DNA of 64,000 nt from Macrostomum lignano. Lineage: Eukaryota. The notes beneath the pieces are model-generated. The model searched no databases. It worked only from the letters and a program-made list of their open reading frames with translations, and had not been told where the DNA came from. The position numbers and the translations under genes are program-made. Positions 1 to 64,000 of this stretch are shown piece by piece. The stretch lies in the NCBI GenBank assembly GCA_002269645.1, contig NIVC01001628.1:1-64000 (forward strand), in the 5' to 3' direction. How positions within the stretch are numbered: position 1 is the stretch's first letter; the number at the start of each line of letters is the position of its first letter.

Positions 1-16
1 GAAAACTCTGCTTTGT

Positions 17-480
17 GCACCTGTCTCAGAGTGGGCGAATTCCCTTTATGCACCTGTCTCAGAGTGGGGAATTCCCTTTATGCACCTGTCTCAGAGTGGG
101 GAATTCCTTTATGCACCTGTCTCAGAGTGGGGAATTCCCTTTATGCACCTGTCTCAGAGTGGGGAATTCCCTTTATGCACCTGTCTCAGAGTGGGGAATT
201 CCCTTTATGCACCTGTCTCAGAGTGGGGAATTCCCTTCGTGCACCTGTCTCAGAGTGGGGAATTCCCTTTATGCACCTGTCTCAGAGTGGGGAATTCCCT
301 TCGTGCACCTGTCTCAGAGTGGGGAAATCCTTTTGTGCACCTGTCTCAGAGTGGGGAATTCCCTTTATGCACCTGTCTCAGAGTGGGGAATTCCCTTTGA
401 GCACCTGTCTCAGAGTGGGGAATTCCTTTTGTAACCGGTCTCAGAGTGGGGAATTCCCTTTGTACACCTGTCTCAGAGTA
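17..480. repeat. 31-33-bp minisatellite (~15 copies) GCACCTGTCTCAGAGTGGGGAATTCCCTTTAT
   Basis: Directly visible; lies 3' of the nAChR stop. Confidence 0.97.
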
Positions 481-1455
481 GGGAAATTCCTTTGTGTACC
501 TTTTTCGCTATCCTGCAGTTCTTTCGAATCTCTGGCATGTTGTCTGCATTGTTCTGTTTCGACAAAAAGTGCGCAGTCAGACGAGCGAGCATCGAACTGG
601 AAATGCTCTCGCTGAGTCTGCATTTTGAAAAAGAAAGTTCCAAGACGAAAAACTCTTCAGCGAACTGATGCTGCCGGGCCGGTGGCGTTGCTGAAGTCGT
701 CCCTGGCCACCGGCTCCCGTGGGTGTAGGGGATGATGCGGTACACGGGCGCGATCACCAGGATGATGAGCGTGCTGGCGAAGGTGCACAGCAGGTACACC
801 CAGAACAGCAGCTTGTCGACGAACTGTGCCACGCGCGCGCACTCAGCAATCAGCCGGGCCTCCGTGTCGTCGGCTTCGTGCTTGTCGATGATCTTGCGGA
901 GAGCCTCAACGACTTCGGCGTTGGCGGCTGCCGCAGCTGCTGGCCGTCGAGGCGCCGAAGTGGACGGAGCCGCCGAGGCCGCTGGAGCCGTCGGCCGCAG
1001 CGGCTGGTAGGAGTTCAACGCCACGTGGTTGGAGCGGCCGGTCGCAGACGGCTTGTAGGCCGTGCCGATGCTGTTCTCGCCGGCGGCTGCTCCGCCACCA
1101 GCCGCCTGCTGCTCCTCGGCCTCGGCTCCGGCCTGCAGGTTCTGCGCGAGGCTGTCCATGGTCAGCTTCAGGCTGAGATTGCGCAGGAAGGCGGAGGTGC
1201 TGCCGAGATCCGCGAGACCGTGAGAGTTCGAGGCACCGCCGCCGCCTCCGCCGCTGGCAGCCGTGGCCGCCGCCGAGGCGATGCCGCCGATGCCGCTGAA
1301 GCCGCTCTTGCTGGCGGCTCCCGGACGCAGCAGCAGTCGCCGGAGGAGGTCGGGCAGAGGGCGGCGGCTCGGGCCGCGGTGGTGCAGGTTGAGCACGAAG
1401 ACCGTCATGATGACCGACACTGAGGTCATGGACATGACCACCGTCAGGTAGATGC
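473..1455 (-). CDS. CHRNA: nAChR alpha subunit, exon 8 (TM3, intracellular loop, TM4, long tail)
   Basis: IYLTVVMSMTSVSVIMTVFVLNLHHRGP...ECARVAQFVDKLLFWVYLL...; cgcag| acceptor; stop TGA 473-475 (3' end less certain than the rest). Confidence 0.9.
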
Positions 1456-1463
1456 CTGCGGGA

Positions 1464-2550
1464 GGGGCTGCTCGTGTCTAACAGGGGCTGATTGTGTCTA
1501 ACAGGAGCTGCTCGTGTCTAACAGGGGCTGATTGTGTCTAACACGAGCTGATCGTGTCTAACAGGAGCTGATCGTGTCTAACAGGAGCTGATCATGTCTA
1601 ACAGGAGCTGATCGTGTCTAACAGGAGCTGATCGTGTCTAACAGGAGTTGATAATGTCTAACAGGAGCTGATCGTGTCTAACAGGAGCTGATCGAGTCTA
1701 ACAGGGGCTGATCGTGTCTAACAGGAGCTGATCGTGTCTAACAGGAGCTGATCATGTCTAACAGGGGCTGATCGTGTCTAACAGGAGCTGATCATGTCTA
1801 ACAGGAGCTGATCATGTCTAACAGGAGCTGATCATGTCTAACAGGAGCTGATCATGTCTAACAGGAGCTGATCGTGTCTAACAGGAGCTGATCGTGTCTA
1901 ACAGGAGCTGATCGTGTCTAACAGGAGCTGATCGTGTCTAACAGGAGCTGATCATGTCTAACAGGAGCTGATCGTGTCTAACAGGAGCTGATCGTGTCTA
2001 ACAGTAGCTGATCATGTCTAACAGGAGCTGATAATGTCTAACAGGAGCTGATCGTGTCTAATAGGAGCTGATCGTGTCTAACAGGGGCTGATCGTGTCTA
2101 ACAGGGGCTGATCGTGTCTAACAGGGGCTGATCGTGTCTAACAGGGGCTGATCGTGTCTAACAGGAGCTGATCATGTCTAACAGGAGCTGATCGTGTCTA
2201 ACAGGAGCTGATCATGTCTAACAGGAGCTGATCATGTCTAACAGGAGCTGCTCGTGTCTAACAGGGGCTGATTGTGTCTAACACGAGCTGATCGTGTCTA
2301 ACAGGAGCTGATCATGTCTAACAGGAGTTGATCGTGTCTAACAGGAGCTGATCATGTCTAACAGGAGCTGATCATGTCTAACAGGAGCTGATCATGTCTA
2401 ACAGGAGCTGATCATGTCTAACAGGAGCTGATAATGTCTAACAGGAGCTGATAATGTCGAACAGGAGCTGATCGTGTCTAACAGGGGCTAATCGTGTCTA
2501 ACAGGAGCTGATCATGTCTAACAGGAGCTGATCGTGTCTAACAGGGGCTA
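1464..2550. repeat. 20-bp minisatellite ACAGGAGCTGATCGTGTCTA (~54 copies), nAChR intron 7
   Basis: Directly visible; abuts the exon 8 acceptor. Confidence 0.98.
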
Positions 2551-3256
2551 ATCTAACAAGGAATATCTAACAAGGAATGTCCACGTGTCTAGCAATTAAT
2601 GTCCATGTGCCACCAGGGAATGTCTTCCGGTCTATCAGGGATGTCCTCCGGTCTATCAGAGGATGTCCTCAGGTCTAACAGGAGATGTCCGCGTGTCACC
2701 AGGGGATGTAGACACTAGGGATTTCATCATCGAGGATCATGGGACAAAGGGCATTGCAACGGATGGAATCCTGCAATCTTCGTTTCCAAAAATCCCAACC
2801 CTGCGCTTGCCTGGCGCCACGGCTGTCCACCTCAGCTTCCCCGCTACCGGCCGCACCACATCAAAATGAACCGCTCGATCCCGGCCATTCGGTGGAATTG
2901 ATTGGGAATTCTGGGAGCTGCGATCCCCCCTCTGCCCGCACCATCGTCCCGAAAGGAAAATTTCTTATTTCTACCCAACCCGATTGAGCCCCCGGGTGAT
3001 GGAGCCGGGAGTCTGGGGCTGGAGATTGGGAGGCAAGGAGGCTGCGAAAGGTTAGAAATCTCCATTCTACCCAAAATTAATAATTATTTTTTGCATTGCT
3101 GAAATTGCATGAGGACTGCAGTTCAGAGGGAAAGTGCAAGAAATGTCGAACTCAGAGTACAGTGCTTGAGACATCTCAGTAAGCCTATCATTCACTACTC
3201 ATAATAGTTATCCTGGCACAGTGCAAATGTACAGATCATTAAAAAATCACATCAAA

Positions 3257-3567
3257 AAGTACATTCTCAGTCCATCCAGCACATTCCTCAATCATCAAGT
3301 ACATTCCTAACCCATCCAGCACATTCCTCAATCATCAAGTACATTCCTAACCCATCCAGCACATTCCTCAATCATCAAGTACATTCCTAACCCACCCAGC
3401 ACATTCCTCAATCATCAAGTACATTCCAAACATTCCCAGCACATTCCTCAATCATCAAGTACATTCCAAACATTCCCAGCACATTCCTCAATCATCAAGT
3501 ACATTCCAAACATTCCCAGCACATTCCTCAATCATCAAGTACATTCCAAACATTCCCAGCACATTCC
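3257..3567. repeat. 40-bp minisatellite (~7 copies), nAChR intron 7
   Basis: ACATTCCTCAATCATCAAGTACATTCCTAACCCATCCAGC units. Confidence 0.95.
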
Positions 3568-3613
3568 AATCGTAATTTCATATTTCCTATTGGGTCTCCA
3601 ATCCATCGCTCAC

Positions 3614-3810
3614 TGATGAGCGGCACGGACTCCGACGTCTCGGGCAGCCGGTCCGCAATGCTGAGCATCAGCACAGAGAAGGCCAGCAGCACAGTGATGC
3701 CCAGAGCGATCTTCTCGCCCGAGTCCGGGGGCAGGCAGAACACCAGCAGGGTCAGGGTGGACATCATGATGCACGGGTAGATCACGTGATACATGTAGTA
3801 CAGCAGGCGC
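3614..3810 (-). CDS. CHRNA: nAChR alpha subunit, exon 7 (TM1-TM2)
   Basis: RLLYYMYHVIYPC...LPPDSGEKIALGITVLLAFSVLMLSIADRLPETSESVPLI; GEK at the M2 -1' position indicates a cation channel. Confidence 0.97.
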
Positions 3811-3844
3811 CTGCGGAGTGCGGAGTTTGGGGAATAGCCAGAGG

Positions 3845-5320
3845 TAAATATCCCATTCCGAACTAAATATCCCATTCCGAACTAAATATCCCATTCCGAA
3901 CTAACTATCCCATTCCGAACTAAATATCCCATTCCGAACTAAATATCCCATTCCGAACTAACTATCCCATTCCGAACTAAATATCCCATTCCGAACTAAA
4001 TATCCCATTCCGAACTAACTATCCCATTCCGAACTAAATATCCCATTCCGAACTAACTATCCATTCCGAACTAAATATCCCATTCCGAACTAAATATCCC
4101 ATTCCGAACTAACTATCCCATTCCGAACTAAACATCCCATTCCGAACTAAATATCCCATTCCGAACTAAATATCCCATTCCGAACTAACTATCCCATTCC
4201 GAACTAAACATCCCATTCCGAACTAAATATCCCATTCCGAACTAAATATCCCATTCCGAACTAAATATCCCATTCCGAACTAAATATCCCATTCCGAACT
4301 AACTATCCCATTCCGAACTAAATATCCCATTCCGAACTACATATCCCATTCCGAACTAAACATCCCATTCCGAACTAAATATCCCATTCCGAACTAAATA
4401 TCCCATTCCGAACTAAATATCCCATTTCGAACTAACTATCCCATTCCGAACTAAATATCCCATTCCGAACTAAATATCCCATTCCGAACTAAATATCCCA
4501 TTCCGAACTACATATCCCATTCCGAACTAAATATCCCATTCCGAACTAAATATCCCATTCCGAACTAAATATCCCATTCCGAACTAAATATCCCATTCCG
4601 AACTAACTATCCCATTCCGAACTAAATATCCCATTCCGAACTAAATATCCCATTCCGAACTAAATATCCCATTCCGAACTAAATATCCCATTCCGAACTA
4701 AATATCCCATTCCGAACTAAATATCCCATTCCGAACTAAATATCCCATTCCGAACTAAACATCCAATTCCGAACTAACTATCCCATTCCGAACTAAACAT
4801 CCAATTCCGAACTAAACATCCAATTCCGAACTAAATATCCCATTCCGAACTAAATATCCCATTCCGAACTACATATCCCATTCCGAACTAAATATCCCAT
4901 TCCGAACTAAACATCCAATTCCGAACTAACTATCCCATTCCGAACTAAACATCCAATTCCGAACTAAACATCCAATTCCGAACTAAATATCCCATTCCGA
5001 ACTAAATATCCCATTCCGAACTACATATCCCATTCCGAACTACATATCCCATTCCGAGCTAACTATCCCATTCCGAACTAAATATCCCATTCCGAACTAA
5101 ACATCCAATTCCGAACTAAACATCCAATTCCGAACTAAATATCCCATTCCGAACTAAATATCCCATTCCGAACTAAATATCCCATTCCGAACTAAATATC
5201 CCATTCCGAACTAAATATCCCATTCCGAACTAAATATCCCATTCCGAACTAAACATCCAATTCCGAACTAAATACCCCATTCCGAACTAAATATCCCATT
5301 CCGAACTAAATATCCCATTC
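3845..5320. repeat. 19-bp minisatellite AAATATCCCATTCCGAACT (~77 copies), nAChR intron 6
   Basis: Directly visible. Confidence 0.98.
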
Positions 5321-5980
5321 TTTTCTGAAAATAAACTGTAGTTGGATTTGACCTTGAAGTGTAATTAGCTTAAATTTTAAATCAGCAAATCTAAAGATTT
5401 CGATTTTGGACTTAAAAGGGCCGTTTTAATTAGTATTGATTTTGAGTGGGAGAACTTACAGAGGCGGAACACAGACCGCTTCTGACATTATTTGACACAC
5501 CCAGATTCTAGAGAAAATGTACTTTCTAACCATGTAAATAAATTTAATTAGCCTTTGGTTGCTTTCAGTTCCCTAGAAATCCGAGTTGAGCACCTGCTGC
5601 TGGAGTAAATTTCTGCCTGGGGGGGGGGACCGGCGAGGCCGCTCTTCACTCTTGGCTGCCCGCCAATCGATGCGGAAAACTCGGAGCTCAGGCTGGCTGT
5701 CCGTCTCTCGGACTCTCCCGACTCGGCGACTCTTTCGCTTTCTGAGCAATCCAAATGTGCAGATGCTAAATACGGCAGTGCAGGCGGCTGCGGTCACTGA
5801 CTTGCCCTGCTGTGGTGATAGCTCATAGGGTGGCCCACTGGCCCCAGTGAGAAGCTGTAACTGTACCCGGTAAAGCATTGGCTCTAGCGTCTGTCTTAGT
5901 CTCTAGGTCTATTAGTGTCCATAGGTATTACTGTCTAGGGGGCATTATTACACCTTGGCAGGTGTAATACTGCCTAGGTG

Positions 5981-7127
5981 TATTAGTGTCTATGGGTATT
6001 AGTATCTATGGGTATTAGCGTCTATGGGTATTAGTTTCTATGGGTATTAGTGTCTATGGGTATTAGTGTCTATGGGTATTAGTGTCTTATGGGTATTAGT
6101 GTCTATGGGTATTAGTGTCTGTGGGTATTAGTGTCTATGGGTATTAGTGTCTATGGGTATTAGTGTCTATGGGTATTAGTGTCTATGGGTATTAGTGTCT
6201 ATGGGTATTAGTGTCTATGGGTATTAGTGTCTATGGGTATTAGTGTCTATGGGTATTAGTGTCTATGGGTATTAGTGTCTATGGGTATTAGTACTTTGTG
6301 CACCCACTGAATTCTAAGTAAGGGATACTTAGATAAGTATCTAAGGCTAGGGTATTAGTGGCTAGGGGGTGTCATAGAATCCGCCTTAAGCATCCGTCCA
6401 AGCGTCTGCCACAGAGTCGTAGATACTTATCTATGGGTATTAGTGTCTATGGGTATTGTTGCCTAGGTGTATTAGTGTCTATGGGTATTAGTGTCTATGG
6501 GTATTAGTGTCTATGGGTATTAGTGTCTATGGGTATTAGTGTCTATGGGTATTAGTGTCTATGGGTATTAGTATCTATGGGTATTAGTATCTATGGGTAT
6601 TAGTGTCTATGGGTATTGTTGCCTAGGTGTATTAGTGTCTATGGGTATTAGTGTCTATGGGTATTAGTGTCTATGGGTATTAGTGTCTATGGGTATTAGT
6701 GTCTATGGTATTAGTGTCTATGGGTATTAGTGTCTATGGGTATTAGTGTCTATGGGTATTAGTGTCTATGGGTATTAGTGTCTATGGGTATTAGTGTCTA
6801 TGGGTATTAGTGTCTATGGGTATTAGTGTCTATGGGTATTAGTGTCTATGGGTATTAGTGTCTATGGGTATTAGTGTCTAGGGTATTAGTGGCTAGGGTA
6901 TTAGTGTCTAGGGTATTAGTGGCTAGGGTATCAGTGTCTAGGGTATTAGTGGCTAGGATATTAGTGTCTATGGGTATCAGTGTCTAGGGTATTAGTGGCT
7001 AGGATATTAGTGTCTATGGGTATCAGTGTCTAGGGTATTAGTGGCTAGGGTATTAGTGGCTAGGGTATTAGTGGCTAGGGTATTAGTGTCTAGGGTATTA
7101 GTGGCTAGGGTATTAGTGGCTAGGGGG
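5981..7127. repeat. 16/15-bp minisatellite GTGTCTATGGGTATTA / GTGGCTAGGGTATTA, interrupted
   Basis: Directly visible; insertion at 6293-6432. Confidence 0.96.
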
Positions 7128-7358
7128 TGTCATAGAATCCGCCTTAAGCATCCGTCCAAGCGTCTGCCGCAGAGTCGTAGATGAACAGTGAAATCTCATA
7201 CGATGGTTTCTAGGAAAGCATGACTCAGAGTGGTTGTCAAAATATTCATAGCTCGGACAGGCAACTCAAGGTGAATTTTTAAAAGGAAAAACGTCTCAAC
7301 TGATTTTCTAAATGTGATGTTGCAAAAATTTTAAATATTTCGGCCGAGATCTCCGTAC

Positions 7359-7435
7359 CTGCGCAAGAATATGTAGAACGTGATGTCCGGGTACGGCTCC
7401 TGGCAGCAGGGGTAGCGGATCACATTGCGGATGGC
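7359..7435 (-). CDS. CHRNA: nAChR alpha subunit, exon 6 (loop C, vicinal cysteines)
   Basis: [25 protein letters not shown](R); the YxCC motif defines an alpha subunit. Confidence 0.97.
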
Positions 7436-7453
7436 CTGCGGGCATGAGGAGAT

Positions 7454-8637
<1,184 letters not shown>

Positions 8638-8718
8638 CTTAGTTCCGAGCAGCTCCCACTCGCCATTCGGAACGTAGGCTGTAGTGTCCACGTCGCCCTT
8701 TAAAAGGTGCAAATTCAC
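8638..8718 (-). CDS. CHRNA: nAChR alpha subunit, exon 5
   Basis: VNLHLLKGDVDTTAYVPNGEWELLGTK; ttcttcag| acceptor, AAG|GTTAGT donor. Confidence 0.95.
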
Positions 8719-8765
8719 CTGAAGAAATATTGTTGAATAAATTGTTGAGAGTTTCAAACAAAAAA

Positions 8766-9086
8766 ATCAATCAATCAATCAGTCAGTCAGTCAGTCAGTC
8801 AGTCAGTCAGTCAGTCAGTCAGTCAGTCAGTCAGTCAGTCAGTCAGTCAGTCAGTCAGTCAGTCAGTCAGTCAGTCAGTCAGTCAGTCAGTCAGTCAGTC
8901 AGTCAGTCAGTCAGTCAGTCAGTCAGTCAGTCAGTCAGTCAGTCAGTCAGTCAGTCAGTCAGTCAGTCAGTCAGTCAGTCAGTCAGTCAGTCAGTCAGTC
9001 AGTCAGTCAGTCAGTCAGTCAGTCAGTCAGTCAGTCAGTCAGTCAGTCAGGCAGTCAGTCAGTCAGTCAGTCAGTCAGGCAGTCAG
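8766..9086. repeat. (TCAA)n/(AGTC)n microsatellite, nAChR intron 4
   Basis: Directly visible. Confidence 0.99.
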
Positions 9087-9094
9087 CAACCCAC

Positions 9095-9275
9095 CTGAAA
9101 TCCGTCATAAGTCCAGGAGCCGAACTTGAGGTCGCACATCTGCTCGTCAAAGGGGAAGTAGGTGACGTCCACCTTGCAGGAGGAGCGCAGCTTAGTGGGG
9201 ATCGGCCAGAAGACGGTGCCGTTCGAGTCGATCATCGCCAGGGCGGGCATCAGGTTGTCGGTGAAGTCGGCAGCG
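9095..9275 (-). CDS. CHRNA: nAChR alpha subunit, exon 4 (Cys-loop, loop B)
   Basis: [10 protein letters not shown]...[31 protein letters not shown]-x13-C Cys-loop; canonical splice sites. Confidence 0.97.
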
Positions 9276-9309
9276 CTGGGCAGGGGAGCAGAGCGGCATG
9301 ACTCAAGCA

Positions 9310-9596
9310 ACGAAGATTCATTTATATCCTACAGCAACAAAGACTCACTTATGTCCTACAGCAACAAAGACTCACTTATACTCTACAGCAGCAAAGACTC
9401 ACTTATATCCTACAGCAACAAAGACTCACTTATATCCTACAGCAACAGGCTCACTTATGTCCTACAGCAACAAAGACTCACTTATATCCTACAACAACAA
9501 AGACTCACTTATATCCTACAACAACAAAGACTCACTTATACTCTACAGCAACAAAGACTCACTTATATTCTACAGCAACATAGACTCACTTATTGT
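9310..9596. repeat. 27-bp minisatellite containing splice-donor copies, nAChR intron 3
   Basis: AGACTCACTTATATCCTACAGCAACAA, ~10 units. Confidence 0.97.
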
Positions 9597-9699
9597 ACAG
9601 CACCAAATCGGGTTTCCAGATTTTGCCCGAGGGCAGCCGAATTTTCTTCTGATTGGAGAATTCGGCCGGATCCCAGGTGAGAAACTCGTCGCTCCATTG
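9590..9699 (-). CDS. CHRNA: nAChR alpha subunit, exon 3 (loop A)
   Basis: [36 protein letters not shown](N); cacag| acceptor, AA|GTGAGT donor; phases fit both neighbours. Confidence 0.95.
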
Positions 9700-9740
9700 C
9701 TGTGAAGGTACGATTAGGGGCGTGAGTGTCTAATTCTCTT

Positions 9741-10570
9741 TGACAGTCTACTTCTACCTGTGACAGTCTACTTCTACCTGTGACAGTCTACTTCTACCTG
9801 CGACAGTCTACTTCCACCTGTGATAGTCTACTTCTACCTGTGACAGTCTACTTCTACCTGTGACAGTCTACTTCTACCTGCGACAGTCTACTTCCACCTG
9901 TGACAGTCTACTTCCACCTGTGACAGTCTACTTCTACCTGTGACAGTCTACTTCCATCTGTGACAGTCTACTTCTACCTGTGACAGTCTACTTCTACCTG
10001 TGACAGTCTACTTCTACCTGCGACAGTCTACTTCCACCTGTGATAGTCTACTTCTACCTGTGACAGTCTACTTCTACCTGTGACAGTCTACTTCTACCTG
10101 TGACAGTCTACTTCTACCTGTGACAGTCTACTTCCACCTGTGACAGTCTACTTCTACCTGTGACAGTCTACTTCCATCTGTGACAGTCTACTTCTACCTG
10201 CGACAGTCTACTTCCACCTGTGATAGTCTACTTCTACCTGTGACAGTCTACTTCTACCTGTGACAGTCTACTTCTACCTGTGACAGTCTACTTCTACCTG
10301 TGACAGTCTACTTCCACCTGTGACAGTCTACTTCCACCTGTGACAGTCTACTTCCACCTGTGACAGTCTACTTCTACCTGTGACAGTCTACTTCTACCTG
10401 CGACAGTCTACTTCCACCTGTGACAGTCTACTTCCACCTGTGACAGTCTACTTCCACCTGTGACAGTCTACTTCCACCTGTGACAGTCTACTTCTACCTG
10501 TGACAGTCTACTTCCACCTGTGACAGTCTACTTCCACCTGTGACAGTCTACTTCCACCTGTTACAGTCTA
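9741..10570. repeat. 20-bp minisatellite TGACAGTCTACTT(C/T)ACCTG-type (~41 copies), nAChR intron 2
   Basis: Units TGACAGTCTACTTCTACCTG and TGACAGTCTACTTCCACCTG directly visible. Confidence 0.98.
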
Positions 10571-10588
10571 CCAGCAGTCCGAGCGCAC

Positions 10589-10830
10589 CTGATCCAGCCA
10601 GATGTTGGTGACCAACACCTGGTTCTTCTCGTCCATGTCGAAGATCTGGGTGAGGGTGATGCCCATCTGGGCGGTCACCGCTTCGCTCGAGTTGAAAACC
10701 GGCCTGACGGACAGCTCGTAGCCCTGCAGCAGGAAGTTCATCAGCCTCTGCTCGTCCGGCATCGCCTGCACCGCGTCAGAGCTGTCGTTGGCGTCGCCGC
10801 GGCGTCCGCGCCAGCAGTTGCAACAGCCGC
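10589..10830 (-). CDS. CHRNA: nAChR alpha subunit, exon 2 (ligand-binding domain N-part)
   Basis: ...MPDEQRLMNFLLQGYELSVRPVFNSS...QIFDMDEKNQVLVTNIWLDQ; acceptor ctgcag|, donor CAG|GTGCGC; 242 nt = 2+80 codons. Confidence 0.95.
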
Positions 10831-10842
10831 CTGCAGTCACTG

Positions 10843-11199
10843 GGTGGGGTGGACAGTGGGGTGGATAGTGGGGTGGATAGTGGGGTGGACAGTGGGGTGG
10901 ACAGTGGGGTGGACAGCTAGTGGGGTGGACAGTGGGGTGGACAGTGGGGTGGACAGTGGGTGGACAGTGGGGTGGACAGTGGGGTGGACATTGGGGTGGA
11001 CAGTGGGGTGGAAATTGGGGTGGACAGTGGGGTGGACAGTGGGGTGGACAGTGAGGTGGACAGTGGGGTGGACAGTGGGGTGGACAGTGGGGTGGACAGT
11101 GGGGTGGACAGTGGGGTGGACAGTGGGGTGGACAGTGGGGTGGACAGTGGGGTGGACAGTGGGGTGGACAGTGGGGTGGACAGTGGGGTGGACAGTGGG
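10843..11199. repeat. 12-bp G-rich minisatellite GGGGTGGACAGT (~29 copies)
   Basis: Directly visible; ends ~12 nt from the exon 2 acceptor. Confidence 0.98.
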
Positions 11200-12206
11200 T
11201 GCAGGTGCAGTCGAGCTGACAGAAAATATGGCTGCAATTCTCGTGAGCTCAAATGCATCTCACTTATTGCATCAACTCCTGCATGTAGGTAATTTACAAG
11301 AAATGTTCCAAATGTCAGCTCTTTCTTAGAAAGCATAAGTTATGAAAGAAATTCACAGAACTGCCGAATCCACAGCTCAAAGGCAGTCTGAGCGGTTCAG
11401 AGAACAACTTTTATTTTTCGCTAGGAAATTCTTTATAAATCACGAACTGCAGCCTGGGTCCAACGAGCCATTGAGATCAGATTTTGAGACATTCTCATTC
11501 TCATTATCAGTAGAACTTATTACTCATTTGAGGTGATCTCAACCGGTACAGTCAGTTAGAAGAAAGGTAGGAGAGACGGAAAGCCTTAGCAGTAAAAGCG
11601 TCTGACTCTTGCGCTACAACCCTGGGTTTCATAATCCATTCTGCTCATCCAAGCAGGCCTTGGTTTAAATATTCAAATCGCAATGCTCGTACAGAGATCA
11701 TCGCGCATTCCTCATCCAAGAGCCACTTGATGAAGATTCCTTGTCTCAGCTTCCCCTCCACCCGTGCCAAGCCATTCGTGCTGCACTTGTCACTGAGACG
11801 GCTTGAGTAGGAGCTTCTCAAGAGGAATCGGAGAACGTTATAGTTGTCCCTGCAACTGCTGGCACGGGATGGCTGCTGCTGGGATGACAATCCCGTTCTC
11901 TTCTCCCAGCTGTCTGTTATTGATTGCTTTGGCTGACAGATCAATGCCTTCAAATCAAGGAGGCGGAGAGGCACCGCCCTGGAGGCCTGGCTGACTGGGG
12001 AATGCCGGGATCTATCAGGCAATGCTTTTTAGCGACTAGGGGAGACAGAAATATAAAATATAAAAGTTTTTTGTTCAAGGACACTTGCTCACCAGCTCGA
12101 GTTGTAAGTGCGCTCAGCAACAGCTGCAGCAACTCGATCTTACTAACTCGAGTTTTATGGGGTGCAGAAGTAAAGCCGTGCAACTTAAATGGTTCAGCAA
12201 GGAACA

Positions 12207-13360
12207 CCAGTTCATTTGAGAGGGTGCCAATTCATCTGAGAGGGCGCCAGTTCATTTGAGAGGGTGCCAATTCATCTGAGAGGGCGCCAGTTCATTTGAG
12301 AGGGTGCCAATTCATCTGAGAGGGCGCCAGTTCATTTGAGAGGGTGCCAATTCATCTGAGAGGGCGCCAGTTCATTTGAGAGGGTGCCAGCTCATCTGAG
12401 AGGGCGCCAGTTCATTTGAGAGGGTGCCAATTCATCTGAGAGGGCGCCAGTTCATTTGAGTAGGCCACAGTTCATCTGAGAGGGCGCCAGTTCATTTGAG
12501 TAGGCCACAGTTCATCTGAGAGGGTGCCAGTTCATTTGAGTAGGCCACAGTTCATCTGAGAGGGCGCCAGTTCATTTGAGTAGGCCACAGTTCATCTGAG
12601 AGGGCGCCAGTTCATTTGAGTAGGCCACAGTTCATCTGAGAGGGCGCCAGTTCATTCGAGTAGGCCACAGTTCATCTGAGAGGGCACCAGTTCATTTGAG
12701 AGGGTGCCAATTCATCTGAGAGGGCGCCAGTTCATTAGAGAGGGTGCCAATTCATCTGAGAGGGCACCAGTTCATTTGAGAGGGTGCCAATTCATCTGAG
12801 AGGGCGCCAGTTCATTTGAGAGGGTGCCAATTCATCTGAGAGGGCGCCAGTTCATTTGAGTAGGCCACAGTTCATCTGAGAGGGCGCCAGTTCATTTGAG
12901 TAGGCCACAGTTCATCTGAGAGGGCGCCAGTTCATTTGAGTAGGCCACAGTTCATCTGAGAGGGCGCCAGTTCATTTGAGTAGGCCACAGTTCATCTGAG
13001 AGGGCGCCAGTTCATTTGAGTAGGCCACAGTTCATCTGAGAGGGCGCCAGTTCATTTGAGTAGGCCACAGTTCATCTGAGAGGGCGCCAGTTCATTTGAG
13101 TAGGCCACAGCTCATCTGAGAGGGCGCCAGTTCATTTGAGTAGGCCACAGCTCATCTGAGAGGGCGCCAGTTCATTTGAGTAGGCCACAGTTCATCTGAG
13201 AGGGCGCCAGTTCATTTGAGTAGGCCACAGTTCATCTGAGAGGGCGCCAGTTCATTTAAGTAGGCCACAGTTCATCTGAGAGGGCGCCAGTTCATTTGAG
13301 TAGGCCACAGTTCATCTGAGAGGGCGCCAGTTTATTTGAGTAGGCCGCACCTCATCTGAG
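12207..13360. repeat. 40-bp dimeric minisatellite (two alternating 20-mers)
   Basis: AGTTCATCTGAGAGGGCGCC alternating with AGTTCATTTGAGTAGGCCAC. Confidence 0.97.
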
Positions 13361-13674
13361 GGCGGGGGCGGCCCTCCTTGCCCAGCGCCGGTTGATAAAC
13401 TCTTGGGGGTGACACTGATTGACTTATGTGAGTTAGGGACGAGGGTGGTTGTTGCTAAGTTACATCCAGACTTCTTCTCAACCAGTTCCGGGGACTTGAC
13501 CTGCACATCCGTGACCAGCGCTGACTTATTTCTTAATGGACAATCGGGAAATCCCATTTGAACCGAGAATTAAATAATTATCAATCGTCAAGGATTGAAG
13601 ACTAGCTGGTTGGAAATATCTGGAATGAAGGAGCATTTTATTGAAACGAACATTGAAGTGAGATCAAAAGTAAC

Positions 13675-14950
13675 TGAGAGATGAGAGAGGCAGAGATGAT
13701 AGAGGCAGAGATGAGAGAGACAGAGATGAGATAGGCAGAGATGAGAGAGGCAGAGATGAGAGGGACAGAGATGAGAGAGACATAGATGAGAGAGACAGAG
13801 ATGAGAGAGACAGAGATGAGAGAGACAGAGATGAGATAGGCAGAGATGAGAGAGGCAGAGATGAGAGAGGCAGAGATGAGATAGGCAGAGATGAGAGAGA
13901 CAGAGATGAGATAGGCAGAGATGAGAGAGACAGAGATGAGATAGGCAGAGATGAGAGAGACAGAGATGAGAGAGGCAGAGATGAGAGAGGCAGAGATGAG
14001 AGAGACAGAGATGAGATAGGCAAAGATGAGATAGGCAGAGATGAGAGATACAGAGATGAGATAGGCAGAGATGAGAGAGACAGAGATGAGATAGGCAGAG
14101 ATGAGAGAGGCAGAGATGAGAGAGGCAGAGATGAGAGAGACAGAGATGAGAGAGACAGAGATGAGAGAGACAGAGATGAGATAGGCAGAGATGACAGAGA
14201 TGAGAGAGACAGAGATGAGATAGGCAGAGATGAAAGAGACAGAGATGAGAGAGACAGAGATGAGATAGGCAGAGATGAGAGAGACAGAGATGAGAGAGGC
14301 AGAGATGAGAGAGACAGAGATGAGAGAGGCAGAGATGAGAGAGGCAGAGATGAGATAGGCAGAGATGAGAGAGACAGAGATGAGATAGGCAGAGATGAGA
14401 GAGACAGAGATGAGAGATACAGAGATGAGATAGGCAGAGATGAGATAGGCAGAGATGAAAGAGACAGAGATGAGAGAGACAGAGATGAGAGAGACAGAGA
14501 TGAGAGAGACAGAGATGAGAGAGGCAGAGATGAGAGAGACAGAGATGAGAGAGGCAGAGATGAGAGAGACAGAGATGAGATAGGCAGAGATGAGAGAGAC
14601 AGAGATGAGAGAGACAGAGATGAGAGAGGCAGAGATGAGAGAGGCAGAGATGAGAGAGACAGAGATGAGAGAGACAGAGATGAGATAGGCAGAGATGAAA
14701 GAGACAGAGATGAGAGAGACAGAGATGAGATAGGCAGAGATGAGAGAGACAGAGATGAGAGAGGCAGAGATGAGACAGACAGAGATGAGAGAGGCAGAGA
14801 TGAGAGAGACAGAGATGAGATAGGCAGAGATGAGAGAGACAGAGATGAGATAGGCAGAGATGAGAGAGACAGAGATGAGAGAGGCAGAGATGAGAGAGAC
14901 AGAGATGAGAGAGACAGAGATGAGATAGGCAGAGATGAGAGACTGAGAGA
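13675..14950. repeat. 15-bp purine-rich minisatellite GAGAGACAGAGATGA
   Basis: Directly visible. Confidence 0.98.
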
Positions 14951-16701
14951 GACAGTGCATCAATACATGCTCAAAGCGATGAGGTGAGAGATAAAAATGG
15001 CGAGAGATGCCGAGCTCCAGAGCTTCTTGGCCGGGCGAGAAGGAAGCGCTGGCAGAGATGTGAATTGAAGATGGCGCGGGGGTTCAAAAACCCCCGGCAG
15101 GTGACGGCCAGAACTGAGAGTGAGAAGTGCAGGAGATATTGTGAATGCAGAGCGAGTGTAAGGCCGGGTCAGCCAACCCCGGCTGAACCGCAGGGCCTTC
15201 AATTCCCACCTTCAACTTTCATTTCCTGTATCTGCAGGGCGGGTGTTTCTTCATTTTTTACAACAGCAGTTTTTCTTTATTGGCAGCGCGGCCGGGGAGT
15301 GAAGCAAAACTTGTTGCCAAAGCTGGGCGCTTCGTGGCTTTATGAATTCTTTATTGGAAAGCTGGTGCCAGCAGCAGGTCCGTTTGCTTGCCTCGACACT
15401 GGCCGATAGAGACAGACATTTGCCAGCCCCAATATCCCCTGCCAAAATCTGCCAATACCGTTCGCGTGCCGTCCATAATTTAGACAATCGATGGCGAGAG
15501 AAACGCACCACTGGATTTGCCGGTGCTGCGGACGGCAACGGAGCGGCTGGACAGTCGGCGCGCACGCCGCGCACTTCGAGGTGCTTCAAGAAAGTTTTTT
15601 TCATAAATTTTCAATGCCTCTTTATTGATTGGCTTTAAAAGCTTATTTGGTGCTTATCTGGCTCAGGAAGGCTGCACTGTTGACCTACCCTGAGCAGCAG
15701 ATAGTTGCAATCAGTCAGTTTGCAGTCTTGGCGAGACGTCTGGGGCACTGAGACGCAAATCAAGACGACAAGCTGTCATGCTCCTTCATGCTCACACTTA
15801 CACTAGATGTTCTATGCTTTCGAGAAATCGACTTTTCTTGACCGAACTTGTCTATGGCGAAAGCCCATCCAGCACTATGCGATGCAATTAAATCAGTTCC
15901 CTGCCGACTTCCAGCTCATTTCTAAGAAAACCGAGAGTATCGGCCTTCTAATTCAGCTGTCTATGTCGCGAGCACGGGGTGTGCAAGGTGGTCGCATCTA
16001 CTAAAAAAAATTGAAACCCTTTTAATTAAAGCTTTCTACATTTTTGGGCTTTTCTACACACTGAACGCTCCGAGCGCAGAGCTCAACTATGCCAAGCAGA
16101 ATGCTCAAGTTGCTGGTCGAGAATCCGCTAGCCAGACCTGCAGCTGACGGTCGCCCTCGGACAGACAATCAGATCCGGGATCTCCCTTAATGCCGTGACT
16201 GACGGCCGGCTAATCCCGGACTTTTGTTTGACGACGCGGTGCGCGCTTTAGGGGGGAGGGCCGGCCGGATTTGATAATAGTTGCTAAGCCTCCAGCTGTC
16301 TGTCTGACCGCCCCTGCCTGCCGGCCAATGAATATGCAGACCAGCCCCAGCATCGGTCTCAGACTTGGCCTGAGCAGCAAAAAAATTGCTCAGATCGCTG
16401 AGAATGTTGCCAGCGGAACCACGGGCTGCCCGGCGGGACTGCCTTCATGCTAACTCGGTTAGGACCTGCCCGGGGCCGGCAGGGGCGAAGCAGCTGGCCC
16501 GGCACTAAATCACCCCGCCCGCCAGACAGGGGCTGCAATTTTCTCAGTTAGTTCCGCGGTGTAGGGTAAGTCTGGATGAGGTATCGGCATGCTCAGCTGC
16601 TGGCGAGAACAGTATTTCTGAGATCTGGATGTGGCCTGCTGTTGCCATTGCCGAATGGTTCACGAATAGTTTTTTGAGCCACTTATTAACAGACTGTGGG
16701 A

Positions 16702-16703
16702 GG

Positions 16704-16768
<65 letters not shown>

Positions 16769-16826
16769 GGCAGACAGGCAGACAGGCAGACAGACAGACA
16801 GACAGACAGACAGGCAGACAGACAGG
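16702..16826. repeat. (GACA)n microsatellite
   Basis: Directly visible. Confidence 0.97.
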
Positions 16827-17106
16827 CATGCTGTGAAGCAACTCAGCAGCACGTGAGTGGGGGGGGGGGCAGACCTGCAGCACAGCGGGGGTCCGTGACC
16901 AGGCCGGCAGCGGCAGTGAGGCACGCATCAGTTCTGCCGCATTCCAGCAGTCAGAGGGGAGCCCCGGAGAGCTCGGGGTTAATTCCATCCGCAGCAGCTG
17001 AAGTGGCCTCTTGATTGCTGCCCAGCAGCCATTTCGGGTTATTTGGAGAATTCAGATGAGAATTTGGAGAAGTTTCCCAAGCCGAATAGCTAATCGCAGA
17101 GCTCAC

Positions 17107-17212
17107 CTGGATGAAGCTGAAGCTGCAGCAGCAGCAGCAGCAACAGCAAGGCGAGCAGCTGGTGTCTGAAAGAGTCTTTAACGGCAGCAGCTGAGTGACA
17201 GCTGTACTCCAT
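17107..17212 (-). CDS. CHRNA: nAChR alpha subunit, exon 1 (signal peptide)
   Basis: ATG at 17212; MEYSCHSAAAVKDSFRHQLLALLLLLLLLQLQLHP; donor CCAG|GTGAGC, phase 1 matches exon 2. Not in ORF track, found by eye. Confidence 0.8.
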
Positions 17213-17214
17213 TC

Positions 17215-17400
17215 TCAGTAGCCAATTTCGCTTATTCACCTTCTCCGGGTTGCTCAGTCGGCCTCAGTCTGCCAGAGCAATGGCTACCCGCTTATCAGCC
17301 AGTGCTGCCCCGCCCCAGAGCGAGTTGGGGGAGGACTTTGGCCCAATCACGAACTTTGAGACTCATGCAGCTCCAGATCGTCCAATGCCCGACTGCCTTC
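17215..17400 (-). promoter_or_regulatory. candidate nAChR proximal promoter (GC box, inverted CCAAT boxes)
   Basis: ccccgcccc near 17308; CCAAT near 17222, 17343 and 17382, directly upstream of the ATG. Motif-only evidence. Confidence 0.3.
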
Positions 17401-18754
17401 GCGGGTACTTTCTCAGCTAGTGTTTACCTTATGAGCCGTATTATTAACTTTGGCAAACATTCTGCGGGATTTGATTAATGCAGTAATACACGAGTAACAA
17501 TATATTGCAATTTTATATAATAGTTTCTAAAATACGCAACGTGATGATAGCTTTGTATTCAAGCTGTATTTTAGATTAGCAGAACGTACCATGTACTGGT
17601 TGCATTGGATGCACATTCTTCAAGAAACATTCATTTTAGCCTATGTCAATTTTTATTTTAATTATTAATGAGCCTCAATTTCAAGCTTACATTTTTAATG
17701 ATAATTATCTAACTACGAGTATTACTAACACTATTATTGATTGTTATTGTTACGAGTATTTTAATGGTTTCTCGAATAGTTAAATCAGAATTTTTTAAAA
17801 AATAATATGTTTGTTTTACTGTTACTATTACTTTAACTACGTATTAACAATAGAGCTCATTGCGCACAAGTCATGTCTCTTTTTTAAACCGTGATTCGAC
17901 GTGAATGTCGTTACGGGTGGTCTCGTAATTTGAGAAACATGACAAACATCAATTTGACTTGATTTAACCAACCTAAATTTAAATTCGCGAAAATTTTGTT
18001 TTTGTACCTCTGGAGACTTTTAACTTTAAAAAAAATAAATAATTAGTATTTCATCAACTCGATTCTTTGACCAAAAAGAAAGGACTGACTCAAATATTCA
18101 CGACTTCTACCTAAAAAAACTTTCACAAGAATATTGAGCATATCGAATAAACAAATATTTTTTGTCATACAGCTTAGTCACATTTTGAATCTAGCACATA
18201 CAGGTAGCTAAAATCACTCATTCCACCTGATCCCGACTCAGACCAGCCGAGCGGTTCCCCCAAAAAGCGACCGGCCACTAGCAATACGTGCGTCACTTTT
18301 CTGACTCGTCACCTTTATTAGCTCTGACAAAGTAATCAATTATTAATGAATGAGCAGAGCTCGCCGAAAAGATTTTGCCGGTATACGTCGAAGGCGATTG
18401 TGCCGATGCTGTCGTAAATTTTCACCGCGAATTGCAGCTAAGAACATACTCGTAATGCACCAAATATCCACAATGCAGTTCCCTACTGGTTTCAGGAGCA
18501 GCCTCATCTGAGATGCGCCCAACTGATTAATTATGACCTGCTGTCTGTCCGCTGCGTTCAACACAGGCCTGTTATCCCAGTTCTGATCTTCCTAATCCAC
18601 ATGGCAGGCTTTCTCAGACACCTGCAGTCGGTCGCGCAAAGTCTGCCAAGTTGCGGTCTCACCGTGTTATCTGGCATTTCTCATGCTGGAGAAGTCATCC
18701 GCGTATGACAAGCGGGTCTATTATTGCCTACTGATGGTGATGATGATCTGACCA

Positions 18755-21715
18755 CTCATTCCCGCTCCCTCTAGTCATCATTCCCGCTCCCTCTAGTCAT
18801 CATTCCCGCTCCCTCCATTTACGAGTATCGTTCCCGCTGCCTACACTCATCATTCCCGCTGCCTACACTCATCATTCCCGCTCCCTACACTCATCATTCC
18901 CGCTCCCTCCATTTACGAGTATCGTTCCCGCTCCCTACACTAATCATTCCCGCTCCCTGCACTTATTATTCCCGCTCCCTACACTCATCATTCCCGCTGC
19001 CTACACTCATCATTCCCGCTCCCTCTAGTCATCATTCCCGCTCCCTGCACTCATCATTCCCGCTCCCTACACTCATCATTCCCGCTCCCTGCACTCATCA
19101 TTCCCGCTCCCTGCACTCATCATTCCCGCTGCCTACACTCATCATTCCCGCTCCCTACACTCATCATTCCCGCTCCCTACACTCATCATTCCCGCTCCCT
19201 CTAGTCATCATTCCCGCTCCCTGCACTCATCATTCCCGCTCCCTACACTCATCATTCCCGCTCCCTGCACTCATCATTCCCGCTGCCTACACTCATCATT
19301 CCCGCTCCCTACACTCATCATTCCCGCTCCCTGCACTCATCATTCCCGCTCCCTACACTCATCATTCCCGCTCCCTCTAGTCATCATTCCCGCTCCCTGC
19401 ACTCATCATTCCCGCTCCCTACACTCATCATTCCCGCTCCCTGCACTCATCATTCCCGCTGCCTACACTCATCATTCCCGCTCCCTACACTCATCATTCC
19501 CGCTCCCTACACTCATCATTCCCGCTCCCTCTAGTCATCATTCCCGCTCCCTGCACTCATCATTCCCGCTCCCTACACTCATCATTCCCGCTCCCTCTAG
19601 TCATCATTCCCGCTCCCTACACTCATCATTCCCGCTCCCTCCATTTACGAGTATCGTTCCCGCTCCCTACACTAATCATTCCCGCTCCCTGCACTTATTA
19701 TTCCCGCTCCCTACACTCATCATTCCCGCTGCCTACACTCATCATTCCCGCTCCCTCTAGTCATCATTCCCGCTCCCTGCACTCATCATTCCCGCTCCCT
19801 ACACTCATCATTCCCGCTCCCTGCACTCATCATTCCCGCTCCCTGCACTCATCATTCCCGCTCCCTGCACTCATCATTCCCGCTCCCTACACTCATCATT
19901 CCCGCTCCCTCTAGTCATCATTCCCGCTCCCTGCACTCATCATTCCCGCTCCCTACACTCATCATTCCCGCTCCCTGCACTCATCATTCCCGCTGCCTAC
20001 ACTCATCATTCCCGCTCCCTACACTCATCATTCCCGCTCCCTACACTCATCATTCACGCTCCCTCCCTTATCATTCCCGCTCCCTCCCCTTATCATTCCC
20101 GCTCCTACACTCATCATTCACGCTCCCTCTAGTCATCATTCCCGCTCCCTACACTCATCATTCCCGCTCCCTGCACTCATCATTCCCGCTCCCTCTAGTC
20201 ATCATTCCCGCTCCCTGTAGTCATCATTCCCGCTCCCTGCACTCATCATTCCCGCTGCCTACACTCATCATTCCCGCTCCCTCTAGTCATCATTCCCGCT
20301 CCCTGCACTCATCATTCCCGCTCCCTACACTCATCATTCCCGCTCCCTGCACTCATCATTCCCGCTCCCTGCACTCATCATTCCCGCTCCCTGCACTCAT
20401 CATTCCCGCTCCCTACACTCATCATTCCCGCTCCCTCTAGTCATCATTCCCGCTCCCTGCACTCATCATTCCCGCTCCCTACACTCATCATTCCCGCTCC
20501 CTGCACTCATCATTCCCGCTGCCTACACTCATCATTCCCGCTCCCTACACTCATCATTCCCGCTCCCTACACTCATCATTCCCGCTCCCTCTAGTCATCA
20601 TTCCCGCTCCCTGCACTCATCATTCCCGCTCCCTACACTCATCATTCCCGCTCCCTCTAGTCATCATTCCCGCTCCCTACACTCATCATTCCCGCTCCCT
20701 CCATTTACGAGTATCGTTCCCGCTCCCTACACTAATCATTCCCGCTCCCTGCACTTATTATTCCCGCTCCCTACACTCATCATTCCCGCTCCCTACACTC
20801 ATCATTCCCGCTCCCTGCACTCATCATTCCCGCTGCCTACACTCATCATTCCCGCTCCCTACACTCATCATTCCCGCTCCCTACACTCATCATTCCCGCT
20901 CCCTACACTCATCATTCCCGCTCCCTCTAGTCATCATTCCCGCTCCCTGCACTCATCATTCCCGCTCCCTACACTCATCATTCCCGCTCCCTGCACTCAT
21001 CATTCCCGCTGCCTACACTCATCATTCCCGCTCCCTACACTCATCATTCCCGCTCCCTACACTCATCATTCCCGCTCCCTCTAGTCATCATTCCCGCTCC
21101 CTGCACTCATCATTCCCGCTCCCTACACTCATCATTCCCGCTCCCTCTAGTCATCATTCCCGCTCCCTACACTCATCATTCCCGCTCCCTCCATTTACGA
21201 GTATCGTTCCCGCTCCCTACACTAATCATTCCCGCTCCCTGCACTTATTATTCCCGCTCCCTACACTCATCATTCCCGCTGCCTACACTCATCATTCCCG
21301 CTCCCTCTAGTCATCATTCCCGCTCCCTGCACTCATCATTCCCGCTCCCTACACTCATCATTCCCGCTCCCTGCACTCATCATTCCAGCTCCCTACACTC
21401 ATCATTCCCGCTCCCTGCACTCATCATTCCCGCTCCCTCTAGTCATCATTCCCGCTCCCTGCACTCATCATTCCCGCTCCCTACACTCATCATTCCCGCT
21501 CCCTGCACTCATCATTCCCGCTCCCTACACTCATCATTCCCGCTCCCTGCACTCATCATTCCCGCTCCCTACACTCATCATTCCCGCTCCCTGCACTCAT
21601 CATTCCCGCTCCTACACTCATCATTCACGCTCCCTCCCTTATCATTCCCGCTCCTACACTCATCATTCCCGCTCTCTCCCCTTATCATTCACACTGCCTC
21701 CCCTTATCGTTCCCC
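18755..21715. repeat. 22-bp minisatellite TCATTCCCGCTCCCTACACTCA (~130 copies) with higher-order blocks
   Basis: Directly visible; upstream of the nAChR start. Confidence 0.98.
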
Positions 21716-23235
21716 CTGTCTCCGAAAAAAGTTAATTCATAATAACGTGAAAATTTAGTTGAAATAAGCAACTTACTTGAAGATTATTATTAAATTAAAC
21801 ATCTGCTTAGCTTATTATTTTGAAGCGAACACTTTTGTTGAACAAAGTGTATAATAAAGTAAAAGAGCAGACAGACGAGACAGAAAAAAAACACAGCGGT
21901 GCAAATAGCACTACTATTTAACAGAATACAAGCAGTGCAAAGTATAATTTTTTGCAAATAAAAATATGATCTTGAGGAATCGAGTTAAACGAATAGAAAA
22001 AATCATGAAAAAAAGAAAAACAAAAATATTTTCTGCTTTTACTTATGAGATAAAAGTTCATGCTCAGACAGGGACAGCCAGTCTAGGAAAAGACAAAACA
22101 CAAAAGTACAATCTGTCCTTTAATCTGCTTGACTTCCTGCCTATCTGAACAAAATTAGAAATATCATCATCGGGCTGATAGAAATTGCAGCGACAAAAAA
22201 AACAATCAAAATCGATTGCAAGAAATCGAAGAAAATACCGCACAAGAAATCGACGGTTGCAAGTGCTAACCATAATAGAGTTACAAAAAACAAAGAAAGG
22301 ATTAATACGAAACACGATGGCCTCGAGATTATAAGTCTAAAATCTATTCTTAAAAATGTATACCAAGTGTGCTAAAATCAACTTCACTTGATTTCACAAG
22401 TGTAAAATTGCTTCTATTTTTAGAAGCCACGAAATCACCCCCATAAAACGGCAATAGCGCACGAAACCACAGATAGCATAGCAGTGAAATAGATGGGCTG
22501 TTCAGCACGCTTGTGCGTTAAGCTATTTTCACTCCAGTAGAAAGTTTGAAGACTCGCTGATTGGCCCGCAGAACCCCCAAACAAAATCTCTACCCCGCCA
22601 CACCACCCAAATTTTAATTGCCTTCCCAGCACCCTAGCCTAAAGCTGGCATGTACATTGACACGGCTAAATGTACACTATGACTAAACCTAAAATAAGCA
22701 AGTTGTTTACGTGTTCGTCTGCAATCTCCTGCATCCAACTTATCCAAGTCTTTTCAACTGCCTTTCCCAAAATAACTTAAGCATTCTTCCTTGCTACGGA
22801 CCACAGATGCTATAATAATTAGGTACTACTAACTAACTAGGTGGGCCACTCAAGCTTTTTGGTTTGCTAAAACAGTAGCAAAGCAGAATTCGCAAGCTAT
22901 TTTTTCTAAAAGAAGGCAGTTTAACTTGCAAACGTTAACAACTGGAACACCGGAGGGCAATAAAAATTGAGCGGCGTAGCGGGGGTCGAGGGCCAATAAA
23001 ATGTTTCTATTTTAACTGTCTACTGAACAAAGTAGCTTATGCGCAAATTTGCTAAGTGACCCATTTAATTATCACAAACAGAGTATATAGATAGCATTTG
23101 TGCTACGGACCGGTGCTACGGTTTTAAACTAGATTCAGTTTTTAAAATATCAACAAAAATGATTAAAAAAATTGAGTAAAAAACTGCGCTAAAAAAGCGT
23201 CTGCGCTCTCGAAATAGAAACGAATTTGTGACCGT

Positions 23236-23796
23236 TTAGGAATCAGCCGGCTTGTACAGAATAGGAAACAGGCGCCGACGGCCGGGCCCGGCCTTGCGCA
23301 GGTGGTAGGCGCACCAGGCCGCCACGCACACGGCGAAAGTGCACAGAGGTGCGGCCAGCGCCCACCAGCTGCCCGTGCGCCACACAAAGGCGCCAGCGAA
23401 CGCGCCGAGCTCCGTCACCAGCGCCGAAATGCCGAGCCAGCGAGCCGCCTGGCAGCCCGGAGTCATCGGCAGCTGCACGACCCGCCCGTCGTCGTCGTCG
23501 CCGATCGGAGCGGCCCCGCCGCCGTCCACCGACTCGGCGGACACGGAGGCGGCGTCGGCGGCAGTGGATGGCAGCGGACCGGCGGCCACAGAGGCGGGAA
23601 CGCGGTTCCAGTACCACAGCACCTGCAGGCTGCTGATCTGGGACACCGTGCTGGAGAAGAAGGCCAGCACCGCGTACTGCAGTGGCATGCACAGCAGGTA
23701 CGGGCCTAGGTAGTCCGTTGTCTTGCCGACCGCTCCCATGGCAACCATCACCTTGGACAGGCCGTAGGTGGTCTGGCGTTGCGAGTTCAGGAAAAC
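23236..23796 (-). CDS. PQ-loop repeat membrane protein copy A, exon 2
   Basis: gcag|GTTTTCCTG phase 0; VFLNSQRQTTYGLS... continues the second PQ repeat; two extra hydrophobic helices; 353 aa total. Confidence 0.85.
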   Translation of the reverse strand, partial: VFLNSQRQTTYGLSKVMVAMGAVGKTTDYLGPYLLCMPLQYAVLAFFSSTVSQISSLQVLWYWNRVPASVAAGPLPSTAADAASVSAESVDGGGAAPIGDDDDGRVVQLPMTPGCQAARWLGISALVTELGAFAGAFVWRTGSWWALAAPLCTFAVCVAAWCAYHLRKAGPGRRRLFPILYKPADS

Positions 23797-24024
23797 CTGC
23801 AATTGATGGGTAAATAATTGCACAGCAGTCTTGACAGGTCCCTAAAACATAAAAATATGTACAGCCGATGCATTGGGGGCTTCCAGTTACCAACCTGTAT
23901 TTCTAATGAGCTTCTGTCCTATCCTATCACTGTATTCAGCTGTGTACTAACCACGACCAACTCTGCTTAACTTGAGCTGACCCGCTGGGCTAGAAAAATT
24001 CTCACTTGAAAATTTGAAACGAAC

Positions 24025-24525
24025 CTGCGGAAAAGTCTCAACACTCCATAGAGTGATGGAGATCCACTCCATCCACTGGGAAAACTGCAGCGACAGGGCC
24101 AGCTGGAGCGACACCAGCACCACCCACACGACAACGCAGACGGCCGTCACGATCAGCTTGAAGCGAGTCCGCGGTGCAAAGTAGAAGAACAGACCCAGCA
24201 GCGCCAGCTCCAGCACCGGCATGTACACAGCCGATATGTAGGCGTACAGCGGCATGACAGTCAGCTTGAACACGAAGAAGCTGTTGTTCAGCGCCGCTGT
24301 GAAGTTGGAAATTGCCCAGGCCGATGACACGCCCTGCATCGTCTTGTGGCGGATGCTGCGCCAGAACTGAGGCAGCAGGATGAGGAACCAAATGGCCGTG
24401 CTGGTCAGGCCGCCCAGGTTGGCCAGGACGCAGGTCCACTCGGGCATGTCCGGGTGGCAGTTGTGCAGCAGGATGGGCTTGTCTGTGTTGTTCACCACAC
24501 AGCTGCCATTGGCTGTCGTCGCCAT
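24025..24525 (-). CDS. PQ-loop repeat membrane protein copy A, exon 1
   Basis: Luminal N-glycosylation sequons (NGS, NNT), TM helices, LLPQFW and TFPQ motifs; donor CAG|GTTCGT. Confidence 0.88.
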
Positions 24526-24606
24526 CGGAGCTTTGCATGCAAGCAGCAGAGCGATTTTCTTTTAGAACTAATTCGATAAGGTATTGAAAACAAAACCCAT
24601 CAGAGC

Positions 24607-25405
24607 CCCAAGGCCTAAACTTCACTGACCAATCAGAGACCCCAAGCCTAAACTTCACTGACCAATCAGAGACCCCAAGGCTAAACTTCACTGACCAATC
24701 AGAGACCCCAAGCCTAAACTTCACTGACCAATCAGAGACCCCAAGGCCTAAACTTCACTGACCAATCAGAGACCCCAAGCCTAAACTTCACTGACCAATC
24801 AGAGACCCCAAGGCTAAACTTCACTGACCAATCAGAGACCCCAAGGCTAAACTTCACTGACCAATCAGAGACCCCAAGCCTAAACTTCACTGACCAATCA
24901 GAGACCCCAAGCCTAAACTTCACTGACCAATCAGAGACCCCAAGGCCTAAACTTCACTGACCAATCAGAGACCCCAAGCCTAAACTTCACTGACCAATCA
25001 GAGACCCCAAGGCTAAACTTCACTGACCAATCAGAGACCCCAAGCCTAAACTTCACTGACCAATCAGAGACCCCAAGGCCTAAACTTCACTGACCAATCA
25101 GAGACCCCAAGCCTAAACTTCACTGACCAATCAGAGACCCCAAGGCTAAACTTCACTGACCAATCAGAGACCCCAAGGCTAAACTTCACTGACCAATCAG
25201 AGACCCCAAGCCTAAACTTCACTGACCAATCAGAGACCCCAAGCCTAAACTTCACTGACCAATCAGAGACCCCAAGGCTAAACTTCACTGACCAATCAGA
25301 GACCCCAAGGCCTAAACGTCACTGACCAATCAGAGACCCCAAGGCTAAACTTCACTGACCAATCAGAGACCCCAAGGCTAAACTTCACTAACCAACCAGA
25401 GACCC
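24607..25405. repeat. 34-36-bp minisatellite with 23 GACCAATCAG (CCAAT) motifs
   Basis: CCAAG(G/C)CTAAACTTCACTGACCAATCAGAGACCC units; motifs counted manually. Confidence 0.98.
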
Positions 25406-25908
25406 AAGGTCTAATCCTACAGAAACTACAGCAAAGTTTACGCAACTGCACGACTATAAAAAGGAAAAGCGAAACATTACGTGAATTCGTCACTTGCTTA
25501 TTATAGATACTGAACAAGCTCTGCATTTTAAACCTGAAATTCAGTTTTAAATAAAAAGTAAAAAGGCCAATGTAGGTCACTTCAAAGCACAAAAACTCGG
25601 CACCAAAAACTTTATCGCAAAAAGATTACCAAAAACCTGTAAAAACTCAGCAGAACACAAAGCTCGTTAAACTTCGCAAAAGCGAAAACAGTCGAAAAAA
25701 CCATAAAATATTGCAGAATACATATCTACTGTCAGTAGCATAGGCTGTTAAAAATTGATTAAGATAAAAATATCCAAAAAATCAGTGAATGATTTTTGTT
25801 GATTTTTTTACCTAATGAATCCGAGAAAAAGTACGAATAGAGAGCACGCTTATTGCTGGATTAGGAAGACTAACACCGAAAATGTTGGAAACTGCACAGC
25901 TGCCAAAA

Positions 25909-26472
25909 CTATTTCATATCCACTTCCGTCTGCTCGGCGGAGTCCAGCAGTTTTGGGCCCGGCGGTGGCTCAAGCTGGTCCGCCGCAGCCTTCGCAGCCG
26001 CCGGTGCAGCAACCTTGCGCAGGTGGTAGGCGCACCATGCCGCCACGCACACGGCGAAGGTGCACAGAGGTGCGGCCAGCGCCCACCAGCTGCCCGTGCG
26101 CCACACGAAGGCACCAGCGAACGCGCCGAGCTCCGTCACCAGCGCCGAAATGCCGAGCCAGCGAGCCGCCTGGCATCCCGGAGTCATCGGCAGCTGCACG
26201 ACCCGCCCGTCGTCGTCGTCGCCGATCGGAGCGGCCCCGCCGCCGTCCACCGACTCGGCGGCTACAGAGGCGGGCACGCGGTTCCAGTACCACAGCACCT
26301 GCAGGCTGCTGATCTGGGACACCGTGCTGGAGAAGAAGGCCAGCACCGCGTACTGCAGCGGCATGCACAGCAGGTACGGGCCTAGGTAGTCCGTTGTCTT
26401 GCCGACCGCTCCCATGGCAACCATCACCTTGGATAGGCCGTAGGTGGTCTGGCGCTGCGAGTTCAGGAAAAC
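25909..26472 (-). CDS. PQ-loop repeat membrane protein copy B, exon 2
   Basis: ccag|GTTTTCCTG; paralogous to copy A exon 2 with a 42-nt deletion and a different C-terminus; 354 aa total. Confidence 0.85.
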   Translation of the reverse strand, partial: VFLNSQRQTTYGLSKVMVAMGAVGKTTDYLGPYLLCMPLQYAVLAFFSSTVSQISSLQVLWYWNRVPASVAAESVDGGGAAPIGDDDDGRVVQLPMTPGCQAARWLGISALVTELGAFAGAFVWRTGSWWALAAPLCTFAVCVAAWCAYHLRKVAAPAAAKAAADQLEPPPGPKLLDSAEQTEVDMK

Positions 26473-26502
26473 CTGGGGAAAAGAATGAAAAAAGGCAAGT
26501 TG

Positions 26503-26824
26503 GTGACTTAGAGATTCAGTACAGAACAGACGGGAGATATGTGTGACTTAGAGATTCAGTACAGAACAGACGGGAGATATGCGTGACTTAGAGATTCAGT
26601 ACAGAACAGACGGGAGATATGTGTGACTTAGAGATTCAGTACAGAACAGACGGGAGATATGTGTGACTTAGAGATTCAGTACAGAACAGACGGGAGATAT
26701 GTGTGACTTAGAGATTCAGTACAGAACAGACGGGAGATATGTGTGACTTAGAGATTCAGTACAGAACAGACGGGAGATATGCGTGACTTAGAGATTCAGT
26801 ACAGAACAGACGGGAGATATGTGT
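26503..26824. repeat. 40-bp minisatellite (8 copies) in the PQ-loop copy B intron
   Basis: GTGACTTAGAGATTCAGTACAGAACAGACGGGAGATATGT. Confidence 0.97.
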
Positions 26825-27619
26825 TTTCCTGTGCCTGAATAAGATAGTTATGCTATGGATACAAATTTGTTTTACGCCGTGTCCCAAAAAACCAATCTGC
26901 AGCAAAAAGGCATGAGCAATTGCGTTGCTGATGCTCCTCACCTACCCTCTCCGCACCAGTTACCCTACCTTACCCTACCCACTCTATGACACGATACTTG
27001 ACAAATGCTGCGCACTGCTCTAAGTCATCGCTCGGACTAATATATCGTAAGTTCAAAGGCTCATTCACACTGCCATCAAATGAACCACCAAATTACACGA
27101 ACGATGTATACTTAGCTACGCCGCGGCAGACTTGAGTTGAGGAATGAAGTGGGGGAGCGGTGGACGGATCAAAGCTACCCCGATCAGTTTTCTCGTACTT
27201 TTATTTCAGAATGGTCCAAGAGAAATCGCTCACTGGCGCATAGAGTGGCGACTTTGAAAATCAAATTTGATAAGTTGTGTGATCAACCGACATTTGGCTT
27301 CATTTGACGGGCAGAGAGTGAACGAGCCTTAACAGAGCTTTTTGCTGTGGAGTGTTTTCTGTACTATGATCTTAAACAATGGAAACAGAAATATCAATTT
27401 CAGTGATGCTTCAACGAACTCTGAGGCATCTAAAGATAGTTTATTGAGCTGGTAGCCTCTCAATCTACCTCTGTCTTCTTGTCTCCCCTACCCTCTACCT
27501 CCCCCTCAGCCCCTTTTCTCTCCCGATCTTCCTCACTCGGTCTGTCCCTCCAGCTACATTTTGCACAACTCTGCGGCTCTGCACCCTCTCACTCATGCAG
27601 TACACCGTGAAAGCTCCAC

Positions 27620-28120
27620 CTGAGGAAATGCCTGCACACTCCACAGGGAGATAGACAACCAAAGCATCCAATGGGAGAACTGCAGCGACAGGGCCAGCTG
27701 GATCGACACCAGCACCACCCACACGACAACGCAGACGGCCGTCACGATCAGCTTGAAGCGAGTCCGCGGTGCAAAGTAGAAGAACAGACCCAGCAGCGCC
27801 AGCTCCAGCACCGGCATGTACACAGCCGATATGTAGGCGTACAGCGGCATGCCAGTCAGCTTGAACACGAAGAAGCTGTTGTTCAGCGCCGCCGTGAAGT
27901 TGGCAATTGCCCAGGCCGATGACACGCCCTGCATCGTCTTGTGGCGGGTGCTGCGCCAGAACTGAGGCAGCAGGATGAGGAACCAAATGGCCGTGCTGGT
28001 CAGGCCGCCCAGGTTGGCCAGGACGCAGGTCCACTCGGGCATGTCCGGGTGGCAGTTGTGCAGCAGGATGGGCTTGTCTGTGTTGTTCACCACACAGCTG
28101 CCATTGGTTGCAGTCTGCAT
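27620..28120 (-). CDS. PQ-loop repeat membrane protein copy B, exon 1
   Basis: Near-identical paralogue of copy A exon 1, same 501-nt length; donor CAG|GTGGAG. Confidence 0.88.
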
Positions 28121-28467
28121 GACTGCTGGGCCTGTAATTAGTTAAGTTATATTGTTGCAGAAATTTTTATTTTTACTGCTTAATTATTTACTGTTTAAAG
28201 CAATATTATGATGCTAATTGTTTTATTTTATTGTTAATCAAAAACTTACTTATATTATTGCATTTGAATACAATAAATTGTCATTTAAAGTCTATAAAAT
28301 TGGTTTGCCATTATGTCAAAGATTAACTTCCTATATTTCTCATTCCTTTACTTGATAGAAATTAAAAATTTATATTAATACAATAAATATAAGTACCTAT
28401 AGTCTACAAGACATTAAATAAAAAATTAAATAATACTACAATAAAGTAGTAACAAATGCATATCGAG

Positions 28468-29434
28468 TAGGGATGCCAATTCTGGTTAACCAGTTAACCA
28501 AAAAAAACAATTTTTAAATTGGTCTGGTTTTTGCACTTCTAAATTCTTTTTTAAACAATTTTTTGTGTTTTTATTTTATAAACAAGCTAAGATGTCATGT
28601 TGTGGTTTATTTTTGTATTGTTACATCGCGTGTTGTAATTAATACAAACTAGGCCTATTGTATTTCCATGCAAAATTTGTATCTTTTCAACTGTAATTTA
28701 TGAATTACAAATCACGATTTGTAGATGAAATATGTATTATGAAAATGAATAGGGCCAAATCTAATAATCATATTGATCAAATGAGCAAAGCAATATGCAA
28801 TATATCTATTTTAATATCAAATTAATTATCAACTATTACCTATTGTCATTGTCATGATCTTGTTGTGAATAACGTGGTTGGATTTTGATTTGATACTTTT
28901 GGTATATTATATGTATAAGTTGTATAAGACTAGTATAGGCCCTAAGGAGTAGGACTGGTAGGAGTGTAGGACTTAAAAATCTGACTCTGAGCTTTAGGCA
29001 AATTTTAGCAAATACATTATAATATCATTTATATAGCTTTTAAGCAGTTACTTTCTATTGATAATGAGATAATGAGATCAGTCGAGAAAGCAAAGAATAC
29101 AGTGTGTTAATGCACAGAGTTATTTTTTCTAGTTATTATTCTACTTTATCTGTTTGCACCAAAGAAAACTGCCAACCCTAACAAAATTTCAATTGAAAAT
29201 GAATAATAAATTGAATGCACTCTTCATTTGGTAATAGACAAGTATACTAGAAAAAGAAAAAATGATATGAAATCAATTTCAAGCATATTTTTATGGTGTA
29301 AGCATGCTAAATGACTTTTTTGAGTGGTCTAACAGCAAAAATTGGAAAACCAGCTTTAAAACTGGTTTTGGCCAAAAACTGGGTTTTAAACTAGTTAATC
29401 AATTCTACAATATTGACAGTTTTTGGCATCCCTA
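28468..29434. mobile_element. non-autonomous hAT(Ac)-like element
   Basis: 12-bp TIR TAGGGATGCCAA/TTGGCATCCCTA, subterminal TTAACC motifs; no intact TSD. Confidence 0.55.
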
Positions 29435-30714
29435 ATAATAATATTAAGATTTTAAATATCAAATATGCAAAGTGGCAATCTTTTGGTTTGCTGCATTGCC
29501 AATAAATTATTTTAAATTTAAATGTGTTCATTTTAGTTGCAATGCAAACTAAGCAAATAGCATGATTCTGCATGATGACTCATCACTTCTCATCCCTTGG
29601 ACAGCTACTCTATTCTGCTTGTTGTCCAGTGTGCAGCCACCCCACCCTGCTATATACATTTTAGTGTCAATAAAAACTGATGGGTCAAAGTTCTATACAT
29701 AAAATAATTTAACACAGGAAACCAAAAGATTGCCTGCAAAGCATTAGAGAAAAACTTCAAGATTATAAATGTTAAGTATGTTGCAATTTAGACTATAGTT
29801 TGACCTATCCTATACATTTAAAATACCAAAAACAATAGTCAATACAAATTTGATCAGCAATGAAAAACTAATGACAATAAGACAATTTAATAAGTACTAG
29901 ATCTACTTAAAGGCTAGGTCTGGATACTTAGTCACAGGCCCTAAATTAATTTCTTTAATGCTCACATAAGCAAAAGTACAATTGATTGACAATGACATAG
30001 CTTTCCTATTTTAAAGTTGGCTTATTTCTTATAAGACATCATAATAATAAGTAAAATTTTATTTGTTAGGCCTAAGTTAAGCCAATATAAAATGAAAAAT
30101 GCAACTGCATAAAATAACACCTGTGGCAGGCGGGATGCCACAATTAAACTCTGATATTTATATTACTTTAATAAACTCATTGTGGTAGGCTAAGGCCTCC
30201 CACTACTCCCACCAAACGTAACTCAATTCCGCCGTGTGGATTTGCTCACCAGTAAATTGCGCATTGCTGACGTCATTTCCCTGCGTGGAAATCTGTTTCC
30301 CTTAAGGTATTTCCCTTCCCACCTCCCGTATAATTTTTGTTTGTCTGTGCTTTTCCTTAGGGTCCACCTGGTGTTTGATCATCACCACCCGGTGTACCCT
30401 CCTCTCTCCCCACCCGGTGTCTCTCCTGTCCCACCCGGGGTAACCCATTTCCTCCCGGTGGTTCATGAGAGCCCTTTTTAAGAGTCTGCGCCCCGCCTTT
30501 CCCAGCCAGACTCTCGTGGCCCTTGCCCCGAACTCCGTGGAATTGCCCGCCTTCCTTAGCTATAGCCCACTACGAGAGGCCCCTAATTGTAAGCCCGACC
30601 TCCCGACCCGACCAACTCCTCGCCCAGCAATTTAACAATAATATTTAAGTTAGTATTTGTCTGTAGCCAATAATCTCTTTGCGTTTGTTAAATAATAATA
30701 GTAATATCCGGTTT

Positions 30715-33700
30715 TGGCCACTTGCTACTTTGACAGATAGTCTCCTGAAGCAGGGCTACTTCCCAATTAGCAAGCAGGACCCTGTCTCTTTCGTGGACAT
30801 TAGATTGCTTGAACTTATCAACAGTCTAATGTGCGAAGCAACATTGTCGTTATGGAAAGCTCTCTGGATGATTCTGCTCTCTGGGACATTTTCAAGGGTC
30901 CAGCTAATGGTACGTTAAATGAACATACTGTCAATTACTTTACTTTTTCCTTAATATATAAATAGAGGCTTGAAACTTTCAAATGAAGCCTTGTTAGGCT
31001 TAGAATCAATGAAAAAATTGTCACAGCAAAGGTTAAATACTTGTTTAATGACTCACATGCTGCTATTTTCAGAATTTTAACAATCTCTATCAAACATTTT
31101 ATTGTCATGGCACTATGCAGCGCTATTGTCAGTTAATTCTGGATTATGTGGCCGACGAATTGCATGCTATGTCCAAACAGCGTAAATATATTCATTATTT
31201 TATATTTTTTGTCTATTTTTAGTTGTACAGGCAGAATTGAGAAAAGTTTGGGACACTATTTTTTAAATGCCATAAAAAAGTGACCGCATTTGTTTGTTGA
31301 ATTAGCAAGGTTTTTTGCAACTTATCTGCATTAGTCATAAGAATCGCCACGCTTCTAATTGTTTAAGAGTGCACCGAGCATCCTACTATTTTAGCAGCCT
31401 AATCTATTACTCTTTCCTAGAAACTTTGTGATAGTGCATAGTGCCCGAGCGGTAAGACACTGTCTAATCCTTAATTCAGTCCAAAAGTATAGCGTCTTCC
31501 GGGGACCAAGGGTGTCCAGCGGTAGCTAATCTACTTCCCTAATACCTAATCTCTTAATGCTTAATGCCTATTATTAGCCTGTACGGCTTTCTTAGGATCT
31601 GTACGATCTCGATCTCCCTATCTAGGTTTCTGTTATTGGGTCTCCACGACCTCTGGTTTCTAATCAGATCCCTATCTAAAGTCCTGGTTTTGGGTCTCCA
31701 CGACCTCTGGTTTCTCTACCTAAAGTCCTGGTTTTGGGTCTCCACGACCTCTGGTTTCTCTATCTAGAGTCCTGGTTTTGGGTCTCCACGACCTCTGGTT
31801 TCCCTATCTAGAGTCCTGGTTTTGGGTCTCCACGACCTCTGGTTTCTCTACCTAATGAAAGAAATAACGAGATAAGTCTTAGCCAAATTTAGATTTGTTT
31901 CGCTAAAAGATTCTCGCAAGAATAGTTGAAGGCAAATTTTGAGAACGATCGCCGAGGAAGTTATATTTTTTTAGCTTCAACCTGATTCCTTATATACAGA
32001 AAATTTGGGGAAGGTGGGATGCATTTTAACAATTACTAAAATTATAACAAAAGAATTTGATTTGTTTGGGGAATTTAAACAAATGGGTAAGAAAATTTCT
32101 GATTGGCTGTGATTAAAACTTGGGTTTAACTACTGTTATAAGTAATATACATAGTTTATAAGGATTCTGCTTCACTTCTATTGGTAGTGTATGTACTTTT
32201 ATTGGTAACATATGTACTTTTATTGGTAGCGTCTGTACTTCTATTGTACTTTCTGGCCTGAGCGGTCTTTTAGGCACCATCTATCCTATCCCTATACTCC
32301 TCTAAAGATATTATTCTCAGTCCTGGGCATTCCCGGGATCAGAGGGTCACAGCTTACTTGCTGGGTATTCTGCCCTGAGGCAGGTTTCTCGGACTCTAAG
32401 CCTGGATTTCTCTACCCTGTGGTAGGAATTCTGCCTTCTAAAGGTGGGTTACTAGACTCCTAAGTCTAGAATTTCTCGTTCTCTGAGAATAGACTGAACT
32501 CCCAATCTTGGGGCAACTCCTATGTCACTATCTACTACTCAAAATAAGTAACACCAGTGATCACAAGCCCAAGGCTGATTTGAAGCTTGATCAATGTTCG
32601 AAACAATGGTACAAGACCAACAAACAAGAAAAGGTTCACAAGGATTATTTATTTTGGCTCACAGCTGACTCTTCTTTAAAACAAAGTATTAATACATAGA
32701 ATATTCAGAATATTTTGCATATTTTTTAATATTTGCATAGTATAACAACAATAGTACGTTTTTGAAATGCAACTTTTTCTAAGAAATTGTTATAAAAACT
32801 GGAGGCCTATTATATATACATGCATATCTTGAGCGGTTGTTTGCAGAGACTTCAGCGGGCTCTTGCATGTGCAAAAGTATTTTCTAAACCAAGTCATCTT
32901 TGTTCATGAACCTTTCCAGCTGCATCACTCTGTTTGAGTTGTCGAAGGCTGCAGTCTGACCGATAGCGAACACTGCGAGTGCATTAACGCCTTGCTTTGG
33001 CCATATGGCCTACAATTTAAGGAGATGTGCTTGGACCAGCGACTTTCTTTTTGGCCTATAATATCAGGCATTTAAATGCAACACAGCTTTTAAATACAGG
33101 TAGTGTTAAACACCTTTTCTCATCAATATATAAAGTTGCAGTACTTCAGTGACTAAGAAGTAAAGAACCAAAGTCCAATTTTAGGGATAAAAAATTATAA
33201 AGTGTCAATTGGGACTATCGCTTCAAAGCTCAAATATTAGCCAGAAATCAACAATACAACTAAAACAAACCATTCAACCATAGTAGCATTTTGTTTCATG
33301 CACTTACAGCAGTCATACTTTTTTATTTCTTCCTGCAGCAGACTAGCTAAATTGTTGGCTCCGCCTGGACAAGAAGCATTCCAACGCACTAAACACAGAA
33401 TTAAAAGAGCTGTTAATTTCTATGCCTTAAGGTGAGACAGTAAAAATTTTTCTTTGTGCACCTCGCTCTGTTTTTTAGTGTTTACAGGTTCAAACATGTT
33501 TAATTTTCTTGTCTATTTGTCTGCTGCTAACACAAAATTCTCATTTCATTGTCGTTTGCTGCTCACGCTACTAGAGAAATATGCAGAGCCCATTATTTTA
33601 TTTCTTATATTTTCATTGCAGCATCCAACGCCGCCATTCTGATTGAACTGGGTAAGCAATTTTTATCGGAAGATTGCCTAGCTTCTAATAGGCCTGCTTC

Positions 33701-34249
33701 TGCTCTAGAGCGCCTGCAATCCTACGCGACTGAATCTCAGTTTCTACTTCGCAAAATGCATCCTGCCTATGGCCAACGAGACTGCCAGCTGATAGTTTGT
33801 TGCCTAGAGAAGCTGAGAGTTAAGATTCAAAGATCTATTGGTAGTCTTCCACCTACACAGCGGGCACTGATGAAAGACTTCTTGGATCCTGAAGGCGAAG
33901 TCTTCATTTCCTGTGGTCAGAGCCAGAGCAGACTAGATTGCTTGTTGCGCAAATGGGTCATCGAAGCTAGCACTCGTTTTGACTGCCTCAAGAAGGAAGG
34001 CATCATGCTACGCCAAAAGGTACATGATTTGCAACATGATTTGAGTCACAGTTTTGTGATGCTCAAGGCCTTGATGCTCAGTTCAGAACACTTTTCATAG
34101 AGCTTTTTTGCAAGGTGGAGACGGTGCAGCGTACCCTTCACGCTGCCAATACGTCTGATGAATATATTGACCTAGCAAGAGAAGATCAGTCTTCAACGTT
34201 GTCGAGCCTAGGAGACATAGAAGATGAAGAAGGCTTAGAAAGTGATTGA
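30715..34249 (+). pseudogene. decayed, intron-containing KDZ (Kyakuja-Dileera-Zisupton)-type transposase
   Basis: Fragments resembling CxC-KDZ proteins in the correct order: SLLKQGYFPISKQDPVSFVDIRLLE (30740-30815), CMLCP (~31160), H..QLHHSV*VVEGCSLTDSEHCECINALLWPYGLQFKEMCLDQR (32900-33045), RHLN...G, then helical exons 33339-33431 and 33622-34249; stops and frameshifts present. Family call is from remembered motifs, not a search. Confidence 0.7.
31633..31852. repeat. 44-bp minisatellite (~5 copies)
   Basis: GTCCTGGTTTTGGGTCTCCACGACCTCTGGTTTCTCTACCTAAA. Confidence 0.93.
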
Positions 34250-34324
34250 AGAGTGAATGTCACATGCAGCAGCAAGGACCTGATTCAATCATTTACCTCA
34301 TTCTGCAGCCCAATGAGGCTTGTA

Positions 34325-35175
34325 TCTTGCTAGTGCTAGGGAGAGCAGGGGGTAGCTAGGGAGAGCGGGGAGTAGCTAGGATGAGCAGGGGTAGCTAGGG
34401 GGAGCAATGGGTAGCTAAGGAAAGCAATGCATAGCTAAAGAGAGCAATGGGTAGCTAAAGAGAGCAATGGGTAGCTAAAGAGAGCAATGGGTAGCTAAGG
34501 AGAGCAATGCGTAGCTAAGGAGAGCGGGGGTAGCTAGGGGGAGCAATGGGTAGCTAAGGAGAGCAATGGGTAGCTAAGGAGAGCAATGCGTAGCTAGGGA
34601 GAGCAGGGGGTAGCTAGGATGAGCAGGGGGTAGCTAGGATGAGCAGAGGTAGATTGGGAGAGCAGGGAGTACCTAGGGAGAGTGGGGAATAGCTAGGGAG
34701 AGCATTGGGTAGCTAGGGAGAGTGGGGGTAGCTAGGGGGAGCAATGGGTAGCTAAGGAGAGCAATGGGTAGCTAAGGAGAGCAATGCATAGCTAGGGAGA
34801 GCAGGGGGTAGCTAGGGGGAAAAATGGGTAGCTAAGGAGAGCAATGGGTAGCTAGGGAGAACAGGGGGTAGCTAAGGATAGCAGGGTGTAGCTAGGGAGA
34901 GCAGGGGGTAGCAAAGGAGAGCAAGGGTAGCTAAGGAGAGCAGGGGGTAGCTAGGGACAGCGGGGAGTATTTAGGGAGAGCATTGGATAGTTAGGGAGAG
35001 CAGCAATAGCTAGGAAGAGCAAGGGTAGCTAAGGAGAGCAGGGTGTAGCTAGGGAGAGCAAGGGGTAGCTAGGGACAGCGGGGAGTAGCTAGGGAGAGCA
35101 TTGAGTAGCTAGGGAGAGGAGTAGATAGGGAAAGCAAGGGTAGCTAAGGAGAGCAGGGGGTAGCTAGGGGAAGCA
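34325..35175. repeat. degenerate ~20-bp satellite GTAGCTA(A/G)GGAGAGCA...
   Basis: Directly visible, with variable units. Confidence 0.9.
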
Positions 35176-35451
35176 ATACGTATTAAACATTTGCCGACAC
35201 TTATTCAGACACTTCTACAGACACTTTAGTTTCTGTTGTACAAATCGTAGGAACAAGCATTAAATTTGTTTATTCCTAACAAACTATCAGTAAACTGCTT
35301 TATTTTAAGCTTTTTTTGCTTTATTTTATTAAATATGAGTCATGAAATTTGTTATTCTGCATAGATTCTCTTCATGTGAAGAAGAATGCTAAATTTGTCC
35401 AGGACACTTCCTAATATATAGGGACAGTACCCTATATATCATGTATTTCAG

Positions 35452-36070
35452 ATGCCTAAGCGCAGAAATTCTGTTGAGCTAAATTTGAGCCCTCGAAAGG
35501 CTCCAGTCCTGTTTTCTAGACTTAAGTCAATTGATTTCGAAAAAGACTGGCCGACAGCGCTAGAAAGCAAAAAGCAGAAAGAGCATGAAAACTGCTAAAG
35601 CAGAAAAAACAGAAGAAAAAAAGCCACAACAGCAGCAGCAGCTGCAGCAGCCGCAACAGCAGCAGCAACAGCCGCAGCAGCAGCAGCAGCAGCAATAGCA
35701 GCAACAGCAGCAACAGCCGCAACAGCAGCAGCAGCTGCAGCGGCCGCAATAGCAGCAGCAGCAGCAACAGCAACAATAGCCGCAGCAGCAGCAGCCGCAA
35801 CAGCCGCAACAGCAGCAGCAGCCGCAACAGTAGCAGCAGCAGCAACAGCAGCAACAGCCGCAGCAGCAGCCGCAACAGCGGCAACAGCAAACCTTGGATT
35901 AGCTCTTCAAATTAAACAAACCTTGGATAAAATTTTGCATCCTAGTATTAGCAAAAAGAAATCTAGGCTAATTTAGCAATAAAGATGCCATACAAAACCT
36001 TGGCTTTCCAAATTGTATTATGAACTTGGATTTTAGATGTGACTGTGTGTCCTTCTACATCTTAATGAAT
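35452..36070 (+). pseudogene. decayed basic/polyQ ORF of unknown family
   Basis: cag|ATG PKRRNSVELNLSPRKAP..., frameshift, then (PQQQQQ)n coded by CAG/CAA with several TAG stops. Confidence 0.35.
35625..35890. repeat. cryptic (CAG/CAA/CCG)n trinucleotide tract
   Basis: Directly visible. Confidence 0.95.
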
Positions 36071-36074
36071 CTTA

Positions 36075-36590
36075 ATGCATTTTTATGCATTTACTTTAAA
36101 GATATTATCCTTCATAAAATTTTATATATGCAAAAAAATTCTTTTCACAAATGACTTTTGATAGATATTACTAATGCCTTACTGCAAACATCAATTTTTC
36201 AATGCAGAGTTTTTATTAGATTTAGTTACAAGTGTAATTTACTTTGGTCCCCAGTTTTTGACTTATTGTTTTTGTTGCTTGAATAATGTACTAATGTACT
36301 TGAATAGCAACAATAGCAACATAGAAAAGCAATAGAACATTGCTTTGTGTGACATTTATTCTTTGTATGAGTGTTGAATTATAAGTACTATAAATTTGTT
36401 TAAGCTAGCCTAGATGTAAACAAACTGGACTGCAAATTCAGCAACCTGGGTTTGAATCTCAATAGTATAAAATTGGTATAATTTTTTTATTAAAAAAAAC
36501 CTTGATTATTGCATTTGAGAAACAAAGGATTACTGAGCTTGATAAACCAATGATTACTGCACTGGATGAGACAATGATTATTGCATTTAA
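36075..36590. repeat. old diverged duplication (partner about 37500-37940)
   Basis: Shared TACTTTAAAGATA, TTGGTCCCCA..TTTTGACTTATTGTTTT and GCTAGCCTAGAT blocks in the same order. Confidence 0.6.
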
Positions 36591-38554
36591 TGTATAAAGG
36601 ATAATTTTACTAGATAAATAAAATATTATTTTGAGAGCAGAAAGGAGAAAAGAAAAGGGGAAAAGAGGAGATAGGGGACAGAAGAGGGGAGAAAGAAAGA
36701 GAGAAAGAGATCTGAGGAAAGACAAACATTGAGCAATTATTATATTGAAATTATAGTTTCAAAAGACCTTAAGACCACGCGGAGATGCTTTGAGGGCCAA
36801 AGTGAGATAACCTAATTTATAGTATTATGACACTGATAATTAATTTTATTAAATGAACCTATTGCAAGGTTACAGAAGGTATGCTAAGAATAAAAGTACA
36901 CTTTTACTAACCAATTAATATTGAAAATAGCAAAGCTAATACATAGTTTCTCTTTCTCTTTAGGCTAGACTCCTAGCTTGATAGCTGAGTACAGCTCTGT
37001 TGGCAAAGCAGGACACTGAGAATAAAAGGCAAGATGCAACCTAAACCAATTAAATGGTTAGTTAAAAATTTAAAAGCAACTGGCTAGACTTTCTGCCAGA
37101 TTGTAATACTGAATAACAGCAATAAGCCAAAGTGCTAAACTTTTGTAAACATCTCAAAGTTAATTAAATCTGATTTGAACCAAGCAGTTAATGTTGTCTA
37201 TAAAGCCATCAAAGATGGCAACCAGAAATTTGAAGCTGAATTTGCTGGATGTAAAAACACTAAGCTGGGTCAGATTTAGCCAGCTAATTTCAATTGCCAA
37301 GCCCTAATTGACAACTCATATCATTTTAACAATGTAAAGCAAATGACCCAGGTAATATAAAAATCTAAGATTGCTTTTGCCAATTCTAGCAATCAAGGCT
37401 TCATTCTGGGAAATTGATTGACACCAAGATGAATAGTGCTTAAGCCTTAAGTAGACATTAGCATCAGCAATCAACAATTAGCATCAGCAAAAAAGCAGAA
37501 CATTTTATGTATTTACTTTAAAGATACAACCTTTTTTATTTACAAATGCCTTTTGATATATATTACTAATGCAATATTACTAATATCAATTTTTCTATGT
37601 AGAATTCATTGAAGTTTTTGTTTTGAAGTATCTTTTACCTTGGTCCCCATTTTTTGACTTATTGTTTTCTGTTGTTAAAAATGTACTATTTTTCAATAGC
37701 ATGTATAAAGGGATTGTTACCAAATTAAAACACTGCTTCATGTGACTTTTAATCTAACTGACTTGGTATAAGTGTTAAATTATAAGTGCTTCTAATCCAT
37801 TTATAAATTTGATTAAAGCTAGCCTAGATATGAACAGAATGGACTGATAATTCGCAAAAAGGTATGAATTTTAGTAGTATAAAAGTATTGTAAAATTGTT
37901 ATTGAAAAGACTTGAATTATTGCATTTGATGAAACAATGAGACACTAAAGCATTGCTAGGAGCATAGCAATGCTCATAACATGAATGCATATGATAACAC
38001 ATGGAAATTAAAAAGGGGAACTTGATAGATTTTTATTTCAGCCTTAAACTCACAGGTTGGTTTGTTTGCACTCGGAGTATTGACTCATATAACTAAATCA
38101 CATTATTTAAGTGTATGTCTATCAGCAACTACAAGTCCTTCACACAACTGATCACAGTGCACACAGACCTTCTAGTGCCTTGCTTCTATTTTTCATTAAT
38201 AATCATGCCACACATCATCTGTAACTCTTCATTCTTGATATCTAAATGCTCTAGAAATCTTAAACATTTCAATTTAGGTCATTTTGCTTTTTTGCTACTA
38301 TCACTTTTTGCTTATACACCTAGAAAGTAAACAATTGTTGCAGATTAAATGGTAGCAAATAAAACAAAAATTATTTTATAAATTGCAATGCTAATAAATA
38401 TAATATTGTCATTTATTATGAGCTTATTTGGCTACAAGTTTTAGGTTAAACCTAGGTAGAGTTTAGATAAACCCAAAAAGAATATCTAAAGATAACATAT
38501 TTATAGTATATATCTAGTATATTTGCCACCATAAATACACATCAACATATAAAT

Positions 38555-38740
38555 GATCGAGTTATTTTGCACAGTGAAAAAACCTTTGAGTTTTCTATTC
38601 AAACTTTTTACCTTAACCAGAAAATAAGGAATAATTTTACTAGAAGCTTAACTTTTGTTTTAAGCTAATTTTATGGACTTCTGAAATTTGAAACCTAAAA
38701 ATTACATTTTGCTTTGTTGATAATCACATTTTTGGTTTCA
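38555..38740. repeat. dispersed repeat, copy 1 (copy 2 at about 41570-41730)
   Basis: Shared TTGCACAG.GAAAAA...TTGAGTTTTCTATTCAAACTTTTTACC...GACTTCTGAAATTTGAA block. Confidence 0.75.
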
Positions 38741-38791
38741 AATAAGTTTATTTCTTAAATATTGAGTATACAAAAATCAGCACTATATCTA

Positions 38792-40185
38792 CCATAGCTT
38801 GGATCATGACAGGCACATACCAGAATAATTGAATGATCATATTAATTATTTTAAACAGATTTAAAAATTAAAAAAACATTTGTACAAGTTAAAAGTTGTT
38901 TATATTTCAGGCTCATTCCATATAAGATGGACATATTTGGAAAATAGAAAAAAGTCAATATTTTTGCTTGCCATTGCCTAATTAGCCTATTTTTTTACCA
39001 AATGTTTATATTGTGCAATATATACAATCTAAGAATAAAGGAATGGTAAAATGTTGGATTAGTATGTTATCAATTGGCAAAAAGTCATTTTTGTAAAAAT
39101 TTGGACATTTTTTGAAGCAAAAGACATCATTAAGATTTTGTACCTTTTAAAAACAAATAGAAAGCTTTTGAAGGTTGAAACAAACTATAGATAAAAGTAT
39201 AGTACTTGCATCATCAGATAAAAGCATTGGTGACCAAATAATCTATTATATTTTTAATGTATTAGTACCTCAAAGTTACTGAATTGACAGAAAAAAATAT
39301 GTTACGACCATAATGTTACGACCATAAGGCTGCCTTTTCTTTTGTATCTTTGTTGCCTTTTGAGTTTATATATTCTAATAAAAGAGTATGATTTCTAAAG
39401 ATGTTCTTAGTCAAATTTTAAAAATGTATTGCAAAATATCAAAAATGAAAAATGTTATAAGACTTTTACCTTTTAGTTTCTATATGTCAAAAATCCTGTC
39501 GTTACGACCATAAGTGTCATTTAAGGTTTAATAGCATCTATACTAATGATGATATCTATATGAAACTCTATAAATATATTCTAGACAAAATAATCTTTCA
39601 TTTAAAATATTGGTTTAGTATATTCTATTATTAGATTTCATTTTATAAGTAAAAATAACCTGTCATGTTACGACCATGCTTATATGGAATGAGCCTTCAG
39701 GTTTTTTGCTAAAAAGTGATATTCTCTGTTTTACTAATGCTTGACTCATAAATAACATCAATATTTTCTGTTTCAGTTTCTAATTAGTTTAAAGAGCTAC
39801 ATATTATAACTACAGGTTGGATGTGATAATTATCATGAGGACAATTTTTCCTTTGGTTATGATTTAGATTGTGAATGTATATTTTTTTTAATTTAAATTT
39901 TAACTTTTTTACTTAATTTACTTAAATAAAAACATGAACACAAATGTATAAAGCAATAAGATATTTAATTTAATTTAATTATTTAAAGCTCAATAAGAGC
40001 TTTAGTTGATTGATATTTAACTACACAATTGCATCAGCCCTGAACTTTTCTATTTCTTGTATGCCAGTTGTTTACACTTCATGTTGAACCTGAATATTTT
40101 ATACACCAAATGTACGCCAAGATTGTTAGCGAGTGCAAAATTACACCAGAAAATTCCAGCATAAAAGCCACCTTCCAGACTATGG
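38792..40185. mobile_element. old CCATAG-family MITE, CpG-depleted, interrupted by a nested element
   Basis: Left end CCATAGCTTGGATCATGACAGG and the right 191 bp align with the 40510-40969 element; TSD not recognisable. Confidence 0.6.
38910..39695. mobile_element. non-autonomous DNA transposon, Kolobok/Sola-like (GG..CC termini, 4-bp TSD)
   Basis: 17-bp TIR GGCTCATTCCATATAAG; TSD TTCA at 38906-38909 and 39696-39699; internal GTTACGACCAT repeats. Confidence 0.8.
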
Positions 40186-40509
40186 GCCAAGGCCAAGATT
40201 ACTTACAAACTCTAGGGCTTAAAGGAGAGGGGCTTGGGGTATAAGAAATATTTTGCTGCTAAGATGCTAATAATGTGAATAAAGTGCTTTCCATTAAAAA
40301 ATGGCTGGTAGACAAAGTCTAGCCCTAATATGAATTGTGCTAGGCCTACTCAAGAGGTTTGCCTAGCCCTATAATTTAAACTAATAATTTGTAATGCAAA
40401 AACACTTTAAAAATGTTGGCATAATGCTAATTTTCATTTTTAGAAAGTTAAAAAAAGCTAAAAAATGCACATACAATGAGTTTAACAAATAGCACATGAC
40501 AGAGATAGC

Positions 40510-40969
40510 CCATAGTCCGGATCATGGCAGGCGTACGCCGGAGTGAAAATTTGTGTCTTTTCAATTTTACGCCAACGTAAAGTTCAAAAAATTTTTATGC
40601 CAAGTCAAAAGTTGTTTATATGCCAACTTTTTAAAGAATTTGTATTTTTAAAAACTTAACAATTATCATTAACTTTAAAATGGCTGATTTTTTCCAAAAA
40701 CTAATATTCTTTGTTTTAATTTTGTTTTTCTTGTAAATTTCGTTAATATTTTCTGTTTTGTTAACTGTTTATATTCAGAAGAGCTTTGGTTGATTGATAT
40801 TTAACTACACAATTGCATCAGCCCTAAGCTTTTCTATTTCTTGTACGCCGGTTGTTTACACTTCATGTTGAACCTGAATATTCTATACGCCAAATGTACG
40901 CCAAGATTGTCAGCGAATGCAAAATTACGCCGGAAAATTCCGGCGTAAAGGCCACCTTCCGGACTATGG
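40510..40969. mobile_element. 460-bp MITE, CCATAG termini, 8-bp TSD
   Basis: TIR CCATAGTCCGGA/TCCGGACTATGG; TSD GAGATAGC at 40502-40509 and 40970-40977. Confidence 0.88.
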
Positions 40970-42061
40970 GAGATAGCCACATACTAAGAATAAGATGGCC
41001 GCAGCTCTAAATATATAATAGATAATAATAAGGTAAAGTCTATTTATTAATTATCTTTTAGTAGTATAATGGAGATAAAGGAGAAAAATACTAGGATTAA
41101 GTTAAAACCCTAGGCCCAGATAGTGTCTTATGTGTTAACCATAAAAATAACCATTTTGTTATTTATAGGCCTATGGTCACCAGAACATTAACAACTGCTA
41201 AAATTATTTAGAGTAATTTTTGTGATACTGACCCTGTCAATCTGTCATATAGTGATAGTACCCCTGCCTGCCACATATTGTACAGGCTCGTCCTTACCTG
41301 CTTATTTTACTTAGAATTAAGCTTAGTAGTAGGATAGTAGTAGGCCTAGTTAGTAGTTAACAATCACAGGCACAAAAGATGAATAGTGAATTCAAAGAAA
41401 GTTTTTTTCTAGTATCAGTGCGAATAAGTGCTTTGAATTGTTTGTAATACAAATTTGCAATTTAAGTTAATCTGCTTAGCAATTAATTATAGCTAGTTAC
41501 GATAAAAGAATGTATGAATAGACTGAATAGTATGAGCGAAGCGAACGAACGAGATCGAACGATCGAGCTACTTTGCACAGCGAAAAATCATTGAGTTTTC
41601 TATTCAAACTTTTTACCCTAACCAGAAAATGATGACATTTTTTATTACTAAAAGCTTAAATTTTGTCTTGAGCTACTTTTACAGACTTCTGAAATTTGAA
41701 GTCTAAAAATTACAATTTGCTTTGTTGTAACTGGATTGCGTAACCAGACTTCAAATCGGAAAATTTTATAGAGGTTATGCTTATGTATGCTTATGTCATA
41801 TTCTATTGCATTATTAAATGCATAAATGTAGCATCATTTGGTGGAGCAAAGAATAACTTAATTAGAAATAATTAGAGAACAAGATTCCCTTTTTAGGTCT
41901 AGAAAGAAATTATATTATTGTACTTTGCGCTTTTTTGTGCTCTGGCAGTCCCAATAATACGTCCCAATCCCAATTTTAGCCTGCTTACGCCTTACTATAG
42001 GTTTCTCATAGGTTTATAATAACGCATTTGACGTATGGTTACTCTTGGCCTAGTGGTTATA

Positions 42062-42130
42062 TCTCTTGGCCTAGTGGTTAGGGCGCCTACTTTGCTTTTG
42101 GTAGGTCTCTGGTTCGAGTCCATTTTAAGG
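42062..42130 (+). other. tRNA-like fragment (pseudo-tRNA or SINE head)
   Basis: TGGCCTAGTGG A box, GGTTCGAGTCC B box, CCTAC/GTAGG stem with an oversize loop; no acceptor stem pairing. Confidence 0.45.
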
Positions 42131-43882
42131 AATAATTTTTTCTTGAAAATTTTCTCGACATTTTATATTTAAAATTTGCTAGTGTGTCTAAAAAGTGCAG
42201 TCCCATTTTTATACTTTCCAAAGTCTTGTATCGACCAATGATTAACATTGTTATTAATTTTTTATTACAATACAATAATCAATAACAATATAAATTTTAT
42301 TAAATTTATTGTATTGTATTAGAAATACAAAGTACTTTTTATTACGGTTTATGCTTTATTTCATAATTAGCCAAGCGGAATATAATTATTCACCATTTTT
42401 TGCTCATGCCTTTAGTCCTTCCTCAGCAATCGGTATTTTTGTACACAGTACACTGAATTTGCCATATTCATAATTATGCTCTACTCTACCTAGTACGGAG
42501 TAGCGCACGGGGCAATAAAAAATCGCAAGTCCACGGCCACTACGGCTAGCCGGACGTGGGTCCACGGTGGATCCACCGGCTAAGCCGAGAATTTTTGACT
42601 AGTGGATTTCACGGCTAGCCGTGGCTGCGAGCTGGTCTGGCCGTGCGCTCGGGGCTTAGACCCCTGTTTAGAGCCTTTGCAATCTGGCACCCTGTGTTGA
42701 CTCCTTTGCTCCGCCGCCACCCTTGCGAGCCCGTGTAGGCTTGTAGACTCTTGCCGCCTTTACTTGTTTACTTGCCTTCTCTCTCTCCGCCTCGCTTCGC
42801 CACGGCCTTAGGCCACGCCTCTGCCACTCTCAGCCACGCCACTTCCACTACCTATCTATCAAACTCGTTGTTGTGTAGCCGCCAGTGCATTGTTACGAAT
42901 CCAACTTGCATTTCTGTTGACAATAAACCAAGTCTGCAGCCATTGATTGCATTAACTTTAACTTTAACTGATATTACTGCCAAGTGCTACCGCTACAAAT
43001 TTGCCTCTGCCGCATTCATTTGCCTTCGCTTATTCTCGGGGCCGCCACGCTAGTATTCGTCACAATAGGCATCATTTCTCTTTGGTGTCCTGCGAAATTC
43101 TAACTCCTTTATTGAACTTTCACATACGGGAATTCTGTAGCTGAAAGTTCTATTAGCGAGTCTGCAAAAGCGTCTTTCGACTCACTTCTTCCTTGTACGC
43201 GTCATTTAAACTCTTCCTTAAACTCTGACGCATTTCCTATATTCTGCCGAATCTCTCGATCGTTCCATAAAATCTTCGCACTCTAAATAGTCTGGCAAAT
43301 TAAGTCGCATGCTGATGGTAGATCAAAATTGGCTAGCAATTATGTTTTCCTATGGTTTACCTCAATTTTTTACAGAGTCGCACCTCTGATCAAAAGTTGT
43401 TTACCATATCATAATATCCCGGCTTGGTATTTTGGTATTTTGAATTCTAACATGTCTTGTCGGTCTTAATTCAAGACAATTCCTAAGTTCTTCAGCTAAG
43501 AGTGTTAATGCGTCATTAATACCTGACATTCTAAGTCATTACTTCACGTAATAATTAAATTGCCTCTCACTGTATCTTGATCCCAAGCCAAGAGCCAATA
43601 GTCAACAGCTACATCTCAAGTTGTTTCCGTATTTCACACAGATTATTCATCCAAAAGCAAAAATTATGCTGATTGGACTCATTATACTCTGTAATTAATA
43701 AATGGCGAAACTTTTCAAATTGTGCTCAGTAAGTATTTGTAAAAGGTTACAATTAATAGAATATCGGCTTTTTGACATGTTAATCTGCAACGGGGACAGC
43801 GGCACTGATAGCAAAGTTTCTAATTAACCTGGAAGGCAACGGGGACCGCGTCATTGATAAGAATTGAGCATCTTGTTTTTCA

Positions 43883-44220
43883 TTAGGCTGGCACCAGCTG
43901 GACTGTCTCTCCGTCGTTCTCGCCGTCGCTGTCCCGGCACCGGCGATGCGTTTGCCGCCAGACGAACAGCGCGCACACCGGCAGGATGCACATGGCGCAC
44001 ACTGTTGCCATGGCAACCGCTGCCGGACGTAGGACAGACGTCGATGCGGCTACGTCGGCGCGGAAGAAAGCGCAGTCCTGGGGGCCGCCAATGGCGACGT
44101 AGGGCCGCGGCCCCAACACCCTGGACGACGAGTTCGCCTCCGGACAAGACGACGAAGCAAAGCCGATGCGACGACCGGCTCGGTCGAATTCGACCAGGAA
44201 TCCCGAGAGGAAGGTGGCAC
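43883..44220 (-). CDS. BACE: BACE-like protease, exon 4 (TM helix and acidic cytosolic tail)
   Basis: GATFLSGFLVEFDRAGRRIGFA...VAMATVCAMCILPVCALFVW...DGENDGETVQLVPA*; total 503 aa, similar to BACE1. Confidence 0.93.
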
Positions 44221-44258
44221 CTGGGCGGAGCAGTTAAGCGAAACTGATGATGAGAGGT

Positions 44259-44568
44259 AGATTAAAGGCAGGGGGCCGTAAGTGCACTTTAAGCGACATT
44301 GTCACACAACCGGCGAGAGGCATTGCAGCCCATTCCGCCGGCTCCCCTGAACAGGCACACAAGCGCAAGGGTACGTACGCAGTCATACGACCAGGCACAC
44401 ACTCACACAGGAGTGTAAAGCGGCAATAACTTTATCTTCTCAATGGTGTTAATTGCACGAGCAGAGCCAAACCGAGATTCCAATTTAGCCCTAGATTAAT
44501 GTGACTGCACTTGGAATCGAGCCTGGGCCGCTTTCGCATCAGAGCTAGACCATTAGGTTACGCCCCTT
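44259..44568 (-). mobile_element. tRNA-derived SINE in BACE intron 3
   Basis: 14-bp TSD TGATGATGAGAGGT (44245-44258, 44569-44582); minus-strand head GGGGCGTAACCTAATGG (A-box-like) and GGCTCGATTCC (B-box-like). Confidence 0.8.
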
Positions 44569-44827
44569 TGATGATGAGAGGTCATGATAATGCCAATATA
44601 TCCACTCCTGAAGTATTTCAACTGTGAGCTTTGACACTCACTTTGCCTGCACTCGGACACGCAGCCCACCTCTAGCAGAAATTCAGAACCACATTCCCCG
44701 CTTCACCCTGACCTCTGGCCTTTCTATGCATCATCGGACTAAAGAAATCAAATTTCGAGTCAGAGCTTGCTAGATCAGGATTGCTGTTTCATGACAGTTG
44801 AGCTGTTTAAATTTCCAGCTTCCCTAC

Positions 44828-45249
44828 CGAGAATAGCTCCATCGCTTGTGCTCTGAATTCCGAAGCGGAAACAGGACCCATTTCCGGCTGGAGAGCCACC
44901 GAGCACGACCGGTCGCAGGTACTGGGCGGGGCTCAGCTCGAGGTCCACCGTCTGGTTATCCGGCGTCACCAGGCTGAAGGTGACGGATGGAAAAGCGTCG
45001 AGAAGCCTCTTGGTGGCTTCCAGTGAACCGTCGCTCGAGCACAGGAGGCCCAGGCCGTTAAAGAAGCGGTTGCCGAGCTCCGGCTGTTGCGCCCCCACCT
45101 GCTGAGCGACGCGAGCGTGCACCCGGGCCGGCAGGCGAATGTCACCGACGCCAGAGTGCAGGATGGCCTTGTCCATGTTGTACTCCTTGCAGTCCATGCC
45201 GAGCGAGGACCGGCCGACCTTGATGTCGGCTATGACCACTTCATAGTAC
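44828..45249 (-). CDS. BACE: BACE-like protease, exon 3 (second lobe; DSG replaced by HSG)
   Basis: WYYEVVIADIKVG...MDCKEYNMDKAILHSGVGDIRLP aligns with BACE1 WYYEV...[23 protein letters not shown]. Confidence 0.95.
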
Positions 45250-45462
45250 CTGAAGGGCGGAGATTATTGATGGATTGTTAATATGAAAAAGGAAAACTTT
45301 CTCCAGACTGCTTATTCCGCTGAGCATTCACACGCACAAGGATACGTACGCAGATAAAAGCTCAGGAAGCTCAGCGGCCTTGAATTTCTAATCTTCAAAG
45401 ATGTACAGTTGAATCACACAATTGCAGAAGCCTCAAGTTGTTTTGCCACAATCGAGTCTCAC

Positions 45463-45965
45463 CAGTCCCAGCGCACGGAGGCGTACAGCATGTCGGTGCG
45501 GTTCGCCTGCCCGATCCTGATGAAGCTCCCTAAACCCGCGTCGCCCCCGCACAGCTGCAGGCAGAACGGCACGGGAGGCGATCCCGTCGACATGGCGTCG
45601 CCCAGCTGCCTCGCCAGCGTGTCGGCGAAGTTTCCGCCGCCAGCCGCTGTCCGCGCATTCGACAGCCGTTCGAAGGCCAGGCCGACAGAGGCCTGCCAGG
45701 CCCCGGCGCCGGCCTGGAAGTAGCCGGAGCTGCGCTCGGCGACGCTGAAGGCGGCGCGGACTGGTCCGGGCACAGGGCCTGGCAGTGACACGACGTCCGT
45801 GGCCAGGTGGCCCTCCCAGAAGCCGGTGGTGTAGGGGGTGCGCACCAGCTGGTGCTGCCAGACCAGCGAACTGGACGACTTGGCGTCGAACCACCGGTCA
45901 AGGCCGGGCGTCTTGGCGCCAGCCGTTACGAAGTCGCTGCTGCCTGTGTCCAACTTTGCTGTGAT
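45463..45965 (-). CDS. BACE: BACE-like protease, exon 2 (first catalytic DTGS, flap)
   Basis: ITAKLDTGSSDF; flap TPYTTGFWEGHLATDVVSLP; FCLQLCG; phase-2 donor TG|GTGAGA. Confidence 0.95.
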
Positions 45966-46159
45966 CTGCGAGATCAGGTTAGATGAATTTATTTCAATTT
46001 AATAGCCTTCTGTCCAGTAGACAGTGTAGAATGTGGCGCAAAAGGCTTGTTCGGAGGACAAAAAAAGTATTCGTGCTGTTTTCTTGATTCAAGGGGCAGC
46101 TCGGAATTCAGAAAACGGGCCAGATGACTCAGCAGACAGTGGGCCAGATGAATCAGCAT

Positions 46160-47550
46160 TTGAAACTAACTGGAGTTCACAGGAACTGAAGATTTCAACC
46201 AATTGGAGTTCACAGAAACTGAAGAGTTGAAACCAACTGGAGTTCACGGGAACTGAAGATTTAAAACCAACTATAGTTCACGGGAACTGAAGAGTTAAAA
46301 AACAACAACTGGAGTTCACGGGAACTGAAGATTTGAAACCAACTATAGTTCACGGGAACTGAAGATTTGAAACCAACTATAGTTCACGGGAACTGAAGAT
46401 TTAAAACCAACTATAGTTCACGGGAACTGAAGATTTGAAACCAACTGGAGTTCACGGGAACTGAAGATTTGAAACTAACTGGAGTTCACGGGAACTGAAG
46501 ATTTAAAACCAACTATAGTTCACGGGAACTGAAGATTTGAAACCAACTATAGTTCACGGGAACTGAAGATTTAAAACCAACTATAGTTCACGGGAACTGA
46601 AGATTTGAAACCAACTATAGTTCACGGGAACTGAAGATTTAAAACCAACTATAGTTCACGGGAACTGAAGATTTGAAACCAACTGGAGTTCACGGGAACT
46701 GAAGATTTGAAACTAACTGGAGTTCACGGGAACTGAAGATTTGAAACCAACTATAGTTCACGGGAACTGAAGATTTGAAACCAACTATAGTTCACGGGAA
46801 CTGAAGATTTAAAACCAACTATAGTTCACGGGAACTGAAGATTTAAAACCAACTATAGTTCACGGGAACTGAAGATTTGACACCAACTGGAGTTCACGGG
46901 AACTGAAGATTTAAAACCAACTATAGTTCACGGGAACTGAAGATTTGAAACCAACTATAGTTCACGGGAACTGAAGATTTAAAACCAACTATAGTTCACG
47001 GGAACTGAAGATTTGACACCAACTGGAGTTCACGGGAACTGAAGATTTGAAACCAACTGGAGTTCACGGGAACTGAAGATTTGAAACCAACTGGAGTTCA
47101 CGGGAACTGAAGATTTGAAACCAACTATAGTTCACGGGAACTGAAGATTTGACACCAACTGGAGTTCACGGGAACTGAAGATTTGAAACCAACTGGAGTT
47201 CACGGGAACTGAAGATTTGAAACTAACTGGAGTTCACGGGAACTGAAGATTTAAAACCAACTATAGTTCACGGGAACTGAAGATTTGACACCAACTGGAG
47301 TTCACGGGAACTGAAGATTTGAAACTAACTGGAGTTCACGGGAACTGAAGATTTGAACCCATTGCAGTTTACGGGAACGGAAGATTTTAAACCAACTGGT
47401 GTTCACGGGAACTGAATGGAAATTTTACCAACTGGTGTTTACGGGAACTGAATGGAAATTTTACCGACTGGAGTTCACGGGAACTGAATGGAAATTTTAC
47501 CCGACTGGAGTTCACGGGAACTGAATGGAAATTTTAACCGACTGGAGTTC
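46160..47550. repeat. 34-bp minisatellite (~40 copies), BACE intron 1
   Basis: GGAACTGAAGATTTGAAACCAACTATAGTTCACG. Confidence 0.98.
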
Positions 47551-47608
47551 ACGGTGACTTAAGTTTAACCGCACTGTGAGCTCCGGCACCTCTGCCCGCC
47601 CAGCTCAC

Positions 47609-47857
47609 AATCTGCCTGGGTGTACCAACGCCAAGCCGCAGGCAGTAGGCAGCCTCAGGTCGACCGTGAATGGCGCTGCCGTTCACCAGCTGGAAGACAC
47701 CCCTCTGTCCGAACAGCTGGACGCTGTCCACTGGCAGTCCGGATTTGGCGGGCGCCACGAAGTTCAGGCGAGTCAGCGGCAGCTGCAGGGCCGCCGTGGC
47801 GGGGAGGCAGGCCAGAGCCGCGCAGACTGGCGGCAGCAGAGTGAGAAGAATTCCCAT
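47609..47857 (-). CDS. BACE: BACE/memapsin-like aspartic protease, exon 1 (signal + pro region)
   Basis: ATG 47857; MGILLTLLPPVCAALACLPATAA signal; AYCLRLGVGTPRQI aligns with BACE1 YYVEMTVGSPPQT; donor ATT|GTGAGC. Confidence 0.85.
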
Positions 47858-48939
47858 AGTGTTGAGCACGGCTACAGCAGTTGCAGCTAAGCGGAAACAA
47901 AAACTTTTTATTTATTTTATGCCTTTTTATGACCATGCAGAGAGCAGCGAACTGGACGAACATCTGACGCGGAGCAGCTGTTGCAGTTTGGAGCAGCCGG
48001 TTGGAAACGATGGTTTTTTCTGATTTCCCGAGAAATGAGAAATGCGCTCAAGTACCCGACACAGGTTAAGAAACTGATTTCTGCTTGAAAGTTTAAATTC
48101 TCCTATCGTTCTGTTTAAAATATTGATATTTTTCTCACTACTCTACTGACCGACCGTGAGTAGTATGAAACAGATGCAACACGAATTTTTAATTTTGCAA
48201 TCTTTTTACATTTTATGACGATAGTAATGCGGCCAGAATATGGAAATGCAGAGTCTGTTCAGCTTCCTCATCAGCTTCATCATCATGGGGGTGGGGTATT
48301 ACGTAATCCGACTCCGCCTTCAGAACTGACAGGCGTCATTTGCACCAGCCACAATGCATTCGAGCTGCTACAAGGGCGAGTGAAACTCGGGCAGCATCGC
48401 TTTGGCCTGCAGCGGCCACGCCATCATTCGGTCTGGGATTCCTTGGACAGATTAGAAAAATACTGCGCAGGGGAACAGGGAGGCTGGGGATGAAGCCGCG
48501 TGCCTGCGGACTGCGCAAAATCATCAGTTCTCTCTCGACCCGCAGGAGCCGTGCCGGCATCAAAGCCGAAGTGTCCGCCTTCGGTCAGGAGGCCTGCCCG
48601 CCCCGGCCGGCCGTTGACCGTCGCCTGTCCGCTCACCTTGGAATTAAAAAAGATTAAGTCTGTGCCCTTTAATAAAATTCTGGCCGAATAGAAAGACAAA
48701 GTAAACCGCTTTCTGATGATGGCTAAGAGAAAGTTCAGGAAAATCTCCAGTTTTCTTTTATTGCAAAATCTAAATGCAAGTCTTTAAAAATAGCTTTGAT
48801 GGGTTATGGAAATCAGGCTTCATCAATAAATAATTATGCTAGTTCACTGCACTAGAAGTTGTCAGCTTTGTAGTCTGTGAATTTAATTGCGTATATAATT
48901 GCTGCTGTCTGCTCCGAGCTCAGGCCTCTGCTTTCCAAC

Positions 48940-49380
48940 TGTAGCACCCTGTCTAACAGCCAGTCACCACACTGTAACACCCTGTCTAACAGCCAATCAC
49001 CAACCCGTAACACCCTGCCTAACAGTCAGTCCCCACACTCTAACACCCTGTCTAACATTTAGTCACCACATTGTAACACCCTGTCTAACAGCCAATCCCT
49101 ACACTGTAACTGTAAGACCCTTCCATCAGCCAGTCACCACACTGTAACACCTTGTCTAACAGTATTTCATCACTGTAACACCCTATCTAACAGCAATTCC
49201 TCACACTGTAACACCCTGTCTAACAGCCAGTCACCACACTTTAACTGTAACACCCTGTCTAACAGCCAGTCACCACACTGTAACACCTTGTCTAACCGAA
49301 TTTATCACTGTAACACCCTATCTAACAGCAATTCCTCACACTGTAACGCCCTGTCTAACAGCCAGTCCCCACACAGCACC
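48940..49380. repeat. degenerate ~33-bp minisatellite
   Basis: CTGTAACACCCTGTCTAACAGCCAGTCACCACA variants. Confidence 0.88.
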
Positions 49381-49789
49381 TTAACTCTCTAACAACCCGT
49401 TTAGCCAGGCAGTGTGACGCCAGCCTTCATTGATTGACAGGTCCAGATAAGCCAGGATCCAAATGCCCGGCCACTTCACCCAGACACTCGGGGCCTTCTG
49501 TGCGACCGGCAGACAGGAATCTGTGCACTTATCCGGTGACATTCAAAACCCTTCTTTGCAAAAATACTCCGACAAAACTCAACCCGAAAGGAGAAACTCG
49601 ATTAACCAAAATTGGACTGGCTGAATTTGCTGACTTATTCGGTGTCCCATTTGAGCATAGAGTTGCTGCCAAATTGACCTAGTGGGTCACGGCTCAGGCA
49701 GACCGGCTCCAGATCCTCAAATGTTTATGAATAAAATTCCCACAGCCTAGGCTGAGGACTTTCAAAGCCTTAAGCCTGTCTACCAGAAC

Positions 49790-50165
49790 AGCCCACCTGT
49801 CCACTAGGCTGTCCCACAAGACAAACTACCTGTCCACTAGGCTGTCCCACAAGACAAACTACCTGTCCACTAGGCTGTCCCACAAGACAAACTACCTGTC
49901 CACTAGGCTGTCCCACAAGACAGACTACCTGTCCAATAGGCTGTCTCACAAGACAAACTACCTGTCCACTACAGCCCACCTGTTCACTACACCCCACATG
50001 TTCACTAGAGCCCACCTGTCCGCTACAGCGCACCTATCCACTACAGCCAACCTGACCACTACAGCCCACCTGTCCACTGCAGCCCACCTGTCCACTACAG
50101 CCCACCTGTCCACTACAGCCCACCTGTCCACTACAACCCACCTGTCCACTACAGCCTACCTGTCT
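49790..50165. repeat. compound 34-bp and 18-bp minisatellite sharing an ACCTGTCCACTA core
   Basis: Directly visible. Confidence 0.92.
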
Positions 50166-50586
50166 ATTAGCCGGTCTGTAAAGCCAGCCTAACGATCTCT
50201 GACCTGCATTCGAGCACAGCAAGTATAAAAAAATTTCATTAAAAAGCCAACAAACCCATCAGATTGGCTTTGAGCTATAAAAAGATCTCTAGCGGCAGAG
50301 CGAGTTGGGCAGAAGAAGAGAGCAGCCGAAGCAAGAAGCCGAAGATGCAACCTGAAAGGCCAGCCCTGAAGACACCGGGAAGCCGGGGTCAGGTGCCCCC
50401 CTCCCCTGCCGCCACCGCTGCAGAGCCCTCAAGCTCCGCCCTCCCCTCTCCCCCTCTCTGTTCCTCTTCTTTCTTATTCCCCAAAGCGATGAAGCTTGAT
50501 AAGCTCGCTCTTTTCCCAGCAGCTCAGCCTCCGCCGCATCAGACTTCATCCCGGCTGAGTTACCCGCCAGCCTTCTTAATGGGGCA

Positions 50587-50598
50587 AGAGAGAGAGAA

Positions 50599-50633
<35 letters not shown>
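50587..50633. repeat. (GA)n microsatellite
   Basis: Directly visible. Confidence 0.95.
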
Positions 50634-50637
<4 letters not shown>

Positions 50638-51168
50638 GCCGCCGCAGCCCAGACTCTTGCTAGCTTCATCAGTCCAATCTCGAATCTCCGGCCTGGATCG
50701 GAGAAACGGCGGGGCTTGAGGGGCGGCGGGCGTCCGGAGCTCGAGTCCTCGGAGGCGGATCAGGAAGTCGGGTTGGTTGAAGGCCGCTTCAATCGCCCCC
50801 CCCCTCCGCACTCCACCGGAAAATACGAAGTAGCAGAGAAGAAGAAATGGCTTGGGAAAGAAATTGCGAAGCCCCATGGAGAGCTGAAATTCATTTTAAT
50901 AAGAAAAGCGAATTTTCACTCCCAGGTGATCTGCACTCGATGCCGGTCGGCAGCGGGCTGCGGATTTCGCACCGGGCCAGCGCTGGGCCGGGGGCGGCTT
51001 GAGAAGCCAATTCGGCTGCTGGAAACCCGACACCGGGAGGGGGGGCATTTCTGGCTGAGAGATGAGAGTCGGGCTGGGCATCGCCACCTGCGGGTTCCCA
51101 GCTCGGATTGCCAGCACGGCAAATATGCTGGCCTTCTGGATCTGTTGGAATTCGTTTCTCTGCAAACT

Positions 51169-51759
<591 letters not shown>

Positions 51760-53164
51760 CATCTGCTTATTTAGCAGAGCAGGCAGTGCAAACTTTGGGC
51801 AGACAGCACGCAGCTGTCAGCAGCAGCTCACCAAACTCTGTTTAGAATGTCTTCAGAAATGTTTTTCGCCCCTACTGTGACGGAATTCGGTTGCCAGGCA
51901 GCAGAGACGGAGCGAAGGTGCAAGGGGGGGGGGGCTGCTCGCCCTGCCGCCCCAGCAGACAGACAGAGGCTTGAAAATCTTTGCCTGCGCATAACCGAAT
52001 TCCAACTTCTGACATCCGCGCAGAGGGGGTCCGTGCCCCCCCCCCGCCAGAGCCGATGGGGGTGTATCGATGCAAGCCCCAGATATGCAAGCCGATCCTA
52101 AAACCCCGGGATCGATTTTCAAACTGCGGATTAAGCCATGATCTCGCTCGGGATGCTTCAAGCTCGGTAGGTAAAGTAAAGTTGCTTCATTCGTAGAACT
52201 TCAGAACCAGCAGGTTGGGGTGGTCAGGGGGAAGGGGCTCGCTATAGCAAGGCTCGTGGCCAGCGCATATTAACATAAAATTTGCAAATCCGAATGCATA
52301 GAGTCAAGTGTTTTTTGCGCTAATTAATTCTGGACTAGTGCGGCCCAGGTAGCGATATAGAATGGCGCGAAGCCGCACGAGCTTCAATCCGCAACTTTAT
52401 GACCGCCGATAAGCCAGACAAGTGCGGCTTGTAAAGCTCAGCAACAGGTGTTCCTCGGGCTTAAACAAGCTCAGTTATGGCTGTTATGGACATTGCATTA
52501 TAAACGTGCTGACTACAGGCTTTAAGCTCTGTGTACAGTTTTTCAATAAAGTCCAAGTTCGATATATTTTTGTACGCCTGGCGTCGCTCTTCGGCTCGCT
52601 CCGTCCCCGCCTCCGTTCTACGGGTGGGCCAGCTAAATTAATCTGAGGCTAATCCGATCAGGGAGAGACAGGGGGTGAAGGAGGAGCTGAAGAGGCTGAG
52701 ACGCCGCGGCAGCGTCGGAGGCGAGCGGCATTCGGAATTGAAAGAGATTGAGAAATAAGTGGAACGAGAGAGAGAAAGGAGATGACGGCGCGAGGGAGAC
52801 GGACAGGGGGGGGGGGGATGGGGAGCGGGAGAAATGGGGGGCTGCGTGAGCCGGTGGGGGCCGCTAAGTCTGAGTAAAAGTTCACTCTCTAGCAGGTGAC
52901 TCAGCCAAGGGCAAAGATTGAGACTGAATTGTGGGCCAACGGAAATGAGCTTTGATGACTGCGGGCACGAAAGGCTGGCGCTGACCCGATGATCTGAAAC
53001 TTTGTAAACAAAGCTTTGAAGGCCGACATTTTCCGAACTCATGATTCTCAACGAGAATTATTTCAGCAAATCGGCTTCCTCATTTCAATCTTATTAATAA
53101 AATATTTCTGTAGGCATTAAGATTTGTCTCGATTGCCTCGTCGAGAATGGGCAGCTGGCCTGTG

Positions 53165-53435
53165 TGCACCCTGGCGCACTTTAGGCGACATTGTCGCACA
53201 ACGGCGAGAGGCATTGCTGCCCATTCCGCCAACTCCCCTGAGCAGGCACACAAGCGCGTGGATACGAACGCAGTCATACGCTCAGGCATGTACACTTCAC
53301 TGTGCCTGGGGGTTGGCCCTCAAGACCTCGTTTATTGCACGAGCAGAGCCAAGCCGAGATTCCAATTGAGCTCCAAATTAATGTGGCTGCACTCGGAATC
53401 GAGCCTGGGCCGCTGGTACACGAGAGCTAATCCTC
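53165..53435 (-). mobile_element. second copy of the same SINE family
   Basis: Colinear similarity with 44280-44550; B-box-like motif retained; ends uncertain. Confidence 0.75.
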
Positions 53436-56289
53436 ACTGAGATCTGAAGGATAAACTGAGAATCTGCACCAGCAATTCGCGAGCTTCAGCAGTCTCCAAG
53501 TTTGAAGAATTCTTCAGCAGTCATTAATCAGGCCATAATTTCACAGCACAGGGCGCCGCTAACGACAAGCTGTTAACGCAGTCTGACCGGGTCGCAATTA
53601 CAGTTTCAACAACAGGCAGCGCAGCTTAACCGGTTCAAGCATTTTATTGCCGCACCCTTTCAAACCTCAGCCTGCTGCCGCAAGCGTGAAGAGGTTCCCG
53701 CGCTGAACTTTTCCAGCCGCAGGCCCAGCTGCCCCGAGATGCAGAACCGGGGGGGGGGGAAACAGATAGGGCCGGGCAGAGGGGGACAGCAGATGTCAGT
53801 CTCCCACTAACTGGCGCATTCATGTGTGTTTTTACAGTATGAATTCTCCCTACCTGTCCAAGGAGACCCAGAACAGGCCTTGGAGCGGCAACTCTACTTC
53901 AAGGCAGCAAGACGAGTTTGTGAGCATTGACTCAAAGTTTCATTTTGTGCCAAACAAGCAGGCCTGCCAAATGTCACAATAAAATCAGAAGTCGGTCAAT
54001 GAAGGATCGAAAACTTCTGCAGCCGGCCTGCAGTTGGCTGGGACTGGAGGAGTCGCTACCCCCAAGGCCCTGGCGCAAGGCCTCCTTGCCCCGGGCAAGT
54101 CCCGCAGCACAGGAGGACCGCTCGAAAAGCCAGCGCGAACACAAATTATCCCCATTCTTGGGGAAGAATTCGTAGGGCAGCGATACGCGACCCCCAGACA
54201 GTTCAACCCCTGCCGCATCGAGTCCGCCAGCACTTCACCAGAAAGTTCGGAATTCCCCCCAAGGTCACCGCGCCTACCAATTTGCACCGGTTGGGGAGAG
54301 GCTGGCAAATTAATCATTGCCAATCATTCTGGGGGCAGGGCACGCAGTGACTCAGTGCCCAGCACCGGGGAGATCAGATGCCGGACACGCAGTCTCATGT
54401 ACCCCGGCTAATCAGCCCGGCTCAGCAGGTGGCCGCGCTGTCCCAGACGATCGGGGGAAAGTGCGATAGAAAATAAAATCTGCTGCTTGCTGTGCAGTCG
54501 CGCGTGAAGCTGGACACCCGCCCTACGCTCCTCTCCATCACTTCTTCCCACGGAGGAACGGAGGCGGGCTCCAGAGGTGATGAATGGAGGGCCGCAGCTC
54601 AGCCCCCCCCGCCCCGGTCCCAATTATTCCAGCACCAGCCCACGAGCCCAGTGTAATCTGAAAGCACTCAACATTTGCCAGACTGCTGCCAGCCTCCTCA
54701 GCACCTCCCCGCCACCCCCGGCCTTCGCCATCCCGAAAACACGCTGCCGGAGCCGCCACTAATCAAGCAGCCTCGACTTCCACCGCAGACTGGGGCCCGC
54801 TAGAAAACTCCCACCACCCCCAGTCTCTTCCCAGCAACCGGGCCACGTCTCTCTAAAGGGAAGGAGACGGCACTGACTGGACCGCTGACTCATCGCCCAG
54901 CCTCCATTCCCCATCGCCTTTCTGCACTTTTAAGTTCCGATACTCGACGAGCGAAAGCGGGCACAACGTGATTTATAAAAATCCAAATGAGTCTGCAGCT
55001 GGCGACGAGAGCACCGGCCCTCGGGGGATTCTAGAAAATAAATAATAATGATAAGTATTGCCGGGAAGAAATTACTCAGCCGAGTCAAGTGTCAGCCGCC
55101 ACCTCATCCAGCAGTCGGGTTGAGCAGAGAGTGAGCACTCACTCAGACAGTGGGGGGGGGGTTGGCGATTCTGCATTCCCAGAGAAATTGGGGGGGTTGT
55201 GGTCATGATAATAAATCACACACACAGCGGAGACAAGTTTGGCAATTTCTTTTACCATAATAAAACTGCAGCACTGCAGCATGGCCGGCTGTTCATCGCA
55301 TATATTTATTAACCTATTTGCTTAATAATATTAAACTGATTGCAAACAAACTTTCAAATACTTTATTATGGATATTAAAAATGAATAAAATAAATTTCAG
55401 TCAGCTGATGAAGCGCACACAGAAGTAAAACAGATTCTTCAATGCAATACTTGTAGACCAGTGTTAGTATGTATTATTATATATAGAAATTTCTGACTGG
55501 GCAATGATCAACCAGATTGTGAGGTAACAAAAATATCATCAAAATCCGTTGCTATGGCAACACGCTTCAACAATTGAAATTAGCGTTCTGTCTCGGAATA
55601 AACAAATAAATAAATAAATAGAAGTAATCTAATAATCTAGAGAACAACACAGACTGACAGCTCGACTTGGCTTGAGCAAATTTGGATAATTGCTAATCTA
55701 AATATTTTCTTCTAGCAGCAGCAAGCGGGAAAGAAAACACAAACAGAGAAAAAACTTTAATAAATAATTTCTACTAGCGAGATCAAAACAATAAAAAATG
55801 AAAATGATAAATGATAAAATCATCATTGCAGTATAAATTCTATTCTGACACAGCGCTGCTGCACTGCAATGAGTTAATAAATAAATGAACTGGGCTGTGA
55901 GGACAGCACACAGGTGACAGATGCGCTGACCAGGCCAATAGTTGATTGCAAATTAATCTGGATTGCTAGCAGTAATCATATTAGTTACAAATAGTAATTA
56001 GCAATATTCAACAACAGCAAATATAATAGCATCAGCAAGTAATTAAGAAATATTAACTAAAAATAAAATTTTGCGCTGATTCTCGCTTAAATTTAAATTT
56101 TGATTGACTGATTGACAGACTGCTACAGCGTTGAGTGATGCGGTTCGGCAAGGCCACAAAACATCTGGTGGCATCAGCTGATTGGTTTCGGGTGAATAAT
56201 GAACCTGGAAAGAACTTAGGAAAAACTTTTTTAGTGCAAGAATACTGTCAAGCTTGGGGGAAGTTTGAAGGTCAAAGTAGTTTTAGCTA

Positions 56290-56728
56290 TAAGCTGACCT
56301 CAGTTGACCCCGAAGCCAAGGGTTTATGTTAAAATTTTCAATAACCTGACCTCAGTTGACCCCGGAGCCAAGGGCTAATGTTAAGATTCTCACTAAGCTG
56401 ACCTCAGTTGACCCCGGAGCCAAGGGCTAATGTTAAGATTCTCACTAAGCTGACCTCAGTTGACCCCGGAGCCAAGGGCTAATGTTAAGATTCTCGCTAA
56501 GCTGACCTCAGTTGACCCCGGAGCCAAGGGCTAATGTTAAGATTCTCGCTAAGCTGACCTCAGTTGACCCCAGAGCTAAGGGCTAATGTTAAGATTCTCA
56601 CTAAGCTGACCTCAGTTGACCCTAGAGCTAAGGGCTAATGTTAAGATTCTCGCTAAGCTGACCTCAGTTGACCCTAGAGCTAAGGGCTAATGTTAAGATT
56701 CTCGCTAAGCTGACCTCAGTTGACCCCG
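56290..56728. repeat. 52-bp minisatellite, 9 copies each with TGACCTcagtTGACCC (DR4), just 3' of the abLIM stop
   Basis: Motif starts at 56295 and recurs every 52 bp to 56711. Confidence 0.98.
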
Positions 56729-56766
56729 GAGATGAAGCGAGACCCGAACCTTCAAGAAAAGGAGTG

Positions 56767-58674
56767 TCAAAACAAATCAGCTTTGCGCTTGAGGTCGCTC
56801 CTGCGCCACTCGGGGAGGCGCTGGAAATGGCGCCGTTCCATTCCAAAGACGTGCATGAACTCCTCGTCGGAGAGGTGCGCCTCCAGCCGCGTCGGATCGG
56901 CGCCGCGCGGCGGCTGCTTGGCGCCGGAATGGCGGCGCAGCGCCTCGTAGTCGAACTGGCGCGGCGGAGGCGGCGCCGGGCGGTGAAGCCGCAGTGGCCC
57001 GCCGGTGGCGTGCAGGCCGAGGATGTTGGGGTAGGACAGCAGGTCCTCGTCGTCGGAGGCCGCGAGCAGCTTGGCGTAGCGGCTCTCCCTGCGGGCGGCG
57101 GCGGCCGCGGCGTCGGCTGGGCTCGCGTCCTGCGCCTGCTGGCGGCGGTCGGGCGGCGGCAGGCTGGCCGCCTTGGAGCGGACGGCGGCAGGCGAGTAGC
57201 CGCGATTACCGACGCTGACGAATCCCTGCGGCGAAGGCACGGGCGGTCGCCTGGATGCCGTCAACTGCGGCTGCGGGCGCGGCGTCTGCTGAAACTGCTG
57301 CTGCATCCGCTGCAGCCGGCTGGCCCTGGACGGCGGCGGCGGCGGCGGGCTGACCGGATCGTCCGGGCCGAGCAGCAGGGCGGAGCCAAGGCCGCCGAGC
57401 TCCAGCCGGCCGGATTCGAACTCGCGGCGAGACCGGCTGCCGTCGCGGAAGCCGCGCCTGGACGAGGCGGCAGGCTGCTGTTGGGCGGCGGCTGCCTCAT
57501 CGGCGCTGGCGGCGGCCCCCTCAGCCTCTCGCCGGCGCTGGCGCTGCCGCTCGGCTAGCAGGAGGGCGGGCAGCGGCGGGCAGGGCCAGTCGTCCCGCTC
57601 GATTGGCGCCGGCTTGGCCAGGTCGGGCCGGGAGCCGGCCGGGTAGTGGCTGAGCAGCAGCGGGTCCTCGTTCGGGTCCAGCGACGGCGCCGGGCTGGGC
57701 GTCCGCGGCGTCCGGGGCCGACCGCCGCCGGCCACGCTGGCTGGGCGGCGCGGCCCGATGGAGCCGGGGTGGGTGCCGGCGCCGCGCGATGATGAAGCGA
57801 GGCTGTGCGCCCGCGACCGGGGCCGGCTGCCGTCCCGGTGCATCGGCAGGTGGAAATGCTGAGGCTGCGGACTCGGCGACCTGGTTGAAGAGGCCACGGC
57901 GGCGCAGGGGCTGGCGGGCCGGTGGTAGCGGTCGTTGGGGTGCAGCTTGCGCTCGGCCTCCTGCTCCAGGGTGAGGTAGGACCTGGCCAGCTGGGAGCCC
58001 CAGCGCGACCGCCGGCTGCTGGACGCCTCGGACGGGCAGGAAAAGCTGCCGGGGCTGTGGTGGCCGCCGCCCCTGATGCTGCTGCCATCGGCCAGGTAGT
58101 GGTAGTGGTGATAGTGCTGCGGCGGGTAGTGCTGGTGCTGAGGCAGGCTGCGCAGGCCGTGCCCGGTGCTCTCGGTGGTGTACCCGGTGTCTGTGTTGGC
58201 GTCGAAGGCGCCGTTGCCAGTGACGGCGGCGGCGGCGGCGGCGGTGGGCGGGGCGGTGCCCACCCGCAGTCCGCCGGCAGGGTCGGTGTCGGAGGCGGCC
58301 TCGTCCTTGAGGCGCTCCCGGTGGGAGCAGGCCTTGCACAGGTAGAGCTCATTGGACCAGAGGGTGACGCGGTCGCCGGGGGTGAAGGGGGTCCGGCAGG
58401 TCTGGCAGCGGAAGCAGCTGGGGTGGAAGGTGCTGCCCAGCGCGGTGATCACCTCGCCAACAACGTAGCCGGCGCAGATGCGGCACTTGACGCCGAACAG
58501 CCGCTGATAGTCGTCCGGACAGTAGAACTTGGCGTCCCGGACGAAGAAGCCGCCGCGTTCGAGGCCGGCTGAGCACTCGGCACACTTGAAGCAGTCGCGG
58601 TGCATGTACTGCTCCTGGACTCGGAGCACCTCGCCTTTGCAGCGCTTCTGGCAGGCCAGGCAGTACACCTTCAT
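56767..58674 (-). CDS. ABLIM: actin-binding LIM protein (abLIM/UNC-115/dematin family): 2 LIM domains, anchor motif, villin headpiece; single coding exon
   Basis: [14 protein letters not shown]....[23 protein letters not shown] match abLIM LIM1-2; IERDDWP motif; [11 protein letters not shown]...[14 protein letters not shown] headpiece; in-frame upstream stop at 58690-58692. Confidence 0.95.
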
Positions 58675-60404
58675 GGCGCTGGCGGGGGCTCAAGTATGGA
58701 CTGGCTGGTGCTGGCGTGGCTGGCAGGTGCTGCAGTCGGATGGACACAGCTGCGGAGACAAATATAAGTGTAATAAGCTTAAAAAATAAAACTTGTCAAT
58801 GGCCATAGGTGTTGATAAGTCAAACTAAATCCTTTATACCATATATATAATGTTCTATTTTTAGGCCTATTTGAAGTTACTGCATGACTTTTTTATGAAA
58901 AGAAAGAACATTTGACCAGCCAGAACTTACAATTCTAGGCCTTTATACCAGATGCTCATGGATGTATTGGTGTTGGAATTTTGCCAAACTGGCTATCACC
59001 GAACAAAATGGAAACCAAATATGCAAATCATTTTAATGAATTTTTATGCTTTAAGTACTCAAATTGGATTTATATAGGTGATGAATCCAACTATCTAAAT
59101 TTTTCTATATGATAGAATTGATAATTTGAATAAAAAACAAATCTAAGACCTTATAAAGGTGTCAAGGCAGTTATGATTAAAAATAATAAAATAAAATTTA
59201 AACTTTTATTACAAAAAACTAGTTCTAAAACAAAACTCTATTATACAAACGTATATTCTTTAAGTAAATATAGTAAGATGTACTTCTTATTAGACAGATT
59301 TATAAACTATTATTTAGGAATAAATTAGGACTTAGGGTTTTTTGCCATTGAGATTTATAAAACTAGGCAAACCCTAAAAAATTCCTATGGCATTAGTAAT
59401 ACTAAATAATGATAAATGCAATACATACCATAATACATACCATAAATAATATACCTTATTATTTACCACACATAGCAAGGTATAATAGAAAATTCCAGTG
59501 CATATAACCAAAACCCAAGTTACAAGTTACTCCACACTGCATTTTTAATACTGTGATGCAATTCAAGTCAGAGTTATGATTCAGTTATGATGCAATCTGT
59601 TTCAGAATCAGAATTTAACCAATCAGTTTTTTCTCTAGCATTCTTACAATGCATTTCAAGTTGAAAGGTTTGCTTGACCTTTGCAAAAAGCATGTCTTTT
59701 GAATATTTAATGCCTTTAGCAACAAGCAATTTCTTAGCCAAGACACATATACTGTCACAGGAAAATTTCTGATCAAACAGTGCAAGTCTCATGAAAATCG
59801 GTTAAGCCATTCTGGAGATAATCGATTATGCACAAACATACAAGACTTTCATTTTTAGTATATAGGAGGATAGATGTATATTTCAGCAAAACAAAGTGGC
59901 TAGTTTGGCGAAAAGATTGGTGACTTGTATTATGTAATTGCAAATATACTAATTGGGTAATTAAAGCTTTTATTTAATAATAGAATTAATTTGCAGTTTG
60001 ATAATTTAAAAACTCATGACTTAGATAGTAGCTATATTATGCACATACAATCTATTAATATGCAATGATTGATTAGAGATGCCCTAATAATAACAGTGTG
60101 GTTTTTAAGATATCAGTTGTACTTTTCAAATGGTATTTTGAAATTGGAACGGAATAAAATGGCACCTAATAAAACAACTAAATAAAATTGTCATAGAAAA
60201 AAACAAATATAAAATTAGTCTTTGACTCTTTATAGGCCCCCTAAAATTAATCATTTTTTTACTTTTTTCTAAAACAACAAAAACTCTTTACTAAAGCTTA
60301 GAACAAATCTTTTACTAAAATGGTTAGCTTTTAGATGAAATGTTCATTTTTAAAGGATTTTTTGCCATTATTAACTTTTGCTGCAAATTCTTTTGCCAAA
60401 GTTA

Positions 60405-61681
60405 GGGACTTCAGTGAGTTATAAGAAGTGCGTGCCAATGGCAAAAAAGTAAGAAAAAAGTCCAATTTTTCAAGGGCGATTTTAAAGAAACTATAGAAGC
60501 CAGGATGAAAGTAAAATATGCATTTAAAAGGTAAAAAGGAGCTCTTTCAAATGACACCAACTGCAAGTCTAGCTTTGTTATACTTTTTGCACTGTCTATT
60601 TTTAAAGTTGACCATTTTTTAGGAGGAATATAAAATTGAAGCAAAATGAATAAAAAAACAGTGGTTCAGAAAATGCTTTTTCTTAGCTGCAATGTGTTTC
60701 TTATAATGGAAACAAAGGTTTTATAGTGTAAAGGGATAATTTAGAAACATTTTTCTGGTGTTAAAAAAAATTTTTTTTTCTTTTAATGCCTATATGGCTC
60801 TATGCAAAATTTCAAATCCAAAATTTTCCATGAAATCCTTTTCCTGCATTGTTTCTCTTTATATTTTTCATTACCTATTGACAATACAAGCACAGTAAAA
60901 AAAACCGCTTGCCAATAGCTATAGGCGCAAAAATTTTGTGGAGGTTTCTTTTTTTGATACGTTTACATGTAAAATACCCATTGAAACGTGTATTTCGTGT
61001 TTTTTGTGAGACTCTGCCTTCCGGCAAACTAGTTCTCTGTGTCATTTAACTAATTCTGCTATGCTGAACACGATAGGCAAAACCGTTTTTTAATAAACCC
61101 ATGCGCAAAGCCTGTACAGCACATTACATTGCAGTTGGGGTGTCTGTCATGCATTAAAAATTTAGGGCAAGAAGTAGAATAGTATTATAGTAGGTAAAAA
61201 CCTGAACAAAATGACACTAGCCTTGTATAAATTAAGCAAGCAGAACAGATGCTATTGTATTTTTAAAATTGCAATCATTGCGTATCTGGTTAAAATAGTC
61301 AAAATTTCATACACCCATCCTGTTTCAATTAGCTTAGCAACTTGGGCATATAAAATAATATTAAAATATATAATTCATACAATTAACACTAAAAAACTGA
61401 ACAAAATGACACCAAGCACAGTCATTTTGGTTGGCTAGAAAATTAATTACAAGTGTTCAAAGACAAAAAGCCAACTTTTTGGCCAAAAATGATCACAAAC
61501 TGTAATGTAAAAATTCCATTGGCTAAAGGCACAAATCGGGGTTACTAAAATAGCTGTAGTTTCCTTATTACTCAACCAAATCACTAAAGTTTGGCCATTT
61601 TGGAAATGGGAAAGTAAGATCTATCTAGTGAAATAGCAGCCTATAACAATTTCTGAAATTTAATTTTCTCACTGAAGTGCC
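60405..61681. mobile_element. TA-flanked non-autonomous DNA transposon (Tc1/mariner-type signature)
   Basis: 14-bp TIR GG(G/C)ACTTCAGTGAG with TA on both sides. Confidence 0.6.
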
Positions 61682-62977
61682 TACCAAAGTGGGTTGAAAC
61701 CAATAATATTAATACTAAAATCAGCACTTTTGACAATTATAAGATTATCAAAGATAATATTATTAAAAAGCTAGGGTCTAATAAATAATAAGGGTCAGGT
61801 CAAAAGATAATTCATCAAAAAAATAGGAAAATTCATCAAGCAATGTCAAACGCCTAGGCCATCTGGCCATGTTTTTTTTACTTCCAAAGAGTCCAGTTAC
61901 AGCCAAAATAGCTTCAAGATAGAGACAATGCCTAAACTAAATAATTAGCAAAATTAGTTCAATGATAGGCCTACCAATTTTAAAGTATCGACTTAGAGAA
62001 ACTTTCACGTGTCCTTAATTATTAAATAGCATAGGACAAATTACAAATACAAATATTGCATTTATATTTGGTTCAGCTGTTCAGTCAGTGCGACTGTGCA
62101 AAATAGCGGTACAGGCCACGGCACTCGTCAGAGTCAGAGAGACGAGAGAGTCAGATGCTGATTTAAATCTTAATCAATTAAAAACAGAAATCGAGATGAT
62201 TAGGCCCAGTATGCGGTACACTTTCTCTGATGTTTAAATCGAGTCCGATCATTACTACTTTGTTCATCGTACCGTGGATGATCAATCTAGAGCTCTCGAT
62301 CCCCTGAGCTATTTAAGATGGAAAGCGTTTGTTAAATTTAAAAAAGAAATTGGCTTCAAAGCTAAACTATAACATAATAATAGAGTTTTCTGTCTGAAGT
62401 TTAAAAATAGCTTTTAAATGATTCTTCAGTAATTTTAGTAAAAACATTTTTTAAACAAAAAACTTTTGAACTACAAGGCTTGCTTAGGCATTATTTAAAA
62501 TTCTTACTTTCATAGAATCAATCATTCAAGAGAGAAGAAAACTTAAAACACTTGTTCCATGAACTTAATATAGTACAGCCCAAAAATCTTTTTTACAGTG
62601 TAAGCGGAGTGTAAGTGTAAGTGGGAACTACACTAGTTTTTTTTAATTACAGTGGATATAACTTTCAACTTTAGTTAGTACCGGTACACTGGGTAGGCCT
62701 AATAAAGCCATAAAGGCCTAACGTTTTATTTCACATTGTGAATTAGCTGCATAATGACGAATGACGATGCCTTGTTATTTTAGCCAGGCAGCTTCTTGCA
62801 TAAAACTTTGGGCATTCTTTCGTTTTACGATCACATAGCACTGTCCCTTTGGAAGTCGGGACTTTCGTTACACAATCCCCCATAGAAGACGAAAAAGTTA
62901 AAATTGCTTTTAAAATCAAACTTCAAAATAGGACCACTTCTAAGCGTTTTTTTATTGTAGTATCAAATCTTGTGTCT

Positions 62978-63965
62978 TGTAGAAACGCATAGCTTATATT
63001 CACTTTTGTCATACAATTATTTAAATGGTTAAATTATATAATATAGGTGATTGCAGGACAAAACTGAACTCACTTTCATCCTACGATCCATAGCTGGGAA
63101 GGTGGCAGTTTTTGGTGAATTTTCCGGCGCAAATTGGCCCTTTTTTGGCACACACGGTGCACACGGCGTACAAGGAAAAATTGGAAATGCTCTGGCGGTG
63201 CACATGGCGCATGGTGCTGAAAAAATATATAGTTACACTTTGTTATACTTTGCAAAATATATAGTGTCAGGCCTAATTCCATAATTCGTAAAATAAAATT
63301 ATGTAAATTATGTAAATTACATAAATTACGTAAATCACGATATAAAATATGTAAATGAAATTCAAATTTGTCTACCGTAAATTCCTTACGGTAGAATAAA
63401 TACCTTACCTTACCTTACTTTACCTTAGACTTATCTTATCATGGCGCGCTGCGGCGCACAAAATCTTTTCTTCATGGTGCACGGCGCACAATGCTCAAAA
63501 GCCATCAAAATAGTTCTGGCGCACACTGTGCCACCTTCCCGACTATGGCCTACGATCACCCTATAATATAAAGCATATGTCCATTTAACTGGGGGGATTG
63601 TAAAACAAAAGTGAGGGGTGTGGGTACCCAGAATTGGTTCGCAGTTTTCGCAGCTCTTTTTATCATTTCAAAATGATAGGAAATTGTTGGTATAATCAAC
63701 ATTTCAATTAAACAAACAATTTCAGCCTCTACAATGTCCACAAACCAAAAGCCGCAAAGCCACCAAAAACTGCAACCCAATTCTAGGCACTCACTTTTGT
63801 CTTACAATCCCCCCCAGTGCCCAGTTAAATGGACATATGTTTTATATTGTGGGGTGATCAAAGACAAAAGTAAGTTCCATTTTGTCTTGCAATCACTTCT
63901 ATATATAATTTTACCATTTAAATGATCATATGACAAAAGTGAATATAAATTATGCACTTCTATAA
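62978..63965. mobile_element. long-TIR (foldback) element hosting the 63088-63548 MITE in its left arm
   Basis: 62978-63087 plus 63549-63615 form the inverted complement of about 63787-63965; outer ends not resolved. Confidence 0.7.
63088..63548. mobile_element. 461-bp MITE, CCATAG termini, 8-bp TSD
   Basis: TIR CCATAG(CT)GGGAAGGTGGCA / TGCCACCTTCCCGACTATGG; TSD CCTACGAT at 63080-63087 and 63549-63556. Confidence 0.88.
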
Positions 63966-64000
63966 CTATGCTATGCCTACATTTCTATGATTTGCAGTGA

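Follow-up and report, generated by a model that had tools for sequence, protein, structure and literature searches.

The gene and its model

An active protease of peptidase family A1 carries two catalytic aspartates, one in each lobe, and the question raised by a locus of Macrostomum lignano is what becomes of such a protein when the second of them is a histidine. The gene lies in a 64-kb stretch of genomic DNA (positions 1 to 64,000 of the contig, called the window throughout). The initial annotation, made from the letters alone, described it as a relative of BACE1 and left two options, a membrane-anchored Asp/His enzyme with a geometry opposite to that of the Plasmodium histo-aspartic protease (HAP) or a catalytically dead BACE kept for substrate binding or trafficking.

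The gene region (4.7 kb) is 100% identical to M. lignano contig NIVC01001628.1 (locus L003) in assembly GCA_002269645.1 (Mlig_3_7). A six-frame reading combined with splice sites gives four GC-rich exons on the minus strand, with GT-AG borders, that join in frame to encode 503 amino acids (Table 1). This protein corresponds to GenBank BOX15_Mlig022958g1 (PAA65675.1/PAA65689.1, P0052), a 'partial' record whose sole difference is a nine-residue in-frame 5' extension. The intact four-exon gene proposed at the outset is thus upheld both by its splice sites and by the GenBank model. The window holds this single gene, no second copy of it having been found there by tblastn.

A polypyrimidine tract with an AG (TTTTTGTTTCCGCTTAG) is located 29 nt upstream of the ATG (47858-47886, minus strand), and the RNA-derived GenBank CDS starts 2 nt past this AG. 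Judged by its letters, the arrangement looks like a spliced-leader trans-splice acceptor, and trans-splicing does occur in M. lignano (PMC5730564). At the other end, neither AATAAA nor ATTAAA is present in the ~580 nt 3' of the stop codon.

Table 1. Features of the BACE-like gene and other coding regions in the 64-kb window (amino acid numbering follows the 503-aa model)
Feature	Position	Strand	Description
Exon 1	47609..47857	-	Codons 1-83; ATG 47857-47855; donor GTGAGC; hydrophobic signal-like N-terminus (residues 1-24), then short pro-region
Exon 2	45463..45965	-	Codons 84-251, last codon split; N-lobe; includes Trp133
Asp89 codon (DTGSS)	45950-45948	-	Exon 2
Flap Tyr128 codon	45833-45831	-	Exon 2
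Exon 3	44828..45249	-	Codons 251-392; C-lobe with MDCKEYN and the altered catalytic motif
Altered catalytic motif	45141..45158	-	H282-S-G-V-G-D287, replacing D-S-G-T-T-N/D
Exon 4	43883..44220	-	Codons 392-503 and TAA; end of protease domain (ILG...FDRAGRRIGFA), Cys417, Cys441, TM helix, acidic cytosolic tail
TM segment	43958..44026	-	PAAVAMATVCAMCILPVCALFVW; residues 457-479; aligns to BACE1 TM region
Stop codon TAA	43885-43883	-	Exon 4
Single ORF, 635 aa	56767-58674	-	Two N-terminal LIM domains and C-terminal villin headpiece (abLIM/dematin-like actin-binding architecture)
Exon-sized ORF	473-1441	-	Neurotransmitter-gated (Cys-loop) ion channel TM region (PF02932, 7.9e-11)
Exon-sized ORF	23947-24525	-	PQ-loop repeat (PF04193, 5.3e-07)

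Family, fold and topology

Sequence, fold and topology all place the protein in the BACE/memapsin clade of family A1. The Pfam profile PF00026 matches residues 71-414 (6e-20), a weak additional match to TAXi_C reflecting the common fold only, and the peptidase A1 fold is also predicted by an AlphaFold2 model based on 106 homologues (mean pLDDT 82.9, pTM 0.82), in which residues 271-290 reach a pLDDT of 94-96 and residues 448-487 form a helix. BACE1 and BACE2 (memapsin 2 and memapsin 1), the type I membrane proteases of the family, are the best match in both sequence and structure. The top sequence match in the PDB is full-length BACE1 (6ej3, 5.9e-60), with an alignment that extends through the TM region, and the best 50 matches of the predicted structure in a Foldseek search of the PDB are all BACE1 (E ~1e-37, target-normalised TM-score ~0.86).

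The motifs of the BACE subfamily are present (MDCKEYN, QYLRP and FDRAGRRIGFA, the last being FDRxxxRIGFA in the form common to both proteins), and the nearest relatives are BACE proteins. DTGSS, the flap sequence YTxGxW, six aligned ectodomain cysteines, one C-terminal TM helix with cysteine residues and an acidic tail are likewise common to BACE1 and the M. lignano protein. The cysteines (222, 271, 321, 377, 417 and 441) align to positions with a conservation of 95% or more among BACE-like proteins, their pairing into the three BACE disulfides being itself a prediction. Hydropathy reveals only two strongly hydrophobic stretches, the signal-like residues 1-24 and the TM residues 457-479, and together with the AlphaFold2 model and the alignment to BACE1 this predicts a type I topology in which a signal-like N-terminus is followed by one C-terminal TM helix and a short, acidic cytosolic tail (RDSDGENDGETVQLVPA).

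BACE1 has a furin site, RLPR, and a DISLL motif in its tail. The tail of the M. lignano protein, by comparison, ends in QLVPA. Its pro-region (residues 25-88) contains no furin-type RXXR site, so that its zymogen processing may differ from that of BACE1. The pro-region of the canonical paralogue described below carries RHLR, and AlphaFold2 confidence is <50 at residues 38-67 of the His-bearing protein.

A histidine in place of the second catalytic aspartate

Codon 282 reads CAC at 45158-45156 of the minus strand (GTG at 45156-45158 of the plus strand), within the peptide KAILHSGVGDIRLP, which HMMER aligns in such a way that His282 falls on BACE1 D228. The aspartate-to-histidine replacement reported initially is therefore confirmed by both codon and alignment, and it does not come alone, since BACE1 T231 and T232 are replaced by Val and Gly, respectively. 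The N-lobe machinery is intact, with DTGSS (Asp89), Ser92-Ser93, the flap Tyr128 and Trp133. In the C-lobe motif, Ser283 and Gly284 are retained and the supporting Thr (BACE1 T231) has become Val285. In pepsin-like proteases, the Thr or Ser at this +3 position hydrogen-bonds the C-lobe catalytic Asp (PMC4987639). All copies of the gene thus have one aspartate (Asp89 in the N-lobe DTG) and one histidine (His282 in the C-lobe HSG) where an active A1 peptidase has two aspartates.

How unusual this is can be read from an alignment in which the 150 top-ranking cluster representatives of an exhaustive phmmer search (1.84 billion proteins) were combined with named hits. In the D228 column there is Asp in ~141 sequences, Asn in one (P0084) and misaligned fragments in two, while His is found only in the M. 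lignano pair. The columns affected by D282H, T285V and T286G are conserved at 97%, 95% and 89%, respectively, and within this BACE-like alignment the T-to-V and T-to-G changes beside the His are unique to the M. lignano gene. The one sequence with Asn in place of the second catalytic Asp (KTIVNSGTTDLRFP) is a BACE-like representative of 518 aa whose N-lobe motif is absent from the alignment, and it may represent, going by these residues, a second and independent catalytic-site loss in the clade or simply a fragmentary model.

That the His codon stands for GAC (Asp), a single base away, through faulty sequencing or assembly is vanishingly improbable and already effectively refuted, CAC being found at three separately assembled Mlig_3_7 loci, i.e. 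that of the window, L002 (99.9% identical) and L001 (the Mlig022958g3 copy, ~94-97% identical over the gene), the HSGVGD motif being found in three UniProt M. lignano models as well and two neighbouring family-unique substitutions accompanying the His, which bears out the earlier view that a lone base error was unlikely.

A different fate befell the suggestion that a 'new' Asp five residues downstream of the His could compensate for the lost one. The canonical paralogue (DSGTTDIRLP) and several other BACE-like proteins with an intact catalytic Asp also carry this residue, so that Asp287 predates the His and was rejected as a compensating change.

A fast-evolving duplicate and its canonical paralogue

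Whether a DSG-bearing paralogue exists had been left to be checked, and one does: BOX15_Mlig005505g1 (PAA68318.1, P0002), a canonical BACE-like protein with DTGSSNF and DSGTTDIRLP that is encoded in the same genome. It is the nearest relative of the window protein (41-43% identity, 323 bits, others scoring at most 267 bits), and the two genes are sisters in an NJ tree, the His gene having the longer branch. They have in common their architecture, an Asp at +5 (…TTDIRLP and …VGDIRLP) and an xLVP ending of the tail. However, identity to mollusc, annelid, echinoderm and vertebrate BACEs is 41-45% for the canonical paralogue and 31-35% for the His gene, which evolves faster. The same difference is seen at the 62 columns with a family conservation of 80% or more, of which the canonical paralogue, with its DTGSSNF and DSGTT, keeps 60 and the window protein 47.

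The conserved residues that have been lost include D282H, T285V and T286G in the catalytic motif. Others line the cleft, with G70A in the 10s loop, F165Y (BACE1 F108) and G175A/I176S/L177V (BACE1 G117-I118-L119), which, when compared with BACE1, amounts to altered 10s-loop and S1/S3 residues. N94D, A96V, I159A, P187A, P246S and a few more complete the list. What these residues show is a scaffold that has been conserved while the catalytic and substrate cleft was remodelled, in what appears to be a fast-evolving lineage-specific duplicate.

No orthologue was found in another species, either by a word-indexed search of 5.8 billion proteins or by the exhaustive phmmer search of 1.84 billion representatives, and in both there was nothing between the M. 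lignano copies, which are 99% identical, and the canonical paralogue at 41%. The best explanation for these sequence relationships would be that the His gene is a Macrostomum-lineage duplicate of an animal BACE/memapsin-type membrane aspartic protease. Since only ~43% of the amino acids are identical between the His protein and its canonical paralogue, the duplication is old.

Copies of the gene and selection

In none of the three loci is there a stop, frameshift or splice defect, the ORF and its GT-AG borders being intact throughout. Between the copy in the window (g1) and the g3 copy there are 14 coding differences, of which 8 are synonymous and 6 nonsynonymous. They translate into a dS of 0.020, a dN of 0.0054 and a dN/dS of ~0.27, an estimate that rests on only these 14 differences between recently diverged copies. 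The deficit of nonsynonymous changes has a binomial p of 0.014 under neutrality, and none of the six replacements is at a family-conserved column. Neutral evolution, with a dN/dS near 1, was one of the outcomes named by the initial annotation as fatal to its proposal, and it is not what this comparison, small as it is, gives.

Divergence between g1 and g3 (L001) is uneven along the gene. It is only 0.3% in the 300-bp flanks of the CDS (43583-43882 and 47858-48157) and 0.9% in the CDS, against 2.8% and 7.2% in introns 2 and 3, respectively, and this mosaic suggests gene conversion or unequal constraint as possible causes. The low divergence of the flanks is why the dN/dS test between copies may be blurred by gene conversion.

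Most of intron 1 is occupied by a 34-bp minisatellite (window 46158-47554, ~41 copies, 91% matches). The intron is 1643 bp long in the window and in L002 and 1309 bp in the g3 copy, so the length of the array varies between copies.

UniProt A0A1I8I215 (P0053) is a 670-aa model of the same gene in which upstream ORF sequence (window ~48400-48600) is fused N-terminally, VGAQ is missing and exon 4 is frame-shifted after residue ~435. It is probably a mis-prediction. Its substitutions are a mixture of g1 and g3 states, which suggests that a third haplotype may exist.

Expression

Another outcome named as fatal was a gene that is not expressed, and here too the evidence points the other way. The Mlig gene models derive from a genome-guided RNA-seq assembly, their boundaries being taken from trans-splicing and poly(A) reads (PMC5730564). 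In addition, the primers used for in situ hybridization (ISH) by Weber et al. (2018), GGACAGAGGGGTGTCTTCC and CAGAAGCCGGTGGTGTAGG, match the spliced CDS perfectly (nt 148-398) and give a product of exactly the reported 251 bp that spans the exon 1/2 junction, the reverse primer mapping to 45817-45835. It follows that the gene is transcribed and that its splicing is that of the model. The ISH probe does not distinguish the near-identical copies, and the His codon lies outside the 403-nt transcript RNA815_50706.

As to where the gene is expressed, the record for Mlig022958 comes from the supplements of Brand et al. (2020) only. These place Maclig_37v3@Mlig022958.g7 in the positional class 'Tail' and give it the ISH annotation 'testes', transferred from the Weber et al. 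(2018) probe RNA815_50706 (PMC7336406). The 'testes' pattern and the 'Tail' class do not coincide. The screen from which RNA815_50706 originates selected tail-enriched and socially plastic transcripts (PMC5977470), and a later re-analysis records no social signal for the Mlig022958 gene (PMC7336406). Mlig022958 is absent from the supplements of PMC5816591 and PMC12896417, as is RNA815_50706 from the text of Weber et al. (2018) and those of its supplements that were covered. A literature search joining Macrostomum with BACE found no publication.

A pseudoprotease of the male reproductive system?

Our preferred reading, to which we assign a probability of about 55%, is that the His protein, BACE-derived and lineage-specific, is a pseudoprotease with type I membrane topology that acts in the male reproductive system. 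It has what defines such a protein, namely the replacement of an essential catalytic residue in a homologue that, going by its sequence and its copies, appears to be conserved, expressed and constrained. In the mechanism that we envisage, the C-lobe catalytic unit has been changed, by Asp228 to His and the adjoining Thr-Thr to Val-Gly, and the cleft remodelled, on a pepsin-like scaffold that has kept its predicted signal peptide, its single C-terminal TM helix and its acidic tail. Hydrolysis of peptide bonds at a useful rate would most likely be lost, and the retained cleft and ectodomain might instead engage a partner in the male reproductive system without cutting it, for example by holding, chaperoning or shielding substrates of the canonical BACE-like enzyme.

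Loss of catalysis is favoured because an essential Asp has been replaced, the Thr at +3 is now Val and the cleft has drifted while the scaffold was kept. Of the two options offered initially, the dead BACE is the better supported, as it fits the loss of Thr285, the cleft losses on a conserved scaffold and the precedent of inactive homologues. The intact DTGSS, flap Tyr and Trp would seem to count against a pseudoprotease, a dead enzyme having not strictly any need of them. So does the fact that a His can serve as a general base, and that an Asp/His enzyme of family A1 is workable, as Plasmodium HAP shows.

The precedents are of two kinds. The cockroach proteins Bla g 2, Per a 2 and Lma-p54 are inactive homologues within family A1 (PMC9541408), and like these, as well as ruminant PAGs and the plant xylanase inhibitor TAXI-I, the His protein combines a pepsin-like fold with an altered catalytic motif. 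Binding roles have been proposed for such homologues, some of which are found in reproductive or secretory tissue (PMC9541408; PMC2682831). However, they are secreted, soluble and members of other A1 clades, whereas the His protein is membrane-anchored, belongs to the BACE clade and has an intact N-lobe motif. Mammalian sperm rely on several pseudoproteases, the transmembrane ADAM1a/2/3/6 and also PRSS37 (PMC9114714). Like the His protein, these are membrane-bound relatives of proteases that are expressed in the testis and have had catalytic residues replaced, and they act through binding or complex formation. Their folds are unrelated, those of metallo- and serine proteases, and a binding role for the His protein that is modelled on them would be a functional analogy only.

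If the protein is indeed a pseudoprotease, it would be a membrane-anchored, BACE-clade addition to the known inactive A1 homologues, unusual for its membrane anchor, its clade and its D-to-H change at the second site. M. lignano, with RNAi and transgenesis, would then be a tractable animal in which to probe a non-cutting BACE scaffold in the male germline, which could inform non-catalytic partner binding by BACE-type ectodomains. Whether the protein is active or not, its effect on current understanding would nevertheless be modest because loss of catalytic residues is common in lineage-specific, reproduction-related paralogues, and the protein is most likely a genuine offshoot of its enzyme family, though a fairly ordinary one.

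Drift of a redundant duplicate towards a pseudogene, with no function of its own and with transcription and an intact ORF that persist only through recent loss of constraint or recent polyploidy, is an unlikely alternative that nonetheless accounts for some of the data. The long branch, the loss of 15 of 62 family-conserved residues, a catalytic Asp among them, and the lack of an orthologue outside M. lignano in protein searches of 1.84 billion representatives would all be expected of it, and many genes are duplicated in M. lignano, which is a neopolyploid (PMC5730564; PMC10733133). It is harder to reconcile with an old duplication that has left ORF and splicing intact in three of three loci, with the retention of the six disulfide cysteines, the TM helix and the tail, with the dN/dS of 0.27 (p=0.014, from the 14 differences) and with expression that is tissue-restricted.

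Still more doubtful is the reading in which the protein is an active, atypical Asp/His membrane protease, a 'mirror image' of HAP. Asp89 would work with His282 as a general base or oxyanion partner, and the pH optimum might be shifted towards neutrality or the specificity altered. Such an enzyme is favoured by the intactness of the N-lobe apparatus and the flap, as it is by the retained Ser283 and Gly284, the confidently predicted fold at the site and what there is of purifying selection between the copies (0.27 from 14 differences). So does the pseudo-twofold symmetry of the A1 active site, given that HAP is active with a His at the first position. However, the supporting Thr285 is now Val, several S1/S3 cleft residues are altered, not one of ~141 related representatives uses His at the second position and the Asp287 proposed to compensate is ancestral. 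Moreover, to our knowledge, replacement of either Asp abolishes activity in ordinary A1 enzymes.

HAP (plasmepsin III of Plasmodium falciparum) and the M. lignano protein both have an A1 fold in which one catalytic Asp has become His. In HAP, the His is at the first site, in the N-lobe DTG, and the C-lobe Asp is kept, whereas in the M. lignano protein the arrangement is reversed (Asp89/His282). The His protein is thus not of the HAP type, its His being on the other lobe. HAP is also a soluble enzyme of the food vacuole with an altered flap, whereas the M. lignano protein, which is membrane-bound, keeps the flap Tyr. HAP is named as the exception to DTGS (PMC4987639). The strongest form of the claim, in which the protein functions as an Asp/His protease in the membrane and would be the first enzyme of family A1 to have a His at the second (C-lobe) position, a pseudo-symmetric counterpart of HAP, is slightly less probable again than Asp/His catalysis as such. 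An enzyme of this sort might work best near neutral pH, as would suit the cell surface or a seminal environment. If it were active, it would show that a pepsin-type active site can accommodate His in either lobe, with implications for what the two aspartates do.

Other features of the window

The window is unusually rich in long minisatellite and microsatellite arrays, with 35 TRF rows at a score of at least 200. Their periods range from 4 to 52 bp, with up to 132 copies (e.g. 18756-21690, 3845-5320, 13677-14942, 1463-2553 and 7454-8637), and several have a strong GC skew, such as -0.5 to -0.7 at 18-22 kb. The ORF with LIM domains and a villin headpiece (Table 1) is on the same strand as the BACE-like gene, ~9 kb upstream of it.
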